From Guillardia theta CCMP2712 (Eukaryota; Protista; Cryptophyta): a stretch of DNA of 64,000 nt. The stretch is from the NCBI RefSeq assembly GCF_000315625.1, contig NW_005434598.1:60510-124509 (forward strand), read 5' to 3'. Within the stretch, counting starts at the first letter, position 1. Each line of letters begins with the position of its first letter. Positions 1-64,000 of the stretch are shown piece after piece. Under the pieces are notes generated by a model. The model saw nothing but the letters and a program-made list of their open reading frames with translations, did not search any database and was not told the DNA's origin. A program made the position numbers and the translations under genes.

Positions 1-309
1 AGCTAGATCCGTCGAGAGGAGCCTGTAAAGTGGACAGGGAAGAGGAAGAGCATACAGTCCAGAGGAGGCGAACGGGATGAGGCTAACGTAGGTGAACACG
101 AGGATGCGCAGGCACACGAGTAGGACCAGGAGTAATAGTGTCAGTAGTAGTCGGTCCAGGATCAGGAAGATTAAGAGAAGAAGTAAAAGGACCTCCCAGG
201 GAGATATTATGATGGAGGTGAGTAATGATGTTCAACCTCCTGGTGATCCTGTCGGTCAGTGTCCAGGTCAGTCTCCTCGTTACTGAATCCCTCCCTCATC
301 CTAGTAAGT

Positions 310-363
<54 letters not shown>

Positions 364-413
364 TCCTGCTCGTGGTCGTGCTCCTGCTCCTGCTCCTGCT
401 CTTTTTTCTTCTT

Positions 414-445
<32 letters not shown>

Positions 446-738
446 TCTTCCTCTTTGTTTCTTGTTCTCCTACCTTCTACCCCACCTTCCTTCCTCTCTT
501 TTTCATAATTTTCGTTCAGCTCGAATAGGAACAGAATTTTCCATCGGCGGAGAATTCAGGTACTTGGATCCTGAAGTCTTTTCTCCCTTCCTTCTCTACC
601 TCCTCCTTTCCCTCCCCCCCTCCTCCTTCTCCTTCTCCTTCTCCTTCTCCTTCTCCTTCTCCTTCTCGTTCTCGTTCTCGTTCTCCTTCTCCCCCTGCTC
701 CTGCTCCTGCTCCTTCTCCTTCTCGTTCTCCTTCTCCC

Positions 739-771
<33 letters not shown>

Positions 772-1074
772 TTTGCTGCTCCTGCTCCTCCTTCTCGCCT
801 TTCTCTTCTTGTCTGTTTCTTGTTCGTCTGACGTCCCAGCAGTCGACTTGAGTTCTATGGTAGAGGGCCGCATGAGACATACACAGACAGGTGAAGGGAA
901 GGAGGGAGGGAGGAAGAGAGGAGAGGAGAGTGTGAAGCAAAGCGGGGGAGAGAGCAGGAGGAGGAGGAGAAGGAGGTGGTGGAGGAGGAGCAAGGTGATT
1001 GAGGATTTGGAGCAGATGCTCTGGGGGAAAGATCGCAAGACATTCCATGTCGGTGGCAGACACTTATGTGATAT

Positions 1075-1162
<88 letters not shown>

Positions 1163-1169
1163 TCTCCTT

Positions 1170-1206
<37 letters not shown>

Positions 1207-1471
1207 CGATCCCTCTTCTCTTCTACTTCCCTCCCACTCATTGTATCCTTCGTTCCCTTCCTCTCTCTCTCACCGTTATTCTCTCCTTCTCGTCCTGTTC
1301 CTCCTCACTCGTCGTCAGGTGCCCTACATACTGCCCTGCGAAAATGGAAATCATTGCGATGTAAGAATCCTCCTCCCTGGTCCTGGTCCTGGTCCTGCCC
1401 CTGCTCCTACTCTTCGTCCTGCTCCTGCTCTTTGTCCTGCTCCTGCTCCTGCTCCTGCTCCTGCACCTGCT

Positions 1472-1509
<38 letters not shown>

Positions 1510-2836
1510 TCCTACTCTTGCTCCTGCACCTGCTCCTGCTCCTGCTTCTCCTGCTTCTGCTCTCTACCACCACTTCACGACGTCATTCACTGTCTCCTCT
1601 NNNNNNNNNNNNNNNNNNNNNNNNNNNNNNNNNNNNNNNNNNNNNNNNNNNNNNNNNNNNNNNNNNNNNNNNNNNNNNNNNNNNNNNNNNNNNNNNNNNN
1701 NNNNNNNNNNNNNNNNNNNNNNNNNNNNNNNNNNNNNNNNNNNNNNNNNNNNNNNNNNNNNNNNNNNNNNNNNNNNNNNNNNNNNNNNNNNNNNNNNNNN
1801 NNNNNNNNNNNNNNNNNNNNNNNNNNNNNNNNNNNNNNNNNNNNNNNNNNNNNNNNNNNNNNNNNNNNNNNNNNNNNNNNNNNNNNNNNNNNNNNNNNNN
1901 NNNNNNNNNNNNNNNNNNNNNNNNNNNNNNNNNNNNNNNNNNNNNNNNNNNNNNNNNNNNNNNNNNNNNNNNNNNNNNNNNNNNNNNNNNNNNNNNNNNN
2001 NNNNNNNNNNNNNNNNNNNNNNNNNNNNNNNNNNNNNNNNNNNNNNNNNNNNNNNNNNNNNNNNNNNNNNNNNNNNNNNNNNNNNNNNNNNNNNNNNNNN
2101 NNNNNNNNNNNNNNNNNNNNNNNNNNNNNNNNNNNNNNNNNNNNNNNNNNNNNNNNNNNNNNNNNNNNNNNNNNNNNNNNNNNNNNNNNNNNNNNNNNNN
2201 NNNNNNNNNNNNNNNNNNNNNNNNNNNNNNNNNNNNNNNNNNNNNNNNNNNNNNNNNNNNNNNNNNNNNNNNNNNNNNNNNNNNNNNNNNNNNNNNNNNN
2301 NNNNNNNNNNNNNNNNNNNNNNNNNNNNNNNNNNNNNNNNNNNNNNNNNNNNNNNNNNNNNNNNNNNNNNNNNNNNNNNNNNNNNNNNNNNNNNNNNNNN
2401 NNNNNNNNNNNNNNNNNNNNNNNNNNNNNNNNNNNNNNNNNNNNNNNNNNNNNNNNNNNNNNNNNNNNNNNNNNNNNNNNNNNNNNNNNNNNNNNNNNNN
2501 NNNNNNAATCTCCCTCCTTCGCGCCCTCCCACTCCCTCCCTCCCTCCCTCGCTCTCTCCCTCCCTCCCTCCCTCCCCACTTGCTTCCTCCTCCCTCCTTT
2601 TCTCCTCTGTCTCTCCTGCTCCCTGCTCCCTTCCTCTCTCCTCCCTCCCCTCTCCCCTCTCCTCTCTGCTCTCTTCCTCCCCCATACCCTCTGCTCTCCT
2701 CCATGCTCCAGCGCTCTTCATGGCCTACGTCCCTGTAGGTCTTGCCGAGTACATTGTCTTCTTTGGCTCACTTGCGGTGAGGGCGATCAGCAAGAGGCAG
2801 CTGCTAACCTGGCTAGCAGAAGGAGAATCGAACGTA

Positions 2837-2870
<34 letters not shown>

Positions 2871-2938
2871 CTCGTCCTCCTCGTTGTGCTCTTAGCAGTC
2901 TACCTGAGTTGAGACGTTGCCGTGTGAAAGTGTTTTGA
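1..2938 (+). CDS. Glycoside hydrolase family 2 (LacZ-type) beta-galactosidase, 3' portion; multi-exon, starts upstream of the window and is interrupted by a gap
   Basis: Small exons near 520-559, 842-890, 1015-1067 and 1319-1360 splice to roughly ARIGTEFSIGGEF-SRLEFYGRGPHETYTDR-CSGGKIARHSMSVADTY-VPYILPCENGNHCD. This matches the beta-galactosidase small-chain signature (RIG...YGRGPxExYxDR...PYIxPxENG). Exons after the gap (2739-2833, ~2895-2938) are tentatively the C-terminus. Confidence 0.75.
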
Positions 2939-3189
2939 TAGGAGGGGGGGGGGGAGGGAGGGAGGGAGGAGGCGAAGGAGTGGGGGCAGCGAAGGCAGCG
3001 AGAGGGGTAGGTAGGAAGGGAGGATCCATGCAAGACTGTAAAACACTTGTCGCATTGTCTTATCAGTACATTGTTCTTGCTTCAGATTGTTGTCCTCCTT
3101 CCAGTTTCTCACATCAAGAGGACAAACAAGTCTCTTTTGATGGACACGTTATTGTTACTCAAATGTTATTCAAATGTCAACCAGGTTGA

Positions 3190-4500
3190 CAAACAAAGAG
3201 CAGTCTGCCCAAACGGTCTTTAATCCAAAGTTCGCAGCTAACCTCTGGCAAAACTTCCAACTCACTCACTGCTCCTAAGACATGAGAACTAGTGCCATCA
3301 AGCTTCACGCAGAATCGCTATGAGACGTTCTCGTGGCTCCTGCTCCTCAATCTTCAAACATGCTGAGAACTACAACAAAAAATCATCAGTCGGGTCAGCG
3401 CGACTTGACATAGTTGTAGAGATCAACGTGTAGTTGCAGGATGAGGCGAAGTCGATGACAGAAAGCAACAGGAGGGAGTGAAAGAAGAAAGCAGGAGGAC
3501 CGTTGATCCTTACGAGGGAAGGAGGAGCAAGAGGAGAAGACAACAACTTACAACAGAGTGCTTCTTAGTATCCGCACTTGCAACTCTCATCTCGTTTGGG
3601 TTGCTTGCAACCTCCATGATGATGTTGATAACCTGCAACAGAAGTCAATCAAGTCAATTTCACATCAATAACATGCGCTACATCGTTCGTCTCGTCCTTT
3701 CCTCCGGGAGTGTGGGTAATAGAAATCAACCTCAACCTGTGCAAACACGGTCATTCCGTTTCAACATCACTGCACAGTCCTCACGGGGAAGAGATGAAAG
3801 CGAGGTCGCTGCCTTGCTCGAACAGATGTAACACTGATCGCTCGTCCACTGCGACCATACAGAGCGTCCACTTCCCATCCTCTGGCTCTTGCGTCTCATC
3901 AACGGACCTCAGTTGTACCTCAGCATCGTGGAAGAACCTCGACTGCTGCCTGAGCCCGTCGGCAGTCAGCTGGTTGTCATTTCGATGCTCCTCCCCCGTG
4001 CTAGTTCCGATCAGTCCGTGCAGCATCGTCGAAAGGATCGCTCCCCTTGCTCCGCGCTGGTGCGGGATGCTTTTACGAGGGTAGATGTGCGCAGGGGAAG
4101 AAGCCGATCTCATCCTCATGTCACGGATCTCCATCTCTCCCTCATTGCTGTCAACTGCAGCCTTAGGGCTCGATGGACCTATGAAAGCTCTCCATAGCAA
4201 GTTGCTTCGCATCCCTCGTTGGTATGACAGCTTTTTCCCTGCCTTTGACTTCGACGGATTTAGCAAGTCGAAAGCCTCTCTCTGCGCCCTCAAACCATCG
4301 TCCATATGGGGATCTTTAGATTGTCTCCCATCCGAAGCCAACATGCTTGAGAATGCTGAGACTAACAGTTCACCTCGATTGAGCCTTTGCACTTTGTTGG
4401 GACGGAAATATTTTCCTGTGCTCTTTCGATGTTGAATGCTATCCATTTTGCACGTTTCGTATCCTTGCTGTCTTTGCGTTTACTAATCTTCAGTTCAGCC
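3190..4500 (-). CDS. Hypothetical protein, multi-exon
   Basis: Non-repetitive 221-aa ORF at 3781-4446 with further coding-like segments downstream; no family recognised; ends approximate. Confidence 0.4.
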
Positions 4501-4789
4501 TGCTGATGTAGATCTGTAGACAATCACAACAAGTCAATTAGAAATGGTCTTTACACATCTCTATCCGCTCTCCATCTTGTCCTTGCTCATCTTATCCTTG
4601 CGCCTTCTCACAATTCTATCCTCCTCCCAATCTCTCCTCTCCTCTCCTCTCCCCTACTCTCTTCTCCCCTACTCTCCTCTCCCAAACTCTCCTCTCCTCT
4701 CCTCTCCTCTCCTCTCCTCTCCTCTCCCCTACTCTCTTCACCACACTCTTCATCGCTGCTTTGTTCTTGTCTTCGGTTTTACTCTATAA

Positions 4790-5560
4790 TAAATGTCCCA
4801 CAACCCCTACCCCCTGATCTCTTCATCTGCACGCCCTTCCTCACCCCCCAAATACCCTTCACCTACCCCCTCATTAACAGGGTCTACTACCCGTAGTTGC
4901 TCCGAAGATGACATGACCCCAGGCTTCTGAGTCTCCGACCCCACCCTACCATACAAGGTGAGTTTACTTAGCCACCCCTCCTACCGTACCTGTCCCCTTC
5001 ATGCCACACAATTGTCATAACCGAGGTCATAGCTTCCTAGTTCCTCCCTAGAGGCCCTCTTACGGCTACTTTTCAGTACCCACCCCTATTCATCAGCAGA
5101 CATCTTGACCTGAAAGTTCCGGCCCCATGTACCCCCCCCCCGTGCTCAACAATAACCCCCTACCCCCAGAGCTGCCCCGGAGGAACATCCCCCTGTATAC
5201 AAATCAGTGAACCCTTATGTTCCTCCACCCTCTGGTGGTCCTAGAGCAGTGTCAGTAGTGACGGAGTGGCATGGTAGGATCCACCCCTCCCTGCTATGCT
5301 GATAACCCCTACCCCGCGGCCTGGCCTGAAGACCCCCAGAACGGACCACCCCCCTATTGTCGGCGACGGTTCTCGTTCCCACACTCCGCCGTAAAGTCAG
5401 TCAAACTCGGTCGATCACCCACCCTACCCCTCTGAGCTCCGGCCGAGGCTGTGGAACCATCCATTTCATTATGAAACAGTAGGGGTACCAGGACCCTTTT
5501 CTACCACCCCCCTCGCCGATCTAATACAATAGTGTGGCCCACTGGTAGTCCGTATCTCAT
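4790..5560 (-). promoter_or_regulatory. ACCCTACCC/TACCCC motif cluster (GGGTAGGGT on the minus strand)
   Basis: Repeated ccctaccc, accccaccctacc and taccccc motifs in otherwise unique non-coding DNA upstream of the minus-strand gene. Regulatory function is inferred. Confidence 0.45.
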
Positions 5561-5739
5561 GAAATTCTACAACATTTTTAATATGAGCGGTTGCCTTCTT
5601 GAGGCCCACCGTATCAGCATCCCCTGTCTCTTTGGGATGAAGGGTCAGATAAAAGTAGTACAAATGTGAAAAAGCCTCGTTTCTCCTTATGATTGAATCC
5701 GAGAGTCATGACTCAAACAAAAATCAAGTTCCTTCCTGG

Positions 5740-6351
5740 AGAGTCCCGCAGCCGCGCCGGTGCCCGGGCCCGACTGGCCGGCGGCTGGCGAACTTCCGAA
5801 CTCCTGCCAGGGCGGCGGCCTGCGGCAGCGGCGGCGGCGGCGGCCGCCGCCGCCGCCATGCGATCATCAGTGACTACGGTAGCACCGTTGAATCATCTGA
5901 TCGTGACGCACTGCGGCACGGGACTCGGGCGCTGACTGTGAGTCGGGAGGTGGTCGTCCGGTACCGTACGGTATGAGTCACGTGACCCGTGACCGTGACG
6001 GTACGCCGGGTGACCGTACTCCGTAGTCACGGGGGGGCCGACTCGAATCGGCCCGAGTCGGGGGCCCGGGGGCCGCCAGTGCACGACTGAGTCCGGGCCA
6101 CTGCCCGGCCGCTTCGGGAGTCCGAACTTGCCCCGGGCCGGGCCGTTGGAACCGCGCGGCCGGAACGCCGATCGGACGGGCGGCGGCCGGGCCCGGCCCT
6201 GGCCGCGCTGAGCGGCAGCGGCTGGTGGCAGGCTTCCGGGGCTGGCGGCTGCCCGGGCCGGCTCGCCGGACTCCGGGACTTTCCGACCGGGTGACCGCCG
6301 CCGCGCTTGGCTTCGACTCAGTCCGCCGGGCCCGGCCCCGGCGGTGCCGGG
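5740..6351. other. GC-rich CCGG/palindrome island; continues at 7808-7865 on the other side of the LTR element
   Basis: Dense CCGG, CCCGGG, GGGCCC, GGCCGG, CGTACG, GGTACC and TGAGTC/GACTC words, unlike the flanking DNA. Confidence 0.6.
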
Positions 6352-6650
6352 TGATGGAACGTATGCCAGCCGTGTCAGTCAGATAGCGCCGAGTTAACAA
6401 AAACTCTCCTGTAAACCAAGACGACTTACGTCAGTGTTTGCGGGGCGGCGGCATGTAGTACAGGATGAAGAGGGGACTTTGCTTGGGTTTCACATCCTAG
6501 CATACAGTCTATCTCTCATGTGCTCCTCAATTCTGGTTTTGTGTGCATTAAACTCGGTCTTGAGCAAAAACTGTCTTGTTACAACTAAGGTCGATGTGAT
6601 ATCTGCGTGACTTTGGACTAGTACAAGTCTAACAAACTTGTATTCCGTCG
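6352..6650 (+). repeat. 5' LTR
   Basis: Begins TGATGGAACGTATGCCAGCCG and ends AAACTTGTATTCCGTCG; matches 7472-7807. Confidence 0.85.
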
Positions 6651-7471
6651 CCGCCGTTATGAGCCCCGATTACATGCTCAATCATGTTGATCAGCTTTAC
6701 ACATTCGGATGACTCCTCTCTTCAATCAGGCTCTCTTTCTAGCCGCAAGTTGTTTAGGCCTCTCATCTCAGCCTCAATTTGTTTGATTGATCTTCGAATT
6801 GGAAAAACAAGCCTTTCCCCAGCCAGATTTGGTCGGTCGAATATCTGCTTAACCGTGTGGAAACGCACTTGAAGCTGATTCGATTTTAATCTTCTTGATC
6901 TTTGAGTAGGATCAAATGGAACTACCAGGAGATCTGGCGGAAGTTTTCACTGCGCAGAGTCATGTCATGGAGCTAGGCTGTGGCGCGGCATGGCATAACT
7001 GGAGCTACTTCTGGATCGGCGAACAAGGTACTACTGCACAACAATCTTCAGATGCCTTGAAACGGATGTTCCAATCTCGCGGCAGCAATCTCTGGTCACA
7101 AGTTCTTTACGGTTCAAAATTTATCTTTTGGTCTTCAAATGCCGGCGGGCACGCTCTCTCTCTCTCTCTCTCTCTGTTATCTGAACTCCAAAGTTCTCTC
7201 CTCAGACTCTCTTATCTTATCCTCCTTCTCTCGTCATTGCATCAGCTCGCCAGGCATCTCCCTTATCTCTGCACTGCACATCTAATAGCCCTGCATGAAA
7301 ATCTTCTTCAGAATGGACAATCGGGGGCCTTGAATGGTTAATGATTGCCCACTCAGCATGACTGTGAACTTGACGTTGTATCGTCGTATCTTGACTTGGA
7401 TCTGCTGACATTCTTGTTTGCGTGACTTTCTGACGTCCGATGTAACGTACTATTTCAGAAACTCGGGGGGA

Positions 7472-7807
7472 GGATGGAACGTATGCCAGCCGTGCCAGTC
7501 AGATAGCGCCGAGTTAACAAAAACTCTCCTGTAAACCAAGACGACTTACGTGTTTGCGAGGCGGCCAATGTAGCGTGTGTGGACGAAGAGGGGGCTTTCC
7601 TAGCCGTCTTGCTAAGGTCCTCTCATGTCTGGATGCTTGTGTTTCACATCCTAGCATACATTCTATAGTATCTCTTGTGCTCCTCAATTCTGGATTTGTG
7701 TGCATTAAACTCGGTCTTGAGCAAAAACTGTCTTGTTACAACTAAGGTCGATGTGATATCTGCGTGACTTTGGACTAGTACAAGTCTAACAAACTTGTAT
7801 TCCGTCA
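7472..7807 (+). repeat. 3' LTR
   Basis: Begins GGATGGAACGTATGCCAGCCG and ends AAACTTGTATTCCGTCA; carries an internal segment (CCTAGCCGTCTTGCTAAGGTCC...) absent from the 5' LTR. Confidence 0.85.
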
Positions 7808-7919
7808 CCGGGTCCGACGGAACGGTCACCCGGTGGCCGGGCAGGAGGCAGTGCCGGGCCCCGTCATTTTGACTCACGGCGCTGAGGTGCAACAGTGACG
7901 GCAGAAATGGAGGGCTCAT

Positions 7920-8415
7920 GTGGTAGGGTGGGGTCATTATTTATGGGGTGTAAGAAGGTGGTGGTGATTGAATGTAGGGGTACTTTGATTCAAGGGTATT
8001 CATGAACCGGTACCGCATACTGGTAAAAATGGAGTCACCAATGACACGGAATGACTTACCTGGGGTCCAACAAAAAGGGTGGGGTTCATAGATCCAACCG
8101 TCAATTATACAGGGTGGTTGTTGCTCATATGGCTAAAATTATGGCGGTAGGGGTGATATCAACCCTCTTTGTATGTGGGGTACTTTTCCCATGACATGTA
8201 TGGGTAGGGGTGGATGAAACAGGGGTGGTCTAACTCACAGTGATGGCCTGACAAAACAGAAAGGTAGGGTGGTCAACAATAAATTCTATGGGTAGGGTAC
8301 TTGAATAGACAAGGTAGGGTACTTGGAAGTATTCTGTAGGGTAAAGAAATATTCATTTGTGGGTAGGGGTGGTGATCAAAAAGCAAAAGAGGTAGGGGTT
8401 AGTGTGAAGGGGTGC
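7920..8415 (+). promoter_or_regulatory. GGGTAGGGT motif cluster upstream of the bZIP gene
   Basis: ggtagggt/gggtagggg/ggggtac motifs recur mostly every 20-30 bp between 8175 and 8410. Confidence 0.45.
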
Positions 8416-9269
8416 GATAAGGCGGGAGAGTTTGTCTTGAGAGAATGCACAGCAGAGGCGGAAACAGACTGAGAGGAGCAGGAGCAGGAGGAGGAGGAGG
8501 AGGGAAAGAGAAGGGAGGAAGGATAAAGATAGTGAGAATAGAAGAGGGAGGGAGAGAGAGAGCTGGAGCAGAGGAAGGGAAGGAGAGGAAGAGGAGATGA
8601 GGTGAAGGAGAGGAGGAGACGAAGGCGAGGTTTTGCAGGGGATATCAGAGGGAGTATACAACATGAGGGCGTTGAGGTTGACGTGTGATAGTGTGGAGTT
8701 ATCGACGGCAGGAGATATGAGGAAGGGTAGGGGATGCATCAATTTAATCAACTACAGGGAGGGGATCCTCTGGACAGACGAATCACAGAGGGCAGTAAGG
8801 ATCACAAGGACGGACGGGGAGTAGGGAACAACCGAACACTTGCGATGAGCTGAGAGTGTAGCGCAAATCAGAATGTGATGAATGGTTTATGAAAAACATA
8901 CGTGCAGTTATGAAATGGTTGGTGTTGGGTGTGAAAGGAGGAGCGGAGAGAGAGAGATCGAGATGTACTCGGTGTAGTGGTGTTGAATGCAGTCAGCTAT
9001 AGAGAGCAACACAGAACGTAGTATTAAGAGACACATTCCCGCTTATGTTGGTCTTGCACATTGGGAGTATTGCCAATCTCAATCAAGAATCATCAAATGA
9101 TCTTTTTGGCCGATAACCTCTCCGCACTGCCGTGTTTGTTCTCATGTTGACGAATGTCATGAATGGTACCCGCCTCTTGTGTGACCCTGATCAGCAGATC
9201 AGCCACTCCTGCTCGTTTGGGCTAAGAAATTTCCATTCTTTCACGGCCCGGGACTGCGACCACATCGAG

Positions 9270-10059
9270 ATGGCGCGTCCCGGGTCCGTGGCTCCCCCCC
9301 CCACCCTCAACGATGCAAACAAGGTACGAGCAGAGCGTCGGGAAGTGGGATGGACTGCGCTGACGAGGTTGCAAAACCCTCCTCCAGGTTGTTGAAGGTC
9401 AAAGTCTGAGAAACCTCAGCAATGGTCCAAGGAGCGGGCCCGCCCGCAAGAAGCTGACGGCACAGTTCAAGTCGCGTGACGAGGATTGCGGAAACAGTGG
9501 GTCGGCATGTGACAAGACAGACTCGGATTCTTCAATCTCCGAGGAAGTTCACAGTGAGACGGACATGCCAAGAGGTAACATCTGCGAAGAAGAAGCCGTG
9601 TCTTCTCTTGCAGCCATGATTGCTGCGAATGATGATTCCAAGAATCGCAAGCGATCGTCCCTGTCGGCAAGAAACGTGCACATCAGCTCCGGCTCCACAT
9701 CGCCAGTGAATGGAGATGGTGGAGCAGACCCAACTGTCCTCAAGAAGCAGCGAAGGCGCGAGAAGAACAGAGCCTCGGCGCAGCAGTCGAGGCAGCGGAA
9801 GAAGATTCACCTTGAGTCTTTGGAAGTTCGCGTCGATGCACTGGAGGGCGAGAAGAAGTCGCTTCTCTGGCGGCTCGAGTCCCTCAACGCTGAGAACGCT
9901 GCTCTCAAGGCCAAGCTGCAGTCGCTGGTGAACAAGAAGGAGGCAAGTGAAGCTGACGACGAGGACCGAGAAGCGGCAGAGAAGCTCAACGCGCTTGCCG
10001 AGACTGCTCATGAGATTATCCAGCAACAGAAGAGTGGCGGGTCGTCCGGGAATGAGTGA
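9270..10059 (+). CDS. bZIP transcription factor (~241 aa, 2 exons)
   Basis: Exon 9270-9323, GT-AG intron 9324-9387, exon 9388-10059 in frame. Basic region KKQRRREKNRASAQQSRQRKK is followed by a leucine heptad (LESLEVRVDALEGEKKSLLWRLESLNAENAALKAKLQSL). Confidence 0.9.
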
Positions 10060-10540
10060 TTGAATCAGGTGGGAGAGAACCCGCAAGTAATTTCTCTGTT
10101 GTTGTCCCTCCCATCTCCTTCATTTCCATCCTCAGCCTGTCACCTTCCGACAGCCTCGAGGGCGAGATGGATTTCGGGGCTGGACCGGTGGAAGAGAAAA
10201 CGGAGAGATGCAACTTTCTGTTTCTTCTTGGCTGAGAATGTTTTCGACCCGCTATTACCAAATCTTGTTTTAATAAGTTTGGAGTCTGTCTTTCACTCCT
10301 CTCTCCGTCTCGACCTCTCGTTGAATTTCTACGAAGCAGCTTCACCGCGAGCTTCCTCGTCTTCGTAATCTGGTTCACATCATCTACCATCATGAAGGAC
10401 TTGGTCTCGCGTGAAGGAGTTCAGCTGAGGACAAGGTCACAGGAGTATCGACAGACATCCGTCACTCACTCCTCCTTGTCCTCGTTCTGCTCCTTGTGTC
10501 CTGAAGCCTTGGAAGCAGCTGCCGCGCTTGAGGAAGGCTT

Positions 10541-11503
10541 CAAACATACTTGATAACCTGCACGTATTGTTTACCCTCCTCACTTTCTTCTCTCTCAATC
10601 CTCCCTCTTCGCCCCCCGCCCCTCCCAGCCCCCGCACAAATTCTCAACAGGCTCACCTTTCAGATCTACATAGTAGGTTGCATAGAAACTCAGCAAGCAC
10701 CTGCGATGGAGCATAAGCATGCGACTTCACAGCCAAAGAAGTGCTGACATGATGGCACCGTACTGGTTGAGAGCTACGACAGTGACTCTGCTGCCCTTAA
10801 TGATTCTTGGGTACCTGCACGCCAGTCACGGAACGGAACAAAAATGGCGGAGAGCAGATGCATGAGAAGCATACATGAACAAGAGGAGAGGGCTTGCAAT
10901 GAAGAAGAATGACAAGAATGTAGTCAATGCCTTGACTCTCATGGATGTATCAGAAACAACAGGATCCTTCCTTGACTTGTACTGGAGCAGCATGACAGTC
11001 ATGGAGACAGCATGGACCAAAGAGCTGAGAAAGAAGATGTTGGCCGCCCAAGAGTGAATGTTAGACTGCGTCGTCATCTTCCTCTCGGCTCGTGGTAGAG
11101 CAAGAACGTCCATGATGTTTGGTTGGAGTGGGACCACACTGGTGACGGCGAGGCCAAGAGCTGCAATGTTTGCTGCAGTGTGTGATATGAACGCCAGGTA
11201 ACCACTAACTCCAAGGCGCCATCGCACGATGATGGCTGTCAGAATCAAGAGGCTTGCAGTTGTACAGAGGCCACTTGCAAACACAAAGTATTCGAAACTT
11301 CCGGGCATGTATGCTGTCATGCTGATTGTTGGATAAGGTGGCTGTTTTCCTTGCGCAATATGTGAGAGGACTGGAACTAGGATGGAGCTGACACCCAGCA
11401 CAGCGGCCAGCAAGGGAACATGTTTCGCTTCCAACTGTCCCCTGGTCCTCGTCAATGGTTGCTCTTCAAAGTGACACATCAGTCCGTTAGAAACGCTCGA
11501 CAT
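10541..11503 (-). CDS. Frag1/DRAM/Sfk1 (TMEM150-like) multi-pass membrane protein
   Basis: ORF 10826-11503 has the PYPTISMT...PGSFEYFVF motif and several hydrophobic helices including HSWAANIFF. Further small exons lie downstream (YPRII...LNQYGAI). 3' end approximate. Confidence 0.7.
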
Positions 11504-12739
11504 TCCAACCCACGTTGCTCCGCCAACAATGTTCTCAAACTATATGTCTTGAAACAAGTTACGCACGCATCGGTCTGCTGATGCACTTAGGATCTGAGGA
11601 TCTCGCACCCATCCAAACACACACTCTTTCCCTGCTCAACTTCTCAAAGATTCAAATCATCTTCCGCTAACGAGTGCGCACGAATTCCTCGCAGAGATGC
11701 TGAGAATGAGGCGGCGGCGAACAATCTGGCCTAGATATCAAAGCACACCCATGGCTGCACCTGGCACCCGATCCGGCAACTCACGCCTGTTGGCAAGGTT
11801 CAGCGTTGAAGACATTGTCTGACAACCAGTTGATGACATCTACAACAAAAAGCAAAACATGCTACTTAAGACTTTATCGAGTGGGGATCCAATAAAAACA
11901 TGATAGAGATGATAGAGATGAAACTCAAGAGCTACATAACCAACAGAATCTCAAAAACTGCAACGAAACGGAGGAAAGCAAGCTAATTGCTGTTAAACGC
12001 CACCAGGCGATATTAGGAGAAATTCAGAAAAACTTGGGAGAAATATGAAAGAATAGACCAAGAAAGGCACAACTACCAGGAAGAGATGGAAACACTGCAG
12101 ATAATCTCCATTCAGGGACAAGAGATCAATGAGCGATAACACTCGAAATATCATGATGTCCTATCCTTCGAAACGAAATCGACCAGACCAAAGCACGTGG
12201 AGATGGTGGTGACTAGTGAGTGCAATGGACATGAGAATGTCGCAGAGGAATGAAGCCGTGCAACGATAGCAAGAGAAATGCGAATGGATGTACGACAATG
12301 AATTCGTGTCAAGTGACAGCAAAACATGCTGGGCTGTGTTCAAAGCGGGGGCACGAGATGGGAGTCCGCTGGAGATGTTGATCGATCTGGAGGCGATACA
12401 GAAGATCTCCTACTATGATCAGGAGCAAGTGCAGCAGGAGCAAGGGATGGAACGAAGAAGGGGAATCAGAATCGCGAGGAGGGAGGGCGAGGAGGGAGGG
12501 GGGGGGAGGGGGGAGGGGGGTGGGAGGGGAGGGGAGGGAGGGAGGGAGGNNNNNNNNNNNNNNNNNNNNNNNNNNNNNNNNNNNNNNNNNNNNNNNNNNN
12601 NNNNNNNNNNNNNNNNNNNNNNNNNNNNNNNNNNNNNNNNNNNNNNNNNCGGGTGCGGGGCAGGAGGGGGAGGAGGAGGAGATTGGGGGTGCGGGGTAGC
12701 GAGCAGCCGACAACGGGCAAGGGGGAGAGAAGTGACATG

Positions 12740-13525
12740 GCAGGGTGGGGTGCTGTTAAATTTTGTTTATGTGGGGTAGGGTGGTCACAATGTCGGCATA
12801 AGAAGGGTACGATCATCAGAATAATCGTGGTCAAATGTAGGTAGGGTACTGAGAAGGTAACAGGACATGGTAGGGTAGTACTGTAGCTTGGGTCCAACTG
12901 CGTGGTAGGGGTATGCGGGACAAGGCCAGTTCCGCTACACATTTACTAAATTCTTCAGAAACAATTTCAAATCAGACACGCAATTCAAAAAGCGAGATCA
13001 TAGGGTAGGGGTAGTCCAAACAAAGGATGAAATTGATATTTTGCGAAATGATGACACTTGACATTTTTTACTTGAGAAGGATATAGATAAATAAGAACCC
13101 TGAGCTATCTGAATCATCCCATTCATTTCTGCCATGGCAAGTAACATCATAGTTTCTGAGGGTACTTGAAATTTTTCAGCTAGTGGGTGTCATTGAAGAG
13201 ATGCGATTTGATACATTCACTACCGGTCATTTCATATATGAATATTGGGGTAGTCGAAGACCTCTGAACTCCCATATCTGTTTGGCTCGAGAAAACATCA
13301 GGCCGCAACCCAAGTTTGGAATCTTGCACTCTTTATTTTGAAATGTGCTTATTAATATCGGATATTTTACATACATTATTCAGACTTCAGCGAAATTGCG
13401 TTCCTGCATGGTGACCTGTCCCAACCAATCACTCACCCCATCAATAATCGAACACCCCTCCAATAACCCTGAGTACCCCCACATTTTCCTGATATTTTCT
13501 AGTCGAACCCACCCCTACAACCTTT
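12740..13525. promoter_or_regulatory. GGGTAGGG cluster, AT-rich spacer, then ACCC cluster, upstream of the peroxiredoxin gene
   Basis: G-form motifs at 12740-13020 and C-form motifs at 13430-13520. Confidence 0.35.
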
Positions 13526-13633
13526 GCAAGGGGCTGAAGTCGAGTCTGCCTCAGGACATAGTAGGTGAAAAGAAAAAGGCAGCGATGATGACTTACAGGA
13601 AACAGACGGTGCAGGAGCGCAAACACATCAGCA

Positions 13634-14302
13634 ATGGAAGGACAAGTGCTAGACGGGAGCATCGAGATTGCATGGCGGGAAGGAGGAGAAACGAAGAAGG
13701 AAACGATCTCCTCTCTGTTCAAGGGCAAGAGATCTGTACTCTTTGCTGTCCCTGGAGCTTTCACCCCTACGTGTAGGTAAGTGCGAGCATTCTCAAATGT
13801 CGTAATGTCTTCATCACATGCATGTTACAAGCAAGATGTTTGTGTTCAGCTTGAATTAGAGGCAGATTCTTGTGAGAGGCAATAAGATTCAATTAGTGTG
13901 CGTGATGTTTCCTTCCTGCTGGTTTTATGTTCACTTGGTTCAATTCCTGATCCTTCTTTACACAGCGAGAAACATCTCCCCGGTTTCATCGCCCAATCGG
14001 ATGAATTCAAGCAGTCGGGCGTGGATCTCATTGTTTGCTTGAGTGTGAATGACCCTTTTGTCATGGCTGCTTGGGCGGAGCAGCAAGGAGCAGGCGATAA
14101 AGTGAAGCTTGTTGCCGATGGGAATGGTACCTTCAGTAAGTCAGTGGGGCAACTTTCAGACAAGACGGCACACAACATGGGAATGAGATCCGAGAGATAT
14201 GCGATAGTCATCGATTCCGACCTCAAAGTTGAGTATTTCGCGAAGGGTGATGGCTCATTTGCTGGCCCTGTGCTGGAGTTTCTCCGATCATCCAAGAAGT
14301 AA
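13634..14302 (+). CDS. Type II peroxiredoxin (PRX5-like), 159 aa, 2 exons
   Basis: Exons 13634-13776 and 13966-14302 (intron GTAAGT...CACAG) give [27 protein letters not shown]...CLSVNDPFVMAAW...ADGNG...RSERYA, the PRX5/PrxII signature. Confidence 0.95.
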
Positions 14303-14576
14303 CGGAACAAACCTTGTACAAATACCATCTTGGGGTTGAAGACTTGCCATAAAAAACAAGGGTGGTGCATAACGGTGATCTGAATAAACTCGACATTTTT
14401 GAAATATTTTTATTTGTTTCCGAAATTTACTTACTTTATGATCACACTATTGCGTTGATCACGAAGAAAATTTTATTCCGAAGAGTTTTCCTGATTGATT
14501 ACATTATAACCATTCATATTGCTCAGAGAATCGTCTTATTTATCCTGAATGGTACAAGTGGATTTCATGGTTTCGT

Positions 14577-14951
14577 TCAGAAAGGTTGAGGTGAATCCAC
14601 ACTGTCACCTTGAATGTTGGCATCAGCAAAACTCAATGCGTTTCCTGCGCCCTGCATGGATGGGGTAGTGACGAACTTGTTGTACTGTCCCCGTGGGTGT
14701 GATCTATACACCTTTGTCTTGTTAAGCTTTTGCCCGGGAGAAATTGGGGAGAGCTTTGGAGTTCCAGCAGTTGGAGTGTCGATCATGACTTCAGGCACGT
14801 CGTTGAAGTCTTCGTCAATTTGGACCGTGACCAGCCCAATTCTTCCTTGGTACGGCGATCGTGAGCTTCCTGTGCTTGACTGTGAGCATTGGAGCCCTGT
14901 TGCATGAGCGTGCTGGTCTTGATGCTCGGGGATCGTATTGGTGATCGTCAT
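14577..14951 (-). CDS. Hypothetical small protein (124 aa)
   Basis: ATG-started single ORF, Ser/Thr/Pro-rich, convergent with the peroxiredoxin; no family recognised. Confidence 0.45.
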   Translation of the reverse strand: MTITNTIPEHQDQHAHATGLQCSQSSTGSSRSPYQGRIGLVTVQIDEDFNDVPEVMIDTPTAGTPKLSPISPGQKLNKTKVYRSHPRGQYNKFVTTPSMQGAGNALSFADANIQGDSVDSPQPF

Positions 14952-15199
14952 TATGGATGTTTGATGTTCCGAATTTCAGAAGTTCGTACGAATACACAAA
15001 AATCAAGAGGGACAGAGAAGGTAAAGGAGAAGTAACGGTGTCGACAGTTCGCAATAACAATGTAGCGCGAGACTATGAGAGTTGAAATCAGAGTGCAAGT
15101 GATGTCAAACGACAAAACCTGACAAGACGCGAACTCTATGGGGAGGGACGAGGGAAGCTATGGAGGAAAACAAACGCTAGACCGACTCTTTGCATCAGG

Positions 15200-15575
15200 C
15201 GTAGCGATGGGGGTAGGGTAGGGGCGAATCTGAGGGCTGAGTGAAGAGATGAGGTTGATATAGGGATACTTATCGATTGTACCTATAAGAAAAAGGGTCT
15301 ATGGTAGTACCATCTCCTTTGACTGAAGGAGTCGCCCAACATTTCGAGGGAGAGGGGGTAGGGGTGGGGCGATGGTAGTAAACGAAGATGACAGCGTTAT
15401 AAGTACCAGGGGTGGGTAAGAGCTGCTCGAGACGGGTAGTGGTTTGTACCTCTGGTGGTGGTGCAAAATGTGCTGATGGAGGGGTAGTCTAGAACTAAAA
15501 GAAGGGGTGGGGTACTTGGGAATTGCTGTCATCACTGGCCGGAAGATCACCGGGCGGTGCCGTGTCAGCCAGCTA
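15200..15575. promoter_or_regulatory. GGGTAGGG cluster with a small CCGG core, between divergent genes
   Basis: gggtagggtagggg at ~15210 and repeated ggggta/gggtgggg up to 15515, then ggccgg...ccgggcgg at 15535-15560. Confidence 0.35.
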
Positions 15576-15787
15576 GGGAACCATGCGCAGGTTATGTACC
15601 CTCTGATGCACCCTGCTATGTATCAGCCACACGGTACTTGTTGCGTTCAGGGATGCAGGGTGGGCGGTGGACGGGGTTGGGAATGTTCTCGAGAGAGGGA
15701 TAATGAGAGAGGAAAATGTTGAATAACTTACAGCGCGAAACAAGCCAGATGTAATGTTCAACATGGGGTGAAAGTGATTCCGACATC

Positions 15788-17786
15788 ATGAAGACGATTC
15801 CTTCAGGAATGCCTGCTTTGAATGACTTGAATGACTTTGAATGACTTCATTGATGATGTTAAGAAGGCGAGGGAACATGCAGTCAAGATGGGAACAACAG
15901 TAGCAAGTTGGCTGCGATCATAATACGTTAGAAACCCAGACGATCTCCACAAGTTGACAGAGCAAAAGCAGACATGGATCAACAGACACTAGTAACGTTT
16001 GAATCCTGATTGAGCGATGCAGGAAAGTGAGGAAATGAAATCAAGGAAGCTGAATTCAGCATTGTTCAAGATCCAGCGGGACTATCAATTGAGCCATGGT
16101 GCTATGTGTGAGGATAAGACCATTTCGGGGACATTAGAAGCAGAGAACATTTTCAAGAGCCGATTCCAACAAGATCTCGTGACATGTATGGCTCTTGCAA
16201 ATCAATTGCATCAGTGCTTTGTGGCTGTTCGAACGACTGCCAAGGACGTGGTAAAGTGCTCCAAAACAAAGCTAGATGCTCTTGTTGAATTAAAGCAATC
16301 ACAAGCAGGATTTGAATTGCAAAATCATCTCTACCAAGTGAATCAAACGCTAGAGCAAATGGACGAGAACTTGTTGTTGACGCTGAGGAAAGCGCACAAA
16401 GCTCTTCAAGACAACATCCAAAAGATTGTCGAGGAATTCAAGAAGAAGAATCAAGCTGCGTTCCTTCAAAAAATTGATCTCAAGCTTGCCAACTACTTTG
16501 ACAGGATCTCTCTGGTCCTTTTCCACAGACTGTCAGGCTCCCTGCAGGTCACGTGCCTCCGCCCTGACGACGAAGAGTACAAGCGCTGCTGTGCCGGAGT
16601 GATCGCAGCAGCGAATCGATCGTACTTTTCCGGCACTCAGTATGACCATTACCGCATTTCATGCGTCGTCAAGTTACGTCATGACAAACAAAAGCAGCAT
16701 TTCAACGCACGTAACCAAGAAGGGAAGGTGAAAGGACTTTTCTGCAGTCTGGAGCAGGACGCGGTTGTCCATACATTGTTCTTTGGTTCTTTCTGCCAGC
16801 GCCGGTGCATCTTCATTTAACCTGCAGAAGAAATTTGATCTCGGAGACCCAGCGGAGCACATGATGGATATGTATCTACAGCTTGCAGGCTCTGCTTTTA
16901 CGCCGACACTTCCCATGACCTTCTCTAGAATGAGCACACTGGTGCGGTGGGTCCGGGCTGATAATCAGATAGTAACGTGTGCAACAGAGTGGCGACAAGG
17001 CAAGTCTTGTCGAGGAGAACATCACGAAGTTCGATGACGATCCACTGCAAAGGGAAGGTTCGTGACAAATTTGTCCTGTCATCTTTCGATGAGCCTGCAC
17101 CCTAGGAATAGCTGACGGAGCACTGTCTACGTTTCTCAAGAAGCGTCAGATCAGATGTCTTGCGCTGTGTCGTGTAAATATTCTAGAAGATATAGGAAAG
17201 CAAAGGTCAATCGCTCTTGTTGCATCCGTTGTGTTGCATCCGTTCTTCAGTATGACGAATTACATCAGAGAGCTGATCAAGATCAATGCCGAGATCGAGA
17301 TTAACGACCCATCGAGGATTCTGCCAGAGTATCTCATCTTCTACACTTTGGAGAAGGAGGCCGCAAAATCTGCATCCTTACTTGATGAGCCAACACTGAA
17401 TCCGTCGGCCACAAAGGACAGAGTTGTCCTTGCTCCGGGAGGATTCGGAGAGCAAGACCTTTCTCGGTGACAACCTTCAGCATCTTCATCCTTCCTCCAC
17501 CTTGACCCTTGAAGCTCAGGCTCCTATCGCTCGCTCCCCCTTCGCCAATCCAACAAGACAACGTCGAGCAGGGTCAGCAAGGGGACGGCAGGAAGGATCT
17601 CAGCGGGGTCAGGAGAATGTTGGAGCTGCACAGGAAGTTGCATCGACGGCAATGAAGGACACAAGAGACATGTGCCGGGAGGTGCTGTCGTCTGTGAGTG
17701 AACGCATCTCGTCGATCTCGAATCATGCCGAGCAGAGCATTGCATCTATAAGTTGTCATGACAACCTTGGAGCCATACTCTCTTGA
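15788..17786 (+). CDS. Coiled-coil protein with a degenerate PARP/ADP-ribosyltransferase-like domain; multi-exon
   Basis: ORF 16017-16820 and later exons: LRPDDEEYKRC...ISCVVKLRH...KVKGLF, then CLALCRV and DPSRILPEYLIFY, resembling PARP-fold core strands. Start and splice points approximate. Confidence 0.5.
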
Positions 17787-17897
17787 CTTGTCTTGTTTGC
17801 TCTCGTGCAAGGCCCGAATCTTACAGCAAGGTGTATTCTACATGAATGATATGGAAACCAACCTCTGGTCCTTATCTTCTAGAAATCCCACATTCGT

Positions 17898-18233
17898 CTA
17901 GTCCTCCTCCTCCTCCTCCTCTTCATCGGCATAATCTTCTTCGTTTGCACCCCAAATATCTGCATTCCGTATCTTGTTGATCTGAACCTCTGCAGGGTGA
18001 TGAAGCATCAGTATTAGTTGAAAGAGCAGAGGAGATAGAAGCAAAAAGCACTTACTTATGACGTGAACGATCTTGTAGACCACAGGGACTGTGAACAAGA
18101 AACAAATTGCAACGAGAATGTACAGCATGCCAGTGGACATTTGCATTGCAACGAACAGCATCGCATCTACATCTTGAATTTCTGACAAGAACAATAGCAA
18201 GAACAAAGCTTTCTGTGGTCTACAGTATTCCAT
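17898..18233 (-). CDS. Small membrane protein with acidic C-terminus (probably 2 exons)
   Basis: MEYCRPQKALFLLLFLSEIQDVDA..., a hydrophobic helix GMLYILVAICFLFTVPVVYKIV, and an acidic tail EEDYADEEEEEEED. Confidence 0.5.
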   Translation of the reverse strand: MEYCRPQKALFLLLFLSEIQDVDAMLFVAMQMSTGMLYILVAICFLFTVPVVYKIVHVISKCFLLLSPLLFQLILMLHHPAEVQINKIRNADIWGANEEDYADEEEEEEED

Positions 18234-18330
18234 CTTTAGAAGACACTTTAGTATGCTTCGATGCAATCGTTTGATGTCTTCAATGTGTGTATGTCTTGAT
18301 GTCTTGATGTCTCGTTGTCTTTTCTTATGA

Positions 18331-18488
18331 GTCTTGATGTCTTGATGTCTTGATGTCTTGATGTCTTGATGTCTTGATGTCTTGATGTCTTGATGTCTTG
18401 ATGTCTTGATGTCTTGATGTCTTGATGTCTTGATGTCTTGATGTCTTGATGTCTTGATGTCTTGATGTCTTGATGTCTTGATGTCTTG
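18331..18488. repeat. Perfect 8-bp tandem repeat (GATGTCTT)n, about 20 units
   Basis: Directly visible; degenerate units extend to ~18290. Confidence 0.95.
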
Positions 18489-19080
18489 TCTCGTTCCCTC
18501 ACAACATGTCAAGCAGGCTCAGCGGCTTCATTTCCCATCCGGTTACACTATCACCCGACATCTCATCCTTCCCTGGCAGAGCAAATCTGATGTATCTTTC
18601 GAAACTGATCTGAGAATTTCAAATGTTAAAAAACATTTTCATGATAATCAAGTCAATTTGAGTGATTTCTTCCAATCTTGATTTCATAGGCCCATTTGTT
18701 GCTCTGGCCCGGAGCGTTCTGAGGCGGGGGGGGAGGGCAATCGAGGCGGGGGCCATGGGAGGGGACGGAACGAGGGGAAGGGGCGGAGGGAGGAGGAAGA
18801 GGGAGAGAGAGAGAGGGGAGGAAGGGGAGGGGAGGGGAGGGGGGCAAGTACTGCAGGTAGGGGAGGAGGGAACATGCCGGGAGCGAGGGAGGGAGCGAAG
18901 GAGCGAAGGAGCAAGGTTTTAGGGAGAGTTTAGGGTGGAGGTTTTAGAACGGGAGAGTGGGCGTGCTCAAGGGTGGGTAGAGGAATAGAAGAGAAGGGAA
19001 GACAGAAGGCGGAGGAGGGAGGACGTTGATATGTTGCTTGCAGAGAGGTCAAGTCATCGACCAGAGCACGGCCTTCGATC

Positions 19081-22000
19081 ATGCTTGGCGGCTCCATCAC
19101 CAGGAACTGTGTGTTGGCGCTAGGGCCCCGTAGACGCTTGCTGGTTCATAAGGCAAGGACGAGCTCGTTTGCGCTGCTCTCTGTCGGAGGAATCTTGTGC
19201 TGCTACTGCCCGTCTTTCATCTCAGCCTTCCTCGTTACTGCTCCACAGCCAAGACAACGTTACCATCCTCTCATAGGAACTACCGGCCGTCCTTTGATCT
19301 CTTACCCACCCAACGACATGCGAGCGCGTCTGCTGTCGAGAGCTGCTGAGGGAGGGAGAGCTGCAAGAGGGAGGGGAGGAGAAGGGGGATCAGGAGATAC
19401 AGCAGGGCAAGGAGCTTCCTCGTCAGACCTGTTGAGGATCTCAGATGATTTCGATGCCTTCGATGTTGAAGACATGGGGGTTGATGAGCTGAGGATGAAG
19501 TTGAAGGAAAGGAGCCTGTCGGTTGATGGAGATGTTGAAGTGCTCCGGGTACGTTTGGTTGCAGTTGTTGTTGATGATGGAGATGATGATGATGGAGACT
19601 TTGATGTAGGCGACGATGGTGGTGGTGGTGGTGGTGGTGGTGGTGATGAAAAGTTTGAGCAGGAAAGATTGTTACAGCATTTACTTCAGAAGCTGGAAGG
19701 TGAAGGTGAGGCGCTTGAGAAGATTGTGATGTAAGGCTCACAAGTTGCATGTAGAAGCGGAGCTTGACTCAGCATACGAGAAGATTTCAAACAAACAGAA
19801 ACAGCAAGGTCGAGAGCTGAAGTCGAAGACGACAAAATCTGTGAAGGAGGAGGATGAGGAGGAGGAAGGAGAGCAGGAGAAAGGAGGAGGACAAGGACGA
19901 GGACAGATAGATACATTGAGATGGCTCTATCTAGATGCAGAGTCAGTAGCTCTCCTGTCCATAGATCAAGTGAAAGATGCCCTGCAAGAGAGAGGAATGT
20001 CGGTAGACGGAACCGACAAGAAACTTCGAGCAGCCCTCCGTAGAGCCATCGAGGAGGACGAGGACGAGGACGAGGAGCAGGACGAGGAGGAGGAGGAGTT
20101 AAAACCAAGAGGGTCGTCGAAGGGGCAGGAGAATGATGAGAATGATATGATCACTGTTGAAGAGATTATGTCATTGAAGCAATCAGAGCTGAAGGAGGTT
20201 CTCAAGAGCTATGGGCTCCCATCAAGCGGCATCAAGTCTGTACTGCAGGTGCAATAGAGGAACACCCTCTCCTTCTTTCGCTTGTCAGCGTTCGCTTCTC
20301 ATCTTCCTCCCTCTCCCTTCTCTTCCCTCATCCTCCCCTCCCCCTCCCCCTTTCTCTCATCCTCCTGTTCCTTTCATCGATCCTTCTTTCCCTGTCTTCT
20401 TCCTCCTTCCCTTTCCTCCCCCACCCCCCTCCTTGTGCTCGTGTTAATCCAGCCTTGGGATCAGGGGAGGCTCATGGACTTCATAGAGAAGGAGCTCAAA
20501 GTCAAGCCGACCTCCAGCAAGTCTTCTGTTGACTCGGACGAGGTCCTAGGAGCATTTGACAACGCGCTCGATGAATGGTTTGGGCTTGGCACTGGCGCCA
20601 GGGGAGTTTTCCGCAAGAAGGCAAAGGAAGGCTTCTGCCCTGGCTGCGGCTGCAAACTTCAGTCAAGCTCGTCATCAGCTCCAGGCTATGTGCCGGAGAG
20701 CAAGGTGAGAAGAAAAGACTGCTCTTCCTCCTCCTCCTCCTCCTCCTCCTCCTCCTCGTCCTCCTCCTCCTCCAACACCACCATCCTTTCATTCGTCTTC
20801 TTTTCTTCTCCTCTCCTTCCTGCCTTTGCGGTTTCTTGCTCTTGGCTAGGAAATGATTGAAATGATGGAGATCATGATGATGTGTTTGTTTTGGATTGTG
20901 CTTGTGACGTTTTGCTTTTCAGACAGGACAAGAGAAAGTTGTATGTGTGCGGTGTTATAATTTGCAGCATTACGGAAAAGTCAATCCAGACCTTACAGCA
21001 CAGAACGCAAAATACACCGAGGTGAGGAGGAGTGTAGTTGGAGCATGGAGAATCGGGAGGAGCAGAAAAAGTTCAAGGAGAGGCGGAAGGGGAGGAGGAG
21101 GAGAAAGGGGGGATAGAGGGGAAGAGAAGAGGGGATCGCAGGAGGAGGCAAGACATTGAATAGACGGAAAACAGGTCTCCCCAGCCGCATTTCGGTCGAT
21201 CCTGGCTCCTCTCAAGAAACAGAGTTGTATCGTTTGCTATGTCGTTGATATCTTCGACTTTCACGGGACCTTCTTGCCGGACTTGAAGGAAATAGTGGGA
21301 AGGTACCTTCTCTTTCCTCCCTTCCTCTTCCCTTGATGTTTCCTTTCTCCGACATTATTTTATCATTCGCTTTCGAGGAGAAATTTGACAACATCTCATC
21401 TCTTCCTTTCCTTTGACTCTTCTGCTTTCTTTCGGTTTCATGTTTTTCTTCACTAACTTTGCTCCTTCTCCCTTGTCCCTCCCCTCCTCCCCCCTCGACT
21501 CTTCCCTCTTCCCACTCTCCTGCTCCTCCTCCTGCTCCTCCCCCTGCTCCCCCTGCTCCTCCTCCTGCTCCTCCTCTCTTTTTCAGGAATCCTGTCATCC
21601 TTGCGGTCAACAAGGCGGATCTTCTTCCCACTGACTTTCGCAGAGATCGAGTCAAGCAGTGGGTGAGGGAAGAGGCGAAAATCCTCGGCGACTACTTGGT
21701 GAGGATTTCATTTATGATCTTACTCATCTGCAAACATAGATAATGATCGTGACGATGATGATGATGATAGAGATGGTGGTGGAGGACATATATGTTTGAC
21801 AATGTAAAGAGAGAAGATGGTGATGTCATCTTCTCTGAGGTTTCTTTGAATTGCTCTAGTCGAGTTGATTGTTTGAGTTGATTATATGAACTCACAACTC
21901 TCGCAGATCGTAGATGTAGTTCTTATAAGCGCGGCATCTGGTTATGGTGTAAAGCTGCTGGAGCAGCAGCTGAGGTCGGTCTTCTCCTCTTGCAAACTTC

Positions 22001-34599: not shown

Positions 34600-35210
34600 C
34601 GTCGTGCCTCACCCCACCACCCTGCTTCAGACTACCCCCTTCTCCCCATAACCCCCTAATTCTAGACCACCCTTTCTTGAACATGGCAACCCTCTACATT
34701 CATGTTGAAGTACCGGTAATTTTGCGAACACAATTTCTCGATTTACTAGGGTAGGGTATCTTACAACGATGGGTCATACCACCCTACCCCATCCACCCAT
34801 TTTCAATCCTTACCCATCGCTTTACCCCCACCCCCCCACTCGATGCCCACCAGGGCCGCACGTACACAATGACACGTACCCCTACCCCCCTACCCCCTTT
34901 TTCATGGACTTCTTTGTGAATACCCCTACTCCTCTAACCAAAAGCTTCTGTCTGTGACGGGTTCTAGAAGAAAATGACTACCCTCACCCCTGTTTTTGGG
35001 TTGCTCGCAGCATCGATCACCCCTTCTTTGCATATGAAAAACACGGGTACTCTCCTCGTTCTACCGGGCCCGGCAGCGGCCGGGCAGCCTGCGGCCATCT
35101 CCCGGCCTGCGGCCCGGGGGCCGGCCGGGCCGGGCCGCCGTGACAAGTCAAGTTCTGCGGTCCAGCCAGTGAGCGGCGGCCCGGCCCGGGCCGCGGCAGC
35201 GGGTTGCCAA
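34600..35210. promoter_or_regulatory. ACCCTACCC cluster (34600-35060) followed by a CCGG island (35060-35210)
   Basis: Repeated cccctaccc/taccccc motifs, then ccgggcccggc...ggccggccgggccgggcc; upstream of the minus-strand gene. Confidence 0.45.
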
Positions 35211-35580
35211 GTTGCCGCCGCAGAATGCAGTCGAATGCCGGTAGTACATAACCGTGTGATGCCGAGCCTCAGGCAGTGTCGAGCTGAGTGCACTGATAAT
35301 AACTAGTAAATTGGAGTGATGCCGCACCGCACCGTACGGCCGGCGGCGCTCCGAGGCATCAAACCTCGGAATGCTGGTCGCATTCAACACTGACAAGAAA
35401 ATGTGTACTGGAGTGGATTCGAAAAGCAGAAATGAATCATAGCAGGATGGGTGAAATCGAAGATGGCGAAGGTGTGGTTGTTGTTTTGGGTTCAAGGTGA
35501 ACGAAGGCAATGAAGTCAGTATTGGTAGAACAGGATGTTTTGGGGATTTTGTTTTGAATTTGAATAAAGTATGAACTACT

Positions 35581-36150
35581 TCACCAATCCTTGAAAGAAC
35601 TCTCTACCTCTTCCAAGATCTCCGTGCACACCTGTTCGAGCCAAGATGAACAGTCGGCATGATATCTCAACTTCAAACATAGGAATGGGGTTCAAACAAA
35701 GGCAAGGAACTTCAAATAAGGAAACGTGGCTCAAACGAAGGCGGCACGGTGACTCAACAGCGAGGGAGGTGAAAAACAGTACCCATCATTCTTAACCTCT
35801 TCAAACAAGGGAAGCAGATTAGAGGCAGTGATTCCAAACAGCATCTTACCTCGCGAGGTTGAGCTGAATGCATCTCGTACAATCCAAACCACTTCGTGCT
35901 TGTCCTGTCTCAGCTGGGGCTGGTCATTCTTTTGGATGTAGCTCTGCCTCTCCTCATGGAAAGGAGTGAACGGAACTATCCTCCTCCAATCTCATTGGGC
36001 ATGGAGTAGAGGTTGATCCTGTCACGGATCATGTGGCCGCTGGCCAACAGCCCCGTCTCCGCCGAGTCAGCGATGGCGTTGGAGAACGATGAACCAACAG
36101 GGTTGGAGCAGACGATGAAGACCTTCTTCTGCAGTCCGGGTCTTCCACCA
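35581..36150 (-). pseudogene. Degenerate flavodoxin-like NAD(P)H:quinone oxidoreductase (Flavodoxin_2 family) fragment
   Basis: KKVFIVCSNPVGSSFSNAIADSAETGLLASGHMIRDRINLYSM resembles the family N-terminus and is followed by an in-frame TAG and a frameshift. WFGLYEM...EILEEVESSFKDW* resembles the C-terminus. The central P-x-W-W...K-x-x-x-D-R segment is missing. Confidence 0.5.
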
Positions 36151-36642
36151 AAAGGAGGAGGAGGATAAGGGAGGTAAGTCTGTTTGCCCGGTCCACAGCT
36201 GAATCTTGAGTGGCTCCAATGCCTTCATGACATTCTCCACGTACATCTTCGAACAAAACCAACGTCAGACTTACGCCAGTGTCTACCTGCACATGGGCGA
36301 GATGAAGATAAACGTCAAGAAATAATTCCTTCTGGTCTATCATTTCGAACATTCTATCTTACAACCATACTCCCTCAACTGTTCACTCAGCTGACGTCAT
36401 CTACTCTCTCTGATTCTGATTCAACCTGTCAAGTGTGACAAGAGTGAATCACGAGGTCTTCTTCTCCCGATCCCACTGCCTCATCATTTCCCTCTACTGA
36501 TTCTCTCACACGTCTCAGTCTTTCACGTCCTTGCTGATCTTTTCACACACGCTGATTCTATAGTGACACAAATCTTCATTATGAGCCTAGAGCTGGGAAT
36601 CACAAGGGTTTCCTATCTTTCTTCCTCCTCGTCCTTGTCCTT

Positions 36643-36677
<35 letters not shown>

Positions 36678-37151
36678 TGTCCTTGTCCTCGTCCTTGTCC
36701 TCGTCCTTGTCCTCTTTCTCATCCTCCTCCTATGGGAGGCATGGTCCTTGATCACCCGTCCGCCTCCTCTCATTCCAGTACTGCTGTTCTTCCTGAGACT
36801 GTGGGGTAGGGCTACATAATGCAGTCTAGCAATGCACTCTGCCTGCCATGCACTCTAGCTTAGGGAGAGGCTTGTTGATCGGGTCCGAAGGAAGGAATCG
36901 CCTCTGCTTCCACCACCGACCTGTAGACGGTGATATCTTGCCTTCTGTCTTACCAAGACGCTCGCAGCATGTCGTTGCCGTAACCAGCACTCATGCCCGA
37001 CTTCACATGCATCGGTCGCAACTCCTGGCGGGTGACCTGCATGCAGTGGCACTGATCTTTCGCAACATTGCAAACATGCTTGCAACCGATCGCACACTGG
37101 TGTCTGTTGGTTTATTGTCATTTCACGCCTCACCTCCTATTCCAACTCTCC

Positions 37152-39689
37152 TCATCCCATGCAATGCGCTCTCTCGCTGCCCGTGCTCTCGTCCGGTTTC
37201 TCTCCCCTCGCTGCCTCTCCCCTCCCTCCTGCACCTCCTTCTCCACCTCCCTCTCCTCCATCTGCACCAGCAGCATTCATCGAGTCCCCGTCGAGCATGT
37301 TCTCCCCGGGCAGTTTCCGGATGTAGTTGTATACAGTGGTGTAGGCCAGCTTGACGTATTCATCCTTGCTCTTCTTCCACGCTTCTTTCCCGTAAATTTT
37401 CTCCATGAGCATCTCGAGCGCACGGTCGAAGCATTTCTGGTAATTCTCATAAGTCACCTCCTCCCCTTCCTTCAACTCTCCTGACAGCCTCCCAAACTCT
37501 TCCAGCTTCTTCATCACTTTACCCGCTTTCGACAGGAACGCTCTCATCTGTCTCGTCTGAAGATCTTCGAACTTCAAACGCTTCAAGGGGCCGATGCGCT
37601 TCAGCTTCCCTTCCTTGTCCGTCCAATGCTCGCCCGTATGCCATCGCTTCCAAAGATCCATGCACGGCACATTTTGTACAAAACAATAATCCTGGGGGAC
37701 CATAGCGATTCTGCCGTTGTCCCATTGAAAAGCGTCTCCCACCAGGAAAGCATTTGAAGGCTCCATTCGTGCATTGACCTCGTCAGTTCGTGATTGCTGC
37801 TTCATGTGGACGACCTGTCTTCTTATGTCGTGACTCTCAAAAACCTTGGTGACGCTCTTTAAGATGTCATTCTTCAGATTGATCCTGAATCGACTCAAAC
37901 ACTCCACACCAACAAGCATCGCGCTATGCTTCTCAAAGCTCTGTTGCAATGCTGTATTAACCGCCTCGGGCATTTTCCTCATCGCGCTGTCTAGATTGCC
38001 TTGCAAACGTTCGATCTCTTCCCTGACCAACTTATTCTCTGCCATCGCGCGAGCATGCGGGGGAACGCCAGTAGGAGTCATCCCGCAGTCCTTGCACTGC
38101 CCGATGCCAGTTACCACGTGCTCTCGCAGAGATTTGAGGAAAGCAATAGTGTTGGTGCCTTGAAAACCAAACATTGGGGCTCCCCAGATAGGGCTGTCCC
38201 TGGGATACCATTGATGCAACACATCCAAGTGATATACCACGCTTGCGATGAAGTAAGGAATGCACCGTTTGAAGCAGCTCGGAAAGAAGTCGTAACCGTG
38301 AATAAACTTGTGCAGCCCAATCGCTCCTATCATATCTAAACCATTCTGGGTGAAGTGCGGTGGGAGGGATTCGAATAACTCCGAGGCCAAATCATTCCCA
38401 GCTAATATCCTTCCGCAGTAGTGGTCGTTTCCCCCTCCATCCAAGATGCACTGATCATGTGTAGTCTCAAGGGGCAAACATGCACGCAGGTACACGGATG
38501 GTGGACTTGGTCCACCTGGAATAGACAGAAGATGAGTGACGCTTCCCTTCCTGAAGCTACTAGAACCAATGTCTTTCCATTCTGCACCAGCCTTATCAGC
38601 GATGATTCTCTGGAGCACGCTGTTGAACCTGTGCTTCTGCTCTTTCCCTGGGAAGAACTTTGACGTGAACGTGTTTCCGCGAGGGAGTGTAATGATGTAC
38701 AGAGCCAGCGCTAAGATAGGGCATGTCTGTGGTTGCGTAGGACAAGCAAACACATGCGTCGTTCGGATGGAATACAGATCTGGATCCGCCGCTTTGCGAT
38801 CTTTCTTGGTATTTAACATGGTAATTTTCAAACAATCGTTCTCCCAATCTAGATGTTCCAGGTACAGCAGATCCAAACTATCACTGAGACAGCAACAGTT
38901 CCACAAGATTGCTGCTGCTGCATGCACGAAGAGACCAGTACCCCCTGGCTCCCTATTCTTCCTCTTTGCCTTCCATTCAATAAAGGTCCTGCAGATCTCC
39001 GTGTAACTCTGCACTGGCAGATGAAGTTTCCCCTCTGCCGCACGCATGTCTGCCTTTGATATTCTACCAGTGGTAGATTCTGCATACACTTCGATCATCT
39101 TGTCCAAGTTCTTCTCTAGAGACATGCCCGTCGCTGCTTCAACGCCGTTTGCCGTGAATTCCACATTGCGCTCGAGGTACAGGTCCTTCAATGCACTCCT
39201 GTATGCTTGTAATGTTGCAACCGACATGTCAGGCCCTTGAGCATGAGACGACTGAGACGCTCCTTCTGAAGTCTGGGCGTCTGCCTCGGAGTCACTGCCA
39301 TCGCTACCGCCATCCTCCACTTCGCCTTGAGGGCCAATCTTTCGTTTCTTGCTCCTCTCGGTGAAAGCCTTGTTTCTTGTCAGATGTCTGAACACTTCTC
39401 TCACACACGCCCACGAAAGTGGCAGCTTCAACTGTCCAGAGTCATCCAGCGCATCCACAAAAATCGTATTCCCTCCTTCCCTGGCTTTCTTAATGATATC
39501 CACCATTTTTTGAATCTTGTTCTTGTATATCTTCTGAGTGCTCTCTGCCAATCTTCTTCTCATTTTGTCATTCTCCTGAGCTTTTTTCTCTGCTGATAAT
39601 CTTTGAGCATCTTTCTCCATCTCTGGTGTAGTTTGTTGTTCGTCGCCTCCCATCAACTCCTGATCTCCCCTGCGCGGTATTTCATCCAT
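37152..39689 (-). CDS. Crypton-derived tyrosine-recombinase-fold protein (845 aa, intronless) with a probable C-terminal GCR1_C-like region; apparently catalytically inactive
   Basis: Crypton YR motifs: YRSALKDLY, EGKLHLP, LWNCCCLS, HLDWENDCL, HVFACPTQPQTCPILALA, DIGSSSFRKG, PGGPSPPSVYLRA, GGGNDHYCGRILAG, FESLPPHF. C-terminal FQWDNG...VPQDY...DLWKRWHTG...IGPLKRL. Confidence 0.85.
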   Translation of the reverse strand: MDEIPRRGDQELMGGDEQQTTPEMEKDAQRLSAEKKAQENDKMRRRLAESTQKIYKNKIQKMVDIIKKAREGGNTIFVDALDDSGQLKLPLSWACVREVFRHLTRNKAFTERSKKRKIGPQGEVEDGGSDGSDSEADAQTSEGASQSSHAQGPDMSVATLQAYRSALKDLYLERNVEFTANGVEAATGMSLEKNLDKMIEVYAESTTGRISKADMRAAEGKLHLPVQSYTEICRTFIEWKAKRKNREPGGTGLFVHAAAAILWNCCCLSDSLDLLYLEHLDWENDCLKITMLNTKKDRKAADPDLYSIRTTHVFACPTQPQTCPILALALYIITLPRGNTFTSKFFPGKEQKHRFNSVLQRIIADKAGAEWKDIGSSSFRKGSVTHLLSIPGGPSPPSVYLRACLPLETTHDQCILDGGGNDHYCGRILAGNDLASELFESLPPHFTQNGLDMIGAIGLHKFIHGYDFFPSCFKRCIPYFIASVVYHLDVLHQWYPRDSPIWGAPMFGFQGTNTIAFLKSLREHVVTGIGQCKDCGMTPTGVPPHARAMAENKLVREEIERLQGNLDSAMRKMPEAVNTALQQSFEKHSAMLVGVECLSRFRINLKNDILKSVTKVFESHDIRRQVVHMKQQSRTDEVNARMEPSNAFLVGDAFQWDNGRIAMVPQDYCFVQNVPCMDLWKRWHTGEHWTDKEGKLKRIGPLKRLKFEDLQTRQMRAFLSKAGKVMKKLEEFGRLSGELKEGEEVTYENYQKCFDRALEMLMEKIYGKEAWKKSKDEYVKLAYTTVYNYIRKLPGENMLDGDSMNAAGADGGEGGGEGGAGGRGEAARGEKPDESTGSERAHCMG

Positions 39690-41179
39690 GGTTAGCGCCT
39701 TCTGGGGTCAGCTGTTGACTGATATAGATTACAGAATTATTTTCAGTTATTTTAGAGCAGTACTAAGACATGGGGTGAGGGGTACAACCGACAGACCATA
39801 GGAAGAAAAGAATCCGCCTCAGCTAAAAGAAATAAGGTTTTCACATTATCAAAAACATCCTTAAATTGTTGCTATGTCAGGTTGAAAGTTACTCGGGTCA
39901 TTTCAAAAATAAGGTTTGAAACATTTGAAATATCCATTCTCAACAAAGGCAACATGCTCCCTTCCCCAACAAGGGGAATGAGCCTCCCCCTGCCTCCCTC
40001 CCCTCCCCCCTCCCCTCCTCTCTCTCCCCTCCCCTCCCCCCTNNNNNNNNNNNNNNNNNNNNNNNNNNNNNNNNNNNNNNNNNNNNNNNNNNNNNNNNNN
40101 NNNNNNNNNNNNNNNNNNNNNNNNNNNNNNNNNNNNNNNNNNNNNNNNNNNNNNNNNNNNNNNNNNNNNNNNNNNNNNNNNNNNNNNNNNNNNNNNNNNN
40201 NNNNNNNNNNNNNNNNNNNNNNNNNNNNNNNNNNNNNNNNNNNNNNNNNNNNNNNNNNNNNNNNNNNNNNNNNNNNNNNNNNNNNNNNNNNNNNNNNNNN
40301 NNNNNNNNNNNNNNNNNNNNNNNNNNNNNNNNNNNNNNNNNNNNNNNNNNNNNNNNNNNNNNNNNNNNNNNNNNNNNNNNNNNNNNNNNNNNNNNNNNNN
40401 NNNNNNNNNNNNNNNNNNNNNNNNNNNNNNNNNNNNNNNNNNNNNNNNNNNNNNNNNNNNNNNNNNNNNNNNNNNNNNNNNNNNNNNNNNNNNNNNNNNN
40501 NNNNNNNNNNNNNNNNNNNNNNNNNNNNNNNNNNNNNNNNNNNNNNNNNNNNNNNNNNNNNNNNNNNNNNNNNNNNNNNNNNNNNNNNNNNNNNNNNNNN
40601 NNNNNNNNNNNNNNNNNNNNNNNNNNNNNNNNNNNNNNNNNNNNNNNNNNNNNNNNNNNNNNNNNNNNNNNNNNNNNNNNNNNNNNNNNNNNNNNNNNNN
40701 NNNNNNNNNNNNNNNNNNNNNNNNNNNNNNNNNNNNNNNNNNNNNNNNNNNNNNNNNNNNNNNNNNNNNNNNNNNNNNNNNNNNNNNNNNNNNNNNNNNN
40801 NNNNNNNNNNNNNNNNNNNNNNNNNNNNNNNNNNNNNNNNNNNNNNNNNNNNNNNNNNNNNNNNNGCCAGACCTCTACGTGAACCAATGGCGGTACTTGA
40901 GCAAGACATGTTGGGGACCGGTGAGAGGAGAGAAGAGGAGAAAAGAGGAGAGGAGAGGAGAGGAGAGGAGAGGAGAGGAGAGGAGAGGAGAGGGGAGGGG
41001 AGGGGAGGGGAGAGGAGAGGAGAGGAGAGGAGAGGAGAGGAGAGGAGGAGGGAGAGGAGGAGAGTGGGACCGGGGATAGCCCCAAGAATCGTGTCAATGA
41101 TACCGGCATCCTCAAGATATCTTGATTTCTACACCCTTATACTATCCGTGATCAAGAAGGTTAAAACTTTGCTTCTGCA

Positions 41180-42538
41180 GCAGATGACGGGAACGATTAC
41201 GGTCGACATCAACTGGAAGAATGTAATGTGTACGAATCTGAGCGGAACTTGCTCTACCCTCTCTTACCCCTCTGTTGGTGCCATTCCAAAGCCAAAGGTG
41301 ATGTCAAACCAGGAATCTTGTATTCTCCCTTCCTCCCTTCCTCTCCCTCTTCCTCTCTCCATCCCTGCCTCCTCTCTCTTCGCTCCTCCCCCTTCCCCAC
41401 CCTCTCTCCCCCTCTCCCTCTCTCCCTCCCTCTCTTCCTGCTTCCCTATCTATCACCCTCCCTCGCTCTTTCCCTCTTCCTCGCTTCCCTTTCTTCCTTC
41501 CCTCCTGTGCTTAGCATAACACAATTGTCTGCACTCACAGATTTTCTTCTACTCGAACTTCGACAACTCATTTGCCCGAGCTGTTCTCACATCCAACACA
41601 GCTTCAGTTTACGGTCCTCCTCCTCCTGCACCCTCCATCCCCCTCTATCCTGATCCAGCCCCCTGCCCCCTGCCCCTCGTTCCTCGTTCCTCCTCCCTCC
41701 CCCCCTCCTCCCCCCCTCCCTCCTCCTGTCTAACTGTGCTGTCCAGATTCAACAACACTACTCGATTCATCCACCGGCAATCCTCTATGCGAAGTGCGTC
41801 CTGCTGTAAACTCCCGTTCTCCTCAGCTTCCCTACAGGGCATCGGCTCAACTTCAAACACGCCTGCCTGCGACTCCAACTATGTCTCACCTTCCCTTAGT
41901 GGGTCCCACCGGGCCAGCAGCAGACGTCTAACGTCTGACTTGTAGAGTTCGAAACATGCAAGCTGAAGAAAACATACTTCTTGAGAAACTTGATTAACGA
42001 GGTAACTTGTTTCTTGCTCAGTCGACATGCGCTTCTGTTGTTTTGTAACTTGCTCCGCAGTCAATCCTTGTTTTCCTTGTCGTATCCAAGTGCAACTCTG
42101 TTGTGAGTTTTTGTTGCCTTTCTGTGTCTCCCTCTCTTCATCTTCTTCTCAGGGGACTGTCGATTGGACTGTTTCCGTAGCACCAACATGTGGGTGTCTT
42201 GATAGATATGATTCTCTCCTGCCTCCTCCCTCCTCCCTCCTCCCTCCTCCCTCCTCCCTCCTCCCTCCTGCCTCCTGCCTCCTGCCTCCTGCCTCCTCCC
42301 TCCTCCCTCCTCCCTCCTCCCTCCTGCCCTCCTCCCTCCTCCCTCCTCCAATCTTCCTTGTTCCTCTCTTCCTTTCAATCTATCCCCTCTGCCCACTTCC
42401 TCCCTTGGTCTTGTCCTGTCCTTCTCTTCTCCCTCCTCTCTGTCTCACCTTTTCCCTTGCAGCCTCACCTGGCGTCTGCTCTGTCTGTGGAGGCACCGAA
42501 GCTGCAAAGGGCCTCAGGTAGCCCGCCCCCCTCCTCCC

Positions 42539-42602
<64 letters not shown>

Positions 42603-43500
42603 TCCTCTTCCGCCTATGTAGCATAACAAGCAGCGCAGATGCTTCTCTGATGCCGGTGGTAATTGCATGACACAATCGGCGAATCAGCCGGCAATGGTGA
42701 AGTTTCGATCCCCTTTGAGCATCTTTGCAACACATTCCTCCTCTTCCCTCCTCTCTCCCTCTGCTCCTCCTACCTCCTCCTCCTTTCTCCTTCTTCCTTC
42801 CTCCTGCCTTCTTTCTCGTTCCTCGTTCCTCGTTCCTCGTTCCTCGTTCTCCTCCCTCCTCCTCCCTCCGCACTTTCCTGCTCCCCATCTCGTTTTATTT
42901 CTCTCTCTATCTTCATCACCCAGCTGCCGCTGACTTTCTTCGATCCTCCTCTACCTTCTGCTTGTTCCCTTCCCCTTCCCCTCTCTTGCTCCCCGTCCCC
43001 CTGCTCCCTCTCTCCTTCCTCCTTCCTTCCCCTCCTCCATGTTTATTACAGGTTTTCACTCCTCAAAAGAAGATCTCCAAGGCAGTAGTTGTGATCGCTG
43101 CTGGTGAAAGAATTATCTGCTCCCTCCCTGCTCCCTGCCCTCCTTCCTCTCCTCCGCTCTCCTCCTCTGCTCTTCTCCTTCCTCTCCTCCTCTCTCCCTC
43201 CTTCATCTCCTCTCTCCCTCCTTCCTCCGCTCTCCTCCTCCGCTCTTCTCCCTCCCCTCCTCTCTCCCTCCTTCATCTCCTCTCTCCCTCCTTCCTCCGC
43301 TCTCCTCCTCTCTTCTCCTTCCTCTGCTCTTCTCTTCTTCTGCTCCATTCTCCCTGACTCCTTCCCCCTCCTTGTCTCCTCTCTTCCTTGCTCTCCTTGC
43401 TTCCTCCCTCACCCACTGCTGTCTTCTTCTTATTGCCTGTTAGTGGTCTTTAGCGGCGCTATGCTCTTCGGCTTTCTGCTGCTCAAGTACTACCAGGTGA
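41180..43500 (+). CDS. Hypothetical Cys-containing, probably single-pass membrane protein; many small exons, both ends in or near gaps
   Basis: AG/GT-bounded exons such as MTGTITVDINWKNVMCTNLSGTC, FNNTTRFIHRQ...CCKLPF, GTVDWTVSVAPTCGCLD and VVFSGAMLFGFLLLKYYQ lie between CT-rich introns. Confidence 0.45.
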
Positions 43501-44399
43501 GAGCAGGGGAGGAAAGGAGAGGGGAAGGGAAGGGGAAGGGGGAGGGGGAGGGGGAAAGGGGTGGAGGGGAGGAGGGAGGGGCAGGGGGGATGGGGAANNN
43601 NNNNNNNNNNNNNNNNNNNNNNNNNNNNNNNNNNNNNNNNNNNNNNNNNNNNNNNNNNNNNNNNNNNNNNNNNNNNNNNNNNNNNNNNNNNNNNNNNNNN
43701 NNNNNNNNNNNNNNNNNNNNNNNNNNNNNNNNNNNNNNNNNNNNNNNNNNNNNNNNNNNNNNNNNNNNNNNNNNNNNNNNNNNNNNNNNNNNNNNNNNNN
43801 NNNNNNNNNNNNNNNNNNNNNNNNNNNNNNNNNNNNNNNNNNNNNNNNNNNNNNNNNNNNNNNNNNNNNNNNNNNNNNNNNNNNNNNNNNNNNNNNNNNN
43901 NNNNNNNNNNNNNNNNNNNNNNNNNNNNNNNNNNNNNNNNNNNNNNNNNNNNNNNNNNNNNNNNNNNNNNNNNNNNNNNNNNNNNNNNNNNNNNNNNNNN
44001 NNNNNNNNNNNNNNNNNNNNNNNNNNNNNNNNNNNNNNNNNNNNNNNNNNNNNNNNNNNNNNNNNNNNNNNNNNNNNNNNNNNNNNNNNNNNNNNNNNNN
44101 NNNNNNNNNNNNNNNNNNNNNNNNNNNNNNNNNNNNNNNNNNNNNNNNNNNNNNNNNNNNNNNNNNNNNNNNNNNNNNNNNNNNNNNNNNNNNNNNNNNN
44201 NNNNNNNNNNNNNNNNNNNNNNNNNNNNNNNNNNNGCAGGGAGCAGGGAGAGGTTTGGAGGGATGTGGAGAAGTGGATGGTATGAAGGAGGGACGAGGGT
44301 GAAAGTATGAACAGAAACATGTTGAAGGTGACCTTGAGGAGGAGGAGGAGGAGGAGGAAGGGGGAGGAGCAGGAGCAGGAGCAGGAGGGCTTGTGTAGC

Positions 44400-44916
44400 C
44401 ATCGTCCCCACGGATTCTTGGTTGGGGTGACTATGACAGAGGGGTAGAAGAAGGGAATAGAAGGGTGGGGTGATCGATGCGGCCAATGAGGGGAGCAAGG
44501 ATGACTAAGGAAGTCGATGGGGAGAGGAGAGGAGAGGAGAGGAGAGGAGAGGAGAGGAGAGGAGAGGAGAGGAGAGGAGAGGAGAGGGGAGGGGAGGGGA
44601 GGGGAGGCGAGGAGAGGAGGAGAGGAAGATGAGGGGAGGAGAAGGGAGCATGGAGGTAGAATGATGTGATGTATGGATGTATGGAACGCTCGCAAGAAGA
44701 ACAAAGAAACAACCCGTTACTGTGAATGCTCAAGTCCTGTATTGTCATGTCAGAAGAGGTTGCATTGAGAAGACGTCATCTCTGCTACCTCGGTCGGCGA
44801 TGACATATTCCTCTCTTCCTCCCATGTTGTTTGGCTTTGTCGTACTGTCCAAGGCGTCATCAAAGTTTATCATCTTGTACACGAAATAGGAGAATGTTCG
44901 TCATCATAATTATCAT

Positions 44917-44969
<53 letters not shown>

Positions 44970-45414
44970 CTATCACCATCACCATACTCATACTCATCAT
45001 CATTACCATCATCATACTCATCATCATCATCATCATCATCATAATCATCATCATAATCATCATCATCACTATCACCATACTCATACTCATACTCATCATC
45101 ATTACCATCATCATACTCATCATCATCATCATCATCATCTCCACCACCACCACCACCACCACCATCATCATCATCATTATCATCATCATCATCATCATCA
45201 TCATCATCGCCCAACGACAACAACATCTCTCACCTTTCATCTTCAACCTCTCCAATTCTCCAATATCCTTCTCGTCGTAATAGTATTCCTCCGACGAATG
45301 TCGTCGGGTGGGCGATCGAGGTTTACCCTGCTCTCTCCCATCATTGTTGCTCAAGTTTTTCCCCTGCTGCTGCTCCTCCGGGGACCCTCCTTCTTGTCTT
45401 GTTCCTCCGCCTAT

Positions 45415-45481
<67 letters not shown>

Positions 45482-45526
45482 CTTCCATCCTCCTTGTCCT
45501 GTTCCTCCTTCTATTGCTCCTCCTAT

Positions 45527-45573
<47 letters not shown>

Positions 45574-47966
45574 CTTCTCCTGCTCCTCCTCACCTCGCGG
45601 TTTACGATGTTGGCGTAAAATCGCGACCCGCTGCACGTGCTACCCTGGGAGGATGTAAGAGGAGGACGGTGGGGGAAGGGGAATGTGAGCTGGGAGGGAA
45701 GGGCGAGGGAGGTAGAGGAAAAGAGGAAAAGGGAGGAGCAAGGAGGGGAGGGGAAGGAGGTATGTGGAGCACACAAGGGGGGGAAGGGAGAGATGGGAGA
45801 GGGACAAGGAGGAAGGAGACGATTGAGGAGGGAAGGGGGGGGGAGTTAGAAAGGATGGGAGGGAGTACTTACTACTGCACTGGAGATTCTCCTTTCTGGT
45901 GATCGAGAATTTCTAAGGGAGCTGGAGAGTGATAGTCANNNNNNNNNNNNNNNNNNNNNNNNNNNNNNNNNNNNNNNNNNNNNNNNNNNNNNNNNNNNNN
46001 NNNNNNNNNNNNNNNNNNNNNNNNNNNNNNNNNNNNNNGGGGGTTCCCTTCCAGCTTCCCATGTGTTGACCATCTTACAAAAAGTGAGCAGGAAGTAGGA
46101 GGCAATGGAAGAAGATGATGAGGAGAGGAGGAGCGAAGAGGAGAGCCACGAGTTGGGAGGAGGAAGTACAAGGACGAAGAAGTCGAGGGGGAGGATGAAG
46201 TAGAAGGGGAGAAAGTAGAAGGGGAGGATGAAGCAAAGAAAAGGAGGAAAGGAGGCAGGTTCAGGTGGTGTGGGAGGAGGAAGATGAGCAGGGTAATTGC
46301 GTGCGAGTTGTGCCTACCAAGTTGCCTTGGGAGCGAAAGGCAGCAGATTCCAAGAAAGGTTTAGGGCGACTGACAAGGAGGATGAGGATGAGACAAGCAA
46401 GCAGAAGAGTAAGTCACGAAGGGAGAATGAGAGAAGGGAGGAAGCAGCAGGGTCGAGAAAGACGGAAGGGAGAGGAGGAGGGAGGGAGAGGCGAGAAAGG
46501 ATACAGGTAAGAAGCTGGAGCGAGAAGGGGAGGAGGAAGGAGGGTGAGGGGATGGAAAGTTGAAGAAAACAGTGCAGGGCATAGTATTAACGCTTCTTAC
46601 TTGTTCTCGATGCGAGACAGTTTCAAGGGAGGAACAAAGGGACGAGCCGGGTTCGGAGGCTGTACAGAATCTGATGTGAAGTCGATTAAGAAGATTTAAG
46701 TCAAGGAAGCATCGAGATCATAGAATGAATGAAGATGAAGGCAAGAAAGAGGAGCATGCACAGGACAAGCTATAGAGTGTGCGATGATGAACTTCGACTG
46801 AATGTGATGCAATGAGATAAATATTGTTCACCTTCCAAATCTTGCCCCGTCGGCTGTGTAGGCATGATAGCACTTTCGTGTCGAGGAAGCCTTTGGGCAT
46901 GTCATGATAACATGTCGCACATTTACCGGTCACCATCATCACCTGGTGCCATTCGATGACGATGGTGAGATGTCGTTGGGAAGTTTTCGCTGCGTTTTCA
47001 CCCATGTAAGCGCGAGGAGAATAGCTATTAGCTGAACTTTACGTTGTTCGACATGTCAAAAGACCCCGTTCTTCTCCACACAAGAGAAGGATCAGCGTTG
47101 TTGGTCGGAGAATCAGATTCTTGATTGAACTGGTCATCAAATCTCGAAGCATCGTACATCATCTGCCAAGATCGCGATCAGCGACAGGCATAGCATAACA
47201 AGGCAAAAGAACCATCTCATCTCGAATCAGTTGCTTCAGATTTCGGAACTGTTGAAGGTTCTCATTGTTGGAAGGATCAATTTCTTCTTCGAGAGGTGTC
47301 TTCTCTGACGCTTTCTCCTGGTTCTGAGAGGAATGAATCACCTCCTGCTGTGCGGGAGGTCGAGACACATACCTGTGATCTTTTCTCTGCTGCTTGTCTC
47401 AGGAGCAGAAAGATGAGAACTACGATGATCGAGATGAAGATCTGAGCAAACCACTTCACTGATATGACTTTGCCCAGAACGAGATGTTACCGAGCTGAAC
47501 AGCATAAACTTTGCTTCCAGAGCGCTTGTTTCAGCAAGCACCCTCTCTCGTACCAACCTGATTATATTTCAACACATCTGTGAGCAGAGCGCATCCAACA
47601 AGAGCATCACCTCTCAATATCTACATCCATCCTTGCTAGTTTGCTTTCTTGATTTAAACAGATATTCGTGTCGATGTTGATTTTGCTCGAAAGCAATGCT
47701 TGGTACGAAGCGTTCACCACAACTGCATGTATGTAATCTCAAGTTTGATGCTTCACATATCCAGTAGAGTTCATGTCAGGAGATTTCATGTAGACTTCGC
47801 CATTGTTGATAGCCAGCCTGTCGCCATCTGCAACAAAGGATTGATCAACCACGTTGCACTGCCAGTAGTGTCCTAAAACACTGCGCACTAAACCCAATGC
47901 TGACACTCTGTCAACAGCCAAGCTACATCCATCTGTTCTATCCACACATTTCCTTGTGCTCTTCAT
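44400..47966 (-). CDS. Hypothetical protein(s), multi-exon; one or two genes
   Basis: Coding-like segments (ORF 47739-47966; hydrophobic KWFAQIFISIIVVLIFLLL; EEYYYDEKDIGELERLKMKG) separated by short or microsatellite introns; structure unresolved. Confidence 0.3.
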
Positions 47967-48059
47967 TCATCTGGCATCTTGTCATCACTTGATACTCTAA
48001 TTCTTCACCATGCCACAAGAACCTTCGCTCGATCTCCCTGCATTCCCTTCTATTCCTCC

Positions 48060-49030
48060 CCGCACTCCATGGCTAACCTACCCCCACCCGGTATCCCGCC
48101 GGGAACAACAGTCGGTCCACCCCTTACAAAATATGTACCCCACCCTCTTTACCCAAGATTTATCTATCTCTTTGTACCCTGTGTCACATGCTTTCAACAT
48201 ACCCCACCCTTCATGACTACCCCACCCTATCTTTCTGACGACATGACATTTATAAATTGCGATTTATTATGATTCTTTAGGTCCCTACCACCCCTTTCCC
48301 TCAAAATTACTACCCCACCCCTACTTCCCCATATGTTAAGGACTTTGCCCTGTAACCCTCTTTTTTCCTATCATACTGACCCGTCATTGAGAAATTTAAA
48401 TATATTTTGAGGACCCTGACCCATAGTCCATATACCCCCACCCTACCGCGTGAACAGAAAATAAACCCAACTTTCACCTTCGGCATTGTGAATCTTTTTG
48501 TACCACCCGACACCCACCCCCAAATTTGATATACCCCTAAATTATTCACCCCCACCCCCTATTTTACACGAAGTATCATAAGAGGACCCCCTTTTAAATA
48601 ACCACAATTCTCTGGTACCCCTCCTTTGAATTCACCACCCTTCAGTACTCACCCCCACCTCGTTTCACGTATGGGATATCCTTTCTTTATCTCTGTGACA
48701 TGGCTCTACCCCACATTAACCAGGAAATTAGGGGGTAGGGTGGTCTAAGACCGCGGGTCCCCGGAGTTCTGCCTAGGAGAAAGGGGTTGAAAGGAAGGCC
48801 AGTCTGAGATATGAAAAGTACCCCCACCCTAATTCTGCAAGTAGAAAGTACCCCCCCTTGAACTGAAGAAGTCAATCCGATGACAGGCAGGCCGCTGCGG
48901 CGCGGCCCGTACTGACCGTGACCCGGGCCGGCGCGGCCCGGGCCGCCGCCGGTCCGGGCCGGTCCGGGCCACGGCCACTTGAACTGAGAGTGAAGATTTA
49001 GTTAAATCAGACTGCCCTGAGGCCGCAGGA
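48060..49030. promoter_or_regulatory. Long ACCC/TACCCC cluster (48060-48860) with a CCGG island (48890-48975), between divergent genes
   Basis: Many taccccaccct and gtaccc motifs, then ccgggccggcgcggcccgggccg and tandem ccggtccggg. Confidence 0.45.
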
Positions 49031-49358
49031 CGTGTAGGAGATGTAGGGGAGGCAAGCAAGGGAGGTGGGTGCAGGAGAGGGAGGGGGCAGAGGGCGTTGG
49101 GAAGGAATGAGCAAGAGGAAGTGAACTCATGGATGTGAACAGATGAGGGCGAGGGGAGAGGAGGAGTGTTTGTGTGTGTGAGGGAGCGATTGGAGCAGAT
49201 GACTGAACGATCTTGTGTGGTTACTGTGCTGTTATGCTGACTTGCTGCATACTCTAGGTCCTTTCACTTGCACTTGTCATCGCAGGAACATAACAACAGA
49301 TGGCATCTTTCCTCTGCATGATTACTTGATGAGGTTGTGCAATAAGCAGCTTTCTTGA

Positions 49359-50060
49359 ATGTTGTCTCAACAATTCATTGTGCCCGTCTCTGCGTTGCTC
49401 TCAGTCCTATCTGATGAATGTCGGTGGTCTACCTGCTTTCTCTCGACGCTGGTGCCCTTGGCAACTCTCCAGCAAGCATCAAACTCTCAGAATCCAGAAG
49501 ATTCTCTGAGGTTCCTCCTGATCCTAGTCCTGGCCCTCTTCGTCGCAACGTTCGTGCAGTCCATGGTTGGAGTGCGGCAGGTGGTGAAGAGAGGAGATGT
49601 TGAAGGCGTCATCAGCGACCTCTTCTCCCTCCTCTTCACTGGAGCTGCTTCAGGGCATGCGATCCTTGCACTGAATGATCTCGGTCAACAGAACCAGTCA
49701 GCAGTCTTGTTTTTGATACTCCTCGACGGTGCACTGTTGGCCCTTGTTGGACATTTCTTTCTGAGAGGGACATGGCTGGTTGCAGCAGGCGTGCTAGGCG
49801 TGCTGTCGTTCCTACAGTACAGCAAAGAAGAGATGTCAAGGGTGCAGGAGGTTGCTCCAGCACTTGTCTTGTCGTGTCTTACTGCTGCTCCGCTCTCCAA
49901 GATCTACAACGACAACTTCGGGTAAGCGGCTTCGCAGCCTCTCACTGTCTTATCTGGTTGGGTTGTACTGACATGTGCTTTCCGATGAAAAGAAGAAGGC
50001 AAACTTCGATATCAAGCACGATGGCACCTCTGCTCTTGTTCGGAAGGTGGATACTGTTTA
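49359..50060 (+). CDS. Hypothetical multi-pass membrane protein
   Basis: 188-aa ORF with about five hydrophobic segments, ending at a GTAAG donor at ~49922; ends approximate. Confidence 0.55.
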
Positions 50061-50288
50061 GCTTCGTGTGTTTCTTCTACGCAAGCAGGGCATTTGCTTT
50101 CTTCTCTGCCGTACTTTAGCTCGGAGCAATTATAATAACAAACGTGACATTGCCTGACATGTCTAGTGGCTGGGGAAGAGAGAAGAGTAGGAAACGATGG
50201 CCAAAATGCAGTCGGAGGCAGATGCTGACAGAGGGAGGGGATCAGAGGATGCTGCAGGACTGAAAGGATGTGATGAAGTTGAAGTTTG

Positions 50289-51599
50289 CTACTTGTGCTT
50301 TATACACGTCTTGGACCTCCAAGACAACAAGAGTTACGTGGCACCCCATCAAGAAAATTCGATTCATTCAACAGACATCCTCCGCCTCAGGCACGACCGG
50401 CATCTTCACATTGGAATCGATGTATGGAAGATTGAACTCCTGGACTGTGTCATTGCCCACGTATTGCACCTCTGTAAACTTGTCTTCACTGAAATTGGTC
50501 CTGTCCCTCTTGTAGAGCATGAGATGAGAAAACTTGAGCATTCCGGGGTATCTCTCAAACCCAAAGTTGTTGATGAAACGCAAGGCCGGAAACCTGGCGC
50601 TTTCAATGATGTTGTCGTTCACTCTGTACTTTTTCTTGATCTCAGGGACGAGTTCCTCAATCTTCTTCAGCGACCCTTCTTCAGGAAGGACAAACGGAGA
50701 CACTATGAGCATTCTTGCATCATCCAAACTGGTTATAAGTTGCTCATCAGTCGCGGTGGCATCAAGAAACTTGACCTGCATCAACACATCAGCATCGTCC
50801 TCAGTCAAGTCATCTCTCACCCTCACGCCAGCTTTGCTAGCCCCCAACTGTGCTACGATGTTCTCTGCACAATCATGCCCCCACAGAACAAGGGAGTGCC
50901 TCTGCTTGAAGCCGACCTCATGAATGCCTTCAGCAAACGCGTTCACTTGCTTGTCGAGTTCCTTGTAAGTGAAACTGCAGCCCTTTGATCAGTTCTCGTC
51001 ACCGAAGAGGATCAACGTGCACAAGTGAGACAAGCCAGCCTGTTCAACAAAGCGATGCCGGGAGGCAAAACATGCCGATCCGCACAACATCGCAACAAAG
51101 AACTTCGATTTTCTGTCATCAAGGGAGCATGCAAATTCTTCTCGAGATCTTAAGCAGGATAAGAGAAATGCAGCAATAGAAAATGATACACACACATTTT
51201 CAATTTGCAGGATTGTTCAGCAACCGGAACATGTAAGGGGAATGTAACAAAAAGATCAATGATAATGGAATTCTCAGACTATCCTCTCTTAGCAGGCACA
51301 CCGCAGGTTGCATACACGCAAAGACAACGTCTCTTCAACTTCTCTCCTCAGAGACCAAAAATCTCCCAGCAACGTCAAGCTCGACACAGCCAACTGCTCA
51401 GGCAGCAGTGGAGGAGGCTCAGGAGGGGTTACGAGTGGGCAAGGGAGGCTCACAAGACAGGGTCGGCATCTTCTGTCGCCATCTTGAGCGCGTCCATGTG
51501 GGGGAACTCAGCACTCTTCTTCACCAAGTCCTTGAGAGTTCGGGAACTCGCAACGAAGGCCATCGACCGACGGCCGAGGACGCGGCAGAGGCGCGGCAT
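50289..51599 (-). CDS. Short AMP-binding/acyl-CoA-synthetase-like protein with a mitochondrial-type presequence; multi-exon
   Basis: Arg-rich MPRLCRVLGRRSMAF leader; NAFAEGIHEVGFKQRHSLVLW...ENIVAQLGASKAGV and ELVPEI...FPALRF resemble the N-terminal part of ANL/AMP-binding enzymes. 3' end approximate. Confidence 0.55.
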
Positions 51600-51609
51600 G
51601 GCGCTGGTG

Positions 51610-52130
51610 AGGGTGATAGGGGTGGGGGTGGTGATGGTAAGCTCTTTTGGACGGGTACGCATCAAATCATATGAATTGAGGGGGTGGGGGTGATACAGTC
51701 TGTATATGGAAACGGTGGGGTAGTGATAGTCAGGGGTTCGTTCATCTGGTGTACGGGTTCTTTTTATATATTTTTTCATGCATTACCCTGGTAGGGTACT
51801 CAAAAGTACAACCCTTTGTGAAACGATGGTCCATAAGGTCTCGTAATGGGGGTGGGGGTACACATTACAGGGGTAGGTACACAAATGACCCCACCGTCCT
51901 GGTGGAGCAGACATTCCTCGCACCCTACCCCCATGGAGAAATATGGAGTTTACCCCACCCCCTATTTCCCCATACCAATGGTCCCCACCCCCCATTGTGA
52001 GGGCAAAATTGTTATTCATAACCCTACCCTTTCTGTATTCATAGTACCCTCACTGTTTGATAACCCTACCCGTATGTTTTTCAACTACCCCCAAGCTCTA
52101 CCCCCTTCAATCCCCTTCCAAGATCCCCGA
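51610..52130. promoter_or_regulatory. GGGT cluster followed by ACCC cluster (polarity switch at ~51890), between divergent genes
   Basis: G-form motifs at 51610-51885 and C-form motifs at 51888-52130. Confidence 0.4.
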
Positions 52131-52467
52131 CCGAAGGTATGAAGAGTCGAGATATGGCGTGCCTGGTTGCGGCAAGATGGCAAGGAGGGGATGCGATGAG
52201 GGAGAGAGGAGGAAGACAGGAAGGGAGGAAGGGAGGTCAGAGGAAAGGCGGGAAAATGGGTCGAGATTGCGGTAACCAAGTGAAGTGATGCCAGAAATAT
52301 TTTCAGAGAGAGAGAGTGAGAGAGTATAACGTGTGCGACGAGTCTGTTGACGGAGAGAGATTTATCATTATCGAGGGTGAAAGTCATGTTTGTTTCCCCA
52401 GAGTGGAGCCCCTCATACTGCTTCTTTGAGGACCTCTCTCGTCCTTGATTGGTGGTGTGGTTCAGGA

Positions 52468-53230
52468 ATGGGGGGGAACGCGTCGGTCCCACAAGTGCGA
52501 GCGAAAGATGTCAAACGTGCATCGGATATCAAGCATGGCTGGCTGTGCAAGCGCGGTCTTACCAACACTCAACTTCAGCGACGGTCAGAATGATAACTCA
52601 AGCTGTTTGCTCTTCCTCGTCATGGGTGGACTGACTCTGCGGCAGTTGGTGTGCCATACACGATCTGAGGCTCTACTACTTTGAGAACCCTCGAGTGAGA
52701 GCAGCTCGAGCTCAAGGAGCATGTTGACGCTGATGTCAATGTTCAGAGTGAAGAGCCCAAGGGTGTTGTGAACTTGCGGGGAGCGATTGTCTCCGAGAGC
52801 AAAACCATCAAGCTTGCAATAGAAATACAAACAGGTCAACACGTGATAGTGCGTCTTGCTAGCTTTCTGAGAGCCTTGCAGGTGCCTTGATTGCGGACAA
52901 AGGGGTTGAAAAGCGTACCTACGTCTTCACAACAGTTGGCTCAGGTTGGGTTAGGAGACCTCCATGACATGACATACTGATGCTCGGAACAGACGATAAG
53001 AAGATGAAGGGCGGGGAGGGAATGAGCAAAGACGGTGTGCTCACTGTTCGTGAAAGACATGGTTGTTCTGACGGGGAAACTAGAGCGGTTGAGACAGCAG
53101 CGCAAATATGATAGGGAAAACCTTGAGAAGTGGCTGGTGAACTAAGAAAGTGTTGTTTGTCAGCCATTGACATGTTTTTTTACAGAAATGGTTACAAGAA
53201 GAGACGGCCAAGACTTTCGCGCCGTCGTAG
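52468..53230 (+). CDS. Small PH-domain protein with an N-myristoylation-like start; multi-exon
   Basis: Spliced sequence MGGNAS...KHGWLCKRGLTNTQLQRRWCAIHDLRLYYFENPRSEEPKGVVNLRGAIV...RTYVF...KWLQ follows the PH consensus. Confidence 0.8.
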
Positions 53231-53249
53231 TTGAGATAGATAGTCGTCA

Positions 53250-55217
53250 CTCCCTGCCTCTCAGTCGGAGCCTCACTGGAATCGTGCGATGCGGCTGATG
53301 GAGATGGGATGGCCTAGAGGGATTTTTGTCGTGTCAGCTCCTTGCGAGGAATGTTGGCTTGTAACATAAGCTACCGCAGTACGTGCAGGACCCGAAGAGC
53401 GTGTTGAAGGCTTGACGGCTGGTGGGGATGGCCTGCACCAGATGTCAGCTGATGCCGAGCTGAGCTCATGGCGCCGAACCCGCAGCCACTCGTAGAGGCA
53501 GGCGGCATGAAAGGGACGCGCGCCTGTAGCCAAGGCAAGAGTCAACTGTCAACCCTTAGATGCACCTGGTGGGTTACATTTGGAGTTGTCACAGACGATG
53601 TCGGGAATCTCTCCATCGAGCCGATACCTGCACGTATGACTTGAGCGAGGGAACATGTAACAAGCAACATCCACGTGTAGCAGATTGCACACTCGACGCT
53701 CAGCTCCTCCGCAACCACCGTCTGTTTGTTTGCCATCAGAGCCATTCAGGCAACGGACGTCTTGATGGTGGCTGACCTGCTTGGTGGGGAACTCGATCTC
53801 TAAGATGTTCTGCAAGTTTTGCAGCACGAATACTTTCATGTCCCAAAGCAGAAGCCTCTGATGATACGTGATCAGACGGAGGCGGGCACAGAAGTCAGGA
53901 AAAAAGTGGTTGAAAGGTGAGAGAGAGAGCGAGAGAGAGAAGGAAAGAGAGAGGGAGTGGGAGACGAAGAGTGAGCGAGTGAGAGGGAGGGAGGAAGTCT
54001 TGGAACAGAGGAAGTCAAGGGAGGATTTGAAAGGAGCTGCGAGGGAAGGACCTGGTTGAGTTTGTCTTTGAGTGGTAGGATGACCTAGATATCAAGCATG
54101 AGGAGACAAAACAAGCAGCTTGTGACATCTCACCGAATCAGCTCCGAGAAATCGAACTTCAGGCACACTCAAAGGATTCAAGATGGGTATGTCAACCTGC
54201 AACCATCAAGATAAGAGGTTAGCGCAGCTGATGACACTGTCGCACTTGTATCGAACAATGGTTCCCTATCGCGATTCTCCGAGACGCCAGGTCCCTTGTG
54301 GCAACACCTGAGCTGTATGATCACTCGACTCATGTCGCAATGGGAAGATGTTGTACTTGGCTCTAGTACCCAAGAGTGCTGATCAATATCGTCCAGCACA
54401 TCCCATAGCAGCTGAAATTGATGTAGATGCTCCTGTAGAGACCAATATCACTCAGAAAAGCCCTGAGTTATCTGATCTCGCTCTTGTTCACCTCAAACTG
54501 TTCGATGACATTCCTCAAGGTATACCCGTCCCTCCACCTGGCCATTCAACACTCTCAGCCCACAATCTTTGTAATCTACTGATGCAGCAGGACGGTTGCC
54601 CGATCTTTTGACTTGCAACACAGCCAACACCTACCTTAGGATGAAAGGAATCGGTGTTGCCCCTCGGCATACTGGAGGGTCGTGTGGGTAGGACATGTTG
54701 AGGTCCACCTCGACGACATGTGATCTCTTCGCCGCATCCTCCACGGCAAACTTGACATTGTTAAAATCAGGATGCAAATCATGCACGCTGTTCCATCCTA
54801 TCTCCTCAATCTCGGCCACAATCGCCATCATCGTATCAGCACGGGGCGGAACTCTCGAAGTCATGTTGCTGGCGACTCTCTCGAGAATAATTTCCAGCTC
54901 CTCCACGAAGCTCTCAACGGATTGACTCGATTTCAGTCTGTTGTTCACTGCGTTCATTTCCGCCCCTAGCACCTCGATCAAACCGTTCTCCATCTCTAGA
55001 TGGAGTTTTCTTGACCCTGCTGTCTCTGATCTTGCCCTTGCAGTTTGCATCCTCCTCTCTGATATCCGAACGCGATAGCTCTCATCTTGCATGTTCGCGA
55101 AGCCACATTGCGCTGTACCTTCGAGGTCTTCAGGCACGAGCAGAAGGATTCCAGGCCTCCTGTTGGACCTGTTGAAATCAAGTCAAATAGAAGTATTTTG
55201 GCTGACGTTCTCCATGC
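53250..55217 (-). CDS. FANCL: E3 ubiquitin ligase FANCL; multi-exon
   Basis: EIEEIGWNSV...FAVEDAAKRSHVVEV...YPHDPP; LDDIDQHSWVLEP; C-terminal RING ECAICY...PDIVCDNSKC...FHAACLYEWLR...FNTLFGSCTYC. Ends approximate. Confidence 0.9.
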
Positions 55218-55336
55218 TCTGATCTCTATCTTTATCTCGATCCTCAGAAATCTGCTCCCCTTTCCTCCTCCTTCCCGCTCCTCCCCGCTCCTCCTTCCAG
55301 CTTCCCCCCCCCCCCCCCCCCTTCTCCTCCTCCTTA

Positions 55337-55413
<77 letters not shown>

Positions 55414-55414
55414 G

Positions 55415-55446
<32 letters not shown>

Positions 55447-55559
55447 ATCACCACCAGCAGCAGCGCTTCCGCCATACCTCATGTTTGCTTGACCAGCCCA
55501 CATCTCCTCTATGACCCGATTTGCCCTCATCCCCGTCCACGCCCACCTTCTTTCCACTT

Positions 55560-55905
55560 GCTATGCCAACCCCCTACGGTTTTGGGCCTAGCAGGGGGCT
55601 AGTCTGAGTCTGAGGGGGCAACCCGGATAGGAAATGGGGGGTACTTTTGTGGTCACTAGGTGGGTAGGGGTTATTGTAGGGGGCTATTCGTAGTCTAATA
55701 GGGGGTTCGAGGAATGTTGACACCGGTGTAGAAAAATCATGAGGAGAAAATAGGGTAGGGTGATATTAATTTATAGTTTAAGGTGGGTATTATATGCTGA
55801 AAAGGTAGGGTGAATTGTAATATATGTGGGGTGATCTGTACAGTGGGTGGTACTTCATACGACCAAGGGGTGGGATTGAGAAGTTCATTGATGGGTGGGG
55901 TGGTA
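55560..55905. promoter_or_regulatory. GGGTAGGG motif cluster upstream of FANCL
   Basis: Repeated ggggggtac, gggtagggg, tagggtagggtg and ggtagggtg motifs. Confidence 0.4.
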
Positions 55906-56882
55906 GCGAGCGCGAGAATGCAGGTAAAGCGTGCGCGGGAGGAAGGAGGGAAAAAGGGGGAGAAGAGAAGAGAAGAGAGGGAGGAGGAGAGGAGAAGGGA
56001 ATGTGCAAACGAAGCCAGGAAGTGTTATTGGTGGTCAGGCATACCGATTGCATGATCACTTTGTCAAACTTCCTAGAGTTGGAACTCCTCGTGCGGTCCT
56101 CCTGCCCCATAGCTTGATCGCAGTGTAAAGTTCTGACATGCTCGCTTGACATCATGCAAGTAAGCGTTATCGACACATGCACATACACGTGCTTGCTGTT
56201 TTTTCAAGCTTACGAGATTCTGTGGGACATCGCATAACATGCCGCACGTTAATCGGCAGCATGTCTTTTCATGCCCACTACAATGCAATCATTACGTGCT
56301 CTGGTTTTCGGCTCACCACTACCTCTGCAGGCTCTCCTGGCCATTAGATCGCAAGCGCCGCAAACTCTCGGCCCATTGCGAGGCTTCTGTCGTTGTCCTC
56401 AAGAGTAGTACTGAGAGGAGGGTAAGGAGAAGAAATCGAGGGAGGAAGAGACCTCAGGTTGCGCTCGAGCACAGCTCGTGCTGCATCCGTCGATGGAGTT
56501 CCAACTGTGAAGCATCAGCTAGGGAGGAGAGGAGGAGAGGAGAGGAGAGGAGAGGAGAGGAGAGGAGAGGGGAGGGGAATGGGGAGAGGAGAGTAGTGTA
56601 GACTTCACCAGCGAAGCAGATCTGCGCGCCGCAGGAAACATGCGTAATGGAGAGGTCCATGGGCATGCTGACTCGACGTGGTTTGGACTGGAAGGAGGAG
56701 GGAGTTCAGGGAGAGCATGCGGGTCAAGATATCTTACCGAGAACAACAGCTGGTCTGTGTCCGCTGCTCGCGCCTGTGAAGCATTGGAACGATTGCACAG
56801 GTTGAGGTGTCATGTTTGTACGTGATATCCAAGTTGTCCAGATGTCGCTAGTCCCCAGGTGTAGAGTTTCCCATCATCTGTG

Positions 56883-56974
56883 ATGTATGTTCAGGAAATG
56901 TTTATGTATGTTCAGGAAATGTTTTTGTATGTTCAGGAAATGTTTATGTATGTTCAGGAAATGTTTTTGTATGT
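56883..56974. repeat. 21-bp tandem repeat (A/T)TGTATGTTCAGGAAATGTTT, about 4.5 units
   Basis: Directly visible; units differ at the first base. Confidence 0.9.
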
Positions 56975-56989
56975 ACAAGGTGTTGTTAT

Positions 56990-58945
56990 TAAAATGAAAT
57001 TCATCAAGTTTGTACCTGTAATGGCGCAAGAAAAACTCTCTCCCGCAGCAACCGTAGCCACATCTGCATCTTATAGAGATGTCATTGCTGAATTATCGTG
57101 CAAGCATGAAGAAGAACCAATGAAAACTTTTGTTGGAGCCTTGAGATGTTTTAGCTTGTCTTGCTGTTCCAACAGCTCCCCTGAAAGGACATTGTAAACG
57201 CTCTCAACTGATAATTGTTTGTACCAGTCCGCTCTGAAACATGTCGATAAAACTCGTCGTCGTCATCATCATCGTAAAATCGTTCATCTCGATTTCGAAC
57301 GTCCTTGTCTTTATCATCCACAACAACAAGGTTGTCTTCGTTCCCGACGTTTTCTCCCCACCAATACAAGAAAGAAGTGCATCCCGCTTGTTTGTTCCCA
57401 TCTCCTTGCTCCAAGTCTACATCATTGTCTGTGCCTGCTCCTTCATTCTCATCATCGCGATCTTTTGTGATGATGGTATTATGCCGCACTCCTGCTGCCG
57501 CATCCACAACCCTATCAAAGTTGAATGAGAAGGAAGCAAGAAAAATCCGCTGAAAGTTCACAGCAGAAACAATCAGTCTCAATAGAAGCCTTGCCTTTCT
57601 GACGGTGAAATTTCCAGCCGAAACGGGACATGCAAGAATTCTCCTTTGGGCTGGATGATGGGAATTAAAGATAATTGAGAAGTTAGAACAGAACGAGTGA
57701 GTTGCTGTTGTTGACAGCCATGCAGCATCTGTCAATTACCTCCTGTAGGTTGTAAGATTTCCAATCAACATCAGCGATGAAGTCGCCATCCACCTGAGAA
57801 GCAAAGAGTTTACAACGTGAATGATGCACAAATCTAACGCGATCACAGTGACAAACCAGGAAGATCAGTAGTTCAAGTACAACTTGGATCGGTCAAGAGA
57901 GGGAAAGTAGACAGACAAATAGAAGATAAGATAGTCCTCATTTCACCTTAGCCGATATCAGTCCGAGCCTCCCTCCCTCCATACATCCCCACACGTAAAG
58001 AAAACCTGAATCAAAGAAGTAATGAAATGAATGTCAACAATGACATGAAACAGAAATGAGAAAAGACAACGAGCAAAGCTTCGATTAGCAAATATGAAAC
58101 GCTGAACATTTGCAACACGAAAGAGGACAAAATGTTGAAGAGAACAAAATTCTTGAGCAGAGCCCTTCCTGCTCCTGCTCCTGCCCCTCCATATCATCAT
58201 CATCGTACTTATCATCATCAACATCGGCATCGGCATCACTATCACAACCACACTATCGGTATCATCTCAAACATCACTCTCTCAACATCTTCGAGCATCT
58301 CTCTTCACCTTCGACTGTCATCGCCATCGAATGTGCTTCCCCGCACGCAACATGTGTTGCTTCACAGCTAAGCCCTAGTTCCTCGCTCCTCGTGCTGTTC
58401 ATCGTCCTCCAAACTTGCGTCGGGCGCGACACCATAGCTTCATTCCCATGCCCGAGTCGACCTGAATCGCCTGATCCCCAGGTGTACACAAACCCATTGT
58501 CTGCTAACATCACTGCAAGAAGAATGTCAATGTGAAACATCAACACCAAATATGAAAGTATTGGTGAAATATCTTAATTTTTCATCGTCATCGTCATCGT
58601 TATCGTCGTCTCCATCAGCAACAAGAACAAGACCAAACCCAGGAACCAGAACAAGAACAAGAACAAGAACAAGAACAAGAACAAGAACAAGAACAAGAAC
58701 AAGAACAAGAACAAGAACAAGAACAAGAACCCAGTGGTCAATCAGTAGTCGAGGCTACTTACTTGCATGTTCTGGTCCAGCAGCAACATCAAGAACGAAG
58801 ATGCTCTCTTGATTTCTTGTTTCAAGTTCGTTTCCTTTCCCTCTTTCTCTTACAACTCTGATTTGCTGAGGTCTCAAGATCTGCAAGATACATTGTATGA
58901 GATGAAACATCGCCTCCTCCTCCTCCTCCTTTTCTCCTGCTCCTG

Positions 58946-58980
<35 letters not shown>

Positions 58981-61900
58981 TGTCCTCATCCTCATCCTCA
59001 TCCTCATCCTCGTCCTCGTCCTCCGTCCTCGTCCTCATCGTTTCTTTCCTTGCCATCCGATGACGGCCCATGCCCGAGCTGTGCACGTTGAAGTTACAGA
59101 CGGTCGAACAGAGTGAAGAAACAACCTGACCACAAGTGTTGAGACCCCAAGTGAACATCCTGTCTCATCGGCATCATGAACAACTCACCAGCTCCCCTCC
59201 CCTCCCCGCCCCTCCCCTCCTGTCCTCTCTTCTCTCCTCACCTTGCTTCTCTTCCCTCCTATCCTGTCCTGTCCTGTCCTGTCCTGTCCTGTCCTGTGCC
59301 TTCCCCTCCCCGCCCCTCCCCTCCTGTCCTCTCTTCTCTCCTCACCTCGCTTCTCTTCCCTCCTGTCCTGTCTTGTCCCCTCCCCTCCCCTCACCTCACC
59401 TCCCCTCCTATCCTCTCTTGTCTTCTCTCCGCTTTTCTCTCCCCTCGTCTCCCCTCTCCTCCCTCATCACCTTCCACGAGCAGTGACTGCTATCGTAAAC
59501 CTGTCGCCACAAGCAACCTGCATGGCCTCAATCACATTATGACAACTTGTTCTCCTAACTCACCGCAGTGAAAACATGTTCATAAGAGTCCATGAGCATG
59601 GTTTCTCCTATTCAATGTGAGGAAAGAGTAGAGCAAGATAAGAGAATTCATCGTGTGGTATCGTACACACAGTTGATGTAATGGTACATAAGTGTTGAGA
59701 TGGAAAGTTGTTGATATGTTTCCATGTCTGACATCATTGCATGCTTGTTATCATGGTTTTGTTGTTGATAGTGTAGGCTATGGCATCTCAACCTTTTTGA
59801 TTTACCTTCTTCGTTGAGAAAAGCTCTGATCATGTGAGGATTTCTGTTCCCATGATCATTTTCAGCGTCACCCTCATCGTCATTGTTGTCGTTCTCAATA
59901 TTCTTGTCACAATCTTCCTCTTCCACCACCACCACCACCGCCGCCGCCGCCTCCTCCTCCTCCTCCTCCCCGCTCCTCCTCCTCCTCCTCCTCCTCCTCC
60001 TCCTCCTCCTCCTCCTCCTCCTCCTCCTCATCATCATCATCATCATCATCATCATCGTCGTCGTCGTCGTCGTCATCATCATCATCATCGTCATCATCAT
60101 CATCATCATCATCATCATCGTCATCTCCATCATCATTATCATCATCTCCATCGTCGTCGTCGTCGTCGTCATCATCATCATCACCATCATCATCATCTTC
60201 TTCATCTTCATCTCCATCATCTCCATCATCCAACATCTCAAACCTGAACGCTTTCACACTTGATCCGTGTCCAAGACCAACATGCAAATCATCACTCCCG
60301 ACATGCCCAGTCCTCAGGCTCCAAGTGAACAACTCTCCTTCCATCGAGACACCAGCAATGTGATGTCGCCCGACAGAGATCTTTCCTTCACGTCAGCGTC
60401 TACCAACCATGAGTGCAGATTCACTTGTTTGATGTTTTTGTGCATCAAAGCCTCCACACACTGGAAGAAAGGACTTCAGGAACTAAATCCTGCCTCCTCC
60501 TCCTCCTCCTCCTCCTCCTCCTCCTCTTTCGCTGCATGATGTCTCACCTGAGGTCTCCAGGAACGAAGTCCCCACTGAAGTAGAAAACTGCTCGGAGGAA
60601 GAGCCTGCGACAAGTATGAACGTTCAAGTGAAGCAGCGAGGGAGGAGGTCGAGGAGGACGAGGACGAGGACGAGGACGAGGAGGTCGAGGAGGACGAGGA
60701 GGTCGAGGAGGAGGAGGTGGTGGTGGTGGAGGTGCAGCAGCAGTAGCAGAACTTGTACCTCCACCAACACAGCATTCTCTTCAACCACAGCACTCCACTC
60801 CTACTGGATGTCAGAGACGTTCAAGGATACAAAGGAGGAGGACCTGTTGTGGTCGGCGGTAACGATTCACAAGCTCAGACATGTCTGGTAGTTCAAGAAT
60901 CTGTTTGAAGAGACATTGATGAGAAGATGATGATGAATAGAACACATCTGTTGTGCTACCTGCTGGCAAGACAGTCTCGCCCCTGGATCTTTTTCCAGCA
61001 GTTTCGTGATCAGCGTTTCAAGAACATCGTCGAAGACACTTTCAATCACGGTTGACAACTTAGCAAACGAATTCTTGCAGATGCACATTGCCAACTGTTT
61101 GCAGACATGTCACTCCAGCAGGCAGGCAGGCAGGCAGGCAGGCAGACACAACATCATCTCTTTACCATAAACAATCTACCTCATCAAGCACAATACCAGA
61201 GTATTTGAGCAGGTATGGAAGGAAAATATTTACCTTGGACACATTCTTTGCTTGAAATGGTCTTGTCTTTGTGCACAACTCATACAAAGTGACTCCCAGA
61301 GCCTTCGTTTCATTACTGCAACACAACTACAAATTCGTATCATTACCCATGAATCCGCTTTCTCGAAATCTTTGCACAATCCCTGAAACAGCAGCACCTT
61401 ACAAGACTTACACCAGAGCATTTTTCTTATCATGACCTACCAGCCAACACTCCGGTGCGAGATAGTATGGAGTGCCGACAATCCTTCCTGTAACAACCTC
61501 TTAATCACTATAGATCCCAGCCAAACGTCAGAGGCGCTATCCTCTCTCGCAGCACCGCTCCTCCTCTTCACTTCTTATCCCTTGCATCTCCTCGCTGGTT
61601 CCCCCCTCGCTCTCCTCTCCTCTCCTCTCCTCTCCTCTCCTCTCCTCTCCTCTCCTCTCCTCCTCTCCTCCTCTCCTCCTCTCCTCTCCTCTCCTCTCCT
61701 CTCCTCTCCTCTCCTCTCCTCTCCTCTGTCCTATCCCCTCCTCAACCTTTCTGCGTCGGATCATCCGTCCATCGTTGGTGCGGGTCCTTGTAGTTCGCAT
61801 CTCTCAACCATCCTTCCCCAAGATCTCCAACCTTGACAACCACAAAACTTGATATCAACAAGCACAACTCGATCGATCTGGACCTTGTCAACTCACCTTG

Positions 61901-62876
61901 ACGCAATCGATATTTCGCAGAAACACGTTGGCAGGTTTGAAGTCTCGATGTACAATCCCCTTTCCAACCTTGGAGTCAAACACAGTGTCACATACGAACA
62001 TTTTTCACCTTAGAATGTAAGTAAGCAAGTGCCAATGCACACTGAATGAAAATACTGTAGATCTGCAAAGATGCGAAACTTCAATATGAGGATAACATTT
62101 CTCGCAAGGTTCTCTCATGCAAGTACAACATTGTTGATATGAAGCTGCGGTGTCATTGGCTCAGTGTAATTCTCCAAACATCCTCCACCTTGCCGGTGAC
62201 TCAGTCAGTTCGCAAAAATGCCAACCAACACTCACTTGCAAACTCCATGACCACAAAGAGAAACCCGTCCTCAACAAAACAATCTTCGTATCCTACTCTG
62301 CAGACTTCAATCAGATCCAGATGTCATGGAAAGATTTGCTCTCAACATGTAGGGATGTCGTATCATGGCCAGCAATTGCGTCTCACGCAACTTCGAGGAC
62401 TTCTCGATTATCTGAGCTCGCAAACATCATACAAATGCTCTGATTGTTGCATCATCTTTCATACGGTTTCCTTCGCCATGGAAATTTTCTTGATGACATA
62501 TCTGTCGAAGAACCAACGTGAGGTACATCCGGCATCACGATCCGTGGAAACAAACTTCTCTCGCTTGTCAGGCATGCCTGTGATATAGTCCTTCCTATTG
62601 ACATTGGACAACCTGTCAGGATGAGGAAGGCGTCGGGTGCAGGTGCAGATGTAGGAGCAGGTGTAGGAGAGCAGAAGCTGCAGAAGGAGGAGCAGAAGCA
62701 GGGGAAGGAGGAGCAGGAGGGGCAGGAGGGGCAGGAGGGGCAGGAGGGGCAGGAGGGGCAGGAGGGGCAGCAGAGGCAGCAGAGCAGGGGCAGGATCGGC
62801 CACACCTGTACCCCAGCCATGCGGTCCCGTTGGCTCCCTCCCCGATAGCCTGTTCGAGCGACCAGTCTCCTGACAT
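56990..62876 (-). CDS. NEK-like Ser/Thr kinase with C-terminal RCC1 repeats (NEK8/NEK9-type architecture); many exons
   Basis: Kinase motifs IGEGANGTAWL, YVIKKI, FVEDGFLFVVMEFA, HRDFKPANVFL, GDLG, VGTPYYLAPE, GVTLYELCTKTRPF and LLEKDPGARLS. RCC1 repeats FTWGLNTCGQ, VYTWGSGDSGRLGHG and VACGEAHSMA. 3' end approximate. Confidence 0.85.
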
Positions 62877-63014
62877 GAGCAAGTTCGCTGCCTCTCTCCT
62901 CTCTCTCACTCCTTCTCCTCCCCTCACGATCGGACTAGCATGCTGATGATTTCATTCCTGTATTCTGCCCGACAGGGTGGCACGGTGAGGCTAGCGTTGT
63001 GTCCGACGGGATTG

Positions 63015-63155
63015 AGTTCCGCGGCCGGCCCGGCGCGGCCGCCGGCGGGCTTCGGTGGCAAGGCTTGGCGCCGGGCCCGGCGGCCCGGCCCACGGACTCC
63101 GTACAACCGGGCCGTGTTGACAACAGCCCGCCGGGCCCCGCCGCGGCCTGGCATT
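63015..63155. other. GC-rich CCGG/palindrome island upstream of the kinase gene
   Basis: ccgcggccggcccggcgcggccgccggc, ccgggcccggcggcccggcc and similar words. Confidence 0.6.
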
Positions 63156-64000
63156 CACTGAGAGACGGTCCCAGATGCTCGCACTTGGGAATCATGACTT
63201 GTCGGAACTTGAGCGGCCAAGATGTATCAGGTCAGTGAAGAGATCCGATGATCGCCGACATCAACGGTACCGGCATTCCGCGGCTTGTGAATTTTGAGGC
63301 CCTACAGAATTTTCCGATGGGGTCCCGTCCGACTCAGGGTCACTCAGAGCCTGTAGGGGTTGGTATGACTAGTATGTGCATCAGGTGCAGGACTTCTGGA
63401 TGCTCTTCCGTAAGGCTTAACAAAGGCAGGCTGCCAAGTTCCATGTTTTGGCGCGGCCGCATCATTGCTGGCCTTAAGGTTTAGGTAAACCCCCCCCACT
63501 GGTTGGTTCACTGCTACCCATTCCTTTGTTGGAAACAGCCTGGCACAGCTGTTGCATTGCGGTCGCTTCGGGTACAGCCCTCAATGAAGTGAAGAAATCA
63601 GTCACGAAGACGTGGATGACTGTAGCCTGTGACTGATGAACAGCTTCTGATTGTCTTCGTGATATCTTACCACTGATGATCAGGAGGACTTCGCAATGGT
63701 ATCATTAGCTTCTTTACGTCATTCACAAATTGATTCAAACAAGAAGTCAAAAAGAATATAGTCCACTAGTATGACTTCCATGGCGGGCATCGATGAGCCT
63801 TTAAGACGCGATTCCACGTCCCTCTCATCGCCCTCATAGAGATAGGGTCTCCTCTACTGCAGTGACTCCTCCGGAGGCTCCAGTGGAAACGACAGGTACA
63901 ACTCCAGCCACTCGTCACTTATCTCTCCTCCTCTCTCCTCCTCCCCTCCCTCCCTCCCCTCCTCCTCCTCCTCCTCCTGCTGTATCATATGATCCCGTGC

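What the first reader, a model, noticed from the sequence alone, without database searches (positions are those of the whole stretch)
37152..39689. Candidate domesticated Crypton: intact 845-aa tyrosine-recombinase ORF with a dismantled active site
Seen: an uninterrupted 2.5-kb ORF among heavily spliced genes, with Crypton-type YR motifs (~39040-38355) and a C-terminal W/P-rich region resembling GCR1_C (~37740-37330). Established: YRs use an R-K-H-R-(H/W)-Y active site, which in CryptonS/F proteins reads approximately WNxxxRS, KxDQ, GTHSxRKG and RAGWxxxxxxxRY. Here these read WNCCCLS (R to L, codon CTC at 38886-38888), TKKDR (K kept), GSSSFRKG (H to S) and RACLPLETTHDQC (W to L; nucleophile Y to C, codon TGC at 38448-38450). 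Inference: four of six catalytic positions are lost while structural motifs and the whole frame are kept, which fits selection for a non-catalytic DNA-binding role better than neutral decay. Precedents are the Crypton-related fungal proteins Ndc10/Cbf2 (kinetochore) and Gcr1/Msn1/Hot1 (transcription factors) and animal ZMYM/KCTD1. An independent domestication in this algal lineage may be undescribed. The alignment to the consensus was done from memory.
Basis: partly seen in the sequence, partly recalled or inferred. Interest (0 to 1): 0.8.

Follow-up and report, generated by a model that had tools for sequence, protein, structure and literature searches.

The report
Catalytically dead Crypton-derived algal gene
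An intact, transcribed, single-copy gene of the alga Guillardia theta descends from Crypton "jumping-gene" recombinases that still move in the same genome, but it has lost four of the six residues needed to cut DNA, so it has most likely been kept as a non-cutting DNA-binding protein: a new case of a known kind of transposon domestication.

Summary
Window 37152-39689 (-) is an uninterrupted 845-aa ORF. It belongs to a large eukaryotic family (2006 hits) whose members nearly always carry the tyrosine-recombinase hexad R-K-H-R-W/H-Y with Cre-like spacing. This copy reads L-K-S-R-L-C.

- **Fold:** the AlphaFold model (pLDDT 89) matches only tyrosine recombinases and Ndc10 (Flp Z 15.6, Ndc10 15.0, Cre 13.1).
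- **Genome context:** the genome is Guillardia theta. It holds about 25-30 paralogous loci, including a 3.4-kb element in five 99-100% identical dispersed copies. This copy is single-copy at DNA level and has no recognisable element ends.
- **Expression:** it is transcribed unspliced in runs from at least three studies.
- **Selection:** it keeps 46 of 55 other conserved family positions. Its branch is no longer than that of its nearest paralogue. Simulated neutral decay never gave four lost catalytic sites with an open frame.
- **Sister paralogue:** another dead paralogue has a Hanusia phi counterpart and dN/dS 0.09.

Not supported: the GCR1_C identity of the conserved C-terminal domain. Not found: an orthologue of this gene itself. 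DNA binding is inferred, not shown.

Earlier notes of this scan describe similar dead Crypton-derived genes on other DNA of this genome. Verdict: a new member of a known kind, of moderate interest.

The parts
37152..39689 (-). 845-aa ORF plus stop codon (37152-37154): Crypton-derived, catalytically inactive tyrosine-recombinase-fold protein
37084..39679 (-). Extent of the unspliced transcript in assembled RNA contigs. The 5' ends stop 10-28 nt short of the first ATG, and the next in-frame Met is residue 13. The strand is assumed from the ORF, because contigs do not show strand.
   Evidence: X1 contig covers 37084-39661 at depth 27; X2 and X4 pieces reach 39670 and 39679; flanks have zero depth; raw RNA-seq reads of X16 pile up at 37132-37292
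39375..39554 (-). N-terminal conserved helical region (residues 46-105), shared with the paralogues and with the internal-deletion derivatives
39339..39350 (-). KKRK basic cluster (residues 114-117) inside an acidic disordered linker. It looks like a nuclear localisation signal (inference). Basic clusters lie at the same place in the two sister paralogues.
38940..39224 (-). SAM-like core-binding (N-terminal DNA-binding) domain of the recombinase fold, residues 156-250
   Evidence: Phage_int_SAM_4 in 7 relatives (best E 4e-6) and Phage_int_SAM_1 in 6; Cre alignment starts at model residue 13
38121..38927 (-). Tyrosine-recombinase catalytic-fold domain, residues 255-523, with a dead active site
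38886..38888 (-). Leu268 (CTC) at the position of catalytic Arg I (R in 118/119 homologues)
38805..38807 (-). Lys295, catalytic Lys, retained
38559..38561 (-). Ser377 (AGT) at the position of catalytic His (H in 140/145). The precise loss of the 51-nt intron that the paralogues carry lies just upstream, at Gly375 (38565-38567).
38550..38552 (-). Arg380, catalytic Arg II, retained
38475..38477 (-). Leu405 (TTG) at the position of catalytic Trp/His (W in 123, H in 12, Q in 12 of 148)
38448..38450 (-). Cys414 (TGC) at the position of the nucleophile Tyr (Y in 144/147). The preceding conserved Arg413 is Gln.
37833..38060 (-). Two long helices (residues 544-619), a possible coiled-coil or oligomerisation element (inference)
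   Evidence: helices 405-449 and 456-480 of the model
37305..37742 (-). Family-conserved C-terminal domain (residues 650-795; W..G..H.VP..F.FP......W.LW..G.....I.P). It is confidently folded, has no solved structural relative and is not Pfam GCR1_C.
37155..37304 (-). Gly/Glu-rich low-complexity tail (residues 796-845), absent from the nearest paralogue

Best explanation
The gene is an exapted (domesticated) descendant of a Crypton-type tyrosine-recombinase transposon of Guillardia theta.

What is shown:
- It keeps the complete recombinase architecture: N-terminal region, SAM-like core-binding domain, catalytic-fold domain, long helices and the family's conserved C-terminal domain.
- It cannot carry out the recombinase's DNA cleavage and rejoining chemistry as that chemistry is understood. 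The nucleophile Tyr, the first Arg, the His and the Trp are replaced by Cys, Leu, Ser and Leu.
- It is immobile: single-copy, with no recognisable element ends.
- It is transcribed as an unspliced mRNA of about 2.6 kb.
- Its reading frame and its non-catalytic conserved positions have been preserved by selection.

What is inferred:
- It acts in the nucleus as a non-cutting DNA clamp, as Ndc10/Cbf2 and Gcr1 do in yeast and the DUF3504 proteins do in animals. The two-lobed recombinase fold would bind DNA, with the retained Lys295 and Arg380 still available for backbone contacts.
- The long helices and the C-terminal domain would serve for oligomerisation or partner binding.
- Its target could be host regulatory DNA or the ends of the still-active Cryptons.

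It forms a clade with two other single-copy paralogues (contig C64 and contig C4 near 364.5 kb). All three have lost the catalytic His. This suggests, but does not prove, one early shift of function followed by duplication and further independent loss of catalytic residues.
For: **Family and active site.**
- 2006 homologues at E<=1e-3. The hexad RKHRWY is complete in 91 of 153 aligned hits and near-invariant column by column.
- Spacing of the six positions is 27-82-3-25-9, against 28-88-3-23-9 in Cre (the Cre numbering is from my own knowledge).
- The window copy reads LKSRLC.

**Fold.**
- The AF2 model has pLDDT 89 and pTM 0.84.
- The six Foldseek hits with E<=0.001 are Cre/Tre and Flp, and all 50 rows listed are Cre, Flp, XerH or Ndc10.
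- VIA scores: Z 15.6 for Flp, 15.0 for Ndc10 (3sqi), 13.8 for XerA, 13.1 for Cre. The Cre alignment (model 13-270 on Cre 80-319) places model 266 and 275 (L405, C414) at Cre W315 and Y324.

**Transposon origin.**
- About 25-30 paralogous loci in several subfamilies.
- One subfamily has five dispersed copies of a ~3.4-kb element, 99-100% identical, with shared ends and differing flanks.

**This copy is fixed and expressed.**
- Single-copy DNA with no flanking repeats.
- RNA contigs from runs of three studies cover only 37084-39679, and raw RNA-seq reads of a fourth run lie at the 3' end.

**Selection.**
- 46 of 55 highly conserved non-catalytic positions are kept, the same number as in the nearest paralogue. 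Of the five catalytic positions in that set (W405 is under the cut-off), 2 are kept (Fisher p = 0.05); with W405 counted, 2 of 6.
- In 4000 neutral-substitution runs per divergence level, none gave >=4 of the 6 sites changed with no stop. P(no stop) is 0.0065 at 5% divergence, where P(>=4/6 changed) is 0.0015.
- The end branch is 0.53, against 0.48 for the sister paralogue and 1.14 for the other dead paralogue.
- dN is 0.46 against saturated dS (>=3) versus the sister paralogue, and the catalytic-fold region is the most conserved segment.

**Precedent in the same clade.**
- The dead paralogue on contig C4 is 86-89% identical to a Hanusia phi protein.
- It has dN/dS 0.088 against a 97.6%-identical metagenome contig.
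Against: - No orthologue of this particular gene was found in any protein collection or in JGI metagenomes. Its own dN/dS and age are therefore unknown.
- Hanusia phi proteins of the family exist in the database, but none is its counterpart.
- dS against the nearest paralogue is saturated, so the low ratio sums both branches over a long time.
- The contrast between catalytic and non-catalytic sites is only borderline significant (p = 0.05).
- The simulation starts from today's sequence and ignores indels and selection on part of the history.
- DNA binding, nuclear location and any phenotype are untested.
- The strand of the transcript is not shown by contigs. The raw reads come from a run whose library strand convention is not known to me.
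- The residue equivalence with Cre rests on aligned ranges and motif order, not on a residue-by-residue superposition.
Confidence: 0.68

Rival explanations
1. It is a Crypton-derived inhibitor. A catalytically dead recombinase would bind Crypton ends or join recombinase tetramers and so poison transposition of the active Cryptons in the same genome, as truncated or dead transposases repress P elements or Tn5. This is a special case of exaptation with a defined target.
For: - Active-looking Cryptons coexist with it (five copies 99-100% identical).
- All domains that could mediate DNA binding and oligomerisation are retained while only the chemistry is lost.
- Tyrosine recombinases act as tetramers (established knowledge).
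Against: - It is only about 41% identical to the active subfamily, so shared DNA specificity or mixed assembly is doubtful.
- No binding data exist.
- The two sister paralogues differ strongly from one another, which fits diversified host roles as well.
Confidence: 0.15
2. It is an ordinary dead transposon relic whose frame is open by chance or because inactivation was recent. No host function exists.
For: - No orthologue was found.
- The genome holds other decayed copies with single catalytic substitutions (R to T, G or W).
- Transposon relics can be transcribed.
Against: - Neutral simulation: the joint probability of four lost catalytic sites and no stop was below 1/4000 at every divergence level. 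The product of the separate probabilities is about 1e-5 at 5% divergence.
- 46/55 conserved non-catalytic positions are kept.
- The branch length equals that of the sister paralogue.
- At least five nucleotide changes lie in four catalytic codons, yet there is no frameshift or stop in 845 codons.
Confidence: 0.1
3. It is still an enzyme, using other residues (for example Cys414 as nucleophile, or Tyr424) or a different chemistry.
For: - Lys295, Arg380 and Arg402 are retained.
- A Cys sits exactly at the nucleophile position.
Against: - Arg I, His, Trp and the Arg before the Tyr are all gone as well.
- Tyr424 occupies a hydrophobic column and is also present in paralogues that keep Tyr414.
- To my knowledge no tyrosine recombinase is known to work with Cys.
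Confidence: 0.03

Closest known systems
CryptonS / CryptonF DNA transposons (Goodwin et al. 2003; Kojima and Jurka 2011, PMC3212892)
   Same: - The encoded protein has the tyrosine-recombinase fold with an R-K-H-R-W/H-Y site in active members.
- The elements are about 3.4 kb and carry this one gene, with no reverse transcriptase, LTRs or long TIRs.
- Relatives occur in oomycetes (Lagenidium, Aphanomyces).
- The conserved C-terminal region is not GCR1_C, as described for CryptonS.
- The genes contain introns.
   Different: - This copy is single-copy, has no recognisable ends and has a dead active site.
- The host is a cryptophyte, a group not in the 2011 host list.
- The ends of the active G. 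theta subfamily are not the TATGG termini reported for most CryptonS elements.
- Direct comparison with Repbase sequences was not possible.
Ndc10/Cbf2 (budding-yeast kinetochore CBF3 subunit) and Gcr1, Hot1/Msn1, Cdg1
   Same: - They are Crypton-derived host proteins with a recombinase fold that has lost its catalytic site and binds DNA without cutting.
- The model aligns to K. lactis Ndc10 D1-D2 at Z 15.0 (231 residues, rmsd 3.7).
- NDC10_II gives weak Pfam hits in 2 of 69 relatives.
   Different: - There is no orthology. These are separate events in fungi (CryptonF lineage with GCR1_C).
- Pfam NDC10_II and GCR1_C do not match this protein.
- The function here is unknown.
Animal DUF3504 genes (KCTD1, KIAA1958, ZMYM2-4, QRICH1, WOC)
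   Same: They are ancient domestications of Crypton recombinase domains that lack most of the catalytic tetrad (PMC3212892).
   Different: - They derive from CryptonA, and only the recombinase domain is kept, fused to other domains.
- Pfam DUF3504 does not match this protein.
- Here the whole transposon protein is kept.
Dead paralogue of the same genome, contig C4 364560-366908 (GUITHDRAFT_160772)
   Same: - It lies in the same clade (support 86/90).
- It is single-copy, full length and has a dead active site.
- It shares the loss of the catalytic His.
   Different: - It has a Hanusia phi counterpart (86-89% identity) and a measured dN/dS of 0.088.
- It keeps the 51-nt intron, loses the Lys and keeps the Trp.
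- It is only 36-38% identical to the window protein.

Membership tests
Tyrosine recombinase superfamily (fold) | Two-lobed fold: SAM-like core-binding domain plus catalytic domain | tested here: met
   AF2 model pLDDT 89. The Foldseek and VIA hit lists are all tyrosine recombinases or Ndc10, with Z 13-15.6. Phage_int_SAM_4 and Phage_int_SAM_1 match relatives.
Tyrosine recombinase superfamily (enzyme) | Catalytic R-K-H-R-H/W-Y including the nucleophile Tyr | tested here: not met
   The window protein reads L-K-S-R-L-C. The family reads RKHRWY.
Crypton transposons (family level) | The element encodes a tyrosine recombinase as its only enzyme, with no reverse transcriptase and no LTRs | tested here: met
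   The ~3.4-kb multi-copy element of the sister subfamily is almost filled by the one gene. No long terminal repeats were found.
Crypton transposons (family level) | Short (4-6 bp) terminal direct repeats as crossover sites | tested here: inconclusive
   One copy shows TAGAA at both junctions and the others show 4 of 5 or less. The ends are defined only to within about 5 bp.
Crypton transposons (this copy as a mobile element) | Several copies with shared ends | tested here: not met
   The ORF and its flanks are single-copy at DNA level. No terminal repeats lie around the ORF.
CryptonS group | Sequence clustering with Repbase CryptonS recombinases | not testable with these tools
   Repbase is not available. 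Indirect evidence: oomycete relatives, and the C-terminal fold matches oomycete hypothetical-protein clusters at TM 0.53-0.56.
CryptonS group | TATGG-type termini in most elements (PMC3212892) | tested here: not met
   The ends of the active G. theta subfamily read approximately AACTAAACAG...TTGATTAGAA.
GCR1_C DNA-binding domain (PF12550) | Match to the Pfam model | tested here: not met
   No hit at E<=10 for the protein. 1 of 66 C-terminal domains of relatives hits at E 0.027, which is noise level. There is no hit in the genome, but the controls were uninformative. Only language-model neighbours carry it.
Ndc10/Cbf2 | NDC10_II Pfam match or orthology | tested here: not met
   No Pfam hit for this protein. 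2 of 69 relatives hit at E 0.019. The structural similarity (Z 15.0) is no higher than to Flp.
DUF3504 (animal Crypton-derived domain) | Match to PF12012 | tested here: not met
   No hit, and it is not among the listed families for relatives. It appears only as a low-score language-model neighbour, 0.87-0.88.
Domesticated transposon gene | Single copy, immobile, intact frame, transcribed | tested here: met
Domesticated transposon gene | Orthologues in other species under purifying selection | tested here: inconclusive
   None was found for this gene. The feature is met for the sister dead paralogue. Indirect tests for this gene favour selection.

The most novel reading that the evidence does not exclude
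The window gene, the C64 gene and the C4 gene would be products of one Crypton domestication. It would predate the Guillardia/Hanusia split and be marked by the shared loss of the catalytic His. It would then have expanded into a small family of recombinase-fold DNA-binding proteins specific to cryptophytes. These would have host roles such as chromatin, centromere or transcription factors, or would act as a defence that poisons the still-active Cryptons. That would be a third independent large-scale reuse of Crypton recombinases, after fungi and animals, in a separate eukaryotic supergroup.
Probability: 0.3. Interest if true: 0.65.

Novelty: new member of a known kind. Interest (0 to 1): 0.45.

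Why it matters
Crypton recombinases have given rise to essential host proteins twice. In yeast these are the kinetochore protein Ndc10 and the transcription factor Gcr1. In animals they are the DUF3504 genes such as ZMYM2 and KCTD1.

A cryptophyte case would show the same route in an unrelated eukaryotic supergroup. Here the active parent elements, the intermediate forms and the dead derivatives all sit in one genome. The C64 paralogue has lost only the His. The window gene and the C4 gene are fully dead.

That makes the stepwise loss of catalysis during domestication directly comparable and testable. It also gives candidate DNA-binding regulators for an alga with few characterised transcription or chromatin factors. 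In the papers I could search, no description of Cryptons or Crypton-derived genes in cryptophytes turned up.

Tried and rejected
- **Pfam on the protein.** Only a noise hit, GPAT_N at E 0.11.
- **PDB sequence searches.** With the protein and with the family profile, noise only.
- **The search for homologous proteins.** The word index found few relatives: 4, 7 and 0 hits. The exhaustive representative search was needed.
- **JGI metagenome scan for close relatives.** None.
- **Exact-sequence look-up.** The 845-aa protein is not in the collection, so the public gene model is absent or different.
- **Whole-genome search with the Pfam models GCR1_C and NDC10_II.** Nothing, but the controls did not ring either, so this is uninformative.
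- **C-terminal domain fold.** No solved relative: Foldseek best E 0.9, VIA-wide best Z 3.6.
- **dN/dS against the paralogues.** dS is saturated or undefined, so only an upper-bound style statement is possible.
- **Search for terminal direct or inverted repeats around the ORF.** Only microsatellite-like and chance matches.
- **Poly(A) remnant downstream of the ORF.** Sought as a sign of retroposition that could explain the missing intron. None is visible in 37040-37150.
- **Earlier findings by place.** Nothing near.
Full report
**1. The observation**

The window holds an uninterrupted ATG-to-stop ORF of 845 codons at 37152-39689 on the minus strand. Apart from frames that run through an assembly gap or a low-complexity stretch, it is about twice as long as any other ORF in the 64 kb.

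An assembly gap begins 350 nt upstream of the ATG, at 40043.

**2. The genome and the family**

The nearest database protein is GUITHDRAFT_113076 of Guillardia theta CCMP2712. The window's assembly has 87.1 Mb in 669 contigs.

A six-frame search of that assembly finds 67 matching stretches, grouped into roughly 25-30 loci at 28-47% identity. None is close to the window copy. At DNA level the ORF and its flanks are unique. The exceptions are a (GTCCTC)n-like repeat at 36602-36749 and one 353-nt stretch.

An exhaustive HMMER search of 1.84 billion representatives gives 2006 homologues at E<=1e-3 and 152 at E<=1e-30. The named ones come from the cryptophyte Hanusia phi and the oomycetes Lagenidium giganteum and Aphanomyces euteiches.

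**3. The active site**

In an alignment of the 153 best hits, six columns are almost invariant:

| Position | Family residue | Count | Window residue |
|---|---|---|---|
| 268 | R | 118/119 | L |
| 295 | K | 125/132 | K |
| 377 | H | 140/145 | S |
| 380 | R | 144/146 | R |
| 405 | W (also H 12, Q 12) | 123/148 | L |
| 414 | Y | 144/147 | C |

- The spacing of the six positions is 27-82-3-25-9. The catalytic residues of Cre (R173, K201, H289, R292, W315, Y324, from my own knowledge) give 28-88-3-23-9.
- The genome's own paralogues read WNxxCRSE, KTKxDQ, G[ST]HS[FL]RKG and RASWxxGxxxDRY.
- The window protein reads L-K-S-R-L-C. The conserved Arg before the Tyr is Gln.
- The His-to-Ser change needs two nucleotide changes, so at least five substitutions lie in the four lost codons.
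It is also Tyr in paralogues that keep Tyr414.

**4. Fold**

- Residues 140-620, folded with a 69-sequence alignment, give pLDDT 89.2 and pTM 0.84.
- Foldseek against the PDB lists only Cre, Flp, XerH and Ndc10.
- The second-look aligner gives Z 15.6 for Flp, 15.0 for K. lactis Ndc10 D1-D2, 13.8 for archaeal XerA and 13.1 for Cre.
- In the Cre alignment, model 13-270 lies on Cre 80-319. This puts model residues 266 and 275 (L405, C414) at Cre W315 and Y324 by extrapolation.
- Pfam finds the integrase SAM-like N-terminal domain in 7 and 6 of 69 relatives, and NDC10_II weakly in 2.

The family is therefore a tyrosine-recombinase family, and the window protein has the fold but not the active site.

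**5. The family is mobile in this genome**

Five loci (contigs C43, C1, C342, C4 near 207 kb, C53) share a segment of about 3.4 kb at 99.3-100% identity, although not all five hold its whole length. The shared left end was seen in all five and the shared right end in three, and the flanks mostly differ. The segment is almost filled by the one gene, whose hexad is intact.

One copy has TAGAA at both junctions. The others match less well, so the short direct repeats typical of Cryptons are only suggested.

This matches the definition of Cryptons in Kojima and Jurka 2011 (PMC3212892). It matches their CryptonS group in particular. That group occurs in oomycetes and a diatom, lacks GCR1_C and has a conserved C-terminal region. 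I could not compare with Repbase sequences, and the termini here are not TATGG.

**6. The window copy is expressed**

- Contigs of three runs from three studies cover 37084-39661 (one 2578-nt contig, depth 27), 37286-39670 and 37288-39679.
- Depth is zero over 35200-37083 and 39708-40020. This is what RNA gives and genomic DNA does not.
- There are no joints, so the mRNA is unspliced.
- A run recorded as RNA-seq puts its reads at 37132-37292, the 3' end of the gene.
- The contigs stop 10-28 nt short of the first ATG, so translation may begin at Met13.
- The strand is not shown by contigs.

**7. Is the frame kept by selection?**

- **(a) Conserved positions.** Sixty columns are >=85% conserved in the family: 55 non-catalytic and five of the six catalytic positions (W405 falls under the cut-off). 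The window protein keeps 46 of the 55, exactly as many as its nearest paralogue. It keeps 2 of the five catalytic ones (Fisher p = 0.05), or 2 of 6 with W405 counted.
- **(b) Branch length.** In a maximum-likelihood tree the cryptophyte sequences form a clade (100/99).
  - The window gene is sister to the C64 gene (support 79/66).
  - The C4 dead paralogue joins those two (support 86/90).
  - End branches are 0.53, 0.48 and 1.14. The window gene has therefore not evolved faster than a paralogue that keeps five of the six residues.
- **(c) Neutral simulation.** Substitutions applied to the ORF give P(no stop) = 0.12 at 2% divergence, 0.0065 at 5% and 0 of 4000 at 10%. P(>=4 of the 6 sites changed) is 0, 0.0015 and 0.016 at those levels. 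The joint event never occurred.
- **(d) dN and dS.** Against the C64 gene, dN is 0.46 and dS is saturated (about 3). The catalytic-fold region has the lowest dN, 0.37.

Together these reject neutral decay. They do not date the loss of the residues.

**8. Orthologues**

None was found for this gene in any of these:
- the 90%-clustered collection;
- the 50% representatives, where the second-best hit is 33% identical;
- JGI metagenomes.

The exact protein is not in the collection. This is the main gap in the case.

**9. The sister dead paralogue**

The C4 gene (364560-366908, GUITHDRAFT_160772) reads WNCCCSS, has lost the Lys, reads GANLLKK and has lost the Tyr.

- A Hanusia phi protein of 808 aa is 86-89% identical to it.
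- An ENA metagenome contig is 97.6% identical in DNA, intron included.
- Between that contig and G. theta there are 36 synonymous and 12 non-synonymous codon differences: dN 0.0065, dS 0.074, ratio 0.088.

Domestication of a dead member of this clade is thus shown directly.

All three clade members have replaced the catalytic His (Ser, Gln, Asn), a residue kept in 97% of the family. That fits one early event, with Arg and Tyr lost independently later, since the replacement residues differ. This is inference.

**10. Intron**

The C64 gene, the C4 gene and the active subfamily share a 51-nt phase-1 intron with an in-frame stop, immediately before the GxHSFRKG motif. The annotated C64 protein splices it out.

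The window gene lacks it precisely, at Gly375. No poly(A) remnant is visible downstream of the ORF, so how the intron was lost is open.

**11. The C-terminal domain**

- Residues 650-795 are conserved across the family.
- They fold confidently, with pLDDT above 94 for the core.
- No solved structure resembles the domain.
- Its nearest predicted-structure clusters are unannotated oomycete and ascomycete proteins, at TM 0.52-0.56.
- Pfam GCR1_C does not match.
- A language-model search lists fungal NDC10_II+GCR1_C clusters and a diatom GCR1_C cluster as nearest neighbours, at 0.94-0.98. This is a lead only, and the recombinase part of the query may drive it.

**12. Mechanism**

- **Shown:** recombinase fold, dead site, fixed locus, expression, constraint.
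- **Inferred:** a nuclear DNA-clamping protein without cleavage, analogous to Ndc10 or Gcr1.
  - A KKRK cluster lies at 114-117, with basic clusters at the same place in both sister paralogues.
  - The long helices at 544-619 and the C-terminal domain would serve for assembly or partners.
- **Target:** whether this is host DNA or Crypton ends (the inhibitor model) is open.

**13. Novelty**

Two full-text searches found no paper on Cryptons or Crypton-derived genes in cryptophytes. The one paper that mentions both words cites Cryptons only in passing.

Earlier notes of this scan describe an active 3.4-kb Crypton and several other dead, single-copy Crypton-derived genes on other pieces of this genome. 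They agree with this reading but are not independent evidence.

The gene is a new member of a known kind, Crypton domestication, in a new host lineage.

Noticed in passing
G000:C4:364560-366908 (L007, L037); L039: A second catalytically dead paralogue (GUITHDRAFT_160772). A Hanusia phi protein (P0180) is 86-89% identical to it. Against a 97.6%-identical ENA metagenome contig its dN/dS is 0.088. This is clear purifying selection on a dead Crypton-derived gene.
   Followed up: yes
L031:5523-8912 and L032-L035 (contigs C43, C1, C342, C4 near 207 kb, C53): A Crypton-like element of about 3.4 kb in five dispersed copies, 99-100% identical, with an intact R-K-H-R-W-Y site, shared ends and mostly different flanks. 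TAGAA stands at both junctions of one copy, a possible 5-bp crossover repeat. Two loci (L033, L035) share their left flank but not their right flank.
   Followed up: partly
G000:C20:16209-17641 and 18801-20233, C5:1003937-1005369, C230:11-1245 (L020-L022): Near-identical copies that keep only the N-terminal (residues ~15-234) and C-terminal (~556-796) parts of the protein and lack the recombinase catalytic domain. Each has an in-frame TAA. A Hanusia phi protein (P0028, 482 aa) has a similar make-up. They may be non-autonomous derivatives or another reused gene.
   Followed up: no
window 38565-38567, compared with L002, L003, L007: The window gene precisely lacks a 51-nt phase-1 intron that three related lineages share at the same codon. 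No poly(A) trace lies downstream.
   Followed up: partly
G000:C64:166056-168371 (L002, P0001): The nearest paralogue (47% identity), also single-copy, keeps R, K, R, W and Y but has Gln for the catalytic His. It may be an intermediate stage of the same domestication.
   Followed up: partly
window 39661-39689: The assembled transcripts end at 39661-39679, short of the first ATG (39687-39689). The true start may be Met13 (codon at 39651-39653). The exact 845-aa protein is not in the public protein collection, so the public gene model is missing or different.
   Followed up: partly
window 36602-36749: A (GTCCTC/GTCCTT)n repeat of about 110-150 nt, 420 nt downstream of the gene, with dozens of 80-96% identical copies across the genome, often in tandem blocks.
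   Followed up: no
window 35895-36247: A 353-nt stretch 79% identical to contig C110:130279-130631. Its nature is unknown.
   Followed up: no
window 39983-40042 and 40043 to about 40900: A C/T-rich low-complexity run (CCTCCC-like) leads into an assembly gap of roughly 850 N about 350 nt upstream of the gene, so the promoter region is incomplete.
   Followed up: no
L010-L012, L014-L018 (contigs C103, C105, C48, C169, C16, C276, C51, C59): Three further subfamilies of the recombinase gene, each in 2-3 near-identical copies. Their introns lie at other positions (around residues 395-409 and 616-650). Some copies carry single catalytic substitutions (R to G, R to W).
   Followed up: no
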